A stretch of DNA of 64,000 nucleotides from a virus, in the IMG/VR virus record IMGVR_UViG_3300042546_000155; one strand, given 5' to 3'. The position numbers and the translations under genes were made by a program. Within the stretch, counting starts at the first letter, position 1, and each line of letters begins with the position of its first letter. Positions 1 through 64,000 of this stretch are shown one piece after another. The notes beneath the pieces are model-generated. The model was given only the letters and a program-made list of their open reading frames with translations, was not told the origin of the DNA and searched no databases.

Positions 1-1935
1 GGTAATTGTGCCACCAGATTTCTTAAAGTAGGTTGAATCTGAATATATGTTTACTGAATTGGCCCAAGCATTGCTTGATGCACCAACAGTAATGGTGTAG
101 TTGTTACCAGCAGTACCGACAGAAATGGTATAGTTATTACCTGAGGTGCCGACTGTATTAGCCCAAGTATTTGATCTTGCGCCAATTGTGTTGGCCCATG
201 CATTTGCGGCTGCACCAACTGCTACTGTATATGAGTTACCGGCTGCACCAACTGCTACTGTATATGAGTTACCGGCTGTACCAACAGTATTTGACCAAGC
301 GTTTGTTACTGCTCCTACGGATACAGTATAAGCATTACCGGCTGTACCAACTGCTACTGTATATGAGTTACCTGAGGTACCAACAATGTTAGCCCAAGCA
401 TTTGAACTTGCACTGATTGTATTGGCCCAAGCATTAGCTGCCGCACCAGTTGCAATAGTATAGTTGTTGCCGGCTGCATTAACAGCAAGCATGTATGTAT
501 TACCTGACGAACCTACCGTATTAGCCCAAGCATTACTTGAAGCTCCGACTGCTACTGTATAAGCATTACCTGATGCATTAACGGCAAGCATATATGTATT
601 ACCGGATGAACCTACTGTTGTGGCGACTGATAATGCATAAGCATTTGCGGCTGCTCCAACTGCTACAGTGTATGAGTTACCTGAGGCTCCAACTGCTACT
701 GTGTAAGCATTACCGGCTGCACCAACTGCAACAGTATAAGCATTACCTGCGGCATTAACGGCAAGCATGTAAGTATTACCTGACGAACCTACTGTATTAG
801 CCCAAGCATTTGAACTTGCACTGATTGTATTGGCCCATGCATTTGATGATGCACCAACGGCTGTTGAATAAGCATTACCGGCTGTACCAACTGCTACAGT
901 ATAAGCATTACCGGCTGATCCGATTACAACTGAGTAAGCATTACCAGCAGCACCAACAGAAATGGTATAGTTATTACCGGCGGCCCCGACTGTATTAGCC
1001 CATGTGTTTCCTGCTGTTCCAACTGCTACAGTATAAGAGTTACCTGATGATCCAACCGATGTAGCTGTTGATAAAGCATAAGCGTTACCGGCTTGTCCGA
1101 CTTGTGTAGCTGTTGATAAAGCATAAGCGTTACCGGCTTGTCCGACTTGTGTAGCTACTGATAATGCATAAGCATTGGCAGATGATCCAACTGTATTGGA
1201 CCATGTATATGATCTTGCGCCGATTGTGTTAGCCCAGTTATTACCTGCAACACCAACAGCAACAGTATATGCATTACCAGCAGCACCAACGGCATCGGTG
1301 TAATTATTACCTGCAACACCAACAGCAATCGTATAGTTATTACCGGCTGCGGCAACTGTAATGACATAAGCATTAGCACCAGCACCCGTATCTGTAATTC
1401 TATTATTTGCTAATTCAAAAAGATATCCGGAGTAAGCATTAGCGCCTATTCCTGTATCATACGCCAGAACATTTGCAGCATTCGCTTTATCGAATGCAGC
1501 ATTGGCATTATCATAGGCGGCCGCCACATAGAGAACATCATTTGAAAGATTAGCACGATCAAATGCTGCTTGTGTTAAAGTAAGAGTGGTGTTAGTGCTA
1601 TCAAATGCTGCCGAAGCAAGATCAATAGCAGGTGTCAGATTTGCAGAGATTGTAATTGCATCTGTGAGTGCCGAACTAGTAATCTCAATATTCTGTCCTT
1701 GATTAAAGGTAAGAATATCATTTGGGATATCTGCAATTACCAGTGTGCCGGCTGCATTGATGGTTCCGAAGTTGAAACCACCTTCACCACCAGAGATAGA
1801 CTGAATGTTGCCGTTAATGTCCTTATAGTAAATAAGACCATCGGCATAGTTAATAGCAATTTCACCATTAGCTAGATCAGCCGGTGAAGATCCTGGAATA
1901 GATGATTTCTTTAGAGCAATTACTGTGTTGGTCAT
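1..1935 (-). CDS. Tail fibre / fibre-like virion protein, runs off the window edge (not in ORF track)
   Basis: ATG at 1935 overlaps the upstream stop (TAATG). Reads MTNTVIALKKSSIPGSSPADLANGEIAINYADGLIYYK (phage fibre N-terminal type), then many 11-aa GNAYTVAVGAA repeats, continuing to position 1. Confidence 0.8.
   Translation of the reverse strand, partial: MTNTVIALKKSSIPGSSPADLANGEIAINYADGLIYYKDINGNIQSISGGEGGFNFGTINAAGTLVIADIPNDILTFNQGQNIEITSSALTDAITISANLTPAIDLASAAFDSTNTTLTLTQAAFDRANLSNDVLYVAAAYDNANAAFDKANAANVLAYDTGIGANAYSGYLFELANNRITDTGAGANAYVITVAAAGNNYTIAVGVAGNNYTDAVGAAGNAYTVAVGVAGNNWANTIGARSYTWSNTVGSSANAYALSVATQVGQAGNAYALSTATQVGQAGNAYALSTATSVGSSGNSYTVAVGTAGNTWANTVGAAGNNYTISVGAAGNAYSVVIGSAGNAYTVAVGTAGNAYSTAVGASSNAWANTISASSNAWANTVGSSGNTYMLAVNAAGNAYTVAVGAAGNAYTVAVGASGNSYTVAVGAAANAYALSVATTVGSSGNTYMLAVNASGNAYTVAVGASSNAWANTVGSSGNTYMLAVNAAGNNYTIATGAAANAWANTISASSNAWANIVGTSGNSYTVAVGTAGNAYTVSVGAVTNAWSNTVGTAGNSYTVAVGAAGNSYTVAVGAAANAWANTIGARSNTWANTVGTSGNNYTISVGTAGNNYTITVGASSNAWANSVNIYSDSTYFKKSGGTIT
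1061..1156. repeat. Perfect 45-nt tandem repeat (2 copies plus a partial) within the fibre gene
   Basis: gtagctgttgataaagcataagcgttaccggcttgtccgacttgt at 1061-1105 and 1106-1150; encodes the 15-aa unit ATQVGQAGNAYALST. Confidence 0.9.
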
Positions 1936-2474
1936 TAAAAGTCGTCTGTCTTATCTTCCTGTTCCACAAAGGGCATTTCTATAATCTTTGTATTTATGTT
2001 CTTTTTAGACGGCTGTTTTTTGGGCTGAGGTGTTAACTTAATGAGTTGCTTATCTTTTGCTTGTAACTCATTCTTAACACTCGTTAGTTCATTGTTGGCT
2101 GTTTCTAGTTGTTGTTTCATAGATTCTACTAGAGAATTGAGTCTATCAATATCTCTATTCTTATCAACAAACTGATTTCTTAGATCATTATATTGATTAG
2201 TCAAGGTGTCCATATGACTCACCTTGTTTTTCATGGCATTGTATTCTTGTTCCCATTTTGTTGCATTTTCAGTTGCTTTTGAAAACTCTTGCTGATTTTT
2301 ACTAGCATTTGTAAGTTCTTCTTTCAAAGTGGAAATGACCCCATCTTTTTCGGCGATGAGGTCACTAGCCAACTTTGCTTGCGTTTTCAACTGTAGAATA
2401 GTATTGATTTGATCATGTAATGTTGAAACTGTAATATCAACATAAGTATTCATAAACTTGTTAGCATCACTCAT
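1935..2474 (-). CDS. Coiled-coil hypothetical protein (possible fibre assembly factor)
   Basis: 179-aa heptad-rich ORF with GGAGA SD. Confidence 0.6.
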   Translation of the reverse strand: MSDANKFMNTYVDITVSTLHDQINTILQLKTQAKLASDLIAEKDGVISTLKEELTNASKNQQEFSKATENATKWEQEYNAMKNKVSHMDTLTNQYNDLRNQFVDKNRDIDRLNSLVESMKQQLETANNELTSVKNELQAKDKQLIKLTPQPKKQPSKKNINTKIIEMPFVEQEDKTDDF

Positions 2475-2493
2475 AATAAAGTCTCCGTGTTAG

Positions 2494-3573
2494 TTAGAAT
2501 GTTCCCCCATCTAGCATACCAAACGCTGGAACACCAAATGCATCGGCCTGTAGAACTTGTCCTTCAGTACCGGCAGAAGTAACCTGTAGAGAACCTGCAT
2601 TGTTTCCGAATAGGATACCATTAGTTGTAAATAGATTCTTTCCGGTACCACCGTATGGAACAGTGATTGTGTCTGCATTCCATGTACCAGAAGTTAGAGT
2701 ACCAACACCGGTGATTCCTGAGTATGTTCCCGAAACTCTTGCAGATGCAATGATACCAGATACTAGATTTGCTGCATCAGAGAATGTCTGGAAGATTTTT
2801 GTGTTGACTGCATTGGTGTAAGCATTACCGGCTGTACCGACTGCTACAGTATAAGCATTACCAGCAGCACCAACGGCATCAGTGTAATTATTACCTGCAA
2901 CACCAACGGCCTGTGCATAAGCATTGGCACTGGCTGCTACGCTGTTAACAAATGTGTTAGAAGCAATTTGGTGATATGTCGAACCATCATTAGTGAATGT
3001 CCAAACTGTCTGAGACTCGTCCCAAAGAATTGCGACATCGTTCTGATTACCACGATTAACTTCCATACCAGCATTTTCAGATGGTGAAGCACCTGCTGGA
3101 AGATCGGCATTTAGAACGAAGATGTTATCGCCAACATTCAATGTCTGAGTATTGGCATAAGTTGTAACACCTGAAATTGTTAGGTTACCAGAAACGACAA
3201 CATCACCTGAAATGGTGCCGCCTGTCTTGGCATAGAATGTATCAGTTGCATATGTGTTAGCAGATGCACCAACAAATTCGGCGTAAGCATTACCTGAGGT
3301 ACCAACTGTGTTAGCCCATGCATTACCAGAGGCTGCAACTGTGCCTAGCCATGCATTGGCAGCACTAGCCACCGAGTTTGCATGTTCAAAGGCAGCTATT
3401 GTGTGGTTTACCCAATAGGTACCACCGATTTCATTAACGCTTAGACCATTTGCTGTGCCGATAAAGAGTCTATCGGAAGCGTAGGAATACGCTAGTTCTG
3501 CGGCAGAGAGCGAACCACCTGGTGGGGTGGTCGTCCCTGTTGATCGTTTAATCTGAATTACTGTATTGCTCAT
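2494..3573 (-). CDS. Fibre-like virion structural protein
   Basis: IQIKRS...AELAYSY N-terminus as in the neighbouring fibre, 11-aa repeats, GGTISGDV/DNIFVLN/AGMEVNRG block shared with 4180..9327, C-terminal LDGGTF. Confidence 0.75.
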   Translation of the reverse strand: MSNTVIQIKRSTGTTTPPGGSLSAAELAYSYASDRLFIGTANGLSVNEIGGTYWVNHTIAAFEHANSVASAANAWLGTVAASGNAWANTVGTSGNAYAEFVGASANTYATDTFYAKTGGTISGDVVVSGNLTISGVTTYANTQTLNVGDNIFVLNADLPAGASPSENAGMEVNRGNQNDVAILWDESQTVWTFTNDGSTYHQIASNTFVNSVAASANAYAQAVGVAGNNYTDAVGAAGNAYTVAVGTAGNAYTNAVNTKIFQTFSDAANLVSGIIASARVSGTYSGITGVGTLTSGTWNADTITVPYGGTGKNLFTTNGILFGNNAGSLQVTSAGTEGQVLQADAFGVPAFGMLDGGTF

Positions 3574-3806
3574 TAGAAGGTTCCTCCGTTTACGATGGGC
3601 AATTCTCTAACTACAAATTTGTCACTCGCCTCATCATAAACAATAGTTTCGTTGTTATTCAAGCTGGTAGCATCAACATCATTCAATTGTCTCAAATTTT
3701 CTTTAAGGTTTTGTTTACCTGACAATCCTACAGATTTAATATTTGACTGTTGCTGTATGTTGATAGAAATTCTATTCTTGGGTTGTGTTCTAACAATGAT
3801 TGACAT
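3573..3806 (-). CDS. Small virion-associated hypothetical protein
   Basis: 77 aa, translationally coupled, L..L.DVD motif, ends VNGGTF. Confidence 0.6.
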   Translation of the reverse strand: MSIIVRTQPKNRISINIQQQSNIKSVGLSGKQNLKENLRQLNDVDATSLNNNETIVYDEASDKFVVRELPIVNGGTF

Positions 3807-3813
3807 TTTAGTC

Positions 3814-4158
3814 CTATCGAGTTATGCCATGTGTTACGAAAATCACACCCTCTATTAGTCTCGTTGTTTCGTTTTGCGCTCTAGGGTTAACAACTTTAAC
3901 ATCAAAGAAATAGTTACCGGGTCTTAGATTAGCGGTATTCGCTGCCGTCATTGACAGTGATAGTTCGCCATTTGATCCATCTAATACTGAGCAAGTTAGA
4001 TTGGCAGAGGCGTTTACGGACAGTAAAGAGCGTCTTAACTGACTTGTTATAACATACCCAGAAGTGTTCTGTGGCATATTCGTATTGTCATCATTTAATT
4101 CAATTACTACATTGAAATCCGCACCTCTGTCTATGTAAAGTTCTGCGTATTCTGCCAT
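3814..4158 (-). CDS. Conserved phage structural protein (Ig-like fibre/baseplate adaptor type)
   Basis: LYIDRGADF...G.L.LSMTAA.TA.L.PG.YFFDV...RLIEG pattern typical of T4-like tail clusters. Confidence 0.55.
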   Translation of the reverse strand: MAEYAELYIDRGADFNVVIELNDDNTNMPQNTSGYVITSQLRRSLLSVNASANLTCSVLDGSNGELSLSMTAANTANLRPGNYFFDVKVVNPRAQNETTRLIEGVIFVTHGITR

Positions 4159-4179
4159 TTACTTTCCTATTTATTCCTC

Positions 4180-7100
4180 TTATTTAGCTTTTAGCTCATC
4201 TAGCTCGGTCTTTAGTTCTTTGATTGCTTCAATTAGAAGCGGAACAATACGATCATACTTGACTGCTTTGATTCCGTCTTCTCTAGTTGCAACAACTTCT
4301 GGAAGAACTGCTTCAATCTCTTGAGCGATAACACCAATATCATGCTTGCGAACAAAGTAATCATCTTCACCACCTTGGGCTTCAATGAAGGCGTCTGTCC
4401 AATCAAACTCAACACCATTGATCTTTTCGATCTTGGCAAGAGCATTATCGATAGTCTTAACATTCTCCTTCAATGAAGCATCGGATGAATAGAATGCTGT
4501 AATATCGTTTGTTGCTCTAATCTGACCAGCAGTTCCAGAACCAGCGGTACCAACACCGATTGAGTTAAACTGTGAATTTTGAGTTGTGCTAGTAAATGTA
4601 ACAGCCGATCCGTCAATACTAGTAATACCAGTTAGTGACTGTGCAGCCGAGGCTCTATTAAGAGCAATGGCGGTAGTACCAACATAAGTGGTTGCTCCTA
4701 CAGCGGCAGCACCAATTTCGGCTAGTGACCATGAAACAGCAGCAGAACCATCCACGCTCTTTCCGGTTGAACCGATAGTGATTGTTCTGGCAGTTCCCCA
4801 TGTAGCGGTAGTAATAGCAGCAGAACCGTTAAAGGCTGTACCGTTAATATTTCTTGCTGTTGTTAATGTAGCAGCCGATCCATCAATTGAAGTGATACCG
4901 GTTAGCGATTGTGCGGCTGATGCTCTATTGAGTGTGATGGCAGTAGTACCAACATAAGTAGTTGCTCCTACAGCGGCAGCACCAATTTCGGCCAATGACC
5001 AAGATACTGCGGCAGAACCATCAACAGACTTACCGGTCGATCCAATTGTAATGGTTCTTGCAGTACCCCATGTGGCAGTAGTAATTGCTGCCGATCCATT
5101 GAATGCAGTACCGTTAATGTTTCTAGCGGTTGTTAGTGTAGCGGCTGAACCATCAATAGATGTAATACCAGTTAGTGACTGCGCTGCCGATGCTCTATTT
5201 AATACTATTGAAGTAGTACCAACATTGACAGTAGAATCGTTAGCGGCCACACCCATTTCGCTATGTGTCCAAGTATAGTTGCCTGAACCATCAACAGATT
5301 TTGCAGTATCGCCGAGGGTGATTGTTCTAGAAGTACCCCAAGTGGTAGTGGTGATATTACCCGTACCATTGAACGCTGTACCATTGATGTTTCTAGCGGT
5401 TGTCAATGATGCAGCGGAACCATCAATAGAGGTGATGCCGGTCAATGACTGTGCTGCGGATGCTCTATTAAGTGTAATAGCGGTAGTACCAACATAAGTG
5501 GTTGCACCAACGGCTGCTGCACCAATTTCTGCTACTGTCCATGATACAGCGGCCGATCCATCGACAGACTTACCGGTCGATCCAATGGTGATTGTTCTAG
5601 CAGTACCCCATGTTGCGGTAGTAATAGCAGCAGTACCATCAAAATTAGTACCATTGATGGCTCTTGCTGTAGTTAGTTTAGCAGCCGAACCATCAATGGA
5701 GGTGATACCAGTTAGTGACTGCGCTGCTGAGGCTCTATTCAATACGATTGATGTAGTACCAACATTGACAGTGGCATCATTTGCAGCAACACCCATTTCA
5801 GATAGTGTCCAAGTATAGTTTCCTGAACCATTAACTGATTTGCCAGTATCACCAATTGTAATAGTTCTAGCAGTACCCCAATTGGCAGTGGTGATATCAG
5901 CAGAACCATTAAATGCAGTTCCGTTAATATTTCTTGCTGTTGTTAGTGTGCCTGCTGAACCAGTTGTGTTCTGATTTAGTGTCGGGAAGGTACAGTTTAT
6001 TAATGTACCAGAAGATGGTGTGCCTAGCGCACCACCATTTGTAACAAACGCACCGGCTGAGCCAACTGCGGTAGCTAGTGCAGTAGCAACACCGGTACCA
6101 AGTCCAGATACACCGGTAGAGATTGGAATAGATGCTGTAATATTAGATGCTGATGTAATTCTTCCATAAGCATCTACAGTGTATGATGGTATGGTTGAAG
6201 CTCCGCCGTATGTACCGGCAGCAACACCAGATGTTGCAAGATCAACGAATACAAGTTCATTACTTGAGGCATCAACAACATTATTGGCCCAAATTCTAGT
6301 AGTGTTATTGCTTGTAACAGCAGCAATCTTAGTATTGGCCCAGTTATTAGCAGCCGCAGCGACACCAATAACACCAATTTCAGATAGTGTCCAAGAAACA
6401 TCGGCAGTGCCATTGAATGTCTTGCCAGTTGAACCAACAGTTAGGGTTCTGGCAGTTGTCAATGATCCAGCGGAACCAGTTGTGTTCTGGTTTAGAGTTG
6501 GGAAGGTACAGTTTCCTAGGTTACCACTTGATGGTGTACCGAGAGCACCACCATTGGTGACGAATGCTCCGGCAGTACCTACAGAGGTAGCTAGTGCAGT
6601 TGATACACCAGTTCCTAGTCCAGATACACCAGATGAGATTGGAACAATCGATGTAACATTAGCTGATGATGTAATACGACCGTAAGCATCGACTGTAAAT
6701 ACTGGAGTAACAGTAGCACTACCATATGTGGTTGCTGTAACACCTGACTGAGCAAGGTCAATGAATACAAGTTCATTGCTTGATGCATCGGTGGTATTGT
6801 TAGCCCAAATTCTTGAGGTGCTATTACTTGTAACGGCACCAATCTTGGTATTAGCCCAGTTATTAGCACTGTTAGCCATTCTACCGGCTAGTGTATTGGC
6901 ACTAACTGCGGTAAGCTGAATGCTTCCAGCGGCCCAAGCATTAGCACTCTCAACATGGGTATTGGTTGCAATACCATAGTTGCCTGTACCGTCATTAAGT
7001 GTCCATCTGTTTAAGGTTTCGTTCCATAGAACAGAGACAGCATTTGAAGTTAGACCACGATTAACTTCGATACCAGCATCTTCTGTAGGAATAACAGAAC

Positions 7101-9327
7101 CGAACCAGTCAGCGTTTAGAACAATGATATTATCGCCAACCATTAGTGTTTGTGTATTGGCGTATGTTGTCTGTCCAGCGATGACAAGGTTGCCAGTTAC
7201 GGTAACATCGCCACTAATTGTACCACCTGACTTGGTGTAGAAAGTTGCACCAGCATGTGAGTTAATAGAGTTAGCCCATGCATTTGATGATGCGCCAACT
7301 GATATTGCATATGCATTACCGGCTGCTCCAACTGCTACAGTGTATGAATTACCGGCTGCGTTAACAGCAAGCATATAACTATTACCAGATGATCCAACGG
7401 TGTTGGCCCAGGTATTTGATCTTGCTCCAATTGTATTAGCCCAGCCATTAGCGGCTGCAACCATAGATTCTGAAACTTGGTTCTGATTTAGAGTTAAGTT
7501 CTGAATCTGTGCGTAAATTGCTGAATTGACGGTGTTGGCCCAACCATTAGATGCTGCACCAATTGATACTGAGTAGTTATTACCGGCAGTGCCTACTGTA
7601 TTAGCCCAGCTATTAGATGCTGCACCAACGGCTACTGTATAAGAATTACCAGCAGCACCAACGGCTACTGTATAAGCATTTCCTGCGGCTCCAACTGCTA
7701 CAGTATAAGCATTACCTGATGCATTAACGGCAAGCATATATGTATTGCCGGATGAACCGACTGACTGAGCATAAGCATTACCTGATGTACCTACAGTGTT
7801 GGCCCATGCATTTGATCTTGCACCAATTGTGTTTGACCAAGCATTAGCAGATGATCCGACAGCAATAGCATAATTATTACCAGCTGTTCCTACAGCAATA
7901 GCATATGCATTAGCAGATGATCCTACTGCTACAGTATAAGCATTGCCGGCAGCGCCAACAGCTATAGAGTATGCATTAGCAGATGATCCTACTGCTACTG
8001 TATAAGCATTTCCAGCGGCTCCAACGGCTACTGCATAAGAATTTCCTGCGGTTCCAACTGCTACTGTATAAGCATTACCAGCGGCTCCAACGGCTACAGA
8101 GTATGCATTTCCTGATGAGCCTACTGTATTAGACCAAGCGTTTCCTGATGCTCCGACTGCTACAGTGTAAGCATTACCTGATGTACCTACAGTATTAGCC
8201 CATGTATTGGATCTTGCACCAATTGTGTTTGACCAAGCATTACCAGCAGCGCCAACAGCTACAGTATAATTGTTTCCAGCTACGCCAACTGCTACAGTAT
8301 ATGAGTTACCTGATGTTCCTACTGTGTTTGACCATGCATTACTTGATGCACCAACTGTATTTGACCATGCATTAGCAGAAGCACCGACAGTGTTAGACCA
8401 AGCATTGCCAGCAGCGCCGACTGCTACCGTATAAGTATTACCAGCGACACCTACAGCGACAGTGTATGAGTTACCAGCAGCACCAACGGCTACTGTGTAT
8501 GAATTTCCTGATGCTCCGACTGCTACAGTATAAGCATTACCTGATGTGCCTACTGTATTGGCCCAAGTATTTGATCTTGCGCCAATGGTATTGGCCCATG
8601 CATTTGCGGATGCGCCGACAGTGTTAGACCAAGCATTACCAGATGCTCCAACAAAATTAGTATAGACATTGCCTGCAACACCCACTGTATTAGACCAGGC
8701 ATTGGCTGATGATCCAACAAATACTGTATAAGCATTTCCTGCAACACCTACTGTATTAGACCATGCATTACCAGCAGCACCAACGGCTACTGTGTATGAA
8801 TTTCCTGAGCTACCGACTGTATTAGCCCATGTGTTTGATCTTGCACCAATTGTATTGGCCCAAGCATTAGCAGATGCACCGACAGTATTCGACCATGCAT
8901 TACCAGCAGCACCAACGGCTACTGTATATGAATTTCCTGAGCTACCGACAGTATTTGACCAAGCGTTACCCGAATCGGCTACTCTATCGATATAAACATT
9001 GGCAGAAGAAGCTAGATTGTTTGCCCATGCATTGGCACTAATAGCAACGCTGTTTACCTTAATCATGGTAGCGTTTGCTAGAGTGAATGTATTACCTACG
9101 ACACGAATACCAGCAACATTAGATGATACTGTGTCGAGAACATTCTGAGAGGGGATAACATCAATGTAAATGATTTCGCCTACATTGATTGAGGCCGTGG
9201 TTCGAACAGATAAACTGTTAGAACGAGTTTGGGCTGTATTACCACTGTATGCGTAAATAATCTGATTTGTTTTGATGCGCCATTGATCAAATGTGTCAGT
9301 GAACGCTACGTTTGGTAAGTTGGCCAT
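4180..9327 (-). CDS. Long tail fibre with C-terminal intramolecular chaperone (peptidase S74) domain
   Basis: 1715 aa. N-terminal TDTFDQWRIKTN, extensive internal repeats, C-terminal SSDASLKENV...GVIAQEIEAVLPEVV...VKYDRIVPLLIEAIKEL chaperone signature. Confidence 0.85.
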   Translation of the reverse strand: MANLPNVAFTDTFDQWRIKTNQIIYAYSGNTAQTRSNSLSVRTTASINVGEIIYIDVIPSQNVLDTVSSNVAGIRVVGNTFTLANATMIKVNSVAISANAWANNLASSANVYIDRVADSGNAWSNTVGSSGNSYTVAVGAAGNAWSNTVGASANAWANTIGARSNTWANTVGSSGNSYTVAVGAAGNAWSNTVGVAGNAYTVFVGSSANAWSNTVGVAGNVYTNFVGASGNAWSNTVGASANAWANTIGARSNTWANTVGTSGNAYTVAVGASGNSYTVAVGAAGNSYTVAVGVAGNTYTVAVGAAGNAWSNTVGASANAWSNTVGASSNAWSNTVGTSGNSYTVAVGVAGNNYTVAVGAAGNAWSNTIGARSNTWANTVGTSGNAYTVAVGASGNAWSNTVGSSGNAYSVAVGAAGNAYTVAVGTAGNSYAVAVGAAGNAYTVAVGSSANAYSIAVGAAGNAYTVAVGSSANAYAIAVGTAGNNYAIAVGSSANAWSNTIGARSNAWANTVGTSGNAYAQSVGSSGNTYMLAVNASGNAYTVAVGAAGNAYTVAVGAAGNSYTVAVGAASNSWANTVGTAGNNYSVSIGAASNGWANTVNSAIYAQIQNLTLNQNQVSESMVAAANGWANTIGARSNTWANTVGSSGNSYMLAVNAAGNSYTVAVGAAGNAYAISVGASSNAWANSINSHAGATFYTKSGGTISGDVTVTGNLVIAGQTTYANTQTLMVGDNIIVLNADWFGSVIPTEDAGIEVNRGLTSNAVSVLWNETLNRWTLNDGTGNYGIATNTHVESANAWAAGSIQLTAVSANTLAGRMANSANNWANTKIGAVTSNSTSRIWANNTTDASSNELVFIDLAQSGVTATTYGSATVTPVFTVDAYGRITSSANVTSIVPISSGVSGLGTGVSTALATSVGTAGAFVTNGGALGTPSSGNLGNCTFPTLNQNTTGSAGSLTTARTLTVGSTGKTFNGTADVSWTLSEIGVIGVAAAANNWANTKIAAVTSNNTTRIWANNVVDASSNELVFVDLATSGVAAGTYGGASTIPSYTVDAYGRITSASNITASIPISTGVSGLGTGVATALATAVGSAGAFVTNGGALGTPSSGTLINCTFPTLNQNTTGSAGTLTTARNINGTAFNGSADITTANWGTARTITIGDTGKSVNGSGNYTWTLSEMGVAANDATVNVGTTSIVLNRASAAQSLTGITSIDGSAAKLTTARAINGTNFDGTAAITTATWGTARTITIGSTGKSVDGSAAVSWTVAEIGAAAVGATTYVGTTAITLNRASAAQSLTGITSIDGSAASLTTARNINGTAFNGTGNITTTTWGTSRTITLGDTAKSVDGSGNYTWTHSEMGVAANDSTVNVGTTSIVLNRASAAQSLTGITSIDGSAATLTTARNINGTAFNGSAAITTATWGTARTITIGSTGKSVDGSAAVSWSLAEIGAAAVGATTYVGTTAITLNRASAAQSLTGITSIDGSAATLTTARNINGTAFNGSAAITTATWGTARTITIGSTGKSVDGSAAVSWSLAEIGAAAVGATTYVGTTAIALNRASAAQSLTGITSIDGSAVTFTSTTQNSQFNSIGVGTAGSGTAGQIRATNDITAFYSSDASLKENVKTIDNALAKIEKINGVEFDWTDAFIEAQGGEDDYFVRKHDIGVIAQEIEAVLPEVVATREDGIKAVKYDRIVPLLIEAIKELKTELDELKAK
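4600..5950 (-). repeat. Five ~270-nt (90-aa) tandem modules in the long fibre
   Basis: Equivalent positions at 4681, 4951, 5221, 5491, 5761; unit LTTARNINGTAFNGS...LNRASAAQSLTGITSIDGSA. Confidence 0.9.
7270..8990 (-). repeat. Array of degenerate 33-nt (11-aa) repeats
   Basis: GNAYTVAVGAA / ANAWSNTVGSS units repeated dozens of times. Confidence 0.9.
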
Positions 9328-9534
9328 TTACTTTACGAGTCCCTTTAGTAATTCTTTAATTTCGTTTATGTCTTCTTTTACCGTCTTCATATCTTGCTGT
9401 AAAGTATCTACAGCCATCATTCTTTGCTTGTTTCGCTTGTATGCATTTAAAGCATCGGTATCTCTATTTATAAGTATTCCTTCAGAGACTTTATAGAGAC
9501 CCGGAACTTCTGTTTTCTGTTCTTTATTTGTCAT
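9328..9534 (-). CDS. Hypothetical protein (short coiled coil)
   Basis: 68-aa ORF in the structural operon. Confidence 0.6.
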   Translation of the reverse strand: MTNKEQKTEVPGLYKVSEGILINRDTDALNAYKRNKQRMMAVDTLQQDMKTVKEDINEIKELLKGLVK

Positions 9535-10156
9535 TGTCTATGCACCCGTGAAATTCTGCAACTTTGCTAAGTAGCTTCGCCCATTCTTCATCAACACCTT
9601 CGATGTTGGTTATCTGGCTAGGTGGTATAGCATACTCACCGAGAGTGATATGATGGTCGGTAATTACTATGTCAACATCAAAACCTAGAATAGCAACTGC
9701 TCGTCTAGTAACAATGTTGTTAGAGTTGATCTTAATGTTACCTGATAAATCAGCATCGCCACAAACAATTGCTGAACCATATACTTGCGAATGGTTTCTC
9801 ACCTTTGCATCTTCATAAACTTCGGCATCGCCGTAAATCATTGCATTGTTACAAACTACTGCATTTCCATATACTTTAGAGTTACCTGATACTCTTGCAC
9901 TGTTTGTAATAGTGGCATCGCCATATACTCTCGCCTTATCATATACTCTTGCATTACCGGAAACAACAGCATTTCCATACACTCTTGCATCTTCGCCAAT
10001 GAAACAATCTTCATCAACTTTGGCAGTGTTAGCAACCCATCCTTTTCCTTTTGGGTGTCGATGGGCTGCTACTAATCCGTTGCCATCTTTGAAATCAAAT
10101 AGTGTTTCATCAATATCAATTTCAATCACTTCAACTTCACTCATATTATTCTCCAA
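9524..10156 (-). CDS. Left-handed beta-helix (hexapeptide repeat) protein
   Basis: ARVYGNAVVSGNARVYDKARVYGDA hexapeptide repeats. Confidence 0.75.
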   Translation of the reverse strand: MENNMSEVEVIEIDIDETLFDFKDGNGLVAAHRHPKGKGWVANTAKVDEDCFIGEDARVYGNAVVSGNARVYDKARVYGDATITNSARVSGNSKVYGNAVVCNNAMIYGDAEVYEDAKVRNHSQVYGSAIVCGDADLSGNIKINSNNIVTRRAVAILGFDVDIVITDHHITLGEYAIPPSQITNIEGVDEEWAKLLSKVAEFHGCIDNDK

Positions 10157-13100
10157 TTACATTTGCAATGCGATACATCTAATGTCGGCAACTCTTGGCA
10201 CGATTGCTGTATCAGTTACGCCAGGATCTAGCAGTAGTCCAATCTTAATTGAGAACTGCTTGTAGCCTTCGAATATAGCACCAGTTGATGATGTATATGC
10301 GATTGCGCCGCCTGTGCCAGTCATGTTTGCACCAGGAATCTTATACTGATATTCTTTCCAATCATTTCTGCTTGTTTCAGAAATTGTTGAGAAGTTAAAT
10401 TCGCCAGTAAGTTTTTCTAGTTCAATCCAAGGTCTATCTTCAAATGAAGTAGAATCTTCACGATGCTTGAACTTTACCCATACCTTAATATCAGTTCCTC
10501 TTGGACGAAATGCTGAGAGATAAATTCTCAAATCTTCTGCGTCTTGATCATCAGCTAGTGTTACGGTTTTTGAAATATACTTATTGAGCATATTTCCGCC
10601 GTCAGGACTTGTCTCATTTGTATAGTCACTACTAATGATATTATCAGTTGCGACAGCATTTGTTCCGTCGATGTTGATAATGGGCGAAATAACATTTGAT
10701 GTGGTTGTCATAGAAATATGAACATTCATTGATCTATTGACACCACGAAGTCTTTCATTTGAAATAGAAAGAACTGTTCTTTCGTTCAAATAGTTAAGCT
10801 GCTCACCAGGTGTCATTGCCTTTGTGTTTCTTGTAAAATCAGACTTTGATGTTGATTCAATCTGATAAGAAACAGATGTTCCATTAAACTTGATAACATC
10901 TGGGTCATAAGTTGCAGTAGAATAGTCAAAGTTGAGCAATTCATTGATAGTAGCATAGAATGTGGAATCACTAATGCTTCTAATTACCTGACCGACAACA
11001 AAGCCACCAGATGCACTTGAGAACTCTGCAATTGTTCCGGATTCACCTGGTAGAGTGTAAACGCTAGTTAGTGTACCGAAGGCAACCTGAATGTTCTCTA
11101 GAACTCTAGTGAACTTAGCAGTATTGGCTGAATTGAATACATTAACTGTTCCAGTTGAGAAGTTGGTGAAGCCAGTTAGTGTAACAACTTTTCCGCTAAC
11201 AGATGCAACAGTACCTTGTGCAACAACGGTTGCACCGGACAACTTCTTAATGATATCGCCAGGAACAATGTTAGTTGTGCTATCTAGAACCAATCTATCA
11301 GGAATATGGAACATATCACCAAGAGCCGGTGTAAATTCTTTACTCATCGAAACAAGTCTAAGCTTATCAATTGGCTTGTTACCTAGTGTTGCGGTACCAA
11401 GTGAGTTTCTAACGAACTCCGCTCGTCTTAATCTAATGGTCATATCAACATCAGGTTCCATATCCCAGTTCATATTATTGTTTGTTGTGTAATATGTTCC
11501 TGTGTATGGACGGCTTGTTCTTCTAGCACCTGTATTAACATCAACCTCGCCTAGTTTGGCTGTCCAGATATAAGTATCTGGATCGGCTGCGTCAGAGTGA
11601 ACAACGAATGCATATTGTGTATCATTGAACAAGAAAAGAGGATGATTAAAAGTTATTGTCAAGCCATTATCGATTCCGTTTGTAGAAATCGGGATCTCAA
11701 TATTTTCAAAATGCTTTTCTGAACCAGGTACCTGATTTCTTGTAATGCCGCCGCCAGAGTCAATTTCTCTAACTTCAAACCAAATACCTCTTGAGGTTGA
11801 AGTTGACTTTCTTCCCACGAAGATAGTTGCGCTTGTTAAGAACATACCTTCTTCGTTGTTTGGTGTTTTTGCCAAGAATGAATAGGCAGAGCAAGAGCCC
11901 ATGAAAAGCCACCATGGGAATGGAGGAGGTGGTGGTGGATCTCTTGGAACTGTTTCGGAATCAAATGTTCTTCTCTGTTCATCGACAGGCTTGGTTACAT
12001 TTTGAACTGTTGGAATCTTAATAACAGTTCTTTGTTTAATCATCTTTTGTCCAGCAGCCGTAAATGTTGCTGATGCGCCAGTAGTAATAGACTCTGATGG
12101 ATCATCTAGACTTACGCCTGATTCAGAAATAATAACACGGCTATCACCGATAATCATCTTTCTTTCACCAGTTCTAAACTGTCCCTGCTGTATTCTATAA
12201 GAGAAAAAGCACTTTCCATCTAGTCCAACAAAAATAGGTGTTCCTTCTGCCGGAAGATTACCTAAAGCAGCAGGAAGACTTGCTGTTACGAGGTTGTCAG
12301 TAATGTTAATGGATGAAATGAATACACCGTTAGCATCAACTGCCTGACTTAGTGCCTCACCTGGATTAACAGGACCTGATGAACCAAATCTATATGTGGT
12401 CAATGCTGTATTATACTGTGAGGCTGTTAGTGGGCGACAAGTATTAGATACAGGAATGTTATCAAAGTAAACCCAAATTCTTGCATTTGGTTTTAGATTT
12501 GATGCTTCACAGTAAATGACCTGAGGTCTGATATAAGGAACGATTTCAACGTCACGAACAGTAGCGTTCTGGACAATGAAAGAAGTCTGGTTGTTTCTTC
12601 CGTATTCGGTTCCTGTTCTATTCCAATCAATGTCAATAGCAATATTAACAGATGAATTTGTGTTATACTGATCAGCAGTTCTTCTAGCTGTAGAGTAGTC
12701 GGTGCCTTGATAGACAATACCACCACCAGCAGGGTTACGAACGGTATAAGTTCTGTTAGTTACATACCAATCATTCCATGTCGTGGAAATCTTAGTGTAA
12801 GTACCACCGAGATTTTGCTGTGTAACAAACTCTGGAGTTGTTAGAACTTCGTCGGCTAGGAATGTTGTATCGGTCCAGATATCTCTATCGGGAGTTAGTT
12901 TCAACTGTCCCAAGAATAGATATGAGGCTCTTTCGAGATTTCTTTCAGATGTTGCGACATTCTGATTTAAAAATTGCATTTCAGAGTAGTTTAGAATAAC
13001 CATTCTATCTCTAGCAACAACGCCCGATGATCTAATCAAATCGAACATGAATGATTCTGAGGTATAGATTGGTCTATAGCTCTGTTCAACTGGATCTAGA

Positions 13101-16100
13101 CACCACTGGCTTGATTTACCGTTGATGCTAAGTGTATCGTCTTTGAGTGAGTCAACAAAGATACCGTTTTTAAATCTATCAAGTCCGGCTTCGTCACGGA
13201 CTGTTACGGTCGTTGCTGCCTTTTCAAGAGCATTCAATGTGGTGTAATATTCTAGATTCTCAATTCTATCTTGAAGAATACCAATATCACGCATCGTAAA
13301 TCTATTGATCGCAGATGCCTTGGAGGCACATGATAAGTCTGATCTGCCCAGTCTATTACCGTAAGCTGGTGATAGTGATGGATAAGGAGGAATCTTCAAT
13401 ACAGATAGAGTCAACTTATCTGGATCAAACTTTGGTGTAATTGGTGTTAGTGATGGAACACCACCAACAACTGATAGTGATCCAGTCTTGTCTAGTGTAA
13501 CAAGATCGATACGACCAAGATAGTTCTGAACATCAAATGTCAGAGGGTTCGATGGCATAGGAATCTTGATGCCCTGACTGACAAACTTAAATGTTGCCCA
13601 AGCAGCCTTAGGATATGTTGATATATATGCAATACCTGGATTTTCTGTTGCTGCTGATGGTAGAACCGCCGCAGTAGCAATGTTATTCTTGACAGGTCTA
13701 AAGTCTAGAACATTTCTTAGATCAATCAACTTACCGGTTGCAGTTCTGTATCTTGGAACATTCTCAGTTCTAATATTTGTCTCTGCATTGAATAGAGCAT
13801 CATTGTCCTGAATAGGATAAGAATCGACAGAGAAGTAACCGCCAGTACCGGTAGCGGTATGATCAAAGTAATCCAACTCAATAAGAAGTCTATCGGTTGC
13901 TTCCATAGCTGATCTTGGTCTAATATAACCGTGATCATACATGTTATCTGTCTGTCCATTGTTGAAAATGAACGAAGATGTGACATCTGTTCCGCCAGTA
14001 TTAGATGTTGGGTAAGAACCTGAGCCTTTTCTGATAGATTTAATTCTATAGATATCACTGAAACCTAGATTGATAGGACCAGTTAGATTAGGTAGAGTTG
14101 ATGCATTGATCTTAACATATCTATTGGTTCTAAGAACCTTTGACATTTCACGAGCGGTAACTCTTGCTACTGGGAATGTAACAGCAGCGGCTACAGTTGA
14201 TGAGAATGTTTCTTTAAGATCGATTGTCAATGATGATGGAGTTGTGGTAACTGATCTAACAGTGCCAGTATTAGCACCCTTAGTTGTTAGATCGATGATA
14301 TCACCAACTAGATAAACCTTGGTTACTGTATTGCCTGCTAGTGCAGGAATACCTGGGCTGACGATCAAATCTCTGTTATTTGCAGATGCAGTTGTAACAG
14401 TATAAGTCAAACTGTTGCCAGAGAATCTAACCTTGTCACCAACATTCAATGTTAGGAAGTTTGTGCTTAGATCACCAAGAAGTCTGGTTGCACCCACAGT
14501 TCCGGTTACAGTTCCTGGAAGGCTGAGGTTTGTATTGGCTTTCAATACGAGTTTGATTTCTCTCTTATCAGCACTTGCAAGAGTTGTCGTACCATAAGGT
14601 AGAGTTTCAATACCTGATGGTATAGTAATTGACAGTAGACCAGTTGTATCAATAGCAACAGTGTTATCGATACCCTCAGTCTTTAAGAATGAGAATGATG
14701 TTGCAGATGTAGTTGGATCATCCTTATCTCTAACGCTCTTGGTTGATAGTGAACCAGTATCGTAAAGAAGATATGAATCCTGTGCTTGTAGAACAAATGA
14801 ACTGCCTACAATGTCTGCCTTAGCGCCAGTGGCAGGCATATAGAACGATTGAACATTACCTGGACCATAACCAGAAACATATTGCACATCTGTTAGATAA
14901 AGATTATACTGAGCATCGTAGCCCTCTCTGCCATCAACATATTCTAGTGATAGAACTTTAGCATAACCAACTAGAGTTCCGGCAGCGGCACTAGTTGCTA
15001 ATTTCTTATCAGTGATTGAGTTCTGTGCGGTATCATAAAGGTAAATAACAGCACCCTTGTTCTGCTCCCACATACCGATAACTTCATTAACCACAACATA
15101 TGAACCCATGGTTGTGGTAATGATATGAGTATCGCTGGCTACATCAAGACCTTTTCTTGTTACAAGTTCCTGTGTAGTTTCATAATTGATTTCATAACCT
15201 TTGACATATGCAGTACCGGCTGATACAGAAACGGCTAGAAGCTGGTTATTACCGTTATCGTAACGACCGAAATTACTGCCTGTATTGTCATGCTCTCTAA
15301 TCTGAACGGCCATACCACCTACAAGATAGTTGCCCGATTCATCAAAGGTTCTCTTTGCCATTTCATCGGCAATAATATTGTATTCTGGTCTATCGTTTCT
15401 TTCCGTTACGATACCATTTTCAATTCTAACAAGAGAAATAAAGTCCTGCTGATCAATCTGATCTGTTAGATTATATGTGTATAGAGTTGGTGAGATAGAA
15501 AATCTATCAGCACCAGGTGCGGCATAGTTTGATGATTCAAGAGCAGGATCGAGTAGTGAAGTATCTTCCTCAGAACTTACAATCTCCTCTGATAGAAGCA
15601 TACCTACAATCTTTGATGGGTTTCTATTGTATCTTTCAATAATGATAGACTGCTTTGGAAACTTGATGAAATGGTTCTTAGCGAATATAACACCTTCTTC
15701 AATCTGAAATCTTGAACCGAAGCCAGTTGGACTAGAAGCAAGAGCAACGGCAGTTCCTACACTTGAATTAAGAACTTCGTTTGGCTGAAATACTTTAAGT
15801 GCTGAGTTGGTTGATGCTCTAGTGTAACGAACATAAAGAGTCTTGGTGTTAGTTGATGTTTGAACACCATCTAGAACATCAATAACAATTGCCTGAATAC
15901 CAGTTGTGGCACCAGTTAGAACAACATTCTTAAAGTTATTGACATTTACTGTATTGTTTAGAGTATTAAGGTCTTTGATCTTAACATAATCGACAGCCGA
16001 ACCACCAGATGCGAAGCCTTCACTTGTCTGAACTGAGAACCCACCAGGAAGAACAATAGAACCCTCACGGAACATGTGACGACCGAACCGAGTAACCTGT

Positions 16101-16252
16101 TCTTGAAGGATAGTCTGTAGCTGTGTTAGCTCACGAGCCTGGACGGCATAACCAGGCTTGAATAGAATGCGATAAAAATCTTTATTGAAATCATAATCAT
16201 CATAGTAAGGACTTACATTGAAGTTAGTTGTCAATACAGTATTGGCTGCCAT
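10157..16252 (-). CDS. Large virion structural protein, DUF4815/VrlC-like
   Basis: 2031 aa; NFNVSPYYDDYD...RILFKPGYAVQARELTQLQTILQ, APGADRF, RTFDESGNY and RFKNGIFVD motifs. Confidence 0.8.
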   Translation of the reverse strand: MAANTVLTTNFNVSPYYDDYDFNKDFYRILFKPGYAVQARELTQLQTILQEQVTRFGRHMFREGSIVLPGGFSVQTSEGFASGGSAVDYVKIKDLNTLNNTVNVNNFKNVVLTGATTGIQAIVIDVLDGVQTSTNTKTLYVRYTRASTNSALKVFQPNEVLNSSVGTAVALASSPTGFGSRFQIEEGVIFAKNHFIKFPKQSIIIERYNRNPSKIVGMLLSEEIVSSEEDTSLLDPALESSNYAAPGADRFSISPTLYTYNLTDQIDQQDFISLVRIENGIVTERNDRPEYNIIADEMAKRTFDESGNYLVGGMAVQIREHDNTGSNFGRYDNGNNQLLAVSVSAGTAYVKGYEINYETTQELVTRKGLDVASDTHIITTTMGSYVVVNEVIGMWEQNKGAVIYLYDTAQNSITDKKLATSAAAGTLVGYAKVLSLEYVDGREGYDAQYNLYLTDVQYVSGYGPGNVQSFYMPATGAKADIVGSSFVLQAQDSYLLYDTGSLSTKSVRDKDDPTTSATSFSFLKTEGIDNTVAIDTTGLLSITIPSGIETLPYGTTTLASADKREIKLVLKANTNLSLPGTVTGTVGATRLLGDLSTNFLTLNVGDKVRFSGNSLTYTVTTASANNRDLIVSPGIPALAGNTVTKVYLVGDIIDLTTKGANTGTVRSVTTTPSSLTIDLKETFSSTVAAAVTFPVARVTAREMSKVLRTNRYVKINASTLPNLTGPINLGFSDIYRIKSIRKGSGSYPTSNTGGTDVTSSFIFNNGQTDNMYDHGYIRPRSAMEATDRLLIELDYFDHTATGTGGYFSVDSYPIQDNDALFNAETNIRTENVPRYRTATGKLIDLRNVLDFRPVKNNIATAAVLPSAATENPGIAYISTYPKAAWATFKFVSQGIKIPMPSNPLTFDVQNYLGRIDLVTLDKTGSLSVVGGVPSLTPITPKFDPDKLTLSVLKIPPYPSLSPAYGNRLGRSDLSCASKASAINRFTMRDIGILQDRIENLEYYTTLNALEKAATTVTVRDEAGLDRFKNGIFVDSLKDDTLSINGKSSQWCLDPVEQSYRPIYTSESFMFDLIRSSGVVARDRMVILNYSEMQFLNQNVATSERNLERASYLFLGQLKLTPDRDIWTDTTFLADEVLTTPEFVTQQNLGGTYTKISTTWNDWYVTNRTYTVRNPAGGGIVYQGTDYSTARRTADQYNTNSSVNIAIDIDWNRTGTEYGRNNQTSFIVQNATVRDVEIVPYIRPQVIYCEASNLKPNARIWVYFDNIPVSNTCRPLTASQYNTALTTYRFGSSGPVNPGEALSQAVDANGVFISSINITDNLVTASLPAALGNLPAEGTPIFVGLDGKCFFSYRIQQGQFRTGERKMIIGDSRVIISESGVSLDDPSESITTGASATFTAAGQKMIKQRTVIKIPTVQNVTKPVDEQRRTFDSETVPRDPPPPPPFPWWLFMGSCSAYSFLAKTPNNEEGMFLTSATIFVGRKSTSTSRGIWFEVREIDSGGGITRNQVPGSEKHFENIEIPISTNGIDNGLTITFNHPLFLFNDTQYAFVVHSDAADPDTYIWTAKLGEVDVNTGARRTSRPYTGTYYTTNNNMNWDMEPDVDMTIRLRRAEFVRNSLGTATLGNKPIDKLRLVSMSKEFTPALGDMFHIPDRLVLDSTTNIVPGDIIKKLSGATVVAQGTVASVSGKVVTLTGFTNFSTGTVNVFNSANTAKFTRVLENIQVAFGTLTSVYTLPGESGTIAEFSSASGGFVVGQVIRSISDSTFYATINELLNFDYSTATYDPDVIKFNGTSVSYQIESTSKSDFTRNTKAMTPGEQLNYLNERTVLSISNERLRGVNRSMNVHISMTTTSNVISPIINIDGTNAVATDNIISSDYTNETSPDGGNMLNKYISKTVTLADDQDAEDLRIYLSAFRPRGTDIKVWVKFKHREDSTSFEDRPWIELEKLTGEFNFSTISETSRNDWKEYQYKIPGANMTGTGGAIAYTSSTGAIFEGYKQFSIKIGLLLDPGVTDTAIVPRVADIRCIALQM

Positions 16253-16267
16253 TTTGTTCTTTTCCTT

Positions 16268-17590
16268 TTAGAAACTTAATACGATCTTGAAGTTCTCGGT
16301 CTGGTTCGGATCTCGTTGAACTGGTTCTATATTATCTATGTATAATAGTTTACCTGAATTGGTTTCCAGTTCAGGCTGTTGTGTTACGGTGATTAGCTGA
16401 CGAACAGCGGCTGATGAATAGCCTATCAATCTATCGTTTGTAGGTAGACCTTCAATACCGTATAGTCTAAGAGTATTAAAGCCATCCCAATCTGATACGA
16501 TACCTCTGAATGATGAGGCTGTGAAAGACAACCCCTGATAGACAAACTCGTCCTTTTCATAGTTTACAGAAACACCAGAAACAGAAACGGTTGTTACTTG
16601 TGAGAATGTAGTATTCGTAAACGGAGTAGTTGATAGTCTTTTTGTTGGATCGGCAATAATAGCAACTTGTCTAAAGTCGTTAGCAACTGTTAGCTTGTTA
16701 TTTTCAGATGCAGCGAGTTTAACAGAAATGATAAGATAAGAACCGCCTAGTTCTGTTACTGGGTCTGATCCGTGTCCACCTGGTGGAGGAATAACTGCTC
16801 TAGCAAATGCGCCCTGACCACCGCCGCCACTGATTACTACGCTTGCTCTGCTGTATCCGTATCCAGGATCATCGATAACGATTTCTGAAATATTATTAGC
16901 AGTTGTATTTCTAACAGCAAAAGCATTAGCATTGAAGCCGTCACCAATAATACGAACATTGATATTAGATGAGGTATAATTAGCACCTCGGGTAACAACT
17001 CTAATGTTACTAATAGTTCCTTCGATGGTATTAGTCTGCACTGACCACTGTGTAGAGCCGTCGGCAATTGTTAGAGTCTTAACTGGAATAAAGTTTGCGG
17101 TAGTGAACTGTGTCTGTTCTTCTGCACTAATAGAATACATATACTTCCAAACATACTTGTCGGAAGTAGTGAATGGTAGAGAAGTAGGAGTGCCAGCAGG
17201 CTTTACGGTAGAAATACCACCATAGTTGTTAGACAAACATTTATAGACATGAAAATCGTCTGTCACAACATAGAATTTATTGTTAGCGGCAGTTAGAGCC
17301 GATGAATCCCAAAAGTCTTCATACTGATTCCAGATTTCATTTGGAGTCCAGTTATATCTAGGAATACAATGTCTGATATCATTACCAGTGACTTTCTTAC
17401 CACCAAGCATGTTCTTATAGATATCAACAATACTTGAAACGGAAGTGGTTGGAACAGGTGGATTAGTATCAGATGGCCATGGAGATGTTTTGCCAATTGT
17501 CATGTATAAATTGGTAACATTCTGAGCCACAGATGTTTTGAACATCTTGGCATTATGAATTTCAAGGTCTTTTGAATGTGAAGATGGCAT
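16268..17590 (-). CDS. gp8: Baseplate wedge subunit
   Basis: FYVVTDDFHVYKCLSNN, YVWKYMY, PPGGHGSDPVTELG and NDFRQ motifs. Confidence 0.85.
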   Translation of the reverse strand: MPSSHSKDLEIHNAKMFKTSVAQNVTNLYMTIGKTSPWPSDTNPPVPTTSVSSIVDIYKNMLGGKKVTGNDIRHCIPRYNWTPNEIWNQYEDFWDSSALTAANNKFYVVTDDFHVYKCLSNNYGGISTVKPAGTPTSLPFTTSDKYVWKYMYSISAEEQTQFTTANFIPVKTLTIADGSTQWSVQTNTIEGTISNIRVVTRGANYTSSNINVRIIGDGFNANAFAVRNTTANNISEIVIDDPGYGYSRASVVISGGGGQGAFARAVIPPPGGHGSDPVTELGGSYLIISVKLAASENNKLTVANDFRQVAIIADPTKRLSTTPFTNTTFSQVTTVSVSGVSVNYEKDEFVYQGLSFTASSFRGIVSDWDGFNTLRLYGIEGLPTNDRLIGYSSAAVRQLITVTQQPELETNSGKLLYIDNIEPVQRDPNQTENFKIVLSF

Positions 17591-17617
17591 TACTATTCTC
17601 TTATTAATTTAATTGTA

Positions 17618-17869
17618 TTATTTAGCATCATTTGTCGGAGGGTCCCATTCCTCATCTTTTACTATCTCTAGCATTTCTTCATGAGTATAAGGACCATCGG
17701 TATTCTTTAGTTTAGATACGAAGTCTGGTTGATCGCCAATCCATTTGATAAATGTCTTTTTGAGGTCTTTAGTGTATCTTAGATGTTCAACAGATGTTTC
17801 CAGAATTTGCTCGAAATCAACTTTCTTTAATTCTGAAACAGGTAGTATCAGATAGTTTCTATCTTCCAT
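17618..17869 (-). CDS. Hypothetical protein
   Basis: 83-aa ORF, coupled to the upstream gene. Confidence 0.6.
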   Translation of the reverse strand: MEDRNYLILPVSELKKVDFEQILETSVEHLRYTKDLKKTFIKWIGDQPDFVSKLKNTDGPYTHEEMLEIVKDEEWDPPTNDAK

Positions 17870-20817
17870 TATACACCAAATCTTTCTCTATCAGTATTGA
17901 AGTTTCGTTTAACTTCGGCTGCCGATAGCACACGGTTATAAACTCTCATGATTGAAATTCTACCGATTAGATAGCTCCAACGATAAATGTCGTTATATGC
18001 ACCAGATGCACCGACAGATACACCACTATTATTTGTAGCAATAGTTCCTGCCAGTGCTGACGAAGCAACTAGAGTATTATTGACATATAGTCTTTGTGCG
18101 CCTGAGGTATATGTTAGCGCAATGTGTGTCCATCTATTGCTTCTAATATAGTCTTCTGCATTAAAGCCTGGACGAACAGCCGCATAGCCAGGAGGTGGCA
18201 CTCTAGTTGCTGTTAGTGAGGCCGCCTGTTGCCATACACCATTAATCTTAGCATTGAATACTAGATCACCCAATAGATTAAATTCTAGTGAGTATTGACT
18301 TCCGTTGGCACCCTTCTGGAAAATTACAGCATTCTGGAATGTAGAAGGAACATTGATCCAAGTTTCTAGTGTCAAATTCTGTAGATCAAGAGTTGTGCTA
18401 TTTGGGAATCTAATAACATCATTTAAGCCGTCAAAGCGAATAAGACCATTAGTTACAGAAACACCATTGAGCATTTCACCTTCATAACTTGTATTAATGA
18501 GGTTAGCAATTCTACCTGCTGTAGTTGTTCCAGTATTAGCAGCCGACATATGGAATATTAGACCAGTCTTTACTAGGTCTGGGTAATGGCTGCTACTGAA
18601 TACTTGTGCGCCGTTTATATTTGTTGCTTCAATATCTTCCTTTTCATACTGACCAAACATCTTCATGCCGGCAGGATGTGTTAGCGACTTAAGTGTGTTT
18701 CTATACTTTGATAGAGGCTTGTCAGTTCTAACGACATAAGAGAAGTTCTGATAATAATCTCTATTCTGTAGGTAATTCTGGGCGCTGATAAAGCCATCGT
18801 CATTAATATAACGACCTGGGTATGAATAGATACCTGTAACAACCGAAGTATTAACGACAGCGACATTACCTGTATGACCTGTTGTTAGGTCAAGAATAGG
18901 TGGAACAGTGTAACCAGTTCCTGGGTTAACAATAGTAAATCTTCTGATGATACCAATATCTTCTGTTGTGAATGTAAATGAACCACCACGGCCCAGTGTG
19001 GTCATTGGCTGAACATTAGCGCCGGTTCCTGTTGCTGACTTAATTACACAATAAGGCATCATTGTATAATCGTATCCCTCACCACCAATATAGTGACCAG
19101 AAATTTGAACCCATGCAACATTCATAATAGCGCCAGCAGCATTGACTACGCTTACTCTGGCAGCCGCACCTGATCCGAAACTATTTGCTTCGTTTCTATT
19201 GTGGAACTCGATAACATCATTGACCTGATAATTTAGACCAGGATTGAGTATCTTTAGTTTGCCGATGATGCCCATTTCTTGGACGATTGTATTTGCTTGA
19301 ATGGTAAATGTAGGTGTACCGAAATAACTCTCACCAGGTTCGACAACGAAACAAAATTTAGCTGCACCGGTATTTGAATATGACCAGTAACCAACGGCAT
19401 CTGCAATAACAGTTTCGCCTACTGTAGAAGCACCATCAACAGTCAAACCACCGTTAGCGACCTCTGTAGCAAAGCCATACATGTCGCATCTAACATTAGC
19501 AACATCTGAAATTCTAGTGTTACAAATATTATATTGATTGGGATGATAAATGTTTTCCCAAACGCTTTCTACTTCACCTAGAGCACCGATACCACCACCG
19601 CCAGATACAGTAATAAAATCGCCTCCTCTAGCTTCTGGACCGTCTTCTATACGACCACGATAGCCTGCACCACCATTATCTGGCAATGAACCTTCAATAA
19701 AGATTCTTTCAATACCACCGGCAGATACTCTTGAAATTCTTACTAGACCGCCAGTACCAGAACCATTTACTGGAATAATTGGAACAGTAGTACCTTCAAC
19801 ATAACCAGTACCACCATTAACAATATCAATATCGACAATCTGACCGCCGAAGATACGAGCAGTAGCATATTTTACTTGTCCGTCTTCTTCGAATAGTGCA
19901 TAGATTGATTCGTCAGATAGAAATGGCTTATTAGAGTTTGAAATTCTTAGTTCGGTAACAAGTGTATTGTTATCATAGAATACATTAACTGCCTCGACTA
20001 GTGCAGTTGCTTTAGAAGTCAAGCCTTTAACTTCTTTATTCTGAAAATATGAATAGACCATAGAGTTGGCAACATTGTTAATAGCGCCGTTCTGGACTCT
20101 TAATGCTCTTTCAACATACCACTTACCGTCTGACGCTCTAAGAACATCTTGCTTAGGATAATAAACCTCGGCAGTTGTATTATATAAGGCTCTCATCAAG
20201 AAACGAATAGACTTTTCCGAGCCTCTTGATCTATAGAAATCCTTGGCGTGTTTCAGCACAAGGTTCTTATCAGCCAACATATTCTTGGGAAGTAGCTTGA
20301 TATAATTGTTATAGAGTGTTTGAAGGATCTGATCATTATCACGAGCGTTATCGACATCCATATAACGACCGAAATTCTTCATAATGTTTGTTAGATCGGC
20401 ACCGGGTGCATTAGCAACAGTTTTGTAAACGAAAAATCTTTCACCAACCAAACGCACTGGGTAACTATTACCTGTGATATTGAAGGTGTTGCTGCCTGGT
20501 ACGACATTAGCTGCATAAGCACCAACATCTGTATTGGCTATTCTAATCTTGGTACCGTTAGCGATAGCAACATTTGATCTACCAACAGGAAGACTTACAA
20601 CCACAGTGTTCGTATAATCTACGCCATATGGTGTTGTCGCACCAATTACGGTACTGATTGTCAGATTAGAAGTGACTGGCTTGATATAACTTGGAGTTTC
20701 TAGAAATCTATAATAGCTTCTAACAAACTCCAAGAAGATTTCGTGTTCTTCTCTGACGAACCCCGGAACCTGTTGATCAATTAATACTGATGTTCTGTTA
20801 TTTGAAATAAATGGCAT
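17869..20817 (-). CDS. gp7: Baseplate wedge initiator (gp7-like) with C-terminal LamG/concanavalin-like domain
   Basis: Lies between gp6 and gp8. FYRSRGSEKSIRFLMR, YYQNFSYVV and HPAGMKMFG motifs; C-terminal WTHIALTY...RLYVN...RVYNRVLS. Confidence 0.65.
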   Translation of the reverse strand: MPFISNNRTSVLIDQQVPGFVREEHEIFLEFVRSYYRFLETPSYIKPVTSNLTISTVIGATTPYGVDYTNTVVVSLPVGRSNVAIANGTKIRIANTDVGAYAANVVPGSNTFNITGNSYPVRLVGERFFVYKTVANAPGADLTNIMKNFGRYMDVDNARDNDQILQTLYNNYIKLLPKNMLADKNLVLKHAKDFYRSRGSEKSIRFLMRALYNTTAEVYYPKQDVLRASDGKWYVERALRVQNGAINNVANSMVYSYFQNKEVKGLTSKATALVEAVNVFYDNNTLVTELRISNSNKPFLSDESIYALFEEDGQVKYATARIFGGQIVDIDIVNGGTGYVEGTTVPIIPVNGSGTGGLVRISRVSAGGIERIFIEGSLPDNGGAGYRGRIEDGPEARGGDFITVSGGGGIGALGEVESVWENIYHPNQYNICNTRISDVANVRCDMYGFATEVANGGLTVDGASTVGETVIADAVGYWSYSNTGAAKFCFVVEPGESYFGTPTFTIQANTIVQEMGIIGKLKILNPGLNYQVNDVIEFHNRNEANSFGSGAAARVSVVNAAGAIMNVAWVQISGHYIGGEGYDYTMMPYCVIKSATGTGANVQPMTTLGRGGSFTFTTEDIGIIRRFTIVNPGTGYTVPPILDLTTGHTGNVAVVNTSVVTGIYSYPGRYINDDGFISAQNYLQNRDYYQNFSYVVRTDKPLSKYRNTLKSLTHPAGMKMFGQYEKEDIEATNINGAQVFSSSHYPDLVKTGLIFHMSAANTGTTTAGRIANLINTSYEGEMLNGVSVTNGLIRFDGLNDVIRFPNSTTLDLQNLTLETWINVPSTFQNAVIFQKGANGSQYSLEFNLLGDLVFNAKINGVWQQAASLTATRVPPPGYAAVRPGFNAEDYIRSNRWTHIALTYTSGAQRLYVNNTLVASSALAGTIATNNSGVSVGASGAYNDIYRWSYLIGRISIMRVYNRVLSAAEVKRNFNTDRERFGV

Positions 20818-22898
20818 TATGTCTCTGCAATAACGTCGAATTGAATACTCTGTGGATTATCCACATCGATAGCTAGGATTCTATTTCTAGATGGCTTGAT
20901 AATTTCCTGTGCAGGTACCGCACTGAAAGATACAACATCTGTATCATAGAATGAATTGTTGGCAACATCTACTGGTCTAATATAATTTAGCACAACCTGG
21001 CCACGGTCATAATAGATCGTTCCTGCGTTGTTATCTACAATTACCTGATCACCAGTTGATGTGGTGTAATATGTGCGAACTGTTCCTAGATTAGTCTCTA
21101 GAACTGGAACTGCCGCAGCACCTTCACCAAGACCTGTAATCTGCACCTGCGCTCTAGTATAGTTGCGACCCTTGTTGGTTACATTGATCTTGATAACCTT
21201 TTCATCTACCACAACAGCGGTAGCAGTAGCACCAACACCGTCACCGGTGATTGTGACTTTAGGAAGTTCTGTATAGCCGTCACCACCATTAATCATAGTG
21301 ACAGAATTGATACCAGAGTTAGCACCTGGATCTTCTTCAAAATAAACATTTCTCTGATTTAGAGCGGTATCGATTACTTTGATCCATGGATATGAATTGA
21401 AACGATTGTATGCATCGCTTTTCATTAGAGGCATGTTATAGTTGATGATGTATCTTCTCAACTCATCAACGATCATATCAACTCTTTTCTGGACATAAAC
21501 ATCGATATCTGAACCTGTAATGGCAGGATCTGATCCTTCAATATACTGCTGCAACTTAGACTTACGGAAAGTTGACTTAAAGGTATTCAACTCATCGTTA
21601 TTATACTTAAGAATAGCAGCCCTTACGATTTCTCTAATCTCATTAGCTGTTTTTGATGTTCTGTTAGGATCGTATGTTACTCTACCAGTCAATACAACGA
21701 ATACATAATCTGGATCGACAATCTCTGGTGTAACAGTGACAACATTCTTATTTCTAACATAGTCACGCTTGATTATTTCTTTGTCCTGATCAGATAGCTT
21801 GTAATAGCCTTTGGTCTTAAATGACATAAAGACTTTGCCATATTGAATAGGAACATTATCTTCACCGCCCCAAACAGAAACGGCGTCGATATTTGGATAA
21901 TTCTTAACAAGAGTTGATTCATAATCGGTTGTTGTAACAGCACGATTTTGTGCAGTATAGAAATTAGGCGCACGAATACGAATTGTTTCGATATCTTCCT
22001 TATCCACCGCACCTCTTGATGCCTGTCTAGTGGTAACTCTAACATCTTCACGATAATAACCACCAACTGGCTGAACGAACTTAAAGCCACCGATATTATT
22101 AGCGGCTGCTCCTGTTGTATCGAGATAGGTGATTTGAACAATGTTGCCGTTCTTAGGCTTATAACCTAGAACACCATCGCCAAAGTAAACAGTCCAATTA
22201 AGATTTTCGTTTTCTTCTACGAAATATACGAATGAGTCTGGTGATAGTTCTGTCAAGTCATTTGCTAGTGAATATTCTTCACTGTATGAATTACTTGATG
22301 ACTCGAATACTAGAACAGTAAGGGTTGATGTATCGACATTAGCAGAAGGCAATTCAAATCTTCTGTATGGATTAGATGCATCTACCTTAAACTGCTGAGT
22401 AATTGCCTCGCCTTGCTTAATAACGACATTAGAAAAGGTGAATGCGGAGGCAAACTTTGAAACAGTATTTGAGTTAACTGTTACGAAAGGATAATTAATA
22501 CCATTAACATCTGTGCCTAGAAGTCTAGTATATTTCTCTAGTGTGATTGTAGGAATAGTTGTTATTTCATTTCTGGTTGGCTTAACATAAACATCGATAA
22601 CTGCCTGTGAACCACGAGCGGAAGCAGGCACATATCCAATAGCCTTAGAATGTGATAGAATGTTCTGACGGATCTGTGCAGTATCTAGAAAAGACTCATT
22701 GGCAAGCATGTTCATATAGAAAGCATTGTAATAAGTGTTATAGGCAAGCATGTCTAATAGAACAGCAAGACCAGAACCTTCGAAGTCATAATCTTGAAAG
22801 GTATCTTGTGAACGAAGATATTCCTTAAGATTCTCTCTAATCGATGTAAAGTCTAATTCTGTGACTCTTAGTGCTGCGTTTGAATTTGCGGATGCCAT
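20817..22898 (-). CDS. gp6: Baseplate wedge subunit
   Basis: ELDF...DYDFEGSGLAVLLDMLAYNTYYNAFY, QNRAVT..DY, VWGGEDN. Confidence 0.92.
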   Translation of the reverse strand: MASANSNAALRVTELDFTSIRENLKEYLRSQDTFQDYDFEGSGLAVLLDMLAYNTYYNAFYMNMLANESFLDTAQIRQNILSHSKAIGYVPASARGSQAVIDVYVKPTRNEITTIPTITLEKYTRLLGTDVNGINYPFVTVNSNTVSKFASAFTFSNVVIKQGEAITQQFKVDASNPYRRFELPSANVDTSTLTVLVFESSSNSYSEEYSLANDLTELSPDSFVYFVEENENLNWTVYFGDGVLGYKPKNGNIVQITYLDTTGAAANNIGGFKFVQPVGGYYREDVRVTTRQASRGAVDKEDIETIRIRAPNFYTAQNRAVTTTDYESTLVKNYPNIDAVSVWGGEDNVPIQYGKVFMSFKTKGYYKLSDQDKEIIKRDYVRNKNVVTVTPEIVDPDYVFVVLTGRVTYDPNRTSKTANEIREIVRAAILKYNNDELNTFKSTFRKSKLQQYIEGSDPAITGSDIDVYVQKRVDMIVDELRRYIINYNMPLMKSDAYNRFNSYPWIKVIDTALNQRNVYFEEDPGANSGINSVTMINGGDGYTELPKVTITGDGVGATATAVVVDEKVIKINVTNKGRNYTRAQVQITGLGEGAAAVPVLETNLGTVRTYYTTSTGDQVIVDNNAGTIYYDRGQVVLNYIRPVDVANNSFYDTDVVSFSAVPAQEIIKPSRNRILAIDVDNPQSIQFDVIAET

Positions 22899-22903
22899 AG
22901 CTA

Positions 22904-23317
22904 TTATCTAATCCTTTCTAGGAATACCGTCGTGACAACTGGCTCATTTCTATTTAGAATAACAAATTCAATGGTTATATCAAAACCATTTCTGTCTATA
23001 TCTTCGCTGGCTCTAATATCTTGAACCTCAATTCTAGGCTCAAATTCATTTAATACACGGCGTATTTCATCTTGAAGGACGAGTAGAGTTGTCGGTGTGA
23101 AGTTCTCAAATAGCAATGCTCTGATATTGGAACCAATACCAGATTTAAAAGGTCTCTCATAGTAGTTAGTGAATACTAGATTGCGAACTGATCTAATAAC
23201 AGCATCCCTACCGTGTTTAAGAATAAGCTGATTCGTCTTTGGATGTTTCATGAAATCCAAATCTATATCGCAATAGTCTGGTACTCTTGAAATATACGGT
23301 ACGCTTTGATCTGCCAT
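22904..23317 (-). CDS. gp25: Baseplate wedge / sheath initiator
   Basis: AVIRSVRNLVFTNYYERPF...FEPRI. Confidence 0.9.
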   Translation of the reverse strand: MADQSVPYISRVPDYCDIDLDFMKHPKTNQLILKHGRDAVIRSVRNLVFTNYYERPFKSGIGSNIRALLFENFTPTTLLVLQDEIRRVLNEFEPRIEVQDIRASEDIDRNGFDITIEFVILNRNEPVVTTVFLERIR

Positions 23318-23340
23318 TTATAGAACCCTATTTGTTATAT

Positions 23341-24405
23341 TTAGGCTAGTTTACTGAGCCATTCTTCCGAAGATGCTTCTGCAATTGGTTGATTTGCCAT
23401 ACCAGAATTAATAGAAGGAAGACCAGCAGCAGAAATCATTTCAGCAAAATTAAAGTCTAGTTGCGTTGCTTGTCCGCCTGCAAGATTAACTGTGCCACCA
23501 TCAACATGTGTCGTTGTATCACCTTTAACATGAACTGTGGTACCAGAAACATGTGTAGTGGCGCCTTCAAGCGCAGCAGATGATCCACCTTTGAATTTAG
23601 CGGTATTCTGTGCTTCTACCTTAACATTTTCTTGGGCTTCTGTTTGAATATCCTTATCTGCTTGCGTATGAAGACTGCCGCCAGAAGCGACAAGAGAAAC
23701 TTTTTGTTCGCCATCGGTTACCTTCATGTCTAGTTTGCCGTCTTTATTCTCGATATGTGTAGCGCCTTTGTTATTATAGACTGTCAATTGACCGTCTTCG
23801 CCAGGCATGTGAAGATTAGTGCCACCTCCACCACCAACATGAACTTGGTCACCATGAGAAATAAACGATGCTGCGCCTTTAGCAACATGAGCAATAGCAC
23901 CATGTGCCATCATACCAGAAGAACCTTCTAGTTTCTTTGTTTCATTCTTGGCTTGTGTATCGATATTACCACGAACCATTCTGTTTAGGTTCTTGGCTGT
24001 GAAATTATAATCACCCATGACAGTTAGATTATAATTCTTGTGACAGGTAACATTGTAGTCACCAAATACTCTAAGCGATGCATCACCTTTCACGGTAATA
24101 TCTTGTGCGCCCGATACTGTAATACGATCTTCACCAAAGATAACTTCATACTTACCATTGTGTGTAGTGAAATGCACAGAACCATCTGGCCGCATTTGAA
24201 TAGCAGAACCAGAACGATGCTGAATAGTTACCGACTCATGATCTTTAGAGTCGTCCATGATGATATTATGTCCTGAGCGAGACTTGTAAGACCAATAATT
24301 AGGATATTTACCAGCGCCTTCTTCTTCACGGACATCTTTAGGCACTTTATATTTCTTGGGCGTAGTCTTGCGCTCTGAGTTAGGATTAAACTTTTTTGTT
24401 GCCAT
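23341..24405 (-). CDS. Baseplate central spike, gp5 C-terminal (beta-helix)-like part
   Basis: YP....SRSGH.I.MDD....E...I.HRSG motif plus short beta-repeats; lies upstream of gp25. Confidence 0.65.
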   Translation of the reverse strand: MATKKFNPNSERKTTPKKYKVPKDVREEEGAGKYPNYWSYKSRSGHNIIMDDSKDHESVTIQHRSGSAIQMRPDGSVHFTTHNGKYEVIFGEDRITVSGAQDITVKGDASLRVFGDYNVTCHKNYNLTVMGDYNFTAKNLNRMVRGNIDTQAKNETKKLEGSSGMMAHGAIAHVAKGAASFISHGDQVHVGGGGGTNLHMPGEDGQLTVYNNKGATHIENKDGKLDMKVTDGEQKVSLVASGGSLHTQADKDIQTEAQENVKVEAQNTAKFKGGSSAALEGATTHVSGTTVHVKGDTTTHVDGGTVNLAGGQATQLDFNFAEMISAAGLPSINSGMANQPIAEASSEEWLSKLA

Positions 24406-25826
24406 TACATCATGCCCTTGAATAGTGATGGATCAAGTGGGTTACCACCGTTAATAGTCTTCTTAACAATCTCAAATAGTTTATTCGAGTCTTGGTCGGT
24501 GTTTAGTTTCTCGTGCATATCTTTGGCGTTTTGTTCGCCTTGTGGAGCTAGACGCTTCATCATTTCCATAATCTGTCCTGATGACTGACCGAACATATTG
24601 CCAGAACCACCGCCACCTCCTCCAGAACCACTACCAGAACCACCATATGGCATAGAACCGATACCCGGACTGGTATTATTACTTGTGATTGTATTGGCAA
24701 ATGTATTAATGTTATTCAGAGTGTTTGCATCATATAGAATAGAAATCTCGCCTTCGAAATCAATTACCTGTTTCGCTGCGCCCCAGGCAGTATCAATGGC
24801 TATTTCATAGTTTCTAAGATTTTCTCTACCAAATAGAGTAGTATCATACTGCAAACGGTTTAGCGTTGTCATCATGTCATCTAATGTCTCACACTGTAGC
24901 AATAGACTTTCTGCCTGTTGTAAGTATGTGTTTGGATCGACTACTTTATTGACAAAGTATGCAGAACCACTATCACCAATATCATAGCCCTGACATAGAA
25001 TACTAAGATTTTGTAGAGCAGCGGCTAGTTCTGGTCTATTCTGTCTTTCATATTGCTGTGTGATATATTCAATTCTATTATTGCCAGTATTAGTTGCTGG
25101 TGGAACATTACCGTAACCACCACCGCCTTGTCCTGAACCACCACGATTACCCATGAGACCTTGAAACATCTGACTCATTGACATGACTTGGCCCATTAGA
25201 CCTTGCAGCATATCAGTTGTCATCATGCTATCGTTTGTCTGTTTAGCAGTAGGTACGCTACTAATCTCTGGCAATTTAAATCCAGCCATATCAAACAAAG
25301 CACCGTGAATAGGCAGTCCTTCTAATAGTTCAAAGCGGTGTTCTTCGTTCTTTTCTTTAATCTCTCTGATCTTTGTTCCGTCTTCTGCCTGTCCTTCTTT
25401 GACTTCTGGTGGAACTTTGATGCCCAACTTTCTTTGTTTCAGTTTACCAAATGTAGAGTTTTGGCCCATAAGACTGCCACCACCAGAACCAGTAGAAGGA
25501 TTCTGTAGAGCATTAAGCTGCCCTAATACGATACCAGAAGCCGCACCTTGTGTCTTTAATACGAGAACAGGTGTGCCAGGGTCCATAACACCAGGAAACG
25601 ATTGTTGTCCGAACTGTGTAGGTGTCATGCTTAGTGGTGAGAAGTTTAGATGACCTAAATCAACCTGACCACTGTGATCCATAGGCGAATATAGTTTAGA
25701 TGTGCATGATTGATCTGTAGGAAAATCACCATCTTCGGTGCCTTTCTTTTCAGGATCACCACCCGAACCAACTACACATACTTGAAATTGTCCTAGAGGA
25801 CCAGGAAAATTATTTGGATCAGCCAT
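24405..25826 (-). CDS. Baseplate hub protein with degenerate gp5-like N-terminal OB-fold
   Basis: Likely start MADPNN at 25826 (TAATG overlap); DPGTPVLV...GIVLGQL resembles the end of the gp5 OB-fold; Gly-rich linkers. Confidence 0.45.
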   Translation of the reverse strand: MADPNNFPGPLGQFQVCVVGSGGDPEKKGTEDGDFPTDQSCTSKLYSPMDHSGQVDLGHLNFSPLSMTPTQFGQQSFPGVMDPGTPVLVLKTQGAASGIVLGQLNALQNPSTGSGGGSLMGQNSTFGKLKQRKLGIKVPPEVKEGQAEDGTKIREIKEKNEEHRFELLEGLPIHGALFDMAGFKLPEISSVPTAKQTNDSMMTTDMLQGLMGQVMSMSQMFQGLMGNRGGSGQGGGGYGNVPPATNTGNNRIEYITQQYERQNRPELAAALQNLSILCQGYDIGDSGSAYFVNKVVDPNTYLQQAESLLLQCETLDDMMTTLNRLQYDTTLFGRENLRNYEIAIDTAWGAAKQVIDFEGEISILYDANTLNNINTFANTITSNNTSPGIGSMPYGGSGSGSGGGGGGSGNMFGQSSGQIMEMMKRLAPQGEQNAKDMHEKLNTDQDSNKLFEIVKKTINGGNPLDPSLFKGMM

Positions 25827-27088
25827 TAATTCATTACCCCTTGCAATACATCTTTTGATACACAATCCATAGTGGTTGTTGAATAACCACCGAGTTGAAC
25901 CTTATGCATTAATTCTGTGACTAGATACTGACCTGAGCCATATACTAGACCACCATCTTGCTTGTTCTCCCATTTAAGTTCGATCACTTGACCGACATGC
26001 ATGTATGGGTTCCATGCTGTGACCATTCTTAGAGCCACTTTGTCTCTATCTAGTAGAGCCATTCTTGCTTGACGCTTCAATAGATATCTCTCAACATCTG
26101 TTTCGCATCCATAATCTTGGTGTGAATTGCCTTTATTGGTCCATGATTGTTTCATATTGCCGCCCTCGAAGCAGCCATTTAGACCACCAGCAATACCTTG
26201 AACAGCACCGCCTCCACCTTGACCAAGAAAATTCATACCCATATTAACTAGATTGAGAAATGTTCCTGTATTGATATTCTGACCAGACTTATTAACACCA
26301 TTCAATAGATCAGTGAGATAATCAAAGTCACAAGGAAAGGTAATCATAATAGGATATGGATTAGCAGGTGTGGTTGACGATGTTGAATCGGTTTCACCAC
26401 CCTCAGAATAATAATAGGTCATCGATGAACCTTGATTGATTAGTTCTTTGAGTGATTTAAAGTTATGCTTGGTCTGACCGCCGTTTTCATATGTCATAAA
26501 GTGAACGAACGATGGATCATCACCGTCTAATGCCATATTTGCTTGCTGTGCAATGACACGGAATGGATGAATATTTTCTGCAATATAATCTCTCTGCGGC
26601 TCACACTGGCTAATTTCTCTAGAGCCTTGGTGTTTAACGCAATCGAGAGCCGCATTGACAATCTCATTAGGAGTTACACATTTCCATGACTTACTCATCA
26701 GATGTTTTGCGTCTTCTAGCAATGATTCGTCACAGGCATGAATAGTAAATTCTTCGACGGCAGAAGGACTCTGGCTAATCAAACGACGATTATCTAGGCG
26801 ATATACGGTATTATTAACCGTCATATTCAATCCAGATGCACCAAAAGATTGTGTCAATGAACTAGACAAGGTAAGATTTAATTTCTCACCCTTCATGGTG
26901 TCTAGACTTTGCACAGGTGTATAGAGATATCGGTTGAATGTTATGGCAGTTTGCACACTAGGATTTAAAATACTCTCGCCCAGAATGACTTCCTTTACAG
27001 TGGTGTCATCCATCTTGAAAGAGCCAATACTACCTTTTATCGATACACGAAACTGATCTTTGTATTGCGAATTTTTTGAAAATGCCAT
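25826..27088 (-). CDS. Baseplate hub protein (gp27-like)
   Basis: Lies between gp53 and the gp5-like genes; VGQVIEL...SGQYLVTELMH C-terminal motif. Confidence 0.55.
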   Translation of the reverse strand: MAFSKNSQYKDQFRVSIKGSIGSFKMDDTTVKEVILGESILNPSVQTAITFNRYLYTPVQSLDTMKGEKLNLTLSSSLTQSFGASGLNMTVNNTVYRLDNRRLISQSPSAVEEFTIHACDESLLEDAKHLMSKSWKCVTPNEIVNAALDCVKHQGSREISQCEPQRDYIAENIHPFRVIAQQANMALDGDDPSFVHFMTYENGGQTKHNFKSLKELINQGSSMTYYYSEGGETDSTSSTTPANPYPIMITFPCDFDYLTDLLNGVNKSGQNINTGTFLNLVNMGMNFLGQGGGGAVQGIAGGLNGCFEGGNMKQSWTNKGNSHQDYGCETDVERYLLKRQARMALLDRDKVALRMVTAWNPYMHVGQVIELKWENKQDGGLVYGSGQYLVTELMHKVQLGGYSTTTMDCVSKDVLQGVMN

Positions 27089-27927
27089 TAGATTAGCCTT
27101 CTAACAAAATCTTCCTTGTGACCAGTTAGAGTATTAAACTCCAACATGATCTGAGAATAATACATAGGCTTAATAATTTTGATTTGCTTTTTCTTATCGT
27201 TCAATTCGTTTTCATAGTCATAGTTGGTGATAACATCGGCACGAGTATCAATAACAATAGTATCACCGTCAATGACCTCATACTCTCTAACGCCAGTAAC
27301 CGATAGACCACCTTCTGTTCTTACGGAATCACGGTCGGCTGTAAACTTTCTACTAATAGTATCAATGCGAGTAAGAGTGGTATCATCGGTCAGACTTGTT
27401 AGGTCTTGATCTGGTCCGTCTGGATAAGGAACTAGTGCCTGATCCCAGACATAATAATCAAATGGCTTACCAGCAGGATAATCTGTAAAGCGACGAGGTG
27501 AAATGATATATCTCGATTCAGTAACAGTATCCCATGTTAGATTATGTCTAGTGACAACCTTTTCGACATGATGGACAGTCTGAACGGCTGCTTGGGAAGA
27601 TCCATACTTGGCTTCAATATATGAATTGAATGCAGTATAGCCTAGAGGCCAATCGAATTGTGGATCGAAAATCTGATTGGTATATAATATGATCCAACCA
27701 GCCCCAGTATCACCATAGACCTTCTCCGCTATAATCTCTGGTGTTTCATTATCTTCAACAGTGTAAGTATAATATGTAGATAGGTTATTGATAACCTTCT
27801 TAAGAATGCCTATACGAAAGAAAATGTTGGTTACATTCTCAGTCTGTTCATATATTCTGTTCTTATTGATATCATACTTAATCGTAGGAAATACATCAAA
27901 GAACTTTGATTGTCTATTAGATGCCAT
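27088..27927 (-). CDS. gp53: Baseplate wedge protein
   Basis: ETPEIIAEKVYGD...WIIL..N...DPQFDWPL; YENELNDKKKQIKII. Confidence 0.88.
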   Translation of the reverse strand: MASNRQSKFFDVFPTIKYDINKNRIYEQTENVTNIFFRIGILKKVINNLSTYYTYTVEDNETPEIIAEKVYGDTGAGWIILYTNQIFDPQFDWPLGYTAFNSYIEAKYGSSQAAVQTVHHVEKVVTRHNLTWDTVTESRYIISPRRFTDYPAGKPFDYYVWDQALVPYPDGPDQDLTSLTDDTTLTRIDTISRKFTADRDSVRTEGGLSVTGVREYEVIDGDTIVIDTRADVITNYDYENELNDKKKQIKIIKPMYYSQIMLEFNTLTGHKEDFVRRLI

Positions 27928-27932
27928 TTAGA

Positions 27933-28445
27933 TTACCTTTTAAATACCCAATCTTCTACTGGTAGCTGTATTGCTTTTTCGTATTCATAAGAATATATTT
28001 CAACAAATCTCGACTTACAATGACTAAACATATACCTATGAATACAAGGTTTAGATAACGACTCAATACCATATGTTGATTGCAGCAAATCATAATTAAT
28101 AACAAATCTGGTCGACTCATCATAACGATCATTATTTCTAAATCTAGACAAACTGGCTAGCAATGCAGTTCTCTCACCGACACTAAGATAATGTAGATTC
28201 AATCCTATGAAGCCGTTAGGAACCATCTTAAATGGTATGCACATAGGAAACTTATCATACTTGGGCAGATATGCTTTGCCCTTAGGATCATACTTAAAGA
28301 AATACATACGACCTATAATCGTGGAACTTCTGCTGCGTTCATCAGATGTGATTAGATTTCTTCTGGCAACATAAGGTTGTGCGCTTAGTGCCTTTTCTTC
28401 TAACCAATCAGATAGTTCGTCCGATGTATATTGTTTTGTTGCCAT
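27933..28445 (-). CDS. gp2: DNA end protector protein
   Basis: GRMYFFKYDPK...LP.YDKFP...GF.GLNLHYL. Confidence 0.88.
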   Translation of the reverse strand: MATKQYTSDELSDWLEEKALSAQPYVARRNLITSDERSRSSTIIGRMYFFKYDPKGKAYLPKYDKFPMCIPFKMVPNGFIGLNLHYLSVGERTALLASLSRFRNNDRYDESTRFVINYDLLQSTYGIESLSKPCIHRYMFSHCKSRFVEIYSYEYEKAIQLPVEDWVFKR

Positions 28446-28459
28446 AAAGGTTATTTATC

Positions 28460-28909
28460 TTACTTTTTGCCAAACAGTTCCGTTTCTGTTATAATCTGAA
28501 ATTCCCAACCTTTAAACTCACAATACTCTCTAGCCGCTTTCCACTTGGCTTGATTAACGCCATAGGTCATAACCTCAGAGATAAATCTTTTAGTGCGTCT
28601 CTTAGGCACCTTAGGCTCTAATGTTTGTGCCTTGGGTTTAACCTCTAATAGCATAGTCTTTATCGATCCATCAGGCAACATAGCTTCCACATAGAAATCG
28701 ACAAAGTATCTGTGTAGTCTACCGTCAACTGGTGATCTATATGGTATTACTATTTCTTCCGAAGACCATGCTACGATACTAGAGTTCTCATCTAGATTTT
28801 TCATTACTTGCTTCTCCCAACCAGAACGATATACGATATTGGTTGGGTCACCTCTATACTTTTTGGGAAACATTGGTTTGAAGAAGCCTTGTTTGTATTC
28901 TCTTGCCAT
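28460..28909 (-). CDS. gp4: Head completion nuclease
   Basis: KYRGDPTNIVYRSGWE, WSSEE...HRYFVDF, EVKP, NQAKW.AA. Confidence 0.92.
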   Translation of the reverse strand: MAREYKQGFFKPMFPKKYRGDPTNIVYRSGWEKQVMKNLDENSSIVAWSSEEIVIPYRSPVDGRLHRYFVDFYVEAMLPDGSIKTMLLEVKPKAQTLEPKVPKRRTKRFISEVMTYGVNQAKWKAAREYCEFKGWEFQIITETELFGKK

Positions 28910-28920
28910 CTATATACCTC

Positions 28921-28930
28921 ACTAAATAAT
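28921..28930 (+). promoter_or_regulatory. Putative T4-type late promoter (CTAAATA) for the + strand baseplate operon
   Basis: actaaataat in the divergent intergenic gap, followed by AGGAG SD; NTAAATA recurs before other late genes in the window. Confidence 0.5.
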
Positions 28931-28954
28931 ATGTAGTTTACTAGGAGACAATAA

Positions 28955-29671
28955 ATGGCCATATATGAGTTTCCGTCACATCTTTATGATGATAGAAACG
29001 GGCATTACATGCGTATTACTGCTACGCCTGGCGCTATATCAGGATCAACATTTAATCCGGCGCAAGCTGATACATTTGTATTGCCTATGCCTATGGGAAA
29101 AGATAGTTACTCATATAAGCAGAGACATACTTATGGCGATGTTAAGTTGTCACGAGTTGCACTAGGTATGATGGGTATGAGCGGCTATGCAGACGCTATT
29201 GAAACAACCGCATCATTGCTAGGCGCACCTCTAAACCCTGCAATTGAAGTTATTTACGAAAGCACAAACCTCAGAGAGTTCACATTCGCTTTTCTATTTG
29301 CACCAGAAACAGAACAAGAATCAATTGCAGTAGAAAATATCTGTAGAAGAATGAGATTCCATGCTGCACCTGAAATTCTAGGTGGCGGTACTACTGGTGC
29401 TAGACAGGGTTGGTTCGCTGCATCACCATCAAAATTTAAAATTGACTATAATGTATTGGTCAATGGTAGATGGGAAAGAAATGATACATCTGGCACACCC
29501 AAACTACCAAAGATATACGAAGGTTACATTGATGCTATTGGTGTCAACTATGCTCCCGCTGAAGGACTGTATAGCACATTCTCGAACGGTTACCCCGTTG
29601 CAGTAGAAATGGCTATCAGTTTCAAAGAAACAAGAATTATCGACAAGAGAATGATCAACGATGGCTATTAA
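28955..29671 (+). CDS. Baseplate tail-tube cap (gp48-like)
   Basis: NP.IEVIY....REFTFAFLFAP....ES..V..I; synteny. Confidence 0.65.
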   Translation: MAIYEFPSHLYDDRNGHYMRITATPGAISGSTFNPAQADTFVLPMPMGKDSYSYKQRHTYGDVKLSRVALGMMGMSGYADAIETTASLLGAPLNPAIEVIYESTNLREFTFAFLFAPETEQESIAVENICRRMRFHAAPEILGGGTTGARQGWFAASPSKFKIDYNVLVNGRWERNDTSGTPKLPKIYEGYIDAIGVNYAPAEGLYSTFSNGYPVAVEMAISFKETRIIDKRMINDGY

Positions 29672-30326
29672 TTTTCCCAATAAACCTACCAGACTAGGAC
29701 TAGATTACTTCCAGTCTTCATTGAATGATATGGGTGGTATTTCAAAACTCGCTCGCTTTGCGGTTCAGATTAAGCCTATCGGGTCAAACAGATTGACTAG
29801 TCGTCCGTATTATAGCCAGTTAAACAATCTTCTCTATGCATGTTACGCCACAGAATTTCCTGGCAGAGGCTTTGATCTATTATCAACCAGATATTACGGT
29901 GCACCTCAGACATTTCCTATCAACTCTAAGTATGGCACAGCGGCATTCTCTTTTATCTGCCGCAACAACAGCCTAGAAAGACAGGTGTTTGACGATTGGC
30001 AGAGTATCATCAATCCAACGACGACCTTTAATTTTGAGTATCCTAATAGCTATTACAGTGATATTGTCATGTATCATTATTCAGAAATTGGCGAACCTAA
30101 TAGACCACAAAATTCATCTGAATTACAATTGAACTATGCATGGACACTCAGAAAAGCCTGGCCGTCTCTTGTAAAGCCTCAGCCAGTGACATGGATGGAT
30201 ACCGACTTTCTATTCTTAGAAGTAGAGTTCACATATCGTTATTGGGATTACGGTGATGTTGCAGCAATCACAGGTGAATATGCCGGAGAGACAAACGCAC
30301 CAGAACCTAGACCACCGAATGTTTAA
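29661..30326 (+). CDS. Tail tube initiator (gp54/gp19-like)
   Basis: FPGR...ERQVFDDWQ..I...Y...Y...AWP..V...V.FTYRYW. Confidence 0.6.
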   Translation: MAINFPNKPTRLGLDYFQSSLNDMGGISKLARFAVQIKPIGSNRLTSRPYYSQLNNLLYACYATEFPGRGFDLLSTRYYGAPQTFPINSKYGTAAFSFICRNNSLERQVFDDWQSIINPTTTFNFEYPNSYYSDIVMYHYSEIGEPNRPQNSSELQLNYAWTLRKAWPSLVKPQPVTWMDTDFLFLEVEFTYRYWDYGDVAAITGEYAGETNAPEPRPPNV

Positions 30327-30342
30327 TTAATGGAGATTTATT

Positions 30343-31065
30343 ATGGAGTTACCTAAGATTGATTTGCCAACATATGATGTGAAAATACCATCAACTGGTA
30401 AAGAGATTAAAGTCAGGCCATTCACTGTAAAAGAAGAAAAGCTTTTGCTGATGGCTGTAGAGTCAAAGAACCCAAACGAGATTATTCAAACAGTCAAACA
30501 GATTATCAATAACTGTATCGTGTCTGGCAAGTTTGATGTTAACAAAGCACCTTTCTATGATGTAGACTTTTTGTTTATCTATCTTAGAGCAAAGTCTATG
30601 GGTGATAGCGTAGATATCAATCTGACATGTAAGAATGTGGTTGATGGTGTTGAATGTGGGAATGTGTTTCCTGCAAAACTCAACATTGCCAATGCTGTTA
30701 TAGAGAAGGATGATAGTATCAGTAATAAGATAGAACTGACAAATACTACCGGTGTTAAGATGACCTATCCAACATACGATGTTATGAAAAGAATGGAATC
30801 TAATAACTCGGTAGATGTTAAGTCAAGCATCATCGCCGCTAGTATCGAAAGCATATACGATGAAAAGGGTGTGTATAAGTCTTCCGATTACAAGTTCGAA
30901 CAGCTAAAAGAATTTGTTGAAGGACTAACAGAAGAAAAGTTTAGAGTCTTGGAAAAGTATGTTGATAACTTTCCATCGTTTGCTGTAGAACTTAAAGAGA
31001 AATGCACCAAATGTGGCTTTGAGCATAATGTGAGGTACAAAGACTTCTATGATTTTTTTTTCTAA
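30343..31065 (+). CDS. gp26: Baseplate hub subunit
   Basis: LPKIDLPTY...RPFTVKEEKLLLMA...LRAKS.G; ends DFFF. Confidence 0.9.
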   Translation: MELPKIDLPTYDVKIPSTGKEIKVRPFTVKEEKLLLMAVESKNPNEIIQTVKQIINNCIVSGKFDVNKAPFYDVDFLFIYLRAKSMGDSVDINLTCKNVVDGVECGNVFPAKLNIANAVIEKDDSISNKIELTNTTGVKMTYPTYDVMKRMESNNSVDVKSSIIAASIESIYDEKGVYKSSDYKFEQLKEFVEGLTEEKFRVLEKYVDNFPSFAVELKEKCTKCGFEHNVRYKDFYDFFF

Positions 31066-31067
31066 TT

Positions 31068-31307
31068 ATGGGGCAAGACAGTCTTTCTACTTTGTTTAGA
31101 ACCAACTTTGCTCTAATGCAGCATCATAAGTGGGGATTGAATGAAATAGAAAGTATGATGCCATGGGAAAGATATGTTTATATCGATCTATTGGAACAGC
31201 ACATTAAAGAAGAAGACGCCAAACAAAGAGATTATGAAGCACAGGCGAGAACAAATCAGAATGTCAGCAGGGTCAATATGCAACCTGCAAAGAACAGGGT
31301 AAGGTAA
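31068..31307 (+). CDS. gp51: Baseplate hub assembly protein
   Basis: NFALMQHHKW.L.EIESMMPWER.VYIDLL. Confidence 0.88.
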   Translation: MGQDSLSTLFRTNFALMQHHKWGLNEIESMMPWERYVYIDLLEQHIKEEDAKQRDYEAQARTNQNVSRVNMQPAKNRVR

Positions 31308-31310
31308 TAA

Positions 31311-33884
31311 ATGCTTAAGTCACAATCAATATCTTTTCAGTTGTTTAAGATATTGCCTATTCAGAAAAGAATGGATCTTGCTCAAAGTCCTGATGCAGGT
31401 GCAAGCCTTCTATCTGCATTGACTCCTACTCAATTTGCCGAGTTGTTCCCAAAGTATTATCAGAGAGCATTGCCTGATGTTGAAGGCTTTCAGTTAGCCG
31501 TAACAAAAAGAACTAGAGAGCAACAGCAAAAGGCCGACGGACAGTTACAAGAAAGATTGGCTAGCCTAGAATCAACCAACTCTGAATTAAGACAGGGTAT
31601 GGAAAAGCTAGGTGTAGCTAGAGCAAAAGAATTACCTAAGCTATCACCAGAGCAAGAGGCGGCATATAATACAATTAGAACGGCTGATGTTCCTGTTAAT
31701 TCCGAACAGGGTAAAATGTTTGCCTCTTTAGATAACGAAAAACTTGCCTCCGTGGGTATTACAAAGACCAAAAATGAAAAGGGTGAAGAGGTATTACATT
31801 ATACTGCTCCCGTCTCTACAAGAGAAGAGGCTGTTAGCAGACTGCAAACATCTGGCGGATCAGGTGCATCTATCGGCGAGCGCCTGGCGTTTTATAGACA
31901 ATATGCTGCATCAAAAGGTGTTGATCCTGACCTAGTAACGGGTATCGTTATGAGAGAAGGTGGTGGCACCAAGAATAGAATGCAAAGATGGGCAAACGAT
32001 GATCCATCGAAGTCTGGTAAGCCCGGTACTGCATATGGCGATTTCCAATTAAATGTTGGTACAACTGTTCACAGAATGGGAAATGATTTTCTCAAAAAAG
32101 GTATTCCAATGGATTCTGCACATTGGAAAGAACAAGGTATGTTCGCTATCGATCAGATTAAGAATGGTCGTGTTCATGAGTGGATGTCTGTTAAAGACAA
32201 CGGCGGCATTGAGAGAATTTCTCAGATAGGTTCCAATGAATGGAGAACCCACGCTTCTTCTGCTACACCTACAAAACCCGAAGGACCAAACGGACAATAT
32301 TCTGACAAGCAGATTGCAGAAATGATATCACAACTCAATCAAGAAAAAGATGCAGCACGCCGTCAGCAACTTGCCAATGTTCTACAGGGTCAAGGTGTTC
32401 AAGTTCCTCCAGGAGCTACATCATCTGGTGCTGCCCGTGTTCCTGGTAGCGTCATCGGCGGGTTCTATGGCGAATCTCAACAATGTGTGGCACTATCTAA
32501 GCACTTTGCGCCACAAGTAGGTCCTGCCTCTAGCTGGAAAATCAATTACGATTCTTCTGGCTCAGGTATCAAGCCTGGTTCTGTCATTGCTACTACATCA
32601 TATAACGATGGCTCTGGTGGTAAGATGGCTAGAACAATGCCTGATCATCGCAGCCACTATCATACAGGTATTGCTCTATCTGCACCAGATGCTCAAGGCA
32701 ATGTTCTTATTCTAGATCAGTCTGCCGGTCGTGCCGCACAGATTCATAAGGTAAACATTCACAACTATAATGGTGAGAAGTGGGGACTTGTGCCTGGTGG
32801 ACAGCCAACACCACGCTCAATGCAAGCCGTTCATATGGCTATGGGCAGTGCCAATGATATCGAGAAGACAGCTATTAGCGATTCACTAGCTGGCAAAGCA
32901 CCTACAGCACAATCAACCGCACCTGTTCAAGAGGTGAAGCAGGTAACAGAGGCAACTAATACTGTTCCTAAAACTACTGAGAAGCAAGACCCTACTCCTG
33001 TATCTAATGCACCTGCGGCTGATGCAAAACAGCAAGCACAGGAAGCAAACAAGACTGCCGTTGTTGAGAAGACAGAACAGGCTCAGCCTGCCACACAAGA
33101 TACAGCAAAGACGGCCGAAGTTGCTAAGCCTGCTGAAAAAGGTCCTAGTTCATACATGCTCAATAGAAATGAATTGATTTCTGCTATTAGAAACACCGAT
33201 GAATTTAAGAACACTTTTGGATCTTCACTTGCTACAGATAGCATGATCTATGAAGGCTTCTTTAATGATGCCCGCACTCAAAAGATTATGAAAGACACTG
33301 GATCAACATATGATGCTGCATCAGGCACAGTGAAGATTGGTGATTATAAGAAGCTACAGGAAGCCATGCCTGATATGAATGTCAGTAAGTTCCTCAAGCC
33401 ACTTAAGGGTGCTGCTAGAGGTGGTAACTTTAATGTTCCTGATGGTGGTCTAACCGCTTATCGTGCTATGGAAGGTAAAGACAATACTCTAGTTGTCGAT
33501 AAGAATCAAAAGCCACTATTCACTATGAATGATAAGGAAGCTGCATCTTTTGATCCTTCACAGAATAAAGTGAAGATTGATCCTAGCTTGAAAGCAAAAG
33601 GTGATATGAGAGGACAACAGCCTTCTCAAACGACTGGTGATAATTCAGAAGTCATGAATAGCATCAACTCACTTAGAAATGATATGATGGCGAGACTTAA
33701 CAGCACTCCAGCGCCTACACCAATGCAGATTAGACCTGGTATGTCGGACACAGGCAACATGATTAATAACTTGCATGATATGACTAGAACGCCATATCTG
33801 AACCCTGCATTTGAAAGAGCGGTCAGAACTGCAAATGATGGGCAGCCTTCAAATCACTTTAATTTCGGTAACAAAAACGGATAA
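31311..33884 (+). CDS. Tail-associated murein hydrolase (lysozyme-like plus Cys/His amidase-like domains), in the gp29/tape-measure position
   Basis: GVDPDLVTGIVMREGG...AYGDFQLN (transglycosylase-like) and QCVALSK...PGSVIAT...HTGI...ILDQ (CHAP/NlpC-P60-like). Confidence 0.6.
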   Translation: MLKSQSISFQLFKILPIQKRMDLAQSPDAGASLLSALTPTQFAELFPKYYQRALPDVEGFQLAVTKRTREQQQKADGQLQERLASLESTNSELRQGMEKLGVARAKELPKLSPEQEAAYNTIRTADVPVNSEQGKMFASLDNEKLASVGITKTKNEKGEEVLHYTAPVSTREEAVSRLQTSGGSGASIGERLAFYRQYAASKGVDPDLVTGIVMREGGGTKNRMQRWANDDPSKSGKPGTAYGDFQLNVGTTVHRMGNDFLKKGIPMDSAHWKEQGMFAIDQIKNGRVHEWMSVKDNGGIERISQIGSNEWRTHASSATPTKPEGPNGQYSDKQIAEMISQLNQEKDAARRQQLANVLQGQGVQVPPGATSSGAARVPGSVIGGFYGESQQCVALSKHFAPQVGPASSWKINYDSSGSGIKPGSVIATTSYNDGSGGKMARTMPDHRSHYHTGIALSAPDAQGNVLILDQSAGRAAQIHKVNIHNYNGEKWGLVPGGQPTPRSMQAVHMAMGSANDIEKTAISDSLAGKAPTAQSTAPVQEVKQVTEATNTVPKTTEKQDPTPVSNAPAADAKQQAQEANKTAVVEKTEQAQPATQDTAKTAEVAKPAEKGPSSYMLNRNELISAIRNTDEFKNTFGSSLATDSMIYEGFFNDARTQKIMKDTGSTYDAASGTVKIGDYKKLQEAMPDMNVSKFLKPLKGAARGGNFNVPDGGLTAYRAMEGKDNTLVVDKNQKPLFTMNDKEAASFDPSQNKVKIDPSLKAKGDMRGQQPSQTTGDNSEVMNSINSLRNDMMARLNSTPAPTPMQIRPGMSDTGNMINNLHDMTRTPYLNPAFERAVRTANDGQPSNHFNFGNKNG

Positions 33885-33909
33885 AAAAGGGGAGCATTTC
33901 TGCTCCCCT
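33883..33909 (-). terminator. Intrinsic terminator between convergent genes
   Basis: - strand AGGGGAGCA-GAAA-TGCTCCCCT-TTTTT. Confidence 0.85.
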
Positions 33910-33915
33910 GTATTA

Positions 33916-34866
33916 TCAGTCATCTACTAGATCACGGAACATCTTGAGGTCTTCATCTTCGTCCTCATCCGCAACTGGCGCAGGAGCCTTCTTGGCAACA
34001 GGCTTAGACTCGGTAAATGGAGTTTCTTCCACTTCCTCTTCAAAAGTATCTGCTACCTTACGACGAGCAACAGGGGCCTCACTAACACCACAAACATCAT
34101 CCAGCTTACGCTTTAGTTCCTCGTAAGTCTTGAAATGCTTGCGATCAACAATCTCCTTCAACGATGGCTCTGACTTCCAGATGTTCTCTAGCTCGGAGTC
34201 ATCATCAGATAGAGGAGCAGGTGCTAGGAATACAGACTCATCATAGTTGGGGAAGCTAACATTGCGTCCACCAATATTGACATTCTGACGAGTCATCTTC
34301 AACTTGAAGTTAGCGCCATTCCAAAGATCAAATGGATTGACCTTCTGTTCGGACTCAAGATCAGGATTCATCATCTTAGTGATCTTATCAAAGATTTTCT
34401 TACCAAACTTGAAATAGAAAATCTTACCTTCTGCACCCTTGTTCTGTGGGTCATTGATAACCTGAATGACAGAAACATAATGCAGACGGCGCTTCTGATC
34501 ACGAGCCTGCTTACGCTCTGGTGCATTCTCATCCTGTGTTGAGTTCCAGAGTTTTGAGTTATACTCAGAAACAGGATCCTTCTCATCAAAGGTCGTTAGT
34601 GACTTCTCAATATACCACTTACCGGTAGCCTTGTTCTGAAAGCCGTGATCCCAGTAACGAACCCAGGGAAGAGCATCGTCACCATCGACGGCAGGACCGG
34701 GAAGGAAACGAATAACAGCAAGTGCATTGCCTGACTTGTCTGGAGTTGGCTTCCAATAAAGATCGGTTGTGTCGTCTTTTTCGTATGTGGGGTTATTGAG
34801 CTTGTCCACTTCCTTGAGGAGATTGTCGAAGGACTTGGACTGTTTCTTGAGGTTTGCAAAATTCAT
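33916..34866 (-). CDS. gp32: Single-stranded DNA-binding protein
   Basis: GNALAVIRFLP, WYIEKSLTT, FGKKIFDKI, NPFDLWNGANFKLK, NYDES; acidic tail. Confidence 0.95.
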   Translation of the reverse strand: MNFANLKKQSKSFDNLLKEVDKLNNPTYEKDDTTDLYWKPTPDKSGNALAVIRFLPGPAVDGDDALPWVRYWDHGFQNKATGKWYIEKSLTTFDEKDPVSEYNSKLWNSTQDENAPERKQARDQKRRLHYVSVIQVINDPQNKGAEGKIFYFKFGKKIFDKITKMMNPDLESEQKVNPFDLWNGANFKLKMTRQNVNIGGRNVSFPNYDESVFLAPAPLSDDDSELENIWKSEPSLKEIVDRKHFKTYEELKRKLDDVCGVSEAPVARRKVADTFEEEVEETPFTESKPVAKKAPAPVADEDEDEDLKMFRDLVDD

Positions 34867-34929
34867 TGTATGTTCCTTGTATTAGCGTTGTATAGTTTCT
34901 TATCCACATTATCATCATATAAGAAGTGT

Positions 34930-34958
34930 ATTGTAACAGAACAATCTCGTCCTGTCAA
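34930..34958 (-). promoter_or_regulatory. sigma70-type promoter for gp32
   Basis: TTGACA-17 bp-TACAAT with extended TG. Confidence 0.75.
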
Positions 34959-34969
34959 GTGGTATTTAG

Positions 34970-35281
34970 TCACCACTCCATGCGAGGATCATTTAGATCC
35001 TCCCATTCCCATTTGCCGATAGAGTCTCGGTTTGTCTGCTCAACTGCGGAGCATTCAAAGCGAATCTCTTGCCATGTCTTATCTCCCCATACACGGCGAG
35101 GATTACCACACCAAATACATCCAGATACACCACAATCCATTGCATCCATCTTATGAAAGCGATGTGGCTGAATAGTATCTCCATACTTATTGAACCAGTA
35201 TGATGACTTTTTCACCTTGACTTGTCTATCGATGTGTCGCTTCTTTTGTTGAAATCTTTTCTGTCTCTTTTCTTTACTCAT
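34970..35281 (-). CDS. Hypothetical basic protein with Cys cluster
   Basis: CG..GC..CGNPRR motif. Confidence 0.65.
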   Translation of the reverse strand: MSKEKRQKRFQQKKRHIDRQVKVKKSSYWFNKYGDTIQPHRFHKMDAMDCGVSGCIWCGNPRRVWGDKTWQEIRFECSAVEQTNRDSIGKWEWEDLNDPRMEW

Positions 35282-35459
35282 TCAGGATAATCTCCAAGAA
35301 GTATTCTGTTTCTTCGTTTGGCAGATAACTTAGACCATTCTCCCTTTCATATATTTCAATCTGTGAAACTCTCACACCGTCATACTTATAGAAGACTTCG
35401 TATTGTCCATCGACCCAAGCTTTTAGGATATCAGATGCGTTTCCCTCTAGTGTTTTCAT
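35274..35459 (-). CDS. Hypothetical protein
   Basis: 61 aa, GGAGAAGG upstream, overlaps neighbours. Confidence 0.5.
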   Translation of the reverse strand: MKTLEGNASDILKAWVDGQYEVFYKYDGVRVSQIEIYERENGLSYLPNEETEYFLEIILNE

Positions 35460-36048
35460 CGACCTTCTCCTTCAGTATGTGTTTGAATTTCTCCTTATCA
35501 TACTTTAGAAATGGTCTATACTTTTTCACCTTGAGTGAAACCTTAGGCCAAATCACATCATTGTCATAGTATTTATCAAACTTATCAGCATATCCTGTGA
35601 AGTCATTTAGAATTGTCATCGTCTCAATTGAGATTGACTTGCGTAGAAATAGAATCACAATATCTGGATATCTATCATTACTCACATTGAAGGACACTCT
35701 CGGATCATCTTCTTTGAAGACCTTTTGTATGTCATCGGCAAAGAGATAAGACAAACTCTGTCTCCGTCTTGTATAGGCAGTATGAACATCATTTGCTTCT
35801 TCGCTTGCAAACTCTAATATGTAATGCTTGTCATCTAGAAGATTGGCAACATAGTGATCACGCAATTCTTCTGCATTGTATTCTTTGGCTAGTTTCTCAT
35901 AGAACCATTTGTCATTTCGTTTTAGATATGACTCCTTGTTTGCACGGAGTTTACCGTTCATTTGAAAGAAGTCATACTTTTGACTGGTGAAATGAGTCCT
36001 AAGTGCCAAGAATAGCAAATAGGACCCATAGCCTGTGAAATGTTTCAT
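35431..36048 (-). CDS. gp59: Helicase loader
   Basis: YLLFLALRTHFT..KYDFF...GK...KRND..FYEKL; ISIETM.IL; KKYRPFL; next to gp32. Confidence 0.85.
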   Translation of the reverse strand: MKHFTGYGSYLLFLALRTHFTSQKYDFFQMNGKLRANKESYLKRNDKWFYEKLAKEYNAEELRDHYVANLLDDKHYILEFASEEANDVHTAYTRRRQSLSYLFADDIQKVFKEDDPRVSFNVSNDRYPDIVILFLRKSISIETMTILNDFTGYADKFDKYYDNDVIWPKVSLKVKKYRPFLKYDKEKFKHILKEKVDENTRGKRI

Positions 36049-36881
36049 CGAGTCTGTAGGTAAGGATCAATGTTCATTACTTCATCAACGGTCTGTGCTA
36101 CGAAACCTTGGGACTGCTGCTGCATTGGAGGAAGACCATATGAGTCTAACATCTTGGCTGCCATTTCTTCTTTTATCTTATTATAAGAATCCTTGATCAT
36201 ATCAGATGTGAGACCTCTTAGATTTGAATACGGCTCATTAGGTGTTTCTAACACCCAACCTTCATTGAGGAACTTGTTCTTACGGTATATCTGATTTGGG
36301 TGTTCAAGTTGTTTATGGTTCCACTTGAGGACCTTATTCTTGATACAGTCAAAGGTCTCACGGTTGATATAGAGTTTATCCTCTAGAGGATCATATGACA
36401 CCTTGCAATGCTTATAATCAAAGTGTGCTAGTAGTTCCTCACGAGTCTGATACTTGGTGAGAATATACTGTGCCTGCGTTCTATGATTATTGATCACATC
36501 AACAATGTTTGTATTGTGCATATAAGACATCATTTCGGAACGTGACCATTCCGTGTCTGCAAAAGGAACATCATCAAAGATTGAATTGATAGGTGTGATA
36601 GGATTGTAGGCGGCCGCCATTGCCTTTTTCGCCGCTTCTTCTCTTTCACTCTGCTTCTTGAAACCTTCTGTCAGGTGGTTATAAACACCAACATCATTAT
36701 TCAATACAAAGATATCAATGTCCTTGAACTTAATATTCTTTAGGACATTTGTAAAGAATCCACCAGCAATCACAACATTATTGCCATACAGACCCGATAA
36801 GAGATTTCGTGTTTTGATTAGAGATTTGATTGCTCTTTTGGATTCTTCAATATCATACTTTTCATTATCACTAAACATCAT
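36045..36881 (-). CDS. Nucleotidyltransferase-superfamily protein (CCA/poly(A) polymerase head-like)
   Basis: IAGGFF...KDIDIFV (GG...DxD) and FDY.HC motifs. Confidence 0.55.
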   Translation of the reverse strand: MMFSDNEKYDIEESKRAIKSLIKTRNLLSGLYGNNVVIAGGFFTNVLKNIKFKDIDIFVLNNDVGVYNHLTEGFKKQSEREEAAKKAMAAAYNPITPINSIFDDVPFADTEWSRSEMMSYMHNTNIVDVINNHRTQAQYILTKYQTREELLAHFDYKHCKVSYDPLEDKLYINRETFDCIKNKVLKWNHKQLEHPNQIYRKNKFLNEGWVLETPNEPYSNLRGLTSDMIKDSYNKIKEEMAAKMLDSYGLPPMQQQSQGFVAQTVDEVMNIDPYLQTR

Positions 36882-36890
36882 GTCACCATA

Positions 36891-37115
36891 TTAAAGAGGG
36901 AGTTGGGAGGTATCCGATTTCTTGAGGAAGTGTAGATTTTCGGCTTCTAGTTTGATTTTGGATTTAAGAACACCAGAGACTAACTTAGCGGCTACTTCTA
37001 CCTCAAAACCGTTTTCGTCGCAATACATACAGATTGCATCGATATAAGGTATGTCTTTCATATAGACCATTTCTTCAATGGCCATAGAAAAGCGATTGAT
37101 ATCTTCGGCGTTCAT
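36891..37115 (-). CDS. gp33: Late promoter transcription co-activator
   Basis: Start MNAEDI at 37115; F...IE..V......YIDAI..YC..N..EVE..AKL.S..LK.KI..EA..L.FL. Confidence 0.85.
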   Translation of the reverse strand: MNAEDINRFSMAIEEMVYMKDIPYIDAICMYCDENGFEVEVAAKLVSGVLKSKIKLEAENLHFLKKSDTSQLPL

Positions 37116-37306
37116 ACAAACATACCAAAGATGCCAGAGAGAAGGGAGATTGTGATAGCAGAGGCGATAGTGATTTCGATTACTCCTGTTGCCCAATAAC
37201 CAAGAATAGAACCTAGAAACAAACCAGCGAAGGCACAGATATAGACATTGGTGCTTAGAGCAAAGTTAAACTCACGCATACCAGTGTATTTGTCTTTCTC
37301 ACTCAT
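37112..37306 (-). CDS. Small membrane protein
   Basis: Two hydrophobic segments; AAAGGA SD. Confidence 0.6.
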   Translation of the reverse strand: MSEKDKYTGMREFNFALSTNVYICAFAGLFLGSILGYWATGVIEITIASAITISLLSGIFGMFV

Positions 37307-37324
37307 AATATAATCCTTTCATGA

Positions 37325-37477
37325 AAGCGGGCCCGTTCTGTTTCGAGGTGGAGCCCATACCCAAAGGATTACGCTGCTAGAGCGAAAGCCTCATATGCAT
37401 TGTTGTCGTTTGCATTTACGATTTGCTTTCGATCTCCTTACGACCTTACTGAATCCTGTCGAACCTGAATCCGGCCC
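37325..37477 (-). ncRNA. ssrA: Two-piece tmRNA, coding piece
   Basis: Begins GGGCCGG-ATTCAGGTTCGAC. Tag frame 37413..37369 after TAAAT encodes ANDNNAYEAFALAA*. 3' end approximate. Confidence 0.92.
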
Positions 37478-37478
37478 A

Positions 37479-37913
37479 TCATAAAGAAACATGAGGATTG
37501 GTTTTCTTCATTACAGATTTCAATCTGCCTCTCCACCATCCTACAGGATGTTCATTCAAAGAAAACTGACCTTCAGCGTAGCCATCATTGAACCAATATC
37601 TTTGAGTTCTAATCTTACGACCATCAGTTCCCGTAGGATACTTTCTCTCTTTCTTTGAATGGTTTGCCCATCTAAGAGTGTTCGTAAGTTCTGCTCCTTT
37701 TTTGGCGCCTTCATTGATTGCGATAAAAGAACATTCATCGGAAGTTAGTAATCCCAACAAACCTTTCCAAGCAATCAAATCTTGCCAGTGTCCATGTTCC
37801 TCATATAGTTTCTTATGCGCTTCGGCATGTTCCTCTATAGTGAGTTCAACGATATTTTCTGGTTCATCATTCCCACCCATATGTTTAGGAATGATATGGT
37901 GCTTATGTTTCAT
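37479..37913 (-). CDS. HNH homing endonuclease inside the tmRNA intervening segment
   Basis: HKHHIIPKHMGG.D...N.VELT.EEHAEAH motif; C-terminal WFNDG...GW.RGR DNA-binding-type repeat; AGGAGA SD. Confidence 0.85.
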   Translation of the reverse strand: MKHKHHIIPKHMGGNDEPENIVELTIEEHAEAHKKLYEEHGHWQDLIAWKGLLGLLTSDECSFIAINEGAKKGAELTNTLRWANHSKKERKYPTGTDGRKIRTQRYWFNDGYAEGQFSLNEHPVGWWRGRLKSVMKKTNPHVSL

Positions 37914-37918
37914 AATAA

Positions 37919-37953
37919 TCTCCTGTCGATATTACTATTTATAAATCGACAAG
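37919..37953 (-). promoter_or_regulatory. Late promoter TATAAATA in the loop of an RBS-sequestering hairpin
   Basis: CTTGTCGAT-TTATAAATAGTAAT-ATCGACAGG-AGA; the 3' arm overlaps the SD. Confidence 0.75.
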
Positions 37954-37969
37954 TTTTCACATTTCCTTA

Positions 37970-38038
37970 TGGTGGACCGGGTGGGAACTGCCCCCACGTC
38001 CAAGAAGCCTATATTCCGTCTCTCAACGATCTAAGCAT
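37970..38038 (-). ncRNA. ssrA: Two-piece tmRNA, acceptor piece
   Basis: GAC-GTGGG-GGCAGTT-CCCAC-CCGGTCC-A-CCA. Pairs with GGGCCGG to give G3.U70. 5' TGCTT/GATC pair with AAGCA/GATC of the coding piece. Confidence 0.92.
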
Positions 38039-38040
38039 AT

Positions 38041-38048
38041 TATTTATA
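38041..38048 (-). promoter_or_regulatory. T4-type late promoter for pre-tmRNA
   Basis: TATAAATA immediately upstream of the acceptor piece. Confidence 0.7.
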
Positions 38049-38073
38049 ACATACGGTGAGTTTTTTGTCAAGA

Positions 38074-38388
38074 CTAAAGTGGTGCAAAAGTTTTATTATG
38101 TCCGTCTATTGATAGAGTTATGGAACGGACATAGCCACACTCTTTGGTTCCAGGAATGGAGAACTCACCGCTACCATGCCTGTGAAATGAAGGAGCATTA
38201 CACTCACCACCATTAATACTAGCCAACGAAACATCAATCACCTTCTTCGCTTTACAGTGGATGATATGACTATCACTAACTTTCTTTTCACATGAAACAT
38301 CTTCTGACGCCAATGCTGGTGTGTTACTCAGTATCAAGAGTATTTTCAAAATCCTCAATGAGAGGGACCGGGGGTTCTTTAGTTGCAT
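38074..38388 (-). CDS. Putative exported Cys-containing protein (start uncertain)
   Basis: Hydrophobic stretch plus ALA cleavage-like site; four Cys. Confidence 0.5.
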   Translation of the reverse strand: MQLKNPRSLSLRILKILLILSNTPALASEDVSCEKKVSDSHIIHCKAKKVIDVSLASINGGECNAPSFHRHGSGEFSIPGTKECGYVRSITLSIDGHNKTFAPL

Positions 38389-38494
38389 GGCTTACTAGTC
38401 GTGTCCCGTATAATGCACTCACCGACGGTCGCCACCAGACAACCAGACAAGCCCAAACTAAGAAACACCAATGCGATTGCTAGATATACTTTCT

Positions 38495-38698
38495 TCATTT
38501 GAATACCTCCCAAAACTGGTTCATTGCCTTTTCGTAACCGGCAATCATTTCTTTTGCTTCTTTTAATGTATCACACATCTTCAATAGTTTGACACCTTGC
38601 GGATCATTTTCCATATACGCAAATTGACCTGTATATGTCATTGCACAGACCACCTTACGATCATCGGAATGAAAAACTGTATCGCTCAACCGTTTCAT
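38495..38698 (-). CDS. Hypothetical protein
   Basis: 67 aa, ATGA-coupled to the upstream ORF. Confidence 0.55.
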   Translation of the reverse strand: MKRLSDTVFHSDDRKVVCAMTYTGQFAYMENDPQGVKLLKMCDTLKEAKEMIAGYEKAMNQFWEVFK

Positions 38699-38823
38699 TT
38701 ATACACCCTTTCTACATGTCCACATCGTTTACATCGTTTCCAATGATCTATAGGATTGCTCTTAAGAAAAGGTTCAACCCTATAATAGTTATGACCAAAG
38801 ATTTTGCAAAACCATTTTATCAT
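38695..38823 (-). CDS. Small Zn-binding-type phage protein (DUF1660-like), 42 aa, not in ORF track
   Basis: MIKWFCKIFGHNY...RCKRCGHV. Confidence 0.5.
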   Translation of the reverse strand: MIKWFCKIFGHNYYRVEPFLKSNPIDHWKRCKRCGHVERVYK

Positions 38824-38962
38824 TCAAATCTTTCTTTGCTTCTTTTGTTCGCTCCTTATCTCTAAGGTCTCGAACGACACAACATTTACATGATAAGAGT
38901 TTATACTTTTTGCCTTTGAGGTTAGTCTGACCCGCTACGTTTCCAATATGCAAAGATTTCAT
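38789..38962 (-). CDS. Hypothetical protein, 57 aa, not in ORF track
   Basis: MKSLHIGNVAGQTNLKGKKYKLLSCKCC...; ATGA-coupled to the exonuclease. Confidence 0.45.
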   Translation of the reverse strand: MKSLHIGNVAGQTNLKGKKYKLLSCKCCVVRDLRDKERTKEAKKDLNDKMVLQNLWS

Positions 38963-39636
38963 ATTGCAGTTTCCTCTCTAAACTGTTTCACCTTTCGTGC
39001 TAACTCTGGAATATAATCCCTGCGATTGCGCACGAACACTTGAGGTGATTCGTGATCGACGGAGATTAATACCACAATTTGCTTGCACTGGATGCCTGTC
39101 ATTTCTTCATACATCAAAGAGTAACAGGTACATTGTTCAAAGTAGTTTAGAATCCATTCTTCCTTCTTAGGCTTTAAAGATGTTTTAAAGTCAATAATAG
39201 AAGGGACGCCATCAAACTCGGCAATACAATCCACCTGACCAGCAAGACCAAGAATTTCACTATAAAGCATAGTTTCCAAGTAATGGACATTATCAATCCT
39301 GTCAATAGTAGGTCTGATATCCAGAAATGCATGTTGCATGTCTGGCATTACATCTTCTTCGGTGAGAAACCCTTTCTCGTTAGATATATAAGATTCCATA
39401 AGAGAATGGAATTTTGTACCTCGGCGGCTTGCTCGTGCCGAGATTTTGTTCGCTTCTTCTTCGCCGACTTTCTTTCTCCACTTTTGGATCGAGTCACCTT
39501 TGAAATGAGATAGAAAAGTAGTAACCGACGGGAGTTTAACACCATTTGGCGAGACATAATATCGTTTTCCATTATATTCTTCTCTTTTCAGATTCACTAA
39601 CACTGGGTCATTGTTTATATGTGTAAATGTTTTCAA
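38959..39636 (-). CDS. PD-(D/E)XK exonuclease (T4-like phage type)
   Basis: PSVTT, RGTKFH, AGQVDCIAE.DG...IIDFKTS, Q...Y. Confidence 0.85.
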   Translation of the reverse strand: MKTFTHINNDPVLVNLKREEYNGKRYYVSPNGVKLPSVTTFLSHFKGDSIQKWRKKVGEEEANKISARASRRGTKFHSLMESYISNEKGFLTEEDVMPDMQHAFLDIRPTIDRIDNVHYLETMLYSEILGLAGQVDCIAEFDGVPSIIDFKTSLKPKKEEWILNYFEQCTCYSLMYEEMTGIQCKQIVVLISVDHESPQVFVRNRRDYIPELARKVKQFREETAI

Positions 39637-39896
39637 CAGCCTACATCTTGATCTTCTTCATGGTGCTTGGCCCAATTGCCAAAAAATCCACTTGCATATC
39701 TAAAGTCACCCGCACGTGCCTTCTTTAGATATTCATCTACAGAAAGAGCGACATATGATCTATCTGAGTTTGACACGACTTTCTTTGTCGTAGTGCGAAA
39801 GACATGACCAAGGTAATCAAGAGATTGTTCCTTGGTCAGATTTGATTTATTTAGTTCGGCGATTAGAAGATTGATGTTATTTTCCACAGTGTTCAT
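39633..39896 (-). CDS. Hypothetical protein
   Basis: 87 aa, GAGG SD. Confidence 0.6.
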   Translation of the reverse strand: MNTVENNINLLIAELNKSNLTKEQSLDYLGHVFRTTTKKVVSNSDRSYVALSVDEYLKKARAGDFRYASGFFGNWAKHHEEDQDVGC

Positions 39897-39988
39897 AACA
39901 ATACCTCACATCATTTGGTGGTGAATTTCGGCCTATTAGCGGATGGTTTCCTTGGATTAAATTCCGTTTGGAATGGAGCATCTTTTAC

Positions 39989-40017
39989 ATTATATGCGGT
40001 TTTACCAACATTGTCAA
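39989..40017 (-). promoter_or_regulatory. Consensus sigma70 promoter
   Basis: TTGACA-17 bp-TATAAT. Confidence 0.8.
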
Positions 40018-40021
40018 CCTT

Positions 40022-40594
40022 TTAACTTATTGTTTGATAAGCACCGGAGAGATCAAAATGACTTGTGTTTGATGTCGCTCCAACTGGTGTGGTATTTTTC
40101 CAGGCCAAATCTGTGGTACTACCTGAATAGTAGAGTTTCATAACTGTGTTGCTTGTGTCTATATCAGTGATACCAGCAATATGATATTTGGCATCACCAT
40201 TTGCTTGATGTAATGTACCGGCTCTAACCGTTATTGTTGCGACAGAAGGCGCTGGCAAAACAATCTGATACTGCCCACCAACATTGAAAGATGCGGCATT
40301 ACAATTAGCAAAATCTACATTAATTCTAAAGTGTGTAATAAGACCTTGCTTTACATAAGACCCTGTAGTAACTACACCAGGAACGTTGGCACCATTTGCT
40401 GTAAATTGAGGATCAAAAGTTTGATTGATAGAAAGTATACTAAAAGGAATACCACCAGGAGTCTCTCCATCCGAAAGTCGGAGAGGTGTCTGACCATCTG
40501 TATCATAGAATATTTCACCGGGTCTTCCGATGTATTCGGTGGCCTGGGTTCCGCCCATATGGGCAGCGAACATTTTGAAGGTAACATTTGACAT
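40022..40594 (-). CDS. Late-expressed fibre-like/structural protein
   Basis: YIGRPGEIFYD...LRLSDGETPGG motif; TATAAATA at 40623-40630 and AGGAG SD. Confidence 0.6.
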   Translation of the reverse strand: MSNVTFKMFAAHMGGTQATEYIGRPGEIFYDTDGQTPLRLSDGETPGGIPFSILSINQTFDPQFTANGANVPGVVTTGSYVKQGLITHFRINVDFANCNAASFNVGGQYQIVLPAPSVATITVRAGTLHQANGDAKYHIAGITDIDTSNTVMKLYYSGSTTDLAWKNTTPVGATSNTSHFDLSGAYQTIS

Positions 40595-40644
40595 TGTAGA
40601 AACTCCTGGTGTAATTTACTTCTATTTATATAACATGTAAACTA

Positions 40645-41361
40645 TCATAGTCCCATTTCAGTTTTTTGAATGATATATTCTTTAACTGTACCAGAACGAA
40701 CAATGTCTTCAATACCAAATTCGATATGGTCGAATGATGACATACGGCGAGTTATTGCCATCAGTTCTCTAATACCAGTCTTGTCATGTGGTTTGTGTAG
40801 ATCACTCTGACGGTAATCACCACAAAAGACGATACGAGAGTTGGTACCTATACGGGTCATAACAGTATCGATTTCTTGGAAGTTCATGTTGTTACATTCG
40901 TCAACGATGATAATGGAATCATTGAAGGTCGTACCACGGAGGAACGATGTAGTGGTGAACTCGACCATTCTTTTCATCTTTAGTATCTTCCAACCATCAC
41001 CACGACCAAATAGATCGTCACAAATTTCCTGATAGGGTTGTTCGTAAACTTCCGCTTTCTGTTTTTCCGAACCGGGCAAGAAGCCCATGTCTCTTGATGG
41101 AACTACCGAACGGATGATAACGACCCTCTTATATGTCTCCTCGATTAGCACCTCCCTTAGTGCAAGATATGATGATAGAAAAGTTTTACCGGTGCCGGCA
41201 TAACCATGTAGCATGAGATTTGAACCGGCTTCGTAGGCGTCCCATACTCTCTGTTGATTGACAGTGAGTGGCTTAATGTGACGAAGTTCGAAGTGGTTTC
41301 TCTCAGCCTGATTTTGAGGCTGATGCTGTTGTTGGTTATTTCTTTTCGACTTTCTTGACAT
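40645..41361 (-). CDS. phoH: PhoH-family ATPase
   Basis: Start MSRKSK at 41361; GYAGTGKT, GFLPG, FLRGTTF..SIIIVDE, CGD..QSDL, DIVRSG. Confidence 0.93.
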   Translation of the reverse strand: MSRKSKRNNQQQHQPQNQAERNHFELRHIKPLTVNQQRVWDAYEAGSNLMLHGYAGTGKTFLSSYLALREVLIEETYKRVVIIRSVVPSRDMGFLPGSEKQKAEVYEQPYQEICDDLFGRGDGWKILKMKRMVEFTTTSFLRGTTFNDSIIIVDECNNMNFQEIDTVMTRIGTNSRIVFCGDYRQSDLHKPHDKTGIRELMAITRRMSSFDHIEFGIEDIVRSGTVKEYIIQKTEMGL

Positions 41362-41400
41362 ATATTTTACCTTATTGTTATCGTTATTCACATCTCCATA

Positions 41401-41439
41401 AACAAAAGAGGTCGATGCCTTTTTACGGGCACGACCTCT
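41401..41439 (-). terminator. Putative terminator/hairpin upstream of phoH
   Basis: AGAGGTCGTGCC...GGCATCGACCTCT-TTTGTT. Confidence 0.6.
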
Positions 41440-41470
41440 AAACTTTTTACTGTGATGTTCTGTTGTCAGG

Positions 41471-41734
41471 TTAAATCTCCTTGGGAATGTCCCAACGCTT
41501 GCTTGCAACGGCAGATGCCTCTGGCACAGCGGACTTGATTCGACCGAGAACATACTTTTGAAAATCTGCTGGCGGCTTTGTGATACCGACATTCACCGGA
41601 TCAACCATTGTAAAGTTGCGTAGCACTTGACGAAGTTGGGGATTATTCTTTTCAAACTCATCACGCTCGGCAATGGTCATTGTGTTGGTGAACTCCTCAC
41701 CAGTCTCTTTATTTTCCCATGTGTAATTAGGCAT
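41471..41734 (-). CDS. FmdB-like (Cys-less) small protein
   Basis: MPNYTWENKETGEEF...MTIAERDEF..NNP.L. Confidence 0.6.
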   Translation of the reverse strand: MPNYTWENKETGEEFTNTMTIAERDEFEKNNPQLRQVLRNFTMVDPVNVGITKPPADFQKYVLGRIKSAVPEASAVASKRWDIPKEI

Positions 41735-41927
41735 CAACATTGTCCTTTGGATCATAAAATTTATTGTTGTTTATTCCACCGTTCATGTTAGCACCGAGAA
41801 ACATAGGTGCTGATAACAGTTTTTCTAGTTCAGGATGGTTTGTTAGAAACTCATCCAGTTCGGAGACAGACATGAAAACATCAAATGTCTCCCCGGTTTG
41901 CTTATCACGAAACGAATAAGTTGGCAT
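41727..41927 (-). CDS. FmdB-like (Cys-less) small protein
   Basis: MPTYSFRDKQTGETF...MSVSELDEFL.NHP.L. Confidence 0.6.
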   Translation of the reverse strand: MPTYSFRDKQTGETFDVFMSVSELDEFLTNHPELEKLLSAPMFLGANMNGGINNNKFYDPKDNVDA

Positions 41928-41929
41928 TG

Positions 41930-42475
41930 TTACTCCATAATCCAGTCTGGTGCGGTAGCTGGCGCTTTCCATGAATGAAGGTGTGCCTTGCCTACCTTGT
42001 AGTAGTTGCGATAGTTCACAACTGCGTCTTCCGATATGATGTATTTAGCATCCATGGCACTTGGAGGTTGTGTCTTATAGCCAACAGGAATGTTATTTGG
42101 CAGAGCAGCGAGGATGCCTTTAAGACCGCTTTCTTCGATCTTATGTACCTTGCCATAACGGCGAGTGTATTCACGACAATGCTCATCTAGATAACACCAC
42201 AGCCAGTTGTAGTTGTTATTGGACTCACGAGCCCAAACGGCCGACGGGTGATTGATATGCGTGGCAGAATACAAAGAAGTCTCACGACTATCAGATAAAC
42301 GCCATCTTTTGACACTCCGACCGGTCTTCGTTTTGTCGGTATATTGAACGCCGTCAATAACACGGTGAGCAGTAGAAAGCAACTGTGCAGCCTCAAGAAT
42401 CATCTTGACGACATGACGATCAACAGCCCACTGGGCGCACATTTTAGGATCAGAGTGAATATAAAAGATATTCAT
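41930..42475 (-). CDS. Pyrimidine-dimer DNA glycosylase / endonuclease V-like protein
   Basis: MNIFY...D.HVVKMILE.AQLLSTAH, THINHPS..W, EY..RYGK.H. Confidence 0.75.
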   Translation of the reverse strand: MNIFYIHSDPKMCAQWAVDRHVVKMILEAAQLLSTAHRVIDGVQYTDKTKTGRSVKRWRLSDSRETSLYSATHINHPSAVWARESNNNYNWLWCYLDEHCREYTRRYGKVHKIEESGLKGILAALPNNIPVGYKTQPPSAMDAKYIISEDAVVNYRNYYKVGKAHLHSWKAPATAPDWIME

Positions 42476-42690
42476 CTTACGATACATCCTTTTAGGTCGG
42501 AGAGTAAACCATTTAGAACAGCCCGTGTAAAGGCATCTTCGTTACCATTTAAAAGATTGTGAAGGTTCATGGCATAATAGGCTGCATTATCACCACGAAT
42601 GAACACGCCGGGCCAGTCATCACCAATCTGGGTCGGACCGGTCTCTACTCGTTTGTCAAGTTCAACATCAATTTTACGAATCTCAGGCAT
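42472..42690 (-). CDS. Hypothetical protein
   Basis: RVETGP.Q.GDDWPGVFIRGDNA. Confidence 0.6.
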   Translation of the reverse strand: MPEIRKIDVELDKRVETGPTQIGDDWPGVFIRGDNAAYYAMNLHNLLNGNEDAFTRAVLNGLLSDLKGCIVR

Positions 42691-43075
42691 AACGATCCTT
42701 TAGAAAGTTTTCCATGTAGTGACGGATATTTGCCGCACCGATAGGATTGGCACTGTGAACATTATACGAGAAGCCATCTAGGTTGTCAACATTCTCCATG
42801 ATCCAATCGCACAGCCACTTGGCGAAGTCATACCCGGTAAACTCACGAGGCGCACCAGTGCGAGGTGCACCGTCCATATACTCGTCCATAGGACCGTATG
42901 CAGACTCCAGATTGTAATGAACATCTGCAAGGTCATGATCGAACGATACATGATACGGAAGACCATAGTTCTTCACATACCAAACAGCATCATGATAGTT
43001 CCGTGCCAGGCGCCAATCTGAATCAAGATCAGGCAGATTGCGCAGGTCATCCAGATAGAGTTTATACATCATCAT
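42683..43075 (-). CDS. Cyclic-phosphate-processing receiver-domain protein
   Basis: LYLDDLR, SFDHDL, TGYD..KWL and VHSANP.GA motifs. Confidence 0.7.
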   Translation of the reverse strand: MMMYKLYLDDLRNLPDLDSDWRLARNYHDAVWYVKNYGLPYHVSFDHDLADVHYNLESAYGPMDEYMDGAPRTGAPREFTGYDFAKWLCDWIMENVDNLDGFSYNVHSANPIGAANIRHYMENFLKDRYA

Positions 43076-43220
43076 AAAACATATCCCAGTAACCTTGATC
43101 CCAATAATTGGCGAGAGCGAGACTTACACCATCGTATGGATTATCCACTAGATTGATGCCATCTTCAAAATAAGCCTCACAACCTTCATTGTAGGCAATT
43201 TGTTTTAGTTCGTCGGTCAT
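43062..43220 (-). CDS. Rmf/CrpP-fold-like small protein, 52 aa, not in ORF track
   Basis: AYNEGCEAY..G.....NPY.......YWDQGY matches the RMF-type A..G..A...G....PY....W..GW pattern; ATGA-coupled to the ligase. Confidence 0.5.
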   Translation of the reverse strand: MTDELKQIAYNEGCEAYFEDGINLVDNPYDGVSLALANYWDQGYWDMFYDDV

Positions 43221-44335
43221 AGGTCTCTCTTACCTTTCCAGAAAGCAACGACAACGGGGAAGCGGAGTTTGCCGTCTTCCGTTTTGTTCTGATACCGTAC
43301 CGTTACGCTTGTATAACCATAATCATTATACAATAGGTCTTTAAGGAAGTCAAACTTCCCACGCACTCCTGCAAACTGTGTGGTTCCGTCTTTCAAACGG
43401 ATTTCAATCCGCTTGACAGCACCTGCCCAATTGCCTTTACCTTCTTCCATAGAAACGATTTCAAATTCATCGTCCTCAAATTCCTTATGCTTGATAAGGT
43501 TCTTTGAACGCTTACCTTCATAAAGAGAGTCAGGAACACGAAGCATTTGACCTTCATATCCTTCTTCAAGGTTCCAAGAAAGATTTTCCATAATTTGTTC
43601 TTCGCTTTCTGCAATTGTAGATTCTACAAAACGGATACATGGAGAAGGATGATCTTCCAACAAAACAGCACCTAAAAATTCTTTACGGTTCATAAAAGTC
43701 CAATTGCGATCATAATCAATCATATCATAAACATGATATTGGATCGTCTTTCTGGACTCTTCCAGATCATCAACAGTCGGTTTAGTCTTACGAGCAAGAG
43801 AAATAATCTTCTCAAAGTCGTTTTTTAGTTCATGATTATACAGTTCTCCATCAAGAACAATTTCGGGATATTCCCGAAAGAACGGTTCGAGTGCTTCATG
43901 AATATGAGGCGCAGAAAGAATAGGCTTGCCGTTGCGTGACTGCATACCGTCTTTTGATACGAGACAACGAACACCATCAAGTTTCGGCTGCGAGTAATAA
44001 GGGAACTTGTTATGCTTTGCAGGGTTATATTTGTCGGCAAGCATACACTCAACGAACTTGGCACCATTCTTAGCCCAAGTGGTAGTCTGATGATACTTGC
44101 CTTGATATTCTTTCTTTGTGATTTCAGAAAGCACTTCTAACTCAACCTGTTCTTTCACAGTGGTTGCGTTAGCACGACCGACATTCTTGGCCTCTGGATA
44201 CTTCCACCCAGAAACTACAATCTTGCCATCTTTGATGCCGGAATGAGTGCGATACTTTGTATCGTCATACTCCATCCACCACACACGGGTGTTACCTTTA
44301 GAGTCAATCTTGTAAAGTTTCTGGGTGGCTTTCAT
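43217..44335 (-). CDS. ATP-dependent DNA ligase
   Basis: QPKLDGVRC, LDGELY, YEGQMLR, KRS..L.K.K, LRFP. Confidence 0.92.
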   Translation of the reverse strand: MKATQKLYKIDSKGNTRVWWMEYDDTKYRTHSGIKDGKIVVSGWKYPEAKNVGRANATTVKEQVELEVLSEITKKEYQGKYHQTTTWAKNGAKFVECMLADKYNPAKHNKFPYYSQPKLDGVRCLVSKDGMQSRNGKPILSAPHIHEALEPFFREYPEIVLDGELYNHELKNDFEKIISLARKTKPTVDDLEESRKTIQYHVYDMIDYDRNWTFMNRKEFLGAVLLEDHPSPCIRFVESTIAESEEQIMENLSWNLEEGYEGQMLRVPDSLYEGKRSKNLIKHKEFEDDEFEIVSMEEGKGNWAGAVKRIEIRLKDGTTQFAGVRGKFDFLKDLLYNDYGYTSVTVRYQNKTEDGKLRFPVVVAFWKGKRDL

Positions 44336-44344
44336 ATTATCCTC

Positions 44345-45172
44345 TTATGGTTTCAGGACACTACGCATAAAGTCGAGACCTTTCATTTCAAGGCTCGTAT
44401 CTTTTAGTTCGTGGCCGCCGTCGAATGTATAGAACTTGTGATATACACCGAGTTGATTCAACTTTGTTGCCACCATAACAGACTGTGCATAAGGCACAAT
44501 ATCATCTTTTGTTCCGTGTATGATACAAGTTGGAGGGAACAAAGCGGTGACTGCATAGATGGGCGAAGCAGATTGATACAGTCCGGGGTTTTGCTCATAT
44601 GTTGTATTGTTGAACAGCGGCAAAACACCAATAAGGTCTTTCATCTTTGCTCCGCCAAGGTCGCAAGGGCCGAAAACATCAAGAATGCAACTTGCACTAG
44701 GGCTAAAATTAGAATGTAAATGACTCCTATCGCCGGGGATAGTATTAGGATTAGCACCAACCATAAGCGCCAAATGACCACCGGCAGAATCACCTCCAAC
44801 TCCAATGCGATTAGGATCGATACGAAAGTTGACAGCATTGGATCTTACCCATCTAATGGCATTTTGAACATCTTGAAACTGGGCTGGCCATTGCGTTGTC
44901 TTGTCCTCATATGTGGCAAGACGGTAGTTTATTGCAATGACATGAAAACCGGCCAGAGCATAGCGTCTAGCACGGCCCTCGTATGCGGATTTATCACCAG
45001 CAGACCAACCACCACCGTGGATAAACACAACCACAGGACGAACCCCTCGATTAAGGAGATAGAGGTCAGCGGTCTCCGATTTCGACACACCATATGGGAT
45101 ATCCTTATAAACTGTCCAGTTGGGTTTGATGATGTTAGAGAAGTATGGAAGAATGTAGTTAAGTGGGTTCAT
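44345..45172 (-). CDS. Alpha/beta hydrolase (HSL-like esterase)
   Basis: HGGGW oxyanion hole, GDSAGG nucleophile, HGTKDDIVP, GGH. Confidence 0.88.
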   Translation of the reverse strand: MNPLNYILPYFSNIIKPNWTVYKDIPYGVSKSETADLYLLNRGVRPVVVFIHGGGWSAGDKSAYEGRARRYALAGFHVIAINYRLATYEDKTTQWPAQFQDVQNAIRWVRSNAVNFRIDPNRIGVGGDSAGGHLALMVGANPNTIPGDRSHLHSNFSPSASCILDVFGPCDLGGAKMKDLIGVLPLFNNTTYEQNPGLYQSASPIYAVTALFPPTCIIHGTKDDIVPYAQSVMVATKLNQLGVYHKFYTFDGGHELKDTSLEMKGLDFMRSVLKP

Positions 45173-45194
45173 GATTGACTCCTTTCAATCTTAT

Positions 45195-45566
45195 CTAGCA
45201 ATCCTCCGATAAGATTTCACGGCCAACATCAGGACCCCAATTTACTTCCTTGCTTACCTGATCTTCCCGATGTTTAACACTATCGAAGATAAAACGCAAC
45301 TTGTTTTCTGTTGGCCAGAAACTTAGATAAGCGTTTTCACGATCAAATAGTTCCAGATATTCTTTCTCCGTGATAACACGATGGGAAAAGATATCTTCCG
45401 CAATATGATTCTGTGATACTTCTTCTAGTTTGTCTTGATAAGTTCCGGCTGTAATAGCGTCGGTCACATCATCAAGAGCATAATCATTTGGCTCACTATC
45501 AGGTAGTCGCACAACATATGTGTGGCGGAATGTGGAAACAGTTTCGACTAGGACAAGTTTGGACAT
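45195..45566 (-). CDS. Hypothetical protein
   Basis: 123 aa, GGAG SD. Confidence 0.6.
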   Translation of the reverse strand: MSKLVLVETVSTFRHTYVVRLPDSEPNDYALDDVTDAITAGTYQDKLEEVSQNHIAEDIFSHRVITEKEYLELFDRENAYLSFWPTENKLRFIFDSVKHREDQVSKEVNWGPDVGREILSEDC

Positions 45567-45570
45567 TATA

Positions 45571-45777
45571 TCAACTCCGTTCGATTAAGTCAAGTAGATT
45601 AGTTAGGAAACGTTCCTCTTGACTACACTGACCGACAATACCTTCCCACACAGGATCAATCTTTGCAGTCTGGGCAAAATCATGTTTGATACGCCGCAGA
45701 TCGGCTAGTCTATTATAAATCTTTTCTTTGATTTCGATTAGTGCCACATCGGCGCTTTTAGTTAGAAACTCTGTCAT
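45571..45777 (-). CDS. Hypothetical protein
   Basis: 68 aa, coupled. Confidence 0.55.
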   Translation of the reverse strand: MTEFLTKSADVALIEIKEKIYNRLADLRRIKHDFAQTAKIDPVWEGIVGQCSQEERFLTNLLDLIERS

Positions 45778-46190
45778 TCTACCACCTCTAGTTTATCTTT
45801 ATTTACTTTCAATGTCACTTTCTTAGCAGCATTGATATCACCACTCAATTTCGTATAGTCACGACCACCATCAATAGCAACTGGGCCGCACTCCCGATAA
45901 TCGTGACGATAACGAGAATAATATACATCATCACCAATCTGAATGCCCTCGAAAGGTTCAGTGGCAGAGATACCATTGGTGATCATAAACTGTTCACCAT
46001 TATTATACAAGGCAAAGTAGTTTGAACCCTGCGGGTGTGCTTCTTCTGTATAAAAGATAGCAGCAGGAAAGTTGGCCCAGCCATGCTTGCCTTTGATACA
46101 AGACTCCATAACGAATGTAGCCTTATACATATTCTCAACCTTAGCAATGCCATCAGGCTTTAGAAAGGTGCATTCATTATGGATTTTCAT
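45774..46190 (-). CDS. Conserved phage hypothetical protein
   Basis: YSRYRHDY......IDGGRDY motif. Confidence 0.65.
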   Translation of the reverse strand: MKIHNECTFLKPDGIAKVENMYKATFVMESCIKGKHGWANFPAAIFYTEEAHPQGSNYFALYNNGEQFMITNGISATEPFEGIQIGDDVYYSRYRHDYRECGPVAIDGGRDYTKLSGDINAAKKVTLKVNKDKLEVVE

Positions 46191-46399
46191 TACTCACCTT
46201 TCAGGTTCAGATCGACATTGTTATTGCGGAAGTTATCAGTCATAACATTATATTTGAAACAAGCCTGACTTTTCATGTCACCACTATTCACACAATCCAT
46301 TTTCAACTGAAAATCATACCAAGCGCCAAATATAATGCAGCCGAACATGACCGCAAAAAGAAGGCAGAGGAAGGCGAAGAACCAATCAAAGTGACGCAT
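46190..46399 (-). CDS. Small membrane protein
   Basis: N-terminal TM segment. Confidence 0.55.
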   Translation of the reverse strand: MRHFDWFFAFLCLLFAVMFGCIIFGAWYDFQLKMDCVNSGDMKSQACFKYNVMTDNFRNNNVDLNLKGE

Positions 46400-46745
46400 T
46401 TTTAACTCCGTCTATATGAGAACAGTGATTGCGATATTTGTATGCCGTGCAGGTGCATGAATAACGATTCAGCGGACCCGCAGTTACGACATATTTGCTA
46501 TCCACGATTTTAACATTATCACTAACATTTGACCTGTCGACCCATGCTTGGATAATGTTTCGCTTATCAAGTATGCGGACCGGTGCATCCATATCTCCAG
46601 TTGTTAGAAAGAACTCATTCTCGGATAGCCATGATTGACGAGGCACTACCCAGCCCATATATACTACTTCTTTGGGGTAACGGTAAGTTGCTATGTGTGG
46701 ATAGTCACACATAGCACTTCGATATTTTAATTTTAGATACGCCAT
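46386..46745 (-). CDS. SWIM zinc-finger protein
   Basis: CTCTAYKYRNHCSHI. Confidence 0.7.
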   Translation of the reverse strand: MAYLKLKYRSAMCDYPHIATYRYPKEVVYMGWVVPRQSWLSENEFFLTTGDMDAPVRILDKRNIIQAWVDRSNVSDNVKIVDSKYVVTAGPLNRYSCTCTAYKYRNHCSHIDGVKNASL

Positions 46746-46759
46746 ATGGCACTCCGAAA

Positions 46760-47347
46760 TTAAATGCCAAGAGCCTTGAGGTCAAGGCCTTCAATCGAGT
46801 CCCAATCACGATCAATGTTGAACGAAGTGCCAACTTCACCGCTAGTGCCGAAAGTCTCGGTCACATCGTCAAATTCACGGACATTCTTGGGCTTGAACTT
46901 AGCACCGACTGCCTTGAGCTTTGCAAGGTTAGCTGCCTTGATATCAGCAACGGACTTTTTAGCAGCGACCTTCTTAGGAGCAGCCGCAGCAGCCTTCTTA
47001 GCAGCAAATTCCTTGCTGGTCTTTGCGACAATCGTAGAAAGCTTAACAGTCTTTTGCTTGGGAGCCTTAGCAGCCTTCGGAGCAGCAGCCTTACGGGCAG
47101 CGCCGTGGACAGTGTTACGAATAGCCTCAGCGTTAGAGGGTTCAGCGATTAGCGTATAAGACGCAACCTGGCGACCGTCTTTTTGCTTAGTGATGGTAAA
47201 GCCAAGCTTGCCGAGGTACCAGACATGCTTAGACGCATAATCGCCATCGCCGACATGAGCATTAATCTCGGCCGGGGTAACGGGAACATTCATCTTGATA
47301 ACCTGAAGGACCTTGACAACAGTAGGAGAGATAGTCAGATTTGCCAT
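46760..47347 (-). CDS. DNA-binding protein with histone H1-like Lys/Ala-rich region
   Basis: Winged-helix-like N-terminus; KAAAPKAAKAPK...AAKKAAAAAPKKVAAKK; acidic tail. Confidence 0.6.
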   Translation of the reverse strand: MANLTISPTVVKVLQVIKMNVPVTPAEINAHVGDGDYASKHVWYLGKLGFTITKQKDGRQVASYTLIAEPSNAEAIRNTVHGAARKAAAPKAAKAPKQKTVKLSTIVAKTSKEFAAKKAAAAAPKKVAAKKSVADIKAANLAKLKAVGAKFKPKNVREFDDVTETFGTSGEVGTSFNIDRDWDSIEGLDLKALGI

Positions 47348-47379
47348 AGTTAAGACCTCGCTTTTTTGATTTATGCTCT

Positions 47380-47446
47380 ATTATAGGACAGTTTGGGACC
47401 CCTTGCAAGGGAAAAATGCCCGAAAAAGTGCGACATGATGACGCAC
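47380..47446 (-). promoter_or_regulatory. Early promoter with upstream palindromic box
   Basis: TTGCAA-17-TATAAT; box GTGCGTCATCATGTCGCAC 19 bp upstream of -35. Confidence 0.75.
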
Positions 47447-47453
47447 CCCTAGT

Positions 47454-47675
47454 CTATCGATTAGGTAGACTATTCAAGGCTTGGACTGGGCCATACCGGT
47501 CGTCCATGTCATAATACAGGGAATCGATAATCCCCCCGACCATGTCACGGTCGACCTTGAGAGCGGACCGGGCGTTTACATACTCGACCACATCGCCGAG
47601 ATAATAAGCGCCAGCTTCAATAGCATCGCCCACGAGTTCCACGATTTCGGTATAAGCATCAGACATGCGAGACAT
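47454..47675 (-). CDS. Hypothetical protein
   Basis: 73 aa, AAGGAGG SD. Confidence 0.6.
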   Translation of the reverse strand: MSRMSDAYTEIVELVGDAIEAGAYYLGDVVEYVNARSALKVDRDMVGGIIDSLYYDMDDRYGPVQALNSLPNR

Positions 47676-47691
47676 ATTATTCCTCCTTCAA

Positions 47692-47901
47692 TCAGCAATC
47701 GGGGTCAAAATCATGCCACTCCTGCATTTCATCAGGCTGGCCATCATAATCATCTTCCCCGTCCTCGTCAGACAGATTGACGTCATAAAACTCTTCCACA
47801 TCGGACTCGCTCATCCAGCAGAGCAATTCACGGATAAGAGTATCACGATCCAGCATACCTTCATCGACCATTTCGATGATCTTATTCGTATAAGAGCGCA
47901 T
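47692..47901 (-). CDS. Acidic hypothetical protein
   Basis: DGQPDEMQEWHDFDPDC C-terminal motif. Confidence 0.65.
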   Translation of the reverse strand: MRSYTNKIIEMVDEGMLDRDTLIRELLCWMSESDVEEFYDVNLSDEDGEDDYDGQPDEMQEWHDFDPDC

Positions 47902-48025
47902 TATATTATTCTCCCAAACTTAGATATGATCATAGTCACGATAAGAGCGGCGAACAAAAAGGCGACCGTAGCCCATTCAGGAAAGAATGCATAAGCTGGC
48001 CAGCCTTTGGGGATTACGATTGTCA

Positions 48026-48259
48026 TTAGGCGTTCCAACCCATCCAGTCTTCAATCTGATTCTGTGACACTTCAACAGCCACAGCACCATCAAGCCACTT
48101 GTTGATATGCTTTGAGGTAGTGCGAGAGAATTTAGTGGAGGTGCGATAAAACTTGCCTTTGACATAAGCAGCAACAGGCGTCTTATATGAAACGAGAAAG
48201 GCATTCTCGCCATGACGGATTTCAATCTGATTTGAACCGATAGAAGCAGCACGAAGCAT
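48026..48259 (-). CDS. Conserved phage hypothetical protein
   Basis: SY.TPVAA...S.TTSKHINKWL. Confidence 0.65.
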   Translation of the reverse strand: MLRAASIGSNQIEIRHGENAFLVSYKTPVAAYVKGKFYRTSTKFSRTTSKHINKWLDGAVAVEVSQNQIEDWMGWNA

Positions 48260-48287
48260 TTAATTTCCTTTCCTCATTGTTGAACAT

Positions 48288-48355
48288 ATCATAGGACATA
48301 TTCCGTCAAGAGTCAATAGGAAAACGACTAAAAGAGGTGTGACAGATTGTCGCAC
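48288..48355 (-). promoter_or_regulatory. Early promoter with upstream palindromic box
   Basis: TTGACT-17-TATGAT; box GTGCGACAATCTGTCACAC 20 bp upstream of -35. Confidence 0.75.
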
Positions 48356-48504
48356 CCCTTATGGCCACGCTTACGGTCGTATTTGACCTTGGACTTGACT
48401 ATTCGTTGCCTGAATTGCCCATTTTTGAGCGCAAAAGCCACGGGGTTGGCAGCACCGGTGGTGCGTTTGCCCCGCTGGCTCGTGGTACCCCCGCTTTTTG
48501 ACAT
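48328..48504 (-). CDS. ArfA-like small basic protein, 58 aa, not in ORF track
   Basis: GAGGAG SD; MSKSGGTTSQRGKRTTGAANPVAFALKNGQFRQRIVKSKVKYDRKRGHKGCDNLSHLF resembles the ArfA L...FRQR..K.K...Y.RK..H core. Confidence 0.6.
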   Translation of the reverse strand: MSKSGGTTSQRGKRTTGAANPVAFALKNGQFRQRIVKSKVKYDRKRGHKGCDNLSHLF

Positions 48505-48593
48505 ATCGACGCTCCTCGGTCGTTGGTATGGCCCAGTCCAAGATCGACTTAAGCTGGGCCATATTCTATATGGTTAAGTTCAAGGTGAAGGGA

Positions 48594-49817
48594 TTAACCC
48601 TTCACATTTAGCACCTGACGGAGACGATGCACGATTTCCACAAGGTCATCCTGTGCAGCCATGACCGCACCAATGTCCTTGTAGGCAGCCGGTGACTCGT
48701 CAATTACATCAGCGTCCTTACGGCATTCGATACCCTCGGTCGCCTTGATATGATCATCCAGCGTGATTGCCTTACGAGCCGCATTGCGGGACATACGACG
48801 ACCAGCACCATGAGAACACGAACAAAACGAATCCTGGTTACCAAGACCACGGACAATGAACGAACCCGTACCCATCGAACCCGGGATAATACCCAGATCG
48901 TCCTTACGGGCACGAACCGCACCCTTACGGGTCACCCACACATTCTTGCCAAAGTGGTTCTCCTTAGCAATATAGTTGTGGTGACAGTTCACAGCCTTTT
49001 CATCAGAAACAACGAAAGCCGGTAAACGCTCACGAAGAACCTTTAGCACGGCATCCATCATTAACTGACGGTTAAGAGCAGCAAACTCCTGTGCCCAAGA
49101 TACAGCCTCTACATAATCATCGAACAGTTCCGTATGTTCTACAAGATAGGACAAGTCCTGATCCGGTAGATACGGCAGGATATGATAGCGTTCCATTTCA
49201 CGCTTTGCAGCATCAATGAAATACTGACCAATCTTGTTACCTACACCACGGGACCCGGAGTGCAGCATTACCCACACATAGTCATCCTCATCAAGACACA
49301 GTTCGATAAAGTGGTTGCCCGTTCCCAGGGTACCCAGGAACTCAACATCCTTATGGGACTTGATCTTCGGGTGCTTCTCAACGATCTTCGCATAGCGATC
49401 CGCCAGAATGTTCCATGCACCAGCAACATTCAGCGGCATATCAAGCCAGGTACCACGATCATTCTTACCACCGTTGTCGGTACGACCATGCGGAACCACG
49501 GACTCGATATGAGAACGCAGCGAGTGAAGGTTGTCCGGTAGATCGTTCGCCGTCAATGACAGACGAACAGCCATCATACCACAACCGATATCAACACCAA
49601 CAGCAGCCGGCACAACTGCACCAACCGTCGGAATAACCGACCCAACCGTTGCACCCTTGCCAAGATGGACGTCCGGCATAACAGCAACATGGCCCGCAAT
49701 AAACGGGAGTGACGCAATGTTATCTAACTGGGTACGAGCATCAGCCTCGACCTCAACACCCTCGCACCACATCTTTAAACGCCCACCACGAGCGCCATCC
49801 ACATACTGATATGCCAT
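48594..49817 (-). CDS. rtcB: RtcB RNA ligase (3'-P/2',3'-cyclic-P to 5'-OH)
   Basis: MPDVHLGKG, GVDIGCG, LGTLGTGNHFIE, LHSGSRG, HHNY, RKGA, PGSMG, SHGAGR, DESP.AYK. Confidence 0.95.
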   Translation of the reverse strand: MAYQYVDGARGGRLKMWCEGVEVEADARTQLDNIASLPFIAGHVAVMPDVHLGKGATVGSVIPTVGAVVPAAVGVDIGCGMMAVRLSLTANDLPDNLHSLRSHIESVVPHGRTDNGGKNDRGTWLDMPLNVAGAWNILADRYAKIVEKHPKIKSHKDVEFLGTLGTGNHFIELCLDEDDYVWVMLHSGSRGVGNKIGQYFIDAAKREMERYHILPYLPDQDLSYLVEHTELFDDYVEAVSWAQEFAALNRQLMMDAVLKVLRERLPAFVVSDEKAVNCHHNYIAKENHFGKNVWVTRKGAVRARKDDLGIIPGSMGTGSFIVRGLGNQDSFCSCSHGAGRRMSRNAARKAITLDDHIKATEGIECRKDADVIDESPAAYKDIGAVMAAQDDLVEIVHRLRQVLNVKG

Positions 49818-49832
49818 TTAATTTCTCCTTGT

Positions 49833-50033
49833 TTATTCTATAACTTCAACTCTATCTTCTGCCTGCATATACCAATCAGGTGCAGTATCGCTAACATTCT
49901 GTTCGTTTACAAACTTAATACGAGATTTTGCTTCTTCATAAGTATTGTATTCTTCGGTCCAATACTCTTGTCCCCAACCACGTTCCGACTCTAAAAGAAA
50001 GATACGATATCTCATTACCGAACCTCCACACAA
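49833..50033 (-). CDS. Hypothetical protein (start probably MRYRIF)
   Basis: ESERGWGQ...N....APDWY motif. Confidence 0.6.
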   Translation of the reverse strand: MCGGSVMRYRIFLLESERGWGQEYWTEEYNTYEEAKSRIKFVNEQNVSDTAPDWYMQAEDRVEVIE

Positions 50034-50179
50034 TTGCCACTATAACCAGACTTAAGAAGGTAGTAATTTATATAGCGTTTAACAGCTACTCTGGAAATGC
50101 CTCGAAAGACAATATCCTTATTAGCACCCATATAGATTGTCAGATTGAAAGTCTGCACATTAGCCATTATATATCTCCT

Positions 50180-50407
50180 TTAGAAGTGAGCCGAGTCATC
50201 GTATGTAAATTCGTTAATATCATTACCATTAGGACCGAATGCCTGCGACTCATCACCTTTAGCAAAGACAATCACATCACCTTCCGCAATCTCTCGCTGT
50301 GCCCTACGGTCCCAGAACCTATGAATAAAGTCTGGTTTGCCAAACACTTTGACGGCATTATTGTAACGGTCATCTTTGAAACCGACAAAGTGTAAAGCAT
50401 TTTTCAT
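50180..50407 (-). CDS. Hypothetical protein
   Basis: HFVGF..D.Y..AV.VFG.PDFIH..WD.RA. Confidence 0.6.
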   Translation of the reverse strand: MKNALHFVGFKDDRYNNAVKVFGKPDFIHRFWDRRAQREIAEGDVIVFAKGDESQAFGPNGNDINEFTYDDSAHF

Positions 50408-50597
50408 TTAGTTCATCCCATCAAGATAAGCGATAAACAGGACGCCGATTGTAAGACCGACCGTGAGTGTCATAAGAGCGACAATCTGCACAAACTTTGA
50501 ATCATCAATCATATTAGTCCTCCATGTTCAAGAGTGCGACAAGGGCGAGAATGCTGGGAACGCCAAACAGGATTATAAACATTATAAGGTCTGTCAT
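50408..50597 (-). CDS. Two consecutive tiny single-TM peptides (50597..50514, 27 aa; 50512..50408, 34 aa)
   Basis: MTDLIMFIILFGVPSILALVALLNMED and MIDDSKFVQIVALMTLTVGLTIGVLFIAYLDGMN; tightly packed, with SDs. Confidence 0.5.
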
Positions 50598-50803
50598 TAT
50601 ACAACCTCTCCTATTGCATCACCATAGTTATCAAACTCATTCACATCGATTCCGATCTTCGTGATATACACTTCATCGGACGAGTTATCAGACAAATAGC
50701 TGATTTCAGCTTCACGAGCCTTTGCATAGTCGGAATATATGCCTAAGCAGATATCACAACCCTCATAAGCATCAACAGCGTACCACAATCCGAAAACTTG
50801 CAT
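50597..50803 (-). CDS. Hypothetical protein
   Basis: 68 aa, AAAGGA SD. Confidence 0.55.
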   Translation of the reverse strand: MQVFGLWYAVDAYEGCDICLGIYSDYAKAREAEISYLSDNSSDEVYITKIGIDVNEFDNYGDAIGEVV

Positions 50804-50807
50804 AAGA

Positions 50808-50975
50808 TTATCCTTTCACATTGATAGACTTGCCACGGGTAATGCCGCTCTTGGGGCGTTTAGCGGGCTTAGCCACTTTAATAGTGCCACCCTTTTCAAA
50901 ATAGTTAATGAGAGCATTGAGAGTGGCCAGGTCGGACTTGAGGAGACCCTTGTTAACGAAGCGAGCATTAGACAT
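50808..50975 (-). CDS. Small basic protein with F..KGG.I motif, 55 aa, not in ORF track
   Basis: MSNARFVNKGLLKSDLATLNALINYFEKGGTIKVAKPAKRPK...; AAAGGA SD; first gene after the 51008-51036 promoter. Confidence 0.55.
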   Translation of the reverse strand: MSNARFVNKGLLKSDLATLNALINYFEKGGTIKVAKPAKRPKSGITRGKSINVKG

Positions 50976-51007
50976 GATGTTTTCCTTTGTTTCTCGATTA
51001 TGGGTAT

Positions 51008-51054
51008 ATCATACAGGAACGGAACCGATTTGTCTATGCGACATGTTGTCGCAC
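51008..51054 (-). promoter_or_regulatory. Early promoter with palindromic box abutting -35
   Basis: TAGACA-17-TATGAT; box GTGCGACAACATGTCGCAT overlaps -35 by 1 bp. Confidence 0.7.
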
Positions 51055-51058
51055 CCTG

Positions 51059-51301
51059 TCACAGTCTCTTACTGCTAAGGCCCCGCTTAAGCAAGCGGAG
51101 GATTTTTGCCTCGATTTGCCATACCCTATGGTCAGATATACCGATTTCCTCAGCGATAGCGCCCAAAGTCTGGTTTTGATAGAAGCGCCTAACAGCGACA
51201 AAACGCTGGCGGGGTTCGAGACTTTCAATTGCCTCTTTAAGGACAATCTTAAGGTCCATTTCGTGCATATTGATAAGATCGACAAAGATGGGATTAGACA
51301 T
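51059..51301 (-). CDS. Stand-alone sigma70 region-4-like HTH protein
   Basis: LEPRQRFVAVRRF....TLGAIAEEIGISDHRVWQIEAKILRLLK. Confidence 0.8.
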   Translation of the reverse strand: MSNPIFVDLINMHEMDLKIVLKEAIESLEPRQRFVAVRRFYQNQTLGAIAEEIGISDHRVWQIEAKILRLLKRGLSSKRL

Positions 51302-51394
51302 TTTAAACTCCCAGTTTGAATGCGGCTTGAAATGCTACGAAGTCAGAAAATGACTCCGCATTTTCGATTATTAGAATATAGAAGCGATGTTTCA

Positions 51395-51715
51395 TTATCG
51401 AACATCCGTGTTAAGTTTCGGTTTACGAGTGCGGATCAATTCACGCTCAATTTCATGAGCATTTGATTTGCCACGAACGATTTGAACCACCTCAACAGTG
51501 AATGCCTCAGGGCCATACTTGCGAATTGCAAGCGACAATTTCCACGCTTTATCTTCTGACATGGCCCGCTGGACATGTTTCTGCCAGCGGCGCTTAAGGG
51601 ACTTAGACGGGGAACGATCATTAACAATCGTGACCCCGATATATTCCCGCTTGCCAATAGCCAAGCTATAGATTATGTGATTCGTGTCGCTGCGGCGTTT
51701 GCGTTTCTTGATCAT
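51395..51715 (-). CDS. GIY-YIG family endonuclease-like protein
   Basis: IIYSL....EYIGVT...RRWQKH...AIRKYG..AF...E.ELI....P.LN; start set at ATG 51715 from the promoter position. Confidence 0.7.
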   Translation of the reverse strand: MIKKRKRRSDTNHIIYSLAIGKREYIGVTIVNDRSPSKSLKRRWQKHVQRAMSEDKAWKLSLAIRKYGPEAFTVEVVQIVRGKSNAHEIERELIRTRKPKLNTDVR

Positions 51716-51721
51716 GCTCAT

Positions 51722-51778
51722 ATAATAGGACAAAACGGAACGGAAGTCAAGCGAAAAAAGTGCGACAAGATGTCGCAC
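51722..51778 (-). promoter_or_regulatory. Early promoter with upstream palindromic box
   Basis: TTGACT-17-TATTAT; box GTGCGACATCTTGTCGCAC 9 bp upstream of -35. Confidence 0.75.
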
Positions 51779-51850
51779 CTCTAAGTCTTTGATTTTATTA
51801 GAGATTTCTGTAAGTGCTTGATTTTGCTTAGGATTGATCTATGTCAATCT

Positions 51851-52402
51851 CTACAAAATTGGTAGACTATTCCGCTGAAATGTCACCCACCGAGTTTCGG
51901 TCGTTTCGACCTTCTCTGGCGTAAAGAGGCACCATCCACATCTTACGGTGCCGTTACCATTTACAATTCTACCGTCTTCGGTTTCGAACTTGATCAGGCT
52001 GCTAACGATATGCAGTTTGGATAGTTGTTTGGTATATGCATTGCGCTTTTGCGTGGACAAAGGCTCAATTCTAATCAGCAGGAGAGCAGGGATCTTCCAT
52101 TCATATAGACAACGATCCAGCAATTCATATTGGGCAAAGAAAGGAGGGTTGGTCACAACAGCATCGATATTCGCTGGCTTATCGCATGTGAGCATATCCA
52201 GCTTATCGATACCATCACACATAGGATAAATGTCAGATGCATATGACACACCCGACAAGTTTTTGCTAATAGCACCATCGCCAGCGCATGGCTCCCACCA
52301 TCTAAGGTTTGGGTCCATTAGATCCTTTGCCAGTAATACCGCATCAACCGGTGTTCTGTAAAAGTCACGGTCTGCACGGTCTCTCTTTCTCATATGTTCC
52401 AA
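51851..52402 (-). CDS. Amino-(N6A/N4C) DNA methyltransferase-like protein
   Basis: DFYRTP, WEPCAGDGAI (SAM binding), VTNPPF (motif IV). Confidence 0.8.
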   Translation of the reverse strand: MEHMRKRDRADRDFYRTPVDAVLLAKDLMDPNLRWWEPCAGDGAISKNLSGVSYASDIYPMCDGIDKLDMLTCDKPANIDAVVTNPPFFAQYELLDRCLYEWKIPALLLIRIEPLSTQKRNAYTKQLSKLHIVSSLIKFETEDGRIVNGNGTVRCGWCLFTPEKVETTETRWVTFQRNSLPIL

Positions 52403-53043
52403 TCCTTATGGTTGTTCAGGCCATTGTTTCTAACAGTTTCTTCGTCAAGAAACAGCCAATTGCTTCTCAGCTTGATCTTACCCGTCTTATTGATAGAGCA
52501 TGAGGGTGTGGTCTTTGAACCAGCTTTGCCAGCAGACGGCTTCGGCCAATCGTTTTCGGTTAGCTTGTCAGTGTATGTAATGCCAACAATGAACGGCACA
52601 CCATTCTTCCACATCCATATGACATTCAAAACAGAGGTCGTATAGACATGGTGAGCAGATGCATTCGTATCAATCTTAGCATCTTCGGCAATGAACTTTG
52701 ATTTAACATCAAAGCCACCCTTCTTAAAGTCTTCTAATGTAGGAGACTCTAGCCACTTTTTAGCTTCTTTTGTATTGGGAAGAATGTCGGGATAGCCATC
52801 CGGATGGGGATTCGTCTTCAAGTCATCCGATTCATCGACCAACATTTGTGCAAATGCTTCGCCAATCCCGCCCGAGATATTTCTCATCGGAACATAGTTC
52901 GCAGGATCATACTTATGCCGCTTTTTGTAGGCATCTTTAAATATGGCGTGTGATTTGTTTAAGACTTTCTCAAGCTTGTCCATATCGAACTTATGGACAG
53001 GCGAGAACTTTAGATAAGCCTTGTTATTCCGTAAATAAGCCAT
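52390..53043 (-). CDS. Putative PD-(D/E)XK restriction-endonuclease-like protein
   Basis: GGIGEAF...NPHPDGYPDIL...GFDVKS; overlaps the MTase start. Confidence 0.5.
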   Translation of the reverse strand: MAYLRNNKAYLKFSPVHKFDMDKLEKVLNKSHAIFKDAYKKRHKYDPANYVPMRNISGGIGEAFAQMLVDESDDLKTNPHPDGYPDILPNTKEAKKWLESPTLEDFKKGGFDVKSKFIAEDAKIDTNASAHHVYTTSVLNVIWMWKNGVPFIVGITYTDKLTENDWPKPSAGKAGSKTTPSCSINKTGKIKLRSNWLFLDEETVRNNGLNNHKDWNI

Positions 53044-53077
53044 GACTTATTCCTTTTCCTCAGCGACTATAACTTCT

Positions 53078-53105
53078 ATTATACACTAAGGAAAAGGAAT
53101 GTCAA
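53078..53105 (-). promoter_or_regulatory. Consensus sigma70 promoter inside a long inverted repeat
   Basis: TTGACA-16-TATAAT; arms 53049-53060 and 53089-53100. Confidence 0.7.
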
Positions 53106-53123
53106 GGACTTTTTTGTTGTCAA

Positions 53124-53321
53124 TCAATGCTCATAAAAATCATCAACCTCATCGAAGTCATCCGTGTGTTCCATCCAGGCTTTCTTGAGGTTCTTGATGG
53201 GACGCTTTTTGTTAACATCGGTTTGCGGCCTTTCGAGTCGCTTACCACCATACTTCTTATCTTCCTCATATAGTTCGGCATATAGAGGATCGTGCTTGAA
53301 ACTAGGAGACTTGTTTTTCAT
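53124..53321 (-). CDS. Hypothetical protein
   Basis: Likely start MKNKSP just after the SprT stop. Confidence 0.55.
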   Translation of the reverse strand: MKNKSPSFKHDPLYAELYEEDKKYGGKRLERPQTDVNKKRPIKNLKKAWMEHTDDFDEVDDFYEH

Positions 53322-53322
53322 A

Positions 53323-53727
53323 TCATGCAACCCTATAAAGTTTAAGTCCTTTAAGTTGAAGGTTATCACTCCAGGCTCGGAATGACGGACCATGTCCGAG
53401 TGGTTCATTGAATGTATGTTGGAATAAGTGTATCATTTCATGTGCTAGAATTTCTACAAACTCCTTCTTGCTACTAAACACCTTTGTCATTACTAGGATC
53501 GATCCTTTTTCTTTATCTCCTGGCCAGTAGAGAAAAAGAGCATGGACCCCCCTCGGTCGACCAATACGTATTTCATCGAACTCGGATAGTTTGTTGCCGA
53601 AAATTTGTTGATTAAGTATGACGAACCATTCTTTGATGTCACCAATTGTTGGGCGGTATTTGGTACTGTCATACGCCAACTCCTTTAGAAGTTTACGATT
53701 GTGGTAGTAGTCCGGGGAACGCTTCAT
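53323..53727 (-). CDS. SprT-like zinc metalloprotease
   Basis: LN..IF...L, EILAHEMIHL.Q, HGP.F. Confidence 0.75.
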   Translation of the reverse strand: MKRSPDYYHNRKLLKELAYDSTKYRPTIGDIKEWFVILNQQIFGNKLSEFDEIRIGRPRGVHALFLYWPGDKEKGSILVMTKVFSSKKEFVEILAHEMIHLFQHTFNEPLGHGPSFRAWSDNLQLKGLKLYRVA

Positions 53728-54127
53728 TGACCAACAACGGGGTTAGATATGGAACATTTAAATCTTTCTTGAGCATACCAGCAAACACATCGGCTTCCTT
53801 TTCCTCAAGAGACTCCAAAATCTGAATTAGAATTTCAGTCTTTCTCTTATCGGTTAGGTCAGGCGACACTCGTGGGTTACCCTTAACGAAAAGATATACC
53901 CGTGATAAAGCCTCAGTCATATGTCCGTAAGACATGCCAGCAGGCATTTGTTCACGCTTGAATGCAGGAATCTCAGTCACAGTATATTGAATGTCTGGGT
54001 TGAATGTGCCTAGCAATACATTTCGTAGTGCATAGGAGTCATTCTTACGGAGAACATCGATCCTATCCTGCTTTGTCTTAACATTGCGAAAGTCATCTAG
54101 GACTTCATAGATATTTTTGATTGCCAT
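53693..54127 (-). CDS. Conserved T4-like phage hypothetical protein
   Basis: K.E...IQILESL...EA.....M..K.L...YLT..LV.EAFP; lies downstream of rnh. Confidence 0.7.
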   Translation of the reverse strand: MAIKNIYEVLDDFRNVKTKQDRIDVLRKNDSYALRNVLLGTFNPDIQYTVTEIPAFKREQMPAGMSYGHMTEALSRVYLFVKGNPRVSPDLTDKRKTEILIQILESLEEKEADVFAGMLKKDLNVPYLTPLLVNEAFPGLLPQS

Positions 54128-54135
54128 TGTTTCCT

Positions 54136-54996
54136 CTAAAAATCGTTTATGCTTTCAATCATCACTTTAAGGCCTTTGTCAATAAAGTAATTAAGCATCT
54201 TCTCTTTTGACGCAGGCTTAGCGTTATCAAAGGCCTCTACAATCTTCGCCTGTATCTCATTAGGTATATAGTCAAAATCAACCAACATCTGATTACGCTT
54301 ATAACCACGAAGCATATCATCCGTAGTGCAAAACTCAGTGGCATCCTTCTGCACCCATTCGTTAAGCTTTTTGCTATTTATGGGCTTCTGTCTTTCACCA
54401 GCAGCGAATGTATTGTCAGCAGATAGAAAGTTAGGAATGCCATCGCCACGATCACCCTTAATGATATGCTCCTTGATAAACACGGAGGGATTATCAATCT
54501 TGATGAACCGCTTTAGAATAGGAGAATACTGGGTGACATTGGGATACTTCTGCAACTGACCGAAGTCCTTGTCACTTGAAAGAATGAGGACCTGATCATG
54601 GTTTGCATAACGAGCCGATAGGACTGCAATCACATCGTCAGCCTCGGCACCATCAACATCGATAACCCTGTAGGGGAAATATTCTTTTAGTTCGTCACGG
54701 ATACGATTGAGAGTATCGAAGATCAAACCCCAATCAAGGCCCGAAGCCTCACGGTCGACCTTACGCTGCGACTTATAGAAGGGAAAATAGTCACGACGCC
54801 AGTAATGCTTAGAGTCACAGCAAAGCACCACATTAGGATACTTAGACTTGAACTGGCGCACATTTGAGCGAATGGTATTGATGCACATATGGCGAATCAA
54901 TGCCTCATTCATTTCGTTTTCTTTTGTAGCAAACTTGAGGTGCTGCATCAAGTTTGAGATTAGAACCTGATTGAGGTCTACAAACATGTAAGACAT
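54136..54996 (-). CDS. rnh: T4-type RNase H (5'-3' exonuclease)
   Basis: DLNQ, WRRDYFPFYK..RK, EADDVI, SSDKDF.QLQ, GDRGDGIPN. Confidence 0.93.
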   Translation of the reverse strand: MSYMFVDLNQVLISNLMQHLKFATKENEMNEALIRHMCINTIRSNVRQFKSKYPNVVLCCDSKHYWRRDYFPFYKSQRKVDREASGLDWGLIFDTLNRIRDELKEYFPYRVIDVDGAEADDVIAVLSARYANHDQVLILSSDKDFGQLQKYPNVTQYSPILKRFIKIDNPSVFIKEHIIKGDRGDGIPNFLSADNTFAAGERQKPINSKKLNEWVQKDATEFCTTDDMLRGYKRNQMLVDFDYIPNEIQAKIVEAFDNAKPASKEKMLNYFIDKGLKVMIESINDF

Positions 54997-55029
54997 AATA
55001 TATTCCTTTTTGAGCGTAGATTTATTCTA

Positions 55030-55431
55030 TCACTCTTCCTCTTCGGTGTCAAGACTTTCCTTTGCTTCGGAAAGTTCTTTTATCACCGTTTCAATCCGTT
55101 CACGGAGGTCTTCCTTAGACATATCCTCTAGATCACCCTCGATTACGGTAATGTTCTTATCAACAAAATCGTGCAGGTGATGGTCGATATCAAACTGTCT
55201 ATATACGGCTGCCTTTAGTGCATCCACAACTAGGATAAAGTCTTTAGCAAACTGTTTGTCCTGTACCTCGACATAGTAGTTATCCAGTTCTGTAATGATA
55301 AGACCTGTAATTTCATCCACAATTGTATCGGCCAGCTTTTGATCTGCCTTCGCCTGCCGAGCCTTTAGATGCTCCTCGGGCACTTCACGAACGACCTTAT
55401 TCTTTGGAAATTCTATTACCTTGTCTGTCAT
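55030..55431 (-). CDS. Hypothetical protein
   Basis: KVIEFPK N-terminus; 133 aa. Confidence 0.6.
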   Translation of the reverse strand: MTDKVIEFPKNKVVREVPEEHLKARQAKADQKLADTIVDEITGLIITELDNYYVEVQDKQFAKDFILVVDALKAAVYRQFDIDHHLHDFVDKNITVIEGDLEDMSKEDLRERIETVIKELSEAKESLDTEEEE

Positions 55432-55533
55432 TTTTATTCCTTATTTCTATGTATGTACCATACAAGATAAGGCCAACGGTGATGACACCGGTAGCCATAC
55501 CAAGATAGATCATAAACCAGATGCAATCAATGA

Positions 55534-56655
55534 TCATTTCACCACCCGCAGTAGGATTGTATCCATGTTGATACGACCGTTAGCCTTAGCTTCTTTTGTT
55601 GTGATATTGTCCATAACCTTGCGAAGATAAATCTTACCACCTTCAAGCAGAGGCTTGATTACTGCTTCGGGTTTACGAAGTTTTTTGGTGATAGAAGTAG
55701 CTTCATCATATCCCGTAATGGTAGTCCCTCGGACACTAAGGCCCGAATGACCCACGGCATTATACACAGATAGATTGCGAGTTTTAACATTGAACACCCA
55801 AAGTTGTTCAGCACCAATAATAGTCTTGGGATCGACACTCTTAGCATATAGACAATCCTCGTGTTCGACACAATAACTCATTTTAGCCACTAGAACATGG
55901 GCAGGCTTCACCTTCTTCTTACGGGGCTTGCGAACAGCCTGACCCGCAGAATCCAGTTCAACCATATGATCAATGATACGCTTTATGAATAGAACCATGA
56001 TCTTAAGAACCGGCTTACGCCAGTGCTTATACGAGTCAGCCAGTTCTTTGTCTTTGCCTTCGATGGCCTGACAGATTTCTTCGTATTGAGGACGGAAGTG
56101 TTCTGCAATCCTCTTCGCAATTTGCGGTTTAATTCCCTTCTCAAGGGTCCACTTCTTAACATCAAACTGAATAACTCCTTCTTGAAAGAAGACATCCAGT
56201 TGTTCTTCCAGTTCACCGATAAGATCGGATGCCTTGTGATTGATACGATCTTGGATCGAGATTACCTTCGTGACGGGCGCTTCCTCTCCTTCAACCACTT
56301 CATCGCTTCCTGATGCCGAGGATGCGAAGGATCGAATACGCTCAATCGTTGTGTCCCAGAGATTATCAGGGAGAGTGGACCCTGCTTCAAGGAGTCGGCA
56401 GTTCCATCCGATCCAGTTGTTGAACTCATGGGGCTTGACTCGGGAGAGTTTGGTAATGATTTCTTTATCATACTTGATAGACTTGAGGTAGGAGATAGCG
56501 AACTTGAGAGAATCCTCGGAAGAATAGAAGTAGTTAAACCAGGTGTAGGCATTAGATAACTCCACCTGTGTAGAGTCCTCAGTAAGGCTCGGTTCGGGAC
56601 CGAGATACTTTTCATCAGTGAACTTGGGGCGGCGAACAGCGGTAGCCTTTTTCAC
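55534..56655 (-). CDS. Conserved T4-like phage hypothetical protein
   Basis: Likely GTG start at 56655 after AAGGAG; IIGA.QLWVFN.KTR.L, GRIN..TILL. Confidence 0.7.
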   Translation of the reverse strand: MKKATAVRRPKFTDEKYLGPEPSLTEDSTQVELSNAYTWFNYFYSSEDSLKFAISYLKSIKYDKEIITKLSRVKPHEFNNWIGWNCRLLEAGSTLPDNLWDTTIERIRSFASSASGSDEVVEGEEAPVTKVISIQDRINHKASDLIGELEEQLDVFFQEGVIQFDVKKWTLEKGIKPQIAKRIAEHFRPQYEEICQAIEGKDKELADSYKHWRKPVLKIMVLFIKRIIDHMVELDSAGQAVRKPRKKKVKPAHVLVAKMSYCVEHEDCLYAKSVDPKTIIGAEQLWVFNVKTRNLSVYNAVGHSGLSVRGTTITGYDEATSITKKLRKPEAVIKPLLEGGKIYLRKVMDNITTKEAKANGRINMDTILLRVVK

Positions 56656-56665
56656 TTTTTTCTCC

Positions 56666-56959
56666 TTATCCGAAGATGTAGCCATAGTCCTTGAACTCGT
56701 TGATAACACAAATTCCGTCTTCAAGGTATCCATAATCATAGCCCATTTCCTCGGCCTTGTCAAGAGCCTCATTTAAGGAAAAGAACACTTCTGATTTTTC
56801 AAAGACGGATTTGATTGTCTGAATGTCGCCATCATAACGGAAAGTTTCCTCATTAAACTTACCGTAAATGGAATCGATAGCATGAGCATAAGCTACCCGA
56901 TATTCGGGACCCTTTTCACTCTCGGTGAAAAGGACATAGATTCCGTTATCAGCAGACAT
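56666..56959 (-). CDS. Hypothetical protein
   Basis: MSADNGIY...EYRVA motif. Confidence 0.6.
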   Translation of the reverse strand: MSADNGIYVLFTESEKGPEYRVAYAHAIDSIYGKFNEETFRYDGDIQTIKSVFEKSEVFFSLNEALDKAEEMGYDYGYLEDGICVINEFKDYGYIFG

Positions 56960-57195
56960 TATTCTTCCTCCGGAAGATGATTAGAGAAAAAGGTGAAGAT
57001 AACCAGACGGAAGAGCCAATGTAGCATGAAAGGTGCCCAAAGCGGCGATAGAGCCGCTACCCAGGTCCAGTCATCAAGATGGCCAGTTAGTTTAAGACCG
57101 ATAAACAGTAGAGCAAGAGCATCCATGAAATTCACAGGTGCCTGACTTGGGCTCAGATTAATCACTCGCACATTTTCTAGCTTGTTCATGTTCAT
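56959..57195 (-). CDS. Small membrane protein
   Basis: LFIGLKLTG.L..W.W...LSPLW. Confidence 0.65.
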   Translation of the reverse strand: MNMNKLENVRVINLSPSQAPVNFMDALALLFIGLKLTGHLDDWTWVAALSPLWAPFMLHWLFRLVIFTFFSNHLPEEE

Positions 57196-57199
57196 CTAA

Positions 57200-57298
57200 T
57201 TACTTCCTCTTTTGACCTTTAGTCCGACGCATCTTGCGCTTTGTAGATCCTACCTTACGACGACCCTTGCGAGGTCTATTCTTATGTGGCCACGGCAT
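57200..57298 (-). CDS. Highly basic 32-aa peptide, not in ORF track
   Basis: AAGGAG SD; MPWPHKNRPRKGRRKVGSTKRKMRRTKGQKRK. Confidence 0.6.
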   Translation of the reverse strand: MPWPHKNRPRKGRRKVGSTKRKMRRTKGQKRK

Positions 57299-57301
57299 AT
57301 A

Positions 57302-57574
57302 TCACTCCTTCAATAGTTGCTTCACGGAATCAAGACGAAAGGAGCGCCAGCCACCTGCATCGATATCCCATACTGCTTGCACATTGTCATTTAGCTGCCG
57401 AGCATTCTTTGGTACCTGACCATCATACTCGGAAAGCATAGCAGGCTCAACCTGCGGAACATATAGATCGGAAAGTGTGGCTCGCATAGTGCGTTCCGTT
57501 CCGTCTGCCTTTTCAAAAACAACGGTAACAACACCGTTCTTTAGGTCTTCCTTTAGAGCATACTTATCAATCAT
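57302..57574 (-). CDS. SH3/WYL-like beta-barrel protein (DUF2693-like)
   Basis: V.FEKADGTER.M.ATL...VWDI...GWRSFR.D. Confidence 0.7.
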   Translation of the reverse strand: MIDKYALKEDLKNGVVTVVFEKADGTERTMRATLSDLYVPQVEPAMLSEYDGQVPKNARQLNDNVQAVWDIDAGGWRSFRLDSVKQLLKE

Positions 57575-57794
57575 CTTCTTTCTCCCACTCATAATCTTCA
57601 TCTGCTTCATAGACATAAACATCACAGGAAAAATCTTCGTTTACCATTTCGAGCATGGTCGTTTCGGTTTCTCCATCGGAAACTTTCGTTTCACGCAACC
57701 ATTTATCGGTACCGACACATGCATCAGCATATGACGGATAAGTTCCAATTCTAACAGTGCCTAACATAGCAGATTCGAGTTCGGATACCCACAT
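57567..57794 (-). CDS. Acidic hypothetical protein
   Basis: 75 aa, in the operon. Confidence 0.5.
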   Translation of the reverse strand: MWVSELESAMLGTVRIGTYPSYADACVGTDKWLRETKVSDGETETTMLEMVNEDFSCDVYVYEADEDYEWEKEDD

Positions 57795-57797
57795 GCT

Positions 57798-58025
57798 TTA
57801 GTTTCCTTCGCTGAACAATTTTTCTAACTCATTATAGCCCCCAATATACTTTTTGTCAAGTGTTATTATTGGGAAAGTTCGAGCGTCAGGAAACATTTCC
57901 AGGATAGTATCCCGATCAAAATCCTTACCGAGTTTATACTCAGTAAATTCCTTGGCCTTTAGTTTCAGTAGTGTTCTCGCTTTATCGCAAAACACACACT
58001 GGTCTTTTGAATACACTGTAATCAT
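57798..58025 (-). CDS. Glutaredoxin
   Basis: VYSK..CVFC, RTFP.I, IGGY.EL. Confidence 0.9.
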   Translation of the reverse strand: MITVYSKDQCVFCDKARTLLKLKAKEFTEYKLGKDFDRDTILEMFPDARTFPIITLDKKYIGGYNELEKLFSEGN

Positions 58026-58031
58026 TCTTCC

Positions 58032-58430
58032 TCACTTCTTTTTCACATGGGACTTTCTAACTCGCACCATAATCCATTCGTTATAGTATTGCTCGGAGAT
58101 TAGCGCATCCCTATCAAACTGTTCCTTAGCCTCATAATACGACGCTTCGCCTTTGCTCTTACATAGACGGATGATTTCTCGGGTGAACTTCTCCTTACCG
58201 AAGATTTCCACGTGGTGTAAAAGTTCTTTATTGCTGCCATAGTAATCCTGCCAATCGGAGTCGACCTGCTTCTTTACTCGCTTACCTTTCTTCTTGGTAG
58301 TGCGAGTGAATTTGAATAGTTTCTTCCCAATATATTTTCGCCCTGTAGGAACACAGGTGATGCAATATACGAAAGCTTGATAGCCTTCTGGGATTTCTTC
58401 TAAGGGTTTGTTCTCGTATGTCCATGTCAT
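58032..58430 (-). CDS. GIY-YIG endonuclease II (DenA-like)
   Basis: FVYCIT...TGRKYIGKK, SDWQDYYGS, F.REI..LC, YYN.WI. Confidence 0.75.
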   Translation of the reverse strand: MTWTYENKPLEEIPEGYQAFVYCITCVPTGRKYIGKKLFKFTRTTKKKGKRVKKQVDSDWQDYYGSNKELLHHVEIFGKEKFTREIIRLCKSKGEASYYEAKEQFDRDALISEQYYNEWIMVRVRKSHVKKK

Positions 58431-58442
58431 ACGAGTATATAG

Positions 58443-58661
58443 TTATTCTTCGTAGTCTTCTATTTCAGGCGGAAACTTCTCGTTAAACACCTCATCAAAT
58501 GCTGGATCGATATCAAGATAGCCGTCCATGCCTTTGATATCAAACTCCTCAAGCACTTCTAAAAGAACCCTATAGACTTGTTCCCTTTCTAGAATGCCAA
58601 CATCGCTTTCAACTAACTGTTCAATAAACTGTCCAAATATTGCGGCTCGTTCTCCTGCCAT
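58443..58661 (-). CDS. Acidic hypothetical protein
   Basis: 72 aa, coupled. Confidence 0.55.
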   Translation of the reverse strand: MAGERAAIFGQFIEQLVESDVGILEREQVYRVLLEVLEEFDIKGMDGYLDIDPAFDEVFNEKFPPEIEDYEE

Positions 58662-59005
58662 CAGTCTTTATCCTTTCTGAAATAGGACATATAGGCTTGG
58701 AACGAATCTACCATTATATTATAACCGATGTTGGTTATCATCAAAATATTTCTGTACCACATATGAGTGGTACTCCTTGCCAGTATGTCTGGATCTTTTT
58801 CTTTTTTCTTTCGTTTAAATTTCTTTCGTAATAATGTTTTGTCACTTATCATATTCTCGATGTATTGTGTTCTTTTTTCATTCAATACTTGTAGAGTGAG
58901 CAAGGTGGGATCAGGACCCATCACCCTCCTTGCCTTTCTCATTTTCTTTGCTAAGTGTCTAGCAATATGCAACTGTTCATGTAAAATTTCATCCAGTTCA
59001 TTCAT
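58661..59005 (-). CDS. Hypothetical protein
   Basis: 114 aa, coupled. Confidence 0.55.
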   Translation of the reverse strand: MNELDEILHEQLHIARHLAKKMRKARRVMGPDPTLLTLQVLNEKRTQYIENMISDKTLLRKKFKRKKKEKDPDILARSTTHMWYRNILMITNIGYNIMVDSFQAYMSYFRKDKD

Positions 59006-59367
59006 AAAAGGTCCATTGTGAATAATGCACGAACATACTTGTTAGCATCGAACACAATTCGGTTTCTTGCGAATACAACGAAACCAAAGTCGCCCTTGCT
59101 CATTGCTTCATTCATGCTTGTGCCAGTTGTCCATACATCGTCAACAACCAGACGAATAGGGTTCTTAGGGTCAGCATACTTTTCTAATGCTTTGGCTAGC
59201 TTCTCTCCTCCACGAGGAATACCATATACACGACCAAACTGGGTGCGTTCGCTAATCATCTTAGCAAGACATTCCCAATCTTCATCTGTCAAGGCGTCAC
59301 ACTCAATCTTCCAATCAAGTTCCTTGCCAGCATGTGAGGTGAATTTGCCGAGTTGAAATAGGTTCAT
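59002..59367 (-). CDS. Type I phosphoribosyltransferase-like protein
   Basis: GIPRGG and LVVDDVWTTGTS PRPP-binding loop. Confidence 0.75.
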   Translation of the reverse strand: MNLFQLGKFTSHAGKELDWKIECDALTDEDWECLAKMISERTQFGRVYGIPRGGEKLAKALEKYADPKNPIRLVVDDVWTTGTSMNEAMSKGDFGFVVFARNRIVFDANKYVRALFTMDLL

Positions 59368-59720
59368 TGGTTCTGCCCCTTTAGTGTAAAAAGAATCTTT
59401 CTAAATTTGTCTGAAACTTCATAGTTCTTCTGCGAACGATACTCTTGCATATATGCCTCTGAAAGAGCTATCACCATTTGGATGATTTTGTCTGTATCAG
59501 TAATCTTTTGTTCCGCCAGAGAAACTATTCGGTTCAAGTCAACCTTTTCACCTAGGTCTGCAAGACCATTCTGATATTGCGAGAGAAGATGCCTGCCATC
59601 TTCGGCAAGTATCTCTTGCTTTCTTTGTAAAAGGTCATCACGGTAATGGGTTTCCTCATTGACGCCATTCATAATAGCATTTAGAGTTACCCAATCACGC
59701 AATTTTTGTTTCCATGTCAT
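59364..59720 (-). CDS. Hypothetical protein
   Basis: 118 aa, ATGA-coupled. Confidence 0.55.
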   Translation of the reverse strand: MTWKQKLRDWVTLNAIMNGVNEETHYRDDLLQRKQEILAEDGRHLLSQYQNGLADLGEKVDLNRIVSLAEQKITDTDKIIQMVIALSEAYMQEYRSQKNYEVSDKFRKILFTLKGQNQ

Positions 59721-60115
59721 GGTACAATCCTAATTGTTGTATCGGGATCCTGCTTTACGATCTGATATAGAGTAGCAGCATTCCCTGGAGAAAGGCGAAC
59801 GCAGCCGTGAGAAGCGGGTCTGCCCAAAGCACCAACATGAGGAGTAGCGTGAATTGCATAACCACCGCTAAAAAAGATAGAGTGAGGCATTGGGGCATTG
59901 TCGAACTTCTTTGAGTAGTGCATTAGTTGAAGGGAGTAGGGGCGGAAAGTTCCAGTAGGTGTATAATAACCTCGGCGGGCAGTTGAGACGGGCCATTGAT
60001 ACGACCCATAATCACTATCAACCTGCATCAACTGGTGAGACTTGCTGATGGTGATATCTGTCTGTGCCATAGCTGGTGTTGTTAGTAGCATTGCTGCAAT
60101 AAGTAGTTTCTTCAT
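59717..60115 (-). CDS. L,D-transpeptidase (YkuD family) with signal peptide
   Basis: Start MKKLLIAAMLLTTPAMA; WPVSTAR...TP.G, AIHAT...LG.PASHGCVRL. Confidence 0.88.
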   Translation of the reverse strand: MKKLLIAAMLLTTPAMAQTDITISKSHQLMQVDSDYGSYQWPVSTARRGYYTPTGTFRPYSLQLMHYSKKFDNAPMPHSIFFSGGYAIHATPHVGALGRPASHGCVRLSPGNAATLYQIVKQDPDTTIRIVP

Positions 60116-60137
60116 TTCACTTTCTCCATTTTCTTCT

Positions 60138-60386
60138 CTATTTACGATATTTGTCCATAATTGCATTGGCATCATCGTTATGTTGTTGAGCCATTTTTCT
60201 GTGGTGATCCTGAGATATAGGACTCTTAGTGCCCTTTGCTTTAGCGAGTCTATTTGCTTCCATATTTCTAAGAGAAATATATTTTCTTCTATCATTAGAA
60301 TCTGTAATCGACTTAGATTCTTCATCTAAACTTTCTTCCCTAAGAGAACGGAACTTTTCTATGAAACTTTCTTTGATATCGGACAT
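60138..60386 (-). CDS. Hypothetical protein
   Basis: 82 aa, TAGGA SD. Confidence 0.55.
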   Translation of the reverse strand: MSDIKESFIEKFRSLREESLDEESKSITDSNDRRKYISLRNMEANRLAKAKGTKSPISQDHHRKMAQQHNDDANAIMDKYRK

Positions 60387-60400
60387 TTGTAAATCCTATG

Positions 60401-60486
60401 TTTGCTAAATAGAGGTGTAGGTCACAGGGCCGCATACCCTCACCTACTCTAACGCTAACTTGGAGCGCCAGCATGTCTATTTATAG
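60401..60486 (+). promoter_or_regulatory. Structured endonuclease leader, copy A
   Basis: TTTGCTAAATAG...GTAGGT-CAC-AGGG..CCCT-C-ACCTAC-TCTAAC-GCT..GGAGC-GCCAGC-ATGTCTATTTAT. Confidence 0.7.
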
Positions 60487-61123
60487 ATCCCATCAACCAC
60501 AGCGTCTAAATCAACCGAACGGTATGATTCCTCTTCCAAGCAAGGAAGAGTTCCTCCACCTATACCAAGACCAAAACAAATCCCGACAAGAGTTAGCATT
60601 ATACTACAAAGTTCATAAAGGTACAATAGACAACTGGTGTAAAAAGTTTGGTGTAAAGAAAACCAAACAGCAACAGATTGACTTGGCATTACGGAATACT
60701 CCAAAGTTTAACAAAAGGAATGGAAAGTATAGTGAAAGTATTTTCCGCAAACGACCATATCTAAAAGACAAACCTGCCACATTCTACATCATTAGAGTTT
60801 ATAATGATACGGAATCATTTTATAAGTTTGGTATTACCATACACGACGCCAAAACAAGATACAAAGGCCGGTTTAGACAATACAAGTATGAAGTAATAGA
60901 AGAAAAGAAAATGTGTCTGTATGATGCCTTTCTTTTAGAATCCGCTTGCGTAGATTACAAGAACTCTAACAGACACATTTCTTATGAACCTCTACATCAT
61001 TTTGAGGGACATACCGAGTGTGTTAGATGTCACACCCTCCTGCCGAACAAGCCAGGTTTTGCACGCCTTCCGTCTCATCCTCAAACTCTTGGAGAGTGTC
61101 CCAGTCCAAATGGGTTGGGATAG
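60473..61123 (+). CDS. Putative free-standing homing endonuclease (HTH plus GIY-YIG-like domain)
   Basis: SRQELA..Y.V...TI.NW.KKFG (HTH); FYIIR....E.FYKFGIT....RY...E...F.GHTEC; antisense to the surrounding genes. Confidence 0.65.
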   Translation: MSIYRSHQPQRLNQPNGMIPLPSKEEFLHLYQDQNKSRQELALYYKVHKGTIDNWCKKFGVKKTKQQQIDLALRNTPKFNKRNGKYSESIFRKRPYLKDKPATFYIIRVYNDTESFYKFGITIHDAKTRYKGRFRQYKYEVIEEKKMCLYDAFLLESACVDYKNSNRHISYEPLHHFEGHTECVRCHTLLPNKPGFARLPSHPQTLGECPSPNGLG

Positions 61124-62915
61124 TTGGCAACATTGCTTCGTAAAGGTCTTTACTGATTTCTTCATAGGGTGCCTGGCGGTAACTGCCTCCATCATAAGGT
61201 AAGAACGAAACGCCGGACATTTCATCAAAGTGTTCGTAAACCCAAGCACCGACCTTCATCCATTCTTCTTCTTTGACATTGATGGTAACAGATGGCTTAT
61301 GTTCTGCCCATGCTTCCTGATAGACGGCCCATAGTTCCAGGTGCTTGATAGCGTCAATATCATCACGAACAACTGCACCCTTTGGTGCTTTCATTGGGAA
61401 AGAGAATACAGTTGTGGAGTCTGGCTTCATAACATCTGGCTCCCATGGCACACCCTTGTCCTTCATGAACTGTGTTAGTGGATCCTTGTTATCAGCACGG
61501 ACACGACGAATATAATATTGGCTATGGCGAGGATGAATACCAGAAGCCGAGTCACATAACTGAGATACTGTTCCAGAGGGCTTAACACAAGTAATAGCAG
61601 CAGCAGGATTAATCCCAAGTTTATCAGCGAGAACATTGTTTACCTCAACAGCATAGTCACGGAGAGAAGCAAGGCGTTCTTTGATGCCCTTGTCCTCTGG
61701 ATTGTTGAATAGTTTGGAGTCATAGATGCCTGTAAGAGAAACACCAAGTAGTCTTTCTTCTTCGGCGTTCTTAACCCAAATCTTTCTTAGATACGGGAAA
61801 TCAGTGAGAGTAGATTGGAAAGTACCGAGAATAGTAGCAACCTCAATCTTTTCTTTAATCTGTTCAATGGTGTCTGCGGCTCTGATAACCACTTCCGTGA
61901 GGTTGCAAAATCCATATGGTCTAAGGATGATTTCGCTACACGGATTTGTGCCGAATAACTGATCATGATTGCGTCTTCCGTTTCTTTTGGCAATTTTCTG
62001 ACATGCTTCACGACTAAATAATCCTCTCTCTCCTGATTTGCTTTCGTATAGTGAAACCCATTCGGACATGAATGAACCAATTTCTGGCTTCTCATTATAG
62101 ACCGCAGAGTTATTAGACAATGCCCTCTGTGGATTTGCTTCCCACCAACTTCCTGATTTACAATGTCTCATTCTATCGTCGCTAAGGTTAGACAAACTAA
62201 TCATAGCGGAACGACGAACACCACCAACGACCACTACCTCTCCAATTTTACACATTAGGTCATGACATTCCAGCGAAGTCAATCTACGGCCATGGGCATG
62301 TTTGAATGTTCTAACAAAGAACTTGAATAGTTCTGATAGTGGTTCAGGACCAGAAGAACGACCACCAAATGTTTTCAGTGGAGCACCAGCAGGTCTTACC
62401 TTTGATAGATCCCATTTTGGAATTTCTCCCGCATACAATAGAGAGATAAGCATACGAAGTGACTTAGCCCAACCTTCTTTGCTATCACGCACGGAGATAA
62501 TCGTCTCCGAATCAAATAACTTTTCAGGAATCTCCGGTAACTGATTGATGAATTGTCTTTCAACCGAGAACCCTACACCTGTACCGCACAAGAGGATAAA
62601 CATGGCTTCATCAAATGCTTTCGGATCATCAATAGGCAAGAATGAGCAGTTGTATCCGCAGGTATTGTCCCTTTCCAAGGCTTTACCAGCAGTCATCATC
62701 GCTCTCATAGAAGGCATAACCTTCATGTCACGAATAGACTCAAAGATACGACTACGCATAGGCTTCAAATCATAGTTATAGTTTTTTTGAAGATGGTTTT
62801 CCATAAAATCCAAATAACGATTTATGGTTTCTTCCCAGTTCTCTCTACGATTATGTTCTGGTAGATATCTGCTATAGCGGCTTCGGTGTATAAATTCCTG
62901 ATATAATGTATCCAT
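61023..62915 (-). CDS. nrdJ: Class II (adenosylcobalamin-dependent) ribonucleotide reductase
   Basis: YNCSF, GTGVGF, GGVRRSA, TNPCSEI, CNLTEV, VKPSGTVS, C-terminal ACSAGGC; no beta-subunit gene adjacent. Confidence 0.9.
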   Translation of the reverse strand: MDTLYQEFIHRSRYSRYLPEHNRRENWEETINRYLDFMENHLQKNYNYDLKPMRSRIFESIRDMKVMPSMRAMMTAGKALERDNTCGYNCSFLPIDDPKAFDEAMFILLCGTGVGFSVERQFINQLPEIPEKLFDSETIISVRDSKEGWAKSLRMLISLLYAGEIPKWDLSKVRPAGAPLKTFGGRSSGPEPLSELFKFFVRTFKHAHGRRLTSLECHDLMCKIGEVVVVGGVRRSAMISLSNLSDDRMRHCKSGSWWEANPQRALSNNSAVYNEKPEIGSFMSEWVSLYESKSGERGLFSREACQKIAKRNGRRNHDQLFGTNPCSEIILRPYGFCNLTEVVIRAADTIEQIKEKIEVATILGTFQSTLTDFPYLRKIWVKNAEEERLLGVSLTGIYDSKLFNNPEDKGIKERLASLRDYAVEVNNVLADKLGINPAAAITCVKPSGTVSQLCDSASGIHPRHSQYYIRRVRADNKDPLTQFMKDKGVPWEPDVMKPDSTTVFSFPMKAPKGAVVRDDIDAIKHLELWAVYQEAWAEHKPSVTINVKEEEWMKVGAWVYEHFDEMSGVSFLPYDGGSYRQAPYEEISKDLYEAMLPTIPTHLDWDTLQEFEDETEGVQNLACSAGGCDI

Positions 62916-62917
62916 TC

Positions 62918-63475
62918 TTACTTCCTCTTACAATCTTTCCCGTGACCCCATTTTATAAAGTTAGGTCCACTCATTACTTTACCACAAACAGGACATTCCT
63001 TTTTGATTTGAAAATTATGTGTTCCTTCTTTCAATCTTCTATGTGAAGGATTGTTTTCACCTAAAAAGTTATGCGACCCATTTACAACTCTCTTTTTGGC
63101 ATTTTCTGTCTGCCATTCGGAACTAACGAAGATGTGTTCTCCATTTTCAACCAATCTTCTTTGCGTTTTACTTTGAATGTATCCGCCATAAAAATTGTGT
63201 GTTCCGTTTTCTAATCTTTCTTTGTTAGAAAGACGTCCCAACTCCGATTGCTCTTGTGGTGTTAGGCTCAATCGTTTAGTTATCTTATAACAGGCACCGT
63301 AGTCACCATTTATCCAATGCTCCCAGAAATGGTCAACAACAGATAATGCTACAAGATTAGACAACTCGTTATTGTTATGATTGCCATCTATGTGATGAAT
63401 ATCATAACTTCTGCCTTCGGAATCTTTTGGAATAGGACCGTGAGCCTGCTCATACAGGCGACGATAAATAGACAT
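62918..63475 (-). CDS. HNH homing endonuclease
   Basis: Start MSIYRR at 63475; YDIHHIDGNH.NN..SNL.AL...DH; repeated NGTHNF units; C-terminal CPVCG. Confidence 0.85.
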   Translation of the reverse strand: MSIYRRLYEQAHGPIPKDSEGRSYDIHHIDGNHNNNELSNLVALSVVDHFWEHWINGDYGACYKITKRLSLTPQEQSELGRLSNKERLENGTHNFYGGYIQSKTQRRLVENGEHIFVSSEWQTENAKKRVVNGSHNFLGENNPSHRRLKEGTHNFQIKKECPVCGKVMSGPNFIKWGHGKDCKRK

Positions 63476-63545
63476 GCTGGCACTCCCTAAAAGTGTTAGA
63501 GTCCGTGGAGTTCGTACCTCGTGACGGACAACACTATTTAGCAAA
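63464..63545 (-). promoter_or_regulatory. Structured endonuclease leader, copy B
   Basis: TTTGCTAAATAG...GTCCGT-CAC-GAG..CTC-C-ACGGAC-TCTAAC-ACT..GGAGT-GCCAGC-ATGTCTATTTAT. Confidence 0.7.
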
Positions 63546-63554
63546 CCAGCATTT

Positions 63555-63752
63555 TCACTCATGACCAGAATCCTTATTCTGCATAGTAATAGCCCACTCA
63601 GTGAGGTCTTTGTCAAACTCCTTGACCAACGTATCATGAAGTTCTTTTTCAGGGTCAATGCCACATATGCTTTTCAAATCCTTGATCAGTTCTTGTGATA
63701 TCTCGGTCTTATATGTAAGAGTAAGACCATCCCATTCAAACTTACCTATCAT
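63555..63752 (-). CDS. Hypothetical protein
   Basis: MIGKF start, ATGA-coupled to thyX; EL..DLK...GID.EKEL resembles the gp23 C-terminal motif. Confidence 0.5.
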   Translation of the reverse strand: MIGKFEWDGLTLTYKTEISQELIKDLKSICGIDPEKELHDTLVKEFDKDLTEWAITMQNKDSGHE

Positions 63753-64000
63753 GACCAAAACTTCCACCACCATGACTTAGGTTTATCATCTGTCACATAT
63801 AGATCATCTAGATTATCGTAAAGAACTTTCTCAAATTCCTTCCCTAATAGTTGTTGTTTGAAAGCAAGTTCATCATAACCAGTTAATGCGCCTTCTGGAT
63901 ACCAATACTCTTTCAATGACGGGAAGTGTTTTAGAATCTCTTCCTGTGCAGCAAGAGCAACCTGACGGTGTTCTTTCTGTGTGCCTGCTTCGGCTCTAAC
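63749..64000 (-). CDS. thyX: Flavin-dependent thymidylate synthase, C-terminal part (start outside the window)
   Basis: VRAEAGTQKEHRQVA...IL..FP matches the ThyX C-terminus; lies next to nrdJ. Confidence 0.7.
   Translation of the reverse strand, partial: VRAEAGTQKEHRQVALAAQEEILKHFPSLKEYWYPEGALTGYDELAFKQQLLGKEFEKVLYDNLDDLYVTDDKPKSWWWKFWS

What the first reader, a model, noticed from the sequence alone, without database searches (positions are those of the whole stretch)
37325..38048. HNH homing endonuclease gene lodged in the excised intervening segment of a two-piece tmRNA
Seen, on the - strand in order: late promoter (38048-38041), tmRNA acceptor piece ending CCA at 37970, a 492-nt spacer, then the coding piece starting GGGCCGG at 37477. 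A 435-nt HNH ORF fills the spacer, and its TGA ends one nucleotide before the mature tmRNA 5' G. Established: in permuted tmRNAs (Caulobacter type) the spacer is short and is removed by tRNA-type processing (RNase P at the 5' end, trimming at CCA). Inference: the endonuclease occupies a neutral site that needs neither an intron nor an intein, because host tRNA processing cuts it out and could release it as a separate mRNA. I know of no description of this homing niche, but I could not search the literature.
Basis: partly seen in the sequence, partly recalled or inferred. Interest (0 to 1): 0.93.

Follow-up and report, generated by a model that had tools for sequence, protein, structure and literature searches.

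The report
Nuclease gene inside phage tmRNA spacer
A T4-like phage carries a selfish DNA-cutting gene inside the stretch that is normally trimmed out of its two-piece ribosome-rescue RNA (tmRNA), and 27 other phage alleles do the same, so these genes seem to sit inside an RNA gene harmlessly without an intron or an intein.

Summary
Confirmed. An intact 144-aa HNH gene fills the 492-nt intervening segment (IVS) of a permuted, alphaproteobacterial-type tmRNA in a T4-like phage. I found 28 distinct HNH-bearing IVS alleles (464-531 nt) among 231 permuted tmRNA alleles, a sample enriched for HNH. Syntenic empty alleles exist, one 94-98% identical in both tmRNA pieces. Carriers are scattered on the gp32 tree, and flanks are mosaic. 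The stem closing the IVS covaries as strongly as in empty alleles, so the precursor is probably still processed. Sister HNH cassettes sit beside truncated tmRNA stumps. The spacer also carries unrelated small genes, so it is a general cargo slot. Best reading: a tmRNA-targeting homing endonuclease made neutral by host tRNA-type processing. No cleavage, homing or RNA data exist. I found no paper describing it. This scan noted the same arrangement on other genomes, including a PacI-like nuclease that I did not check.

The parts
38041..38071 (-). tmRNA promoter region: TTGACA (38071-38066), 17 nt, then TATAAATA (38048-38041, T4 late consensus overlapping a -10-like TATAAA)
   Evidence: Read directly. 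The sigma-70 scan does not list it because the -10 lacks T6, so the early role is uncertain.
37970..38036 (-). tmRNA acceptor piece (5' end inferred): T-arm 37997-37981, acceptor strand CCGGTCC, discriminator A, encoded CCA
   Evidence: Rfam RF04321/RF01849; precursor fold
37478..37969 (-). Intervening segment (IVS), 492 nt; median 87 nt among short alleles
37961..37971 (-). 5' arm of the IVS closing stem (CATAAGGAAAT)
   Evidence: Pairs with 37490-37480; covaries across 28 alleles
37922..37953 (-). Leader hairpin that hides the Shine-Dalgarno sequence; its arms copy the tmRNA D-arm sequence (TCGACAGGA at 37929-37921), putative operator
   Evidence: fold -12.8 kcal/mol, z=-2.7
37936..37943 (-). 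Internal T4-type late promoter TATAAATA within the leader hairpin
   Evidence: TAAATA in 26/26 long HNH leaders versus 12/159 short IVSs
37920..37923 (-). Shine-Dalgarno GGAG; predicted pairing 0.75 in the precursor, 0.12 in a late transcript
37479..37913 (-). HNH endonuclease ORF, 144 aa; H6, N20, H29, H33; helical middle; C-terminal beta-hairpin module WFND...GWxRGR
37480..37490 (-). 3' arm of the IVS closing stem, written in the last HNH codons (Val-Ser-Leu-stop)
37326..37477 (-). tmRNA coding piece (3' end approximate): GGGCCGG 37477-37471, D-arm motif TCGACAGGA 37462-37454 (proposed nuclease binding site), 3' hairpin 37356-37329
37369..37413 (-). Tag reading frame ANDNNAYEAFALAA-stop

Best explanation
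A mobile HNH homing endonuclease gene of a tmRNA-targeting family lives in the intervening segment of a permuted phage tmRNA. Steps: (1) the precursor is transcribed from the upstream promoter and folds into the tRNA-like domain, helped by an 11-bp stem closing the IVS (predicted; covariation shown). (2) Host RNase P and 3' processing remove the IVS without ligation, giving normal two-piece tmRNA (established for the gene class; inferred here). (3) In the precursor a hairpin hides the HNH ribosome-binding site, so ribosomes do not melt the closing stem (predicted). (4) Late in infection an internal late promoter gives a shorter message with a free binding site (inferred by analogy to I-TevI, SegB, mobE). 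(5) The protein binds the conserved D-arm sequence a few bases 3' of the IVS in an HNH-free allele of a co-infecting phage and nicks nearby; recombinational repair copies the HNH-bearing IVS plus flanking tmRNA sequence (inferred; target about 0.6). (6) The inverted D-arm copies around the promoter act as an autorepression operator (inferred, about 0.55).
For: Empty syntenic alleles, L046 94% (acceptor piece) and 98% (coding piece) identical to the window. gp32 tree: 7 carrier rows need 6 changes, no more clustered than shuffles, one clade rejected p-AU=0.006. Mosaic flanks: L362 has a 92%-identical HNH and 98-100% identity over the first 62 nt of the coding piece, then 65%; L029 shows the reverse. 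H/N/H/H intact in 28/28; dN/dS about 0.15 vs L362 and 0.12 vs L363. Closing stem own -15.2 vs crossed -5.6 kcal/mol, 0 of 10,000 permutations, same as short alleles; tags found intact in 26/28. Late promoter plus hidden SD in 26/26 long leaders. A protein-blind promoter pattern returned this HNH family at nearly every ORF-bearing permuted locus. D-arm-like motif upstream of 48/55 tmRNA-linked HNHs vs 6/71 unlinked. Sister cassettes flank tmRNA stumps that stop before the D-arm. Regulatory design matches PMC2988022.
Against: Self-immunity is unexplained: IVS carriers keep TCGAC as often as empty alleles (23/28 vs 93/109, p=0.77), and L046 differs from the window by one base in the first 45 nt of the coding piece. 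tmRNA types are mosaic against gp32 even among empty alleles, so mosaicism is not specific to the HNH. The motif set was chosen after seeing linked loci and the tests ignore relatedness. Pfam HNH score is below cut-off; fold matches are weak and cover about 35-40 residues. Repeated loss could also give patchiness.
Confidence: 0.78

Rival explanations
1. Passive cargo: the IVS is a permissive slot for small genes, and this is a free-standing HNH that landed there but cuts a neighbouring gene or nothing; it spreads by ordinary recombination or distant-site homing.
For: Many IVSs hold unrelated ORFs (DUF2061, DUF6356, CxxCxxCC, PGDYG) with the same stop position. T4 free-standing enzymes cut hundreds to thousands of bp away (PMC2988022). 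Carrier D-arms are not altered.
Against: The family's link to tmRNA extends beyond the IVS: about 30 sister sequences sit beside tmRNA genes, many next to truncated stumps, and the leader motif tracks that link. Every IVS over 440 nt in my sample holds this HNH.
Confidence: 0.13
2. Domesticated weapon: the nuclease nicks the host's or a competitor's ssrA gene, and the phage's own tmRNA replaces the lost function; spread into phage alleles is a by-product.
For: The proposed motif (AGGATCGAC type) is also in the Rfam alphaproteobacterial consensus. Purifying selection on the ORF.
Against: Most relatives lack it (58 empty vs 7 carrier rows). Late, repressed expression fits a selfish gene. A single nick in DNA does not remove existing host tmRNA.
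Confidence: 0.05
3. The insertion inactivates the tmRNA: the 492-nt allele is not processed and is a dead or dying gene.
For: In 7 of 28 alleles the ORF runs 7-36 nt into the mature tmRNA. No RNA data.
Against: Closing stem, acceptor stem, G3-U70, CCA and tag are all kept, with compensatory changes, across deep divergence.
Confidence: 0.04

Closest known systems
Phage T4 SegB (PMC2330249) and T5 F-Tfl enzymes in tRNA gene clusters
   Same: Homing endonuclease gene in a transcript cut by tRNA processing; SegB recognises a conserved tRNA motif and homes into SegB-free clusters; hairpin control; tRNA maturation proposed to cut off its stop codon.
   Different: SegB is GIY-YIG and lies between separate tRNA genes. 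Here an HNH lies inside one gene, between two pieces that must pair across it, and its last codons form the structural stem.
T4 intron endonucleases I-TevI/II/III and Aeh1 mobE (PMC2988022)
   Same: Late promoter in a hairpin that hides the ribosome-binding site; operator resembling the homing site; delayed translation protects host RNA maturation.
   Different: No self-splicing intron and no ligation; removal relies on host enzymes.
tmRNA group I introns with LAGLIDADG genes (PMC11915505)
   Same: Endonuclease gene inside a tmRNA gene.
   Different: Those are self-splicing introns in the T-loop of standard genes. For the permuted IVS the paper mentions only a tRNA-Ala and a repetitive element; 'HNH' does not occur in its main text.
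ORF-bearing 23S rRNA intervening sequences (Coxiella S23p; PMC4990558)
   Same: ORF in a stem-closed segment excised by a host RNase with no religation.
   Different: Excised by RNase III; the ORF is not described as a nuclease; the element breaks an otherwise continuous RNA, whereas the tmRNA IVS exists already.
Two-piece tmRNA of marine and aquatic T4-like phages such as Melnitz (PMC9004378)
   Same: Permuted ssrA upstream of the gp33 late coactivator gene, as here.
   Different: No IVS cargo or nuclease reported in the passages read.
Archaeal bulge-helix-bulge rRNA introns carrying LAGLIDADG genes (from memory, not checked)
   Same: Endonuclease gene removed by the host's tRNA-processing machinery, no ribozyme.
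   Different: Exons are ligated there; here the product stays in two pieces.

Membership tests
Permuted two-piece tmRNA (RF04321, RF01849) | Acceptor piece upstream of coding piece, 7-bp acceptor stem with G3-U70, CCA | tested here: met
Permuted two-piece tmRNA (RF04321, RF01849) | Tag reading frame ending in AA-stop | tested here: met
   ANDNNAYEAFALAA
Permuted two-piece tmRNA (RF04321, RF01849) | IVS removed in vivo, two mature pieces | not testable with these tools
HNH (beta-beta-alpha-metal) endonucleases | Catalytic His, Asn and metal-binding His residues | tested here: met
   H6, N20, H29, H33 in 28/28 alleles; profile hits to HNH domains of a maturase and Cas8-HNH
HNH (beta-beta-alpha-metal) endonucleases | beta-beta-alpha fold | tested here: inconclusive
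   Model pLDDT 90 shows E2-6, E21-25, H26-40; matches to HNH nucleases at rmsd 1.0-1.9 over 34-42 residues but E>1 and Z<5
Homing endonuclease genes | Optional occurrence with cognate empty alleles | tested here: met
Homing endonuclease genes | Distribution discordant with host genes; flank co-conversion | tested here: met
   p-AU 0.006; mosaic L362 and L029. Repeated loss or ordinary recombination is not excluded.
Homing endonuclease genes | Cleaves the empty allele, spares its own | not testable with these tools
   Sequence basis of immunity not found
Homing endonuclease genes | Biased inheritance in mixed infection | not testable with these tools
   No cultured phage carries it
Group I intron form of tmRNA | Ribozyme core inserted in the T-loop | tested here: not met
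   T-loop intact, no intron match in Rfam, ORF fills 435 of 492 nt
T4 free-standing seg/mob genes | Located between genes | tested here: not met
   Lies inside the tmRNA gene, though outside the mature RNA
T4 free-standing seg/mob genes | Late promoter with ribosome-binding-site hairpin (segB, mobE) | tested here: met
RNA-guided HNH nucleases (IscB type) | RuvC domain and a conserved guide RNA locus | tested here: not met
   IscB match is 17 bits vs cut-off 175, HNH part only; 144 aa leaves no room; no other Rfam RNA in the window

The most novel reading that the evidence does not exclude
The excised spacer of permuted tmRNA is a third kind of neutral host for homing endonucleases beside introns and inteins: a splicing-free, intron-like element cut out by host tRNA processing. 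A tmRNA-targeting HNH family recognises the D-arm, autorepresses through D-arm mimics, and shows the whole path from destructive neighbour (stump plus replacement tmRNA) to harmless resident. In alleles whose stop codon lies inside the mature RNA, RNase P cleavage would turn the nuclease message into a non-stop substrate of tmRNA itself.
Probability: 0.55. Interest if true: 0.85.

Novelty: new variant of a known kind. Interest (0 to 1): 0.74.

Why it matters
Homing endonuclease genes usually survive inside conserved genes by riding self-splicing introns or inteins. A widespread family that uses a segment removed by host processing would add a new route, and a natural model for how a free-standing nuclease moves next to its target and becomes intron-like. 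It also explains mosaic tmRNA genes in aquatic T4-like phages, which weakens host inference from phage tmRNA trees. Standard annotation misses these genes (ARAGORN found none here). The target prediction is precise enough for one nicking assay.

Tried and rejected
ARAGORN: no call. No whole genome held. Cultured phages: only distant, partial HNH matches; none carries this element. Bacterial genomes: 10 partial hits on MAG contigs, not followed up. Fold searches found no clear relative for the middle or C-terminal part; Atlas hits were under 0.9, one cluster with NUMOD3, a lead only. Immunity by D-arm change rejected for IVS carriers (p=0.77) though seen for adjacent cassettes (11/19 vs 93/109, p=0.009, uncorrected). 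Immunity by C at acceptor position 4: 11/15 in the window's clade vs 6/16 close empties, p=0.07; not established. One origin of the IVS location: the 75-column tree is too short to decide; IVS rows are interleaved with adjacent and unlinked rows (8 changes, 5 forced by starred branches), and two subfamilies with different C-termini exist. No decayed HNH remnants in short IVSs. My first regex was wrong and returned nothing. Keiler 2000 was not available. Seven literature searches on tmRNA, intervening segments and homing endonucleases found no report of an IVS nuclease; subscription papers are not covered.

Full report
OBSERVATION. The window is from a T4-like phage: gp33, gp59 and gp32 genes follow the locus. 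On the minus strand lie a promoter (TATAAATA 38048-38041, with TTGACA 17 nt upstream), the tmRNA acceptor piece ending CCA at 37970, a 492-nt intervening segment (IVS), and the coding piece from GGGCCGG at 37477 with tag ANDNNAYEAFALAA. Rfam scores both permuted models above threshold; ARAGORN finds nothing. The ORF 37913-37479 encodes 144 aa with an N-terminal HNH motif (PHROG 655, E=7e-13). The full precursor is predicted to fold with T-arm, acceptor stem and an IVS closing stem (z=-5.5).

EMPTY AND FILLED ALLELES. Relatives fetched by gp32, blind to the HNH, mostly have short IVSs at the same place. L046 (73-nt IVS) is 94% identical in the acceptor piece and 98% in the coding piece. Over all loci I counted 231 distinct permuted alleles: 181 short (170 nt or less, median 87) and 28 with this HNH (464-531 nt); every IVS over 440 nt holds it. 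The sample is enriched for HNH by design. None of 120 loci from a T-arm pattern search was found to carry it, so it is a minority allele. On a gp32 tree, 7 carrier rows need 6 changes, no more clustered than shuffled labels, and one clade is rejected (p-AU 0.006). Flanks are mosaic: L362 shares a 92%-identical HNH and the first 62 nt of the coding piece with the window, then drops to 65%; L029 shares the tag and 3' end but has a different tRNA-like domain and a 61%-identical HNH. This fits co-conversion, though tmRNA types also shuffle among empty alleles.

THE tmRNA IS STILL UNDER SELECTION. The first IVS bases pair with the last, which are the final HNH codons. Across 28 alleles own ends pair at -15.2 kcal/mol versus -5.6 for crossed ends (0 of 10,000 permutations), as in short alleles (-15.7 vs -6.0), with several pair types per column. 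Tags ending AA-stop were found in 26 of 28. This supports normal removal of the IVS by tRNA processing enzymes, as described for the gene class (PMC11915505, PMC3985003).

THE PROTEIN. H6, N20, H29 and H33 are kept in 28/28; dN/dS is about 0.12-0.15 against the nearest alleles. The model (pLDDT 90) has the expected strand-strand-helix start, a helical middle and a C-terminal hairpin module; structural matches are to HNH nucleases but short and weak. Two subfamilies with different C-termini occupy the IVS.

The 56-nt leader forms a hairpin (37953-37922) holding a second TATAAATA and hiding the GGAG site. All 26 long leaders have this; predicted pairing of the site falls from 0.75 to 0.12 in the window's late transcript. 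A DNA pattern for CCA, late promoter and GGAG, blind to protein, returned this HNH at nearly every ORF-bearing permuted locus. This is the design of I-TevI, SegB and mobE (PMC2988022). So the working message is probably the late transcript, not the excised spacer. Two alleles (L029, L207) lack the hairpin and start within 11 nt of CCA.

LIKELY TARGET. The hairpin arms copy the tmRNA D-arm: TCGACAGGA occurs at 37929 and at 37462. Mean longest shared word is 7.7 nt versus 5.4 in shuffles, and 7.7 own versus 7.1 crossed (p=0.014, uncorrected for kinship). T4 intron enzymes have operators resembling their homing sites. About 30 sister HNHs lie beside phage tmRNA genes, mostly antisense, often with a truncated tmRNA stump on one side and a complete copy on the other; the stumps I read end at the T-loop, in the IVS or just after the acceptor 5' strand, and none keeps the D-arm. 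D-arm-like words precede 48/55 tmRNA-linked genes and 6/71 unlinked ones (motif chosen after inspection). I infer binding at the D-arm and nicking close by. How carriers avoid self-cleavage is unresolved.

A GENERAL CARGO SLOT. Many phage IVSs of 150-380 nt hold unrelated ORFs, among them DUF2061, DUF6356, CxxCxxCC and PGDYG, often stopping at the same TGA. The neutral site is therefore not HNH-specific. What is specific is a nuclease family tied to the gene it lives in.

COMPARISON AND NOVELTY. Closest are SegB between T4 tRNA genes (PMC2330249), LAGLIDADG genes in tmRNA group I introns, and ORF-bearing 23S rRNA IVSs cut by RNase III (PMC4990558). None is a nuclease in the excised segment of a permuted RNA gene. 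My literature searches found no such report, but subscription journals are not covered. Earlier notes of this scan describe the same arrangement elsewhere, including a PacI-like nuclease; I read them after forming my view and do not count them as evidence.

VERDICT. Real, recurrent and apparently undescribed; a new variant of the homing endonuclease lifestyle. Shown: anatomy, empty alleles, patchiness, covariation, conserved promoter-hairpin. Inferred: processing, cleavage site, homing, autorepression. Confidence 0.78; interest 0.74.

Noticed in passing
L201:2510-2919 (Sinorhizobium phage Phosso, PV764938): Cultured phage with an unannotated permuted tmRNA whose 410-nt IVS has no convincing ORF and no Rfam match; it may hold a non-coding RNA. 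Phosso is also a possible test host for IVS processing.
   Followed up: partly
L149, L187, L469, L515, L156, L116, L200, L517 and others: Permuted tmRNA IVSs carry small genes of 40-119 aa (DUF2061, DUF6356, CxxCxxCC, PGDYG), an apparently unreported cargo site.
   Followed up: partly
L213, L216, L217, L219, L226, L244, L254, L296, L303, L350: Sister HNH cassettes split tmRNA genes, leaving a 5' stump and often supplying a complete replacement tmRNA with its own promoter; inverted D-arm-like repeats flank the divergent promoters.
   Followed up: partly
L212, L214, L284, L292, L295, L342, L411: The HNH stop codon lies 7-36 nt inside the mature tmRNA, so RNase P cleavage would leave a non-stop HNH message.
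   Followed up: no
L207:3478-3484: tmRNA acceptor stem starts GUG with a compensatory U2-A71 pair, unlike the usual GGG.
   Followed up: no
L001-L080: tmRNA sequence types are shuffled relative to the gp32 tree even among HNH-free phages.
   Followed up: partly
L363:5807-6241 and 7981-8526: Two GIY-YIG genes lie within 4 kb of an HNH-bearing tmRNA, in the gp33 region.
   Followed up: no
window 36045-36881: 278-aa ORF between gp33 and gp59 with a nucleotidyltransferase-like match (PHROG 1614, E=5e-9); relatives at this position are labelled Gad2.
   Followed up: no

Follow-up and report, generated by a model that had tools for sequence, protein, structure and literature searches.

A permuted tmRNA gene of a T4-like phage whose spacer carries a predicted HNH homing-endonuclease gene

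The virus record IMGVR_UViG_3300042546_000155 contains a locus with the appearance of a tmRNA gene in two pieces, and this raises the question of what kind of tmRNA a phage encodes there and what occupies the long interval between the pieces. The whole 64,000-nt stretch that was analysed is called the window here. The locus is confirmed as a permuted two-piece tmRNA gene of the alphaproteobacterial type on the minus strand, at about 38037-37326 (Table 1). The sequence-only reading had proposed such a gene together with a covariance-model search as a check, and the thresholds of both relevant Rfam models are exceeded: RF04321 (tmRNA_permuted) gives 62.5 bits against a threshold of 47 (E 1e-9) and RF01849 (alpha_tmRNA) gives 51.4 bits against 50 (E 2e-11), the E-values referring to the whole 64-kb window searched against 4227 families. 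The alpha_tmRNA model is passed only narrowly, and only the 492-nt insertion that separates the two pieces depresses the scores; in syntenic phage contigs, orthologues with no such interruption reach 82-105 bits. ARAGORN calls nothing in the window and misses every interrupted tmRNA gene seen here, while in each of the 11 scanned relatives that lack an interruption it does call a permuted tmRNA, whose tag is that of the window except in L005, where it is ANDNNAYEAIALAA. This kind of tmRNA is already known, since orthologous ssrA genes occupy the same position in the cultured relatives, phage Melnitz and the pelagimyophages (PMC9004378).

Table 1. Features of the tmRNA locus, in window coordinates
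Feature	Position	Strand	Description and basis
Promoter of tmRNA precursor	38041..38071	-	-35 TTGACA 38071-38066; 17-nt spacer; TG 38051-38050; -10 TATAAA(TA) 38048-38041
Acceptor piece (3' half of tRNA-like domain)	37970..38037	-	UGCUU, GAUC, ACGG, UCUUG (5' strands of inter-piece helices), T-arm, CCGGUCC, A, CCA; from Rfam alignments, structural scan and covariation; 5' end inferred from promoter
Intervening sequence (spacer)	37478..37969	-	492 nt (measured); predicted to be removed at maturation
Regulatory hairpin (predicted)	37922..37953	-	9-bp stem CUUGUCGAU/AUCGACAGG; 3' arm covers AGG of Shine-Dalgarno AGGAG (37924-37920)
HNH homing-endonuclease gene (predicted)	37479..37913	-	144 aa, intact; phrog_655 homing endonuclease, 7e-13
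Coding piece	37326..37477	-	GGGCCGG (37477-37471), CAGGA, UCGU, GAUC, AAGCA (3' strands), tag frame, 3' hairpin; from Rfam alpha_tmRNA alignment to model position 355, covariation and two-strand cofold; 3' end approximate
Tag reading frame	37369..37413	-	Resume codon GCA; tag ANDNNAYEAFALAA, then UAA; by translation
3'-terminal hairpin of coding piece	37329..37357	-	GGGCUC ... GGGCCC around loop CCUCGAAACAGAA; read from sequence

The gene runs from the acceptor piece, which ends in ACCA, through the spacer to the coding piece, which opens with the 5' strand of the acceptor stem. All the sequence features originally listed for it (acceptor stem, G3:U pair, discriminator A, CCA, T-loop, pairings and tag) are present on the minus strand. 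The 7-bp acceptor stem pairs GGGCCGG with CCGGUCC (37980-37974) and includes the G3:U pair (G3:U70); the latter strand is followed by the discriminator A (37973) and the encoded CCA (37972-37970). The T-arm, GUGGG / GGCAGUU / CCCAC at 37997-37981, is of a type typical of Pelagibacteraceae. The hairpin that closes the coding piece corresponds to the 3' end of the Rfam alpha_tmRNA model, and its loop is conserved among relatives, even though the stem is GCCACCA/UGGUGGC instead in L005 and L007.

The window encodes T4-type gp6, gp25, gp32, gp33, gp59, RNase H and ribonucleotide reductase (RNR), and because of this set the assignment to a phage holds. Its gp6 is 37-39% identical to those of Melnitz and the pelagimyophages, and the gene order PDDEXK nuclease - ssrA - gp33 - gp59 is common to the window and Melnitz, with gp33, the late-transcription coactivator (PF16805 match, 4e-20), adjoining the tmRNA locus. 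A megablast comparison of 24 kb of the window with cultured phages gave no match. Other free-standing endonuclease genes in the window are of the GIY-YIG, SegE-like and HNH_3 types. A search of 40 window ORFs (64-412 aa), and of a 94%-complete relative, against Pfam, with a positive control that worked, found no SmpB, as had been claimed for the window.

The spacer ends, UAAGGAAAUG and CAUGUUUCUUUA, the latter followed by UGAU before G1, pair with each other and lengthen the acceptor stem, and these arms covary among relatives, five of the eight pairs being changed on both sides. The spacer as a whole is hypervariable, measuring about 70-130 nt in relatives that have no HNH gene, while in 111 bacterial genomes with the same T-arm, mostly Pelagibacteraceae, the median is 12 nt. 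From the established biology of two-piece tmRNAs (Keiler 2000, as cited in PMC9004378), it can be inferred that the spacer is removed during maturation; with 492 nt in place of 70-130 nt, processing might be slower than in the relatives. The cultured Sinorhizobium phage Phosso has an unannotated 113-bit tmRNA, which ARAGORN misses, and in its 410-nt spacer no ORF longer than 57 aa and no HNH remnant was found.

The main new feature of the locus, passed over by the earlier reading, is the gene within this spacer, which is predicted to encode an HNH homing endonuclease. The HNH module comprises residues 1-50, while the C-terminal part of about 90 residues has no fold match. The stop codon, UGA (37481-37479), ends 1 nt ahead of G1 of the coding piece. 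The protein scores 18 bits against the Pfam HNH model, under the cut-off of 21.4, and among PDB sequences it matches a group II maturase HNH with an E of 0.0045; a Foldseek search of the PDB with its AlphaFold model (pLDDT 77) gives no significant match, those to HNH nucleases included. His5, His6, Asn20, His29 and His33, which would supply the catalytic His and Asn residues of a beta-beta-alpha-metal motif, are invariant in 16 HNH homologues. Values of dN/dS between lineages are 0.10-0.43, rough figures with dS saturated, and the reading frame is intact and, judged from its sequence, under purifying selection. No full-length homologue was found in cultured phages, where only the N-terminal module occurs, in cyanophages. 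The literature searched yielded no published report of an HNH gene in a permuted tmRNA spacer, and a census of 97,179 sequences lists, as contents of permuted-gene spacers, a tRNA-Ala gene, a repeat element and nothing else (PMC11915505).

The hairpin that covers part of the Shine-Dalgarno sequence of the HNH gene has a predicted fold of -11.9 kcal/mol (z = -3.0), as good a fold being obtained in one of 200 shuffles, and its loop holds TATAAATA (37943-37936). The same design recurs with different, covarying arm sequences in four lineages (the window, L031, L035 and L037). Two of the six lineages, L025 and L030, have no such hairpin, and in them the Shine-Dalgarno sequence directly follows CCA. 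With a T4-type gp33 also present, the arrangement in the window has the features of an I-TevI-like switch, in which a hairpin at the ribosome-binding site would be combined with a late promoter.

Is this gene mobile, or is it an old insertion that has been inherited vertically and lost often, or perhaps domesticated, for example for the exclusion of competitors? An old insertion is conceivable since distant T4-like backbones (L030, L031 and L034) have their tmRNA at the same locus, and purifying selection would be expected of a useful protein no less than of a selfish one. Immobility is nevertheless unlikely. Relatives of equal closeness differ in whether they have the gene: it is missing from at least 11, with a neighbour-protein identity of 58-67%, compared with 66-69% in the HNH-bearing ones. 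Five other, divergent phage tmRNA lineages, with different T-loops, acceptor stems and tags, carry full-length homologues at the same place, in the spacer that separates CCA from G1. The HNH proteins are more alike (56-65% identity) than the flanking backbone proteins (34-48%) in L030 and L031, which are syntenic but distant, and in L035 and L037 the HNH-bearing tmRNA gene lies in non-syntenic backbones. In L001-4 and L025, moreover, the tmRNA is chimeric: both halves of the tRNA-like domain match those of the unrelated, HNH-free L226-228, while the tag region matches the lineage of the window. Its breakpoints lie on either side of the spacer, and five independent metagenomes show this arrangement; a chimeric tRNA-like domain such as that of L001-4 requires lateral exchange centred on the spacer, and its structure is what homing with co-conversion would be expected to leave. 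For the window itself, the signs of co-conversion are no more than suggestive, only the acceptor stem being different while the rest of the tRNA-like domain is of the local type. In a quick tree in which relatives share labels, the tmRNA-linked HNH proteins fall into three supported groups, and none of the other HNH genes, about 40 in number, has a tmRNA nearby. With some reserve, these relationships favour an HNH lineage specialised on permuted phage tmRNA genes, for which the spacer would be an intron-free safe harbour and which would move between divergent genes, swapping their tRNA-like domains into chimeras; a sister lineage would lie directly beside beta-type phage tmRNA genes.

A different question is when the tmRNA is made and for what purpose. 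According to the sequence-only reading, the tmRNA is a late-expressed spare part with which a phage of an alphaproteobacterium replaces host tmRNA cut by defence RNases. The -10 element of the tmRNA promoter reads TATAAATA, like a T4 late promoter, and for this reason the promoter may also have some late use. The complete element, TTGACA-N17-TGnTATAAA, however, combines a full sigma-70 -35 box with an extended -10 box, predicted to start transcription near 38037-38035. Its perfect TTGACA, at 17 nt, and TATAAATA are invariant in 11 of 11 sequences compared, and TTGACA is also found in Melnitz, whose authors call their ssrA promoter early (PMC9004378). The promoter is one of eight on the minus strand with a perfect -35 and a good -10 box, all of them within the early/replication region 34958-57859, whereas the structural genes are preceded by CTAAATA; an automated promoter scan skips it, since the scan requires a T at the last (sixth) position of the -10 box. 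The TATAAATA motif is not enriched in the window either (five occurrences against 4.7 expected), and the one clear late-type element is that inside the spacer, which serves the HNH gene. The promoter thus appears to be of the early sigma-70 class, and the claim of late expression is not upheld. The span first assigned to the locus, 37325-38038, covers the gene and stops short of this promoter, which extends to 38071.

The proposed role in replacing host tmRNA draws on the RNA-repair functions encoded in the window, RtcB and a protein with a cyclic-phosphate cREC domain. SsrA is the most frequent RtcB substrate according to work cited in PMC11090510, and defence systems with SmpB-like domains are predicted in the same paper. 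RtcB is absent, however, from five other tmRNA-bearing phages, including the 94%-complete close relative, so that a functional pairing of tmRNA with RtcB was dropped, and no tmRNA-cutting defence nuclease was found in the literature searched. As to the host, the T-arm speaks for an alphaproteobacterium, while the same tmRNA lineage is carried by Melnitz, which infects OM43, not an alphaproteobacterium (PMC9004378); for this reason an alphaproteobacterial host cannot be told from the tmRNA type. Replacement of cleaved host tmRNA finds no support here, and the late-expressed spare part is, as a whole, quite unlikely.

Whether the tmRNA itself is functional can be judged from its relatives. Across 13 related sequences, 96.3% of the proposed-pair cells form, compared with 39-48% in slid controls, and 16 pairs are changed on both sides in a compensatory manner; the observed values are reached by none of 500 shuffles. 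The G3:U pair is retained in 13 of 13 sequences, and three pairs of the acceptor stem are changed on both sides. The inter-piece helices UCUUG/CAGGA, ACGG/UCGU and GAUC/GAUC show compensatory changes and are paired in 92-95% of cases, so that two of the three pairings first proposed between the pieces are found to covary; the third, UGCUU/AAGCA, is present but invariant and has no comparative support. Among the codons of the tag, six synonymous variants stand against one non-synonymous variant, and six of the seven variable sites are third positions, a coding constraint that agrees with the tag as first read, with its GCA resume codon and ALAA end. On this comparative evidence the tmRNA is under strong purifying and compensatory selection, which, together with the two Rfam models, bears out the permuted alpha-type gene. 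The Rfam scores about 40 bits below those of relatives and the missing ARAGORN call could suggest a decaying pseudogene inactivated by the insertion, but this is very improbable: the insertion penalty alone accounts for the loss of score, neither mature piece has lost a conserved position, all the changes that set the acceptor stem apart from that of most relatives are compensated, the precursor stem and tag frame are intact, and the arrangement persists in six lineages. A decoy role, in which the RNA would titrate host SmpB or block trans-translation without tagging, as discussed for the tRNA-like domain alone of mycobacteriophage DS6A (PMC4131195), is scarcely credible for an RNA that has a complete tag frame constrained at the protein level and retains the UAAAU-GCA resume context and the ALAA end.

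The explanation held with good confidence is a functional permuted ssrA gene of a T4-like phage, orthologous to those of Melnitz and the pelagimyophages, with a selfish HNH homing-endonuclease gene that has settled in the discarded spacer. A single precursor would be transcribed from the strong sigma-70-type promoter, and the acceptor stem, with its covarying extension, would hold the two tRNA-like ends together. Processing by host tRNA enzymes, with RNase P acting at G1 and 3' trimming to CCA, would then yield the two pieces, about 68 nt (acceptor) and about 150 nt (coding) in length, which presumably remain base-paired as in Caulobacter. The G3:U70 pair would permit charging with alanine, and with host SmpB the RNA would rescue stalled ribosomes and add ANDNNAYEAFALAA, a service that probably keeps ribosomes available as host DNA and mRNA are destroyed by the phage. 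The HNH gene would lie in the loop of the precursor stem, with the conserved UGA just before G1 serving as its stop codon; since the spacer is discarded, the insertion would cost the RNA nothing, and the gene would act like an intron-borne endonuclease gene with no need of an intron. In the long precursor it would be silent, its ribosome-binding site covered by the hairpin, while transcripts starting from the late-type TATAAATA in the loop would have no 5' arm and would allow the enzyme to be made late, as for T4 I-TevI. The enzyme would presumably cut HNH-less tmRNA alleles of co-infecting relatives, and repair would copy the HNH gene in, dragging flanking tmRNA sequence along.

If so, a spacer discarded by tRNA-processing enzymes would be a third harmless hiding place for a selfish endonuclease gene within an essential gene, besides introns and inteins. 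The tRNA-like halves of tmRNA genes would be exchangeable laterally, which affects the prediction of hosts from phage tmRNA. The interrupted genes seen here and the Phosso tmRNA, all missed by ARAGORN, point to a blind spot in annotation, and the endonuclease, as it would recognise a conserved tmRNA gene, could serve as a tool enzyme.

Among the closest known systems are the ssrA genes of Methylophilales phage Melnitz and of Pelagibacter myophages (Buchholz et al. 2022, PMC9004378), phages with which the window shares the T4-like backbone, the gene order and the absence of a phage SmpB. The Melnitz ssrA is an alignable two-piece gene of the alpha type and has the GGGGGCAGU T-arm, the acceptor stem and the TTGACA...TATAAATA promoter in common with the window, but it has a short, gene-free spacer and a different tag, ANDNYVPVDYALAA. 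A glutamine riboswitch is reported near it (PMC9004378), whereas at the locus in the window neither such a riboswitch nor another Rfam family besides tmRNA is found. The two-piece tmRNAs known from Caulobacter and from other Alphaproteobacteria (Keiler, Shapiro and Williams 2000; RF01849, RF04321) have the same permuted order, processing logic, GGCRGU-type T-loop and ANDN...ALAA tag, but their spacers are short, while the gene in the window belongs to a phage and has a protein gene in its spacer. In the group I introns of the tmRNA T-loop (PMC11915505), a selfish endonuclease gene likewise lies in a part that is removed from the RNA. Those are LAGLIDADG genes in self-splicing introns of one-piece genes, whereas in the window there is no intron and no ligation, and the spacer would be discarded by tRNA-processing enzymes. 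What is new is the HNH gene in a discarded tmRNA spacer, a location that it also occupies in at least five other phage tmRNA lineages. In T4 I-TevI and other phage endonucleases, both intron-borne and free-standing, a late promoter lies inside a hairpin that occludes the ribosome-binding site. The hairpin covering the Shine-Dalgarno sequence, the TATAAATA in its loop and gp33-type late transcription are common to I-TevI and the window, but in the window the part of the host "exon" is played by a non-coding RNA gene, and a processing spacer acts as the carrier. The free-standing Seg and Mob endonucleases of T4 cause marker exclusion with co-conversion of flanking sequence. The HNH gene resembles them in its patchy occurrence among close relatives and in the apparent co-conversion of adjacent sequence, as in the chimeric L001 tmRNA; Seg and Mob genes, however, lie between protein genes, whereas the HNH gene of the window lies inside an RNA gene, the product of which it leaves undisrupted.

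The minus strand of the window carries a permuted tmRNA gene, as a sequence-only reading had proposed. Two Rfam models match it above threshold (RF04321 at 38031-37369, 62.5 bits against 47; RF01849 at 38075-37326, 51.4 bits against 50), and every element named in that reading is present: the acceptor stem GGGCCGG/CCGGUCC with its G3:U pair, the discriminator A and encoded CCA, the T-loop GGCAGUU, the three inter-piece pairings and the encoded tag ANDNNAYEAFALAA. The scores are low because 492 nt with an ORF separate the CCA (37970) from G1 of the coding piece (37477). ARAGORN reports no tmRNA in the window.

Judged by its matches, the spacer ORF encodes a putative HNH endonuclease: it matches phrog_655 'homing endonuclease' at 7e-13, Pfam HNH weakly, and a PDB group II maturase in its HNH domain (E 0.0045). 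A search with this protein returned 80 IMG/VR loci, and a simple structural scan asked whether a T-arm, 7 nt and A-CCA precede the ATG and whether a complementary 5′ strand giving G3:U lies at the stop. The only positives are the window and the comparison loci L025-29, L030, L031-33, L035 and L037, where the Rfam tmRNA spans or flanks the HNH ORF. Six different tmRNAs are occupied in this way, with T-loops GGCAGUU, UUCAAAU, UUCGAUU, UGCGAAU, UUCAAUU and GGCGGUA and four further tags, including ANDSNYNYALAA and ANESVYQLAA. In four of the six, exactly 1 nt separates the end of the HNH stop UGA from G1, and the UGAU that supplies this stop is conserved in HNH-less genes too.

Features of the window discussed in the text
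Feature	Position	Strand	Remarks
HNH endonuclease ORF, 144 aa	37913-37479	-	begins MKHKHHIIPKHMGG; in the 492-nt tmRNA spacer
9-bp hairpin	37953-37922	-	covers AGG of the SD AGGAG; TATAAATA in loop
RtcB RNA ligase	48594-49817	-	PF01139, 2e-127
Cyclic-phosphate-processing cREC receiver-domain protein	42683-43075	-	PF20274, 5e-20
ATP-dependent ligase	43217-44335		
GIY-YIG endonuclease	51395-51778	-	free-standing
SegE-like GIY-YIG endonuclease	58032-58430	-	free-standing
HNH_3 endonuclease	62918-63664	-	free-standing
TnsA-like endonuclease	28460-28909	-	free-standing

The HNH ORFs appear to be under purifying selection; dN/dS is 0.10-0.43, with dS saturated, and residues H5, H6, N20, H29 and H33 do not vary. 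L030 and L031 are distant from the window but syntenic with it; here HNH identity is 56-65% and that of the flanking proteins 34-48%. L035 and L037 have unrelated backbones. Six more HNH homologues adjoin a permuted tmRNA gene, mostly beta-type by score, and three further ones lie within about 850 nt of such a gene. A quick tree of 65 non-redundant HNHs places those linked to a tmRNA in three supported groups (SH-aLRT 96, 94 and 98); no tmRNA was found near the other 40 or so. A related HNH lineage (L036, L039, L041, L059, L097 and L034) stands beside uninterrupted, mostly beta-type-scoring permuted phage tmRNAs, divergent from or immediately upstream of them, with tags that include ANDEVFALAA, ANDAQFALAA and ANDNVASEDFALAA. 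In L035 a second HNH-module ORF (2115-2552, minus strand) closely follows the interrupted tmRNA, in the opposite orientation.

By gene content the window comes from a T4-like phage (baseplate gp6 and gp25, gp32, gp33, gp59, RNase H, DNA ligase, PhoH, ribonucleotide reductase), one rich in selfish nucleases, with several more free-standing endonuclease genes. Its nearest cultured relatives are Methylophilales phage Melnitz and Pelagibacter phages HTVC008M and Mosig (gp6 identity 37-39%). Melnitz has its orthologous ssrA in the same gene order, between a PDDEXK nuclease and gp33/gp59. A 64-aa ORF between tmRNA and gp33 (37112-37306, minus strand) has two hydrophobic stretches and no family match, and is conserved, also in L001. 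With the neighbouring 278-aa gene as query, 23 syntenic loci were taken from IMG/VR, and 20 were scanned with Rfam. Twelve of the 20 have an uninterrupted permuted tmRNA in the same place (82-105 bits), with the same tag in each on which ARAGORN was run; four (L001-L004) have the interrupted form. Presence of the HNH does not track relatedness, the neighbour protein being 66-69% identical in HNH-bearing loci and 58-67% in HNH-less ones.

The proposed structure (38 pairs) was evaluated on a 13-sequence alignment including Melnitz, with partners slid by 1-3 columns as controls and 500 shuffles. Paired cells amount to 96.3%, against 39-48% in the slid controls, and 16 pairs show changes on both sides, against 0-5; none of the 500 shuffles matches the observed values. 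G3:U is invariant, while the acceptor stem occurs as GGGCCGG/CCGGUCC, GGGGGCG/CGCCUCC and GGGGGUG/CACCUCC, and the GAUC/GAUC helix changes to GGUC/GACC. The spacer is hypervariable; nevertheless its ends always pair (e.g. UAGAUACA/UGUAUCUA, UAAACAGA/UCUGUUUA), which is predicted to lengthen the precursor's acceptor stem. Of the variant codons in the tag frame, six are synonymous and one is not, and six of seven variable sites are third positions. Compensatory pairing and synonymous tag variation together argue that the tmRNA is under selection both as structure and as message. The spacer of the HNH-less L005 contains two T-arm-like hairpins (1230-1330; GGUGGUUCGAUUCCACC and UGAGGUUCGAUUCCUCA), which may be remnants of tRNA-like elements.

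In L001-4 and L025, sampled from five independent metagenomes, the tag region is nearly base for base that of the window, and the tRNA-like domain, in both its halves, is of a different type, with T-loop UUCAAAU and its own P2 pairing CGGAA/UUCCG. The same domain is seen in L226-228 and L234, members of an unrelated tmRNA lineage that lacks the HNH (spacer 44 nt, tag ANDNFAPFDIALAA). The shared tag region with a foreign tRNA-like domain argues that the L001 gene is a chimera with breakpoints on either side of the spacer, a footprint that would be expected of endonuclease-driven repair with co-conversion. In the tRNA-like domain of the window the acceptor stem alone differs from that of most relatives; it is the stem of L031 and the HNH-less L009, which is only suggestive of co-conversion.

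The hairpin before the HNH gene (-11.9 kcal/mol, z = -3.0) recurs in design in L031, with similar arms, and in L035 and L037, with entirely different arms (CUAUCCUAU/AUAGGAUAG). L025 and L030 are without it, and their SD lies in the spacer arm straight after CCA. T4 I-TevI is not translated from long early transcripts, only from late ones that start within a hairpin. With its covered SD and TATAAATA in the loop, the window hairpin has what appears to be the same arrangement, and its HNH gene would be regulated likewise. The gp33 gene lies 300 nt downstream.

The tmRNA had been taken to be expressed late. The element TTGACA-N17-TGnTATAAATA ahead of the acceptor piece does not vary. Eight promoters with a perfect -35 and a good -10 occur on the coding strand, all within 34958-57859, where the genes are those of replication and nucleotide metabolism. 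Five structural-gene starts, including gp6 and gp25, have CTAAATA 27-59 nt upstream (3814-29671); this is likely the late-promoter core, and both ATAAATA (10:1) and CTAAATA (8:3) show a strong bias to the coding strand. TATAAATA is not enriched in the window (5 found, 4.7 expected). Since the tmRNA promoter shares form and location with the early-region promoters, it is placed in the early class. Late expression is not supported, although late reading of the -10 is possible as an addition. The ssrA of Melnitz and the pelagimyophages has been placed behind an early promoter (PMC9004378).

An alphaproteobacterial host had also been proposed. Among bacterial genomes the T-arm motif is almost confined to Pelagibacteraceae, whose genes with it have tags ANESYA[IL]AA and a median spacer of 12 nt; this favours the SAR11 lineage as the source of the tRNA-like domain but does not assign a host. 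Two-piece, alpha-type ssrA is described in Melnitz and pelagimyophages (Buchholz et al. 2022, PMC9004378), and the Melnitz host, OM43, is not an alphaproteobacterium (PMC9004378), so inferring the host from tmRNA type is unsafe. Five genome contigs (L105, L153, L158, L159 and L213; three labelled Saccharimonadales MAGs) have the SAR11-type T-arm motif followed by CAGCUCC-A-CCA. A script found no partner strand in any of them, and ARAGORN no tmRNA in the three run (L105, L153, L158); possible explanations are a tmRNA gene that is unusual or interrupted and the binning of phage DNA into MAGs. The cultured jumbo Sinorhizobium phage Phosso has an alpha-type permuted tmRNA (L236:1901-2590, PV764938.1 ~349552-350240; 113 and 108 bits; tag ANDNVSTKVALAA), unannotated in that record and missed by ARAGORN; its spacer of about 410 nt has no ORF above 57 aa and no HNH remnant.

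No SmpB was found in 40 window ORFs (64-412 aa) scanned against Pfam or in a 94%-complete relative, with a working positive control, so the tmRNA would naturally be taken to use host SmpB. That it replaces host tmRNA cut by defence RNases is speculation. SsrA is the most frequent RtcB substrate by work cited in PMC11090510, where defence systems with SmpB-like domains are predicted. RtcB, the cREC protein and the ATP-dependent ligase look like an RNA-repair set, yet RtcB is absent from five other tmRNA-bearing phages.

The window tmRNA itself is a further member of the already known phage tmRNAs, of which 53 two-piece examples were counted among 18,146 phage genomes (PMC9004378). A census of 97,179 tmRNA sequences reports homing-endonuclease genes from group I introns of the T-loop and nowhere else, and in the spacers of permuted genes it lists only a 'unique' tRNA-Ala gene and a repeat element (PMC11915505). 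Full-text searches pairing tmRNA with HNH, homing endonuclease or intervening turned up no report; as far as could be found, neither the HNH lineage of the spacer nor its switch nor the domain-swapped tmRNA has been described.

Follow-up and report, generated by a model that had tools for sequence, protein, structure and literature searches.

A short cassette, found twice in the stretch of DNA analysed here (the window, 64,000 nucleotides of a virus recorded in IMG/VR as IMGVR_UViG_3300042546_000155), is a portable combination of a late-promoter motif and an RNA structure that is joined to unrelated homing-endonuclease genes. The reading that we favour, and consider rather probable, is that it holds two late promoters facing each other, one for the nuclease mRNA and the other for an antisense RNA that folds into two hairpins and spans the entire 5' UTR of that mRNA. 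The cassette would thus be a self-contained control unit of ~85 bp, able to move with the free-standing homing-endonuclease genes that T4-like phages carry.

The two copies in the window flank an nrdJ-like gene, with one cassette on each side of it (Table 1). Copies A and B share TTTGCTAAATAG (60401-60412, + strand; 63545-63534, - strand), GTCAC, CTCTAAC, GGAG and GCCAGCATGTCTATTTAT (60467-60484, + strand; 63481-63464, - strand), the last with only 0.04 chance matches expected. All the shared motifs reported in a first-pass annotation of this DNA, together with the MSIY(R) starts of both proteins, were found where it had placed them, and the compensatory stem changes that it had described are equally evident: the outer stem is GTAGGT/ACCTAC in copy A and GTCCGT/ACGGAC in copy B, the inner one AGGG/CCCT and GAG/CTC, and that flanking the Shine-Dalgarno (SD) sequence (C)GCT/AGC(G) and (C)ACT/AGT(G), respectively. 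From CTAAATAG to the ATG there are 60 nt in copy A and 58 nt in copy B. The endonucleases behind the two copies had been called unrelated; the product of gene B matched HNH_3, and that of gene A matched no Pfam family but did match PHROG 681. The final 101 nt of gene A overlap the 3' end of the convergent nrdJ, and gene B is missing from a near-identical relative (L001). T4-like baseplate genes and gp32-like and gp59-like genes are also found in the window, where the motif [CA]TAAATA[GA] appears upstream of the baseplate genes as well, there without any hairpin.

Table 1. Features of the two cassettes and their surroundings, with positions in the window.
Feature	Position	Strand	Basis
Copy A	60401-60486	+	all motifs of the first-pass annotation located
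Copy B	63545-63464	-	all motifs of the first-pass annotation located
Divergent 82-aa ORF beside copy A, starting 18 nt beyond the cassette	60386-60138	-	ORF
Endonuclease gene A, 216 aa, MSIYR...	60473..61123	+	PHROG 681 'endonuclease' match, 9.6e-10
nrdJ-like class II ribonucleotide reductase	61023..62915	-	Pfam Ribonuc_red_lgC, RNR-II_ins_dom, RNR_Alpha
Endonuclease gene B, 185 aa, MSIYRRLYEQ...	62918..63475	-	Pfam HNH_3, 1.9e-8
Copy A outer motif CTAAATAG, late-promoter-like, directed into the endonuclease gene	60405..60412	+	sequence
Copy A hairpin P1, GTAGGT-CAC-AGGG-loop CCGCATA-CCCT-C-ACCTAC	60417..60447	both, Watson-Crick	folds, covariation
Copy A helix P2', 8 bp, CUGGCGCU (60471-60464) with AGCGUUAG (60456-60449), two G·U pairs; loop with part of the complement of the SD GGAG	60449..60471	-	folds, parse, covariation
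Copy A second late-promoter-like motif ATAAATAG	60477..60484	-	sequence
Copy B late-promoter-like motif ATAAATAG, antisense to gene B within its codons 2-4	63464..63471	+	sequence
Copy B helix P2', CUGGCACU (63477-63484) with AGUGUUAG (63492-63499); loop CCCUAAA	63477..63499	+	parse, covariation
Copy B hairpin P1, outer GTCCGT/ACGGAC, inner GAG/CTC; 3-nt bulge CAC (- strand) or GUG (+ strand)	63501..63529	both	folds, covariation
Copy B outer motif CTAAATAG, late-promoter-like, directed into gene B	63534..63541	-	sequence
Upstream arm AUGCUGG, copy B alone of the two	63547..63553	-	fold

The cassette family amounts to ~90 distinct copies on roughly 170 viral contigs and a further 73 contigs from metagenomes. 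The 3' 18-mer occurred on 68 viral contigs, of which 67 carried the cassette in full; a 5'-side search pattern retrieved 116 stretches and a P2-only pattern the 73 metagenome contigs. Complete phage genomes (167-329 kb) carried 2, 3, 7 and 9 copies, and within one genome several copies had an identical P1a stem, with no clear sign that distinct specificities are selected. BLAST searches with both cassette types found no true match among 50,697 records of cultured phages, and a scan of 185,579 prokaryote species genomes gave 0 matches, so the cassette is neither a prophage nor a bacterial element. No Rfam 15 family lay over either copy when both strands of positions 56000-64000 were searched with cmscan and matches up to E = 10 were considered, so that the structure had no counterpart among known families in this search; one chance-level match, to lysM-TM7 (18.9 bits versus a gathering score of 61.5), touches the 5' end of copy A. 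Tabulation of 42 genes behind the cassettes gave two PHROG 'homing endonuclease' families (19/42 and 9/42) plus HNH families and, in Pfam, NUMOD3 in 16, HNH in 6, HNH_3 in 4 and SegE_GIY-YIG in 4, i.e., endonucleases of unrelated families (HNH, HNH_3, GIY-YIG/SegE-like and NUMOD3). This supports the portability of late-promoter motif plus RNA structure proposed in the first-pass annotation. There are also hybrid forms (L009, L179 and L183) in which promoter and P1 are joined to another 3' module.

The same annotation had taken the structure for a 5' leader of the mRNA, and it is here that our analysis departs from it. Among 42 distinct relatives, 97.7% of the cells were paired, compared to 33-46% in slid controls, with double changes in 12 of the 14 pairs. 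When 89 distinct copies were aligned on the antisense strand (alignment A5), 99.6% of 1577 cells paired (31-47% in slid controls) and 15 of the 18 pairs had double changes, whereas the same 18 pairs read on the mRNA strand were 88% paired. For hairpin P1, these covariation analyses had P1a 100% and P1b 98.5% paired, with double changes in 10/10 pairs. The mRNA-strand exceptions are all A·C, a combination that becomes G·U when the opposite strand is read, and those in P1 are likewise A·C only. The difference is largest in the 8-bp helix P2', 99.7% paired on the antisense strand against 75.7% on the mRNA strand, where its 712 cells comprise 527 Watson-Crick pairs, 172 A·C and 4 G·U, all four from one mis-registered variant; one column pair is unpaired on the mRNA strand in 89/89 copies. 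On the antisense strand the changes run from C-G through U·G to U-A and from G·U to A-U. TCTAAC and GCCAGC, both conserved, form the arms of this helix and pair only on the strand opposite the gene; in copy A the + strand of the region is limited to the pairing (C)GCU/AGC(G) around the SD. The ensemble energy was also lower for the antisense strand (-22.1 versus -17.0 kcal/mol), in 86 of 87 copies, a difference of ~5 kcal/mol compared to only -1.9 in shuffles of equal composition, and the antisense-strand folds display the two hairpins. When copy B was folded as 75 nt, with CCAGC (63546-63550) included, P2' had a competitor in an alternative pairing of the two ends. The distribution of A·C and G·U places the fold on the opposite strand, and the substitution pattern shows that it has been selected there and not as an mRNA leader. 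Some other candidates were dropped. An extension of P1b into its loop had both C·A and U·G at one position, so these positions are loop and not stem; kink-turn, terminator and tRNA-like readings of P1 were discarded by eye, their defining motifs being absent; and a small opposite-strand ORF from the complement of the nuclease ATG region is unconserved (44 aa in copy A, 5 aa in copy B).

The promoter motifs are conserved together with the fold. All 42 distinct copies retrieved with only the 3' 18-mer as query carried the outer motif, one of them (L049) as the variant TATAAATA. On the opposite strand, the conserved (M)SIY codons read ATAAATAG, a second late-promoter motif facing the first; in copy A it is the reverse complement of CTATTTAT, which runs from the second base of codon 2 (TCT) through codons 3-4 (ATT TAT). 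This inner motif, located in codons 2-4, has TAAATA in 76/89 copies and TATATA in 7, and in ~15% of copies TATATA or a displaced motif takes the place of TAAATA. In sets for which it lay outside the search pattern the values were 32/45 TAAATA plus 7 TATATA and, in a second set, 45 TAAATA plus 8 TATATA of 62 (53/62). Of the 76 TAAATA-bearing copies, 55 have 6 nt between TAAATA and P2', and TATTTAT is constant even though codon 2 is variable (S, N, T, Y, D, I, F, P). The TAAATAG and CTATTTA pair is a true inverted repeat, as had been noted in the first-pass annotation, but what was called terminal inverted repeats is better read as two facing late-promoter motifs. Homologues of T4 gp55 occur in 4/4 complete genomes bearing the cassette. 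No sigma-70-like site was found heading either cassette, the nearest match (60373-60402, 9/12, just upstream of copy A) being within chance expectation. A terminator scan flagged no canonical terminator after P1 on either strand of the two cassettes; the tail after P1' has a U fraction of 0.45, compared to 0.24 in the body, and starts 2-4 nt past the stem.

The T4 late promoter has TATAAATA at about -13 to -6 from the start, and we used this rule to predict where the two RNAs would begin. The two T4-type motifs, [C/A]TAAATAG, face each other ~65 bp apart. The outer one, directed into the gene, would start transcription at or just ahead of P1 and give a nuclease mRNA with a 5' UTR of ~55 nt, made up of P1, YCUAAC, a short SD-flanking helix and GCCAGC-AUG. 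The inner one, on the opposite strand of codons 2-4 and directed outward, would start just before the AUG, around G 60472 in copy A, one base ahead of the nuclease ATG, and around G 63476 in copy B. Its product would be an antisense RNA of ~65-75 nt in three parts: the 5' hairpin P2' (8 bp, two G·U pairs, part of the anti-SD in the loop), the bulged 3' hairpin P1', which in copy A is P1 read on the - strand, and a U-rich tail CUAUUUAG(U), the complement of the outer promoter, as the - strand of the copy A outer motif reads. Each promoter's complement would in this way do double duty, one as the first codons of the nuclease and the other as the antisense tail, and unrelated proteins would all begin M-x-I-Y because the inner promoter is written in codons 2-4. 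The computed fold, specific to the opposite strand and spanning the SD, is consistent with a stably folded antisense RNA that covers the SD. Such an RNA would be fully complementary to the mRNA 5' UTR, with both of its loops exact complements of both mRNA loops, and for this reason it most likely pairs with the leader, covers the ribosome site and limits translation of the nuclease; the pairing may also trigger cleavage, and convergent transcription may interfere too. In copy B the upstream arm would add a second layer of a kind already known, masking the start codon in read-through mRNA as in T4 I-TevI and Aeh1 mobE. That both motifs fire, the start and end positions of the RNAs and repression rather than protection are points that we infer from sequence features; antisense RNA can also protect an mRNA, as noted in the account of PMC3113571.

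A cis-acting structured 5' leader, with a stabilising hairpin, a helix presenting the SD or a protein-binding site and a functionless opposite strand, seems to us unlikely. P1 pairs equally well on both strands, in Watson-Crick fashion also in the mRNA, which carries this hairpin too and could use it; the predicted late start falls at or a few bases from its first paired base, a covarying helix of 3-4 bp holds the SD in its loop and the CRC bulge is conserved among copies. However, such a leader would have to tolerate the 172 A·C mismatches in P2' with no genuine G·U and a column pair that never pairs, and it leaves the better folding of the opposite strand and the conservation of TCTAAC, GCCAGC and TATTTAT unexplained. 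We find it quite improbable that the cassette acts purely by T4-type masking, in which the late promoter lies within an inhibitory read-through structure, only late transcripts are translated and the inner hairpins are a spacer. The pairings would be UAAAUAG with CUAUUUA, possible in all copies but weak, and, where present, AUGCUGG with CCAGCAU. This mechanism is established for I-TevI, I-TevII, I-TevIII, segB and Aeh1 mobE (PMC2988022), and Dassa et al. (2009) observed hairpins with TATAAATA before free-standing endonuclease genes of ocean metagenomes (PMC2677866). The pairing of ATGCTGG (63553-63547, - strand) with CCAGCAT over the start codon of gene B, proposed in the first-pass annotation, holds in computed folds, where the copy B read-through RNA reaches -38.2 kcal/mol (z = -3.5). 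Read-through RNAs had a lower accessibility of the SD/AUG region than late RNAs (0.38 versus 0.53) in 38/43 copies, a comparison of unmatched lengths that deserves little weight. Against masking alone, copy A has no read-through transcript because its neighbour is divergent, and its extended fold is unremarkable (z = -0.5); the upstream arm occurs, in variants such as GUGCUGG, GUGCUG, UGUUGG and GGCUGGC, in only ~10/89 copies (read by eye, as is their retention of mRNA-strand pairing through G·U), and a mere spacer would have no reason to keep, on the opposite strand, two helices that depend on G·U.

The inner promoter might instead serve the host phage, restoring late transcription behind an oppositely inserted endonuclease, with the fold as leader or stabiliser of the outward mRNA. 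A divergent gene lies within ~20-190 nt (mostly <75 nt) in 28/85 copies, among them copy A with its 82-aa ORF, and T4 endonuclease genes are known to bear promoters for neighbours (PMC2988022), so in these copies the outward promoter could serve that gene. The upstream neighbour is, however, co-directional in 57/85 copies, including copy B; there the outward RNA is antisense to the 3' end of that neighbour and is thus no leader of another gene, and as a general explanation we judge this one quite doubtful. Very improbable in our view is an element acting only as DNA, by ssDNA hairpins or homology patches that swap endonuclease genes in the manner of PeSL cassettes. It would suit the presence of one cassette on unrelated genes and the hybrids with a different 3' module, and PeSL promoter/stem-loop motifs do mediate such shuffling in T4-like phages (PMC4122927). 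Homology patches nevertheless require identity, whereas the stems vary freely with pairing kept, and the strand-specific G·U pattern is typical of RNA. Recombination at the conserved ends may still account for the spread of the cassette.

A phage can carry DNA-cutting homing endonucleases only if their expression is low and late. We would give about even chances to the broader proposal that, in a large, uncultured branch of T4-like phages, free-standing genes of this kind travel with a built-in antisense-RNA governor that sets the nuclease dose. If true, the cassette would represent a new and very common family of phage regulatory RNA (hundreds of contigs, as many as 9 copies in one genome, five or more endonuclease families served), would explain why unrelated nucleases all start M-x-I-Y, and would be a general, undescribed way of keeping selfish genes tolerable to their phage. 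As a putative convergent-promoter module it is compact, portable and directly testable, and covariance model R1 together with alignment A5 offers a handle with which to find, in metagenomes, free-standing endonuclease genes and the points where they have inserted.

Among known systems, the nearest are the controls of I-TevI, I-TevII, I-TevIII and segB in T-even phages and of mobE in Aeh1, translational controls in which the late promoter lies in a hairpin (PMC2988022). Like the cassette, they place a T4-type late promoter directly before a homing-endonuclease gene and have RNA pairing over the ribosome site, with a matching upstream arm as in copy B. However, they are individual, gene-specific mRNA-strand hairpins (PMC2988022), in contrast to a shared, covarying two-hairpin fold on the opposite strand, and the second promoter motif inside the first codons is a feature of the cassette. 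In the relevant passages of Dassa et al. (2009; PMC2677866), hairpins with TATAAATA are described upstream of free-standing GIY-YIG and Vsr-like genes at uncultured phage loci including nrdJ and nrdA; different endonuclease families, a late-promoter motif and two complementary conserved motifs are shared with the cassette. Those authors read the hairpins as mRNA structures of the Aeh1 type; the same passages do not mention a strand test, a covariance model or an antisense promoter. CfrI, a ~225-nt antisense RNA of the T4-like cyanophage S-PM2 (Millard et al. 2010, in PMC2984593), also runs antisense over a free-standing homing-endonuclease gene and has been detected experimentally; in the account given there (PMC2984593), CfrI is longer than the RNA proposed here and links psbA with the endonuclease gene, and nothing presents it as a portable cassette. 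The complete S-PM2 genome gave no match to model R1 at E <= 1. IS10/Tn10, with its RNA-OUT and RNA-IN, has an outward promoter in the 5' end of the selfish element's gene, and RNA-OUT is a stable stem-loop antisense RNA covering the ribosome site of the inward mRNA. The analogy is one of mechanism only, since IS10 encodes a transposase of a bacterial insertion sequence, uses sigma-70 promoters and has no homology of sequence or structure to the cassette. Finally, the PeSL cassettes of T4-like phages, an early promoter plus a terminator stem-loop, are likewise short conserved promoter-plus-stem-loop modules that recur in T4-like genomes at gene-swap junctions (PMC2839356, PMC4122927). Neither copy in the window has the early sigma-70 promoter and terminator that define PeSL, and PeSL are not tied to endonuclease genes, whereas the cassette has motifs of the late type on both strands and reaches into the coding sequence.

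The two copies of the cassette in the window, a unit of about 85 bp, head the endonuclease gene A (copy A) and the HNH_3 gene B (copy B), with nrdJ located between both genes (see table). They have in common TTTGCTAAATAG, GTCAC, CTCTAAC, GGAG, and the 18-mer GCCAGCATGTCTATTTAT, the latter with two occurrences in the window against 0.04 expected. All the motifs that the first-pass annotation considered shared are found in their places, and the compensatory changes it described are present in its three helices, i.e., GTAGGT/ACCTAC (copy A) and GTCCGT/ACGGAC (copy B) in the outer stem of hairpin P1, AGGG/CCCT and GAG/CTC in its inner stem, and CGCT/AGCG and CACT/AGTG in P2. Both proteins begin with MSIY and belong to different families, as had been claimed: gene B encodes an HNH_3 protein (Pfam), and the product of gene A, assigned to no Pfam family, matches PHROG 681 ("endonuclease").

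The cassette is real, widespread, and strongly backed by covariation. The 18-mer alone has matches in 68 viral contigs, with the whole cassette in 67 (42 distinct sequences). A search restricted to the 5' side (CTAAATAG-N28-40-CTCTAACRCT) retrieved 116 stretches, including some 40 additional distinct copies with variant 3' ends, and about 15 unstructured chance matches of this pattern were used as a negative control. The middle of the cassette alone matched 73 metagenome contigs and none of 185,579 prokaryote species genomes. The covariance model (R1) scored all copies at 50–102 bits. By this model, four complete phage genomes of 167–329 kb contain 2, 3, 7, and 9 copies. The Rfam scan returned no corresponding family, and BLAST of 50,697 records of cultured phages gave no cassette match. 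Among the 42 distinct proteins encoded downstream, only M-S-I is common to all. They include NUMOD3 (16), HNH (6), HNH_3 (4), SegE_GIY-YIG (4), and I-TevI DNA-binding (3) domains by Pfam, and, by PHROGs, two "homing endonuclease" families (19 and 9), "intron-like DNA endonuclease" (5), and many members of HNH families. These assignments make firm the link of the cassette to homing endonucleases from unrelated families, bearing out the idea of a portable element.

A different outcome was obtained for the folding strand. The structure had been described as a 5' leader of the mRNA, and on that strand the three helices originally drawn have 97.7% of their cells paired, with double changes in 12 of 14 pairs. 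The exceptions in P1 and P2 are all A·C, never G·U. Of the blocks taken as "single-stranded", the two with the highest conservation, (T)CTAAC and GCCAG(C), match each other on the mRNA strand only if A·C is counted as a pair. Read from the opposite strand, they become CUGGCGCU pairing to AGCGUUAG, two G·U pairs included. Across 89 distinct copies of this 8-bp helix (P2'), Watson-Crick pairs fill 527 cells, and 172 cells would be A·C if read from the mRNA strand; its variants fit the routes open to an opposite-strand RNA (G·U to A-U, or C-G through U·G to U-A). In the alignment of these copies (A5), made with MAFFT and without fitting to any structure, 18 pairs are 99.6% paired on the opposite strand, 15 of them with double changes, compared to 31–47% in slid controls; the identical pairs reach 88.0% on the mRNA strand and the long helix 75.7%. 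Ensemble energy is lower on the opposite strand in 86 of 87 copies (-22.1 vs. -17.0 kcal/mol), a difference of which composition explains only -1.9 kcal/mol. The mRNA leader therefore fails in favor of a fold on the strand opposite to the gene, and the mechanism has to differ from the one first envisaged.

The window corresponds to a T4-like myovirus (baseplate wedge and hub, gp32-like SSB, gp59-like helicase loader, PhoH, RtcB, and DNA ligase) for which no close cultured phage was found. The outer motif, [CA]TAAATA[GA], also precedes several baseplate genes of the window without the hairpin; seven sites with the motif, 5–51 nt ahead of ORF starts (several of them of baseplate genes) and none followed by P1, are candidates for the late-promoter set of this phage. 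Homologs of T4 gp55 (the late sigma factor) are encoded in all four complete genomes with the cassette, which makes a T4-type late promoter a reasonable reading of the motif. In one of them (G002, 167 kb), a cassette (69800-69888) is located directly downstream of the gp55 homolog (69061-69564).

At the inner end, the opposite strand of TCT ATT TAT is ATAAATAG, which matches the outer-motif consensus. This inner motif is kept in searches that did not require it, as TAAATA in 32 of 45 copies plus TATATA in 7, and in a second set as TAAATA in 45 and TATATA in 8 of 62. Codon 2 meanwhile varies freely (S, N, T, Y, D, I, F, P), so that the M-x-I-Y start of unrelated nucleases is explained at the nucleotide level. 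In 55 of 76 copies, a 6-nt gap separates TAAATA from the base at which P2' pairing begins. Late transcription starts in T4 lie at a set position relative to the promoter motif, and this rule predicts that the antisense RNA starts at the base adjoining the nuclease ATG and the mRNA at P1 or just before. Three hybrids, one in a contig (L009:1815-1883) and two in the phage genome G004 (L179, 48010-48112; L183, 151948-152046), have the promoter and P1 fused to another 3' module, TCTATGTC...CACAGCT(C)ATGTCAAGT, encoding MSS-IY in both G004 copies and MSSTN in L009, which suggests a cassette assembled from exchangeable halves.

We propose a pair of facing late promoters, one transcribing the nuclease mRNA and the second an RNA of ~65–75 nt that would begin beside the nuclease ATG, comprise a 5' hairpin (P2'), a 3' bulged hairpin (P1', the opposite-strand form of P1), and a U-rich tail, and end near CUAUUUAG. 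The U fraction is 0.45 in the putative tail vs. 0.24 in the body. Both RNAs would overlap across the entire 5' UTR, and the P2' loop would hold part of the anti-SD. The most likely effect, with RNA-OUT of IS10 as analog, is repression of nuclease translation. Less probable readings are that the antisense RNA protects the nuclease mRNA instead, or that the second promoter acts by transcriptional interference. The cassette follows a co-directional gene in 57 of 85 copies, so there the outward RNA is no other gene's leader; in one third of the copies, copy A among them, a divergent gene starts nearby, which the inner promoter may also serve.

In copy B, an upstream AUGCUGG pairs over the start codon of the read-through RNA (fold z = -3.5). 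This arm, absent from copy A, is the known T4/Aeh1 mask (PMC2988022), and copy B is thus probably under two layers of control. At many loci (L025, L015, L041, L040, and L032 among them), a co-directional gene upstream often seems to have its stop codon at or within CTAAATAG, with approximate offsets, and CTAAATAG supplies stop codons in two frames (TAA and TAG). The cassette may therefore also terminate the upstream ORF, as put forward for invading endonuclease elements by Dassa et al. (PMC2677866).

Copy A and its gene are also present in the near-identical contig L001, from which gene B is missing together with its cassette. Over the ~900 nt at the 5' end of nrdJ, by the insertion (window 62000-62915, L001 964-1850), identity is only ~75%, and over the remaining 4 kb beyond this tract ~100%. 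A divergent tract adjoining an insertion is what gene conversion driven by an endonuclease usually leaves, and it shows that the unit moves. The tract has the look of co-conversion or of an imported allele, and the probable target of the HNH enzyme of gene B is the thyX-nrdJ junction or the nrdJ start. A 72-aa ORF next to gene B, in a region missing in L001, matches the T4 major capsid protein Gp23 weakly in Pfam, below the threshold (5.4e-5, 23.2 bits vs. cutoff 24.4), and may be a fragment brought along with the mobile gene. The convergent overlap of gene A and nrdJ is present in L001 too. A SegE-type gene without cassette abuts its upstream gene directly; just past it, in a glutaredoxin-like gene (57800-58100), identity to L001 drops from 100% to ~75–89%, which marks a second mosaic boundary beside an endonuclease gene.

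Table. Location of the cassettes, promoter-like motifs, and neighboring genes in the window.
Feature	Position	Strand	Remarks
Copy A	60401-60486	+	
Copy B	63545-63464	-	
[CA]TAAATA[GA] before ORF start	28922	+	
[CA]TAAATA[GA] before ORF starts	22957, 17625, 4187, 28458, 40629, 37942	-	
72-aa ORF between thyX-like gene and gene B	63555-63773	-	overlaps thyX 3' end
Gene A/nrdJ convergent overlap	61023-61123	gene A +, nrdJ -	101 nt, ~33 codons each on opposite strands
SegE-type GIY-YIG endonuclease gene	58032-58430	-	Pfam 6.6e-35
YkuD L,D-transpeptidase-domain protein, phage-encoded	59717-60325	-	Pfam 1.4e-16

Our literature search returned no account of such a shared antisense cassette. Late promoters embedded in hairpins ahead of T-even endonuclease genes are textbook knowledge (PMC2988022), and PeSL cassettes are early-promoter/terminator modules (PMC4122927). 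CfrI is an antisense RNA that overlaps an endonuclease gene of S-PM2 (PMC2984593), a genome in which model R1 finds no cassette copy. Ahead of free-standing endonuclease genes in ocean metagenomes, Dassa et al. (PMC2677866) describe hairpins that carry TATAAATA along with a pair of complementary motifs, and they interpret them as mRNA hairpins.
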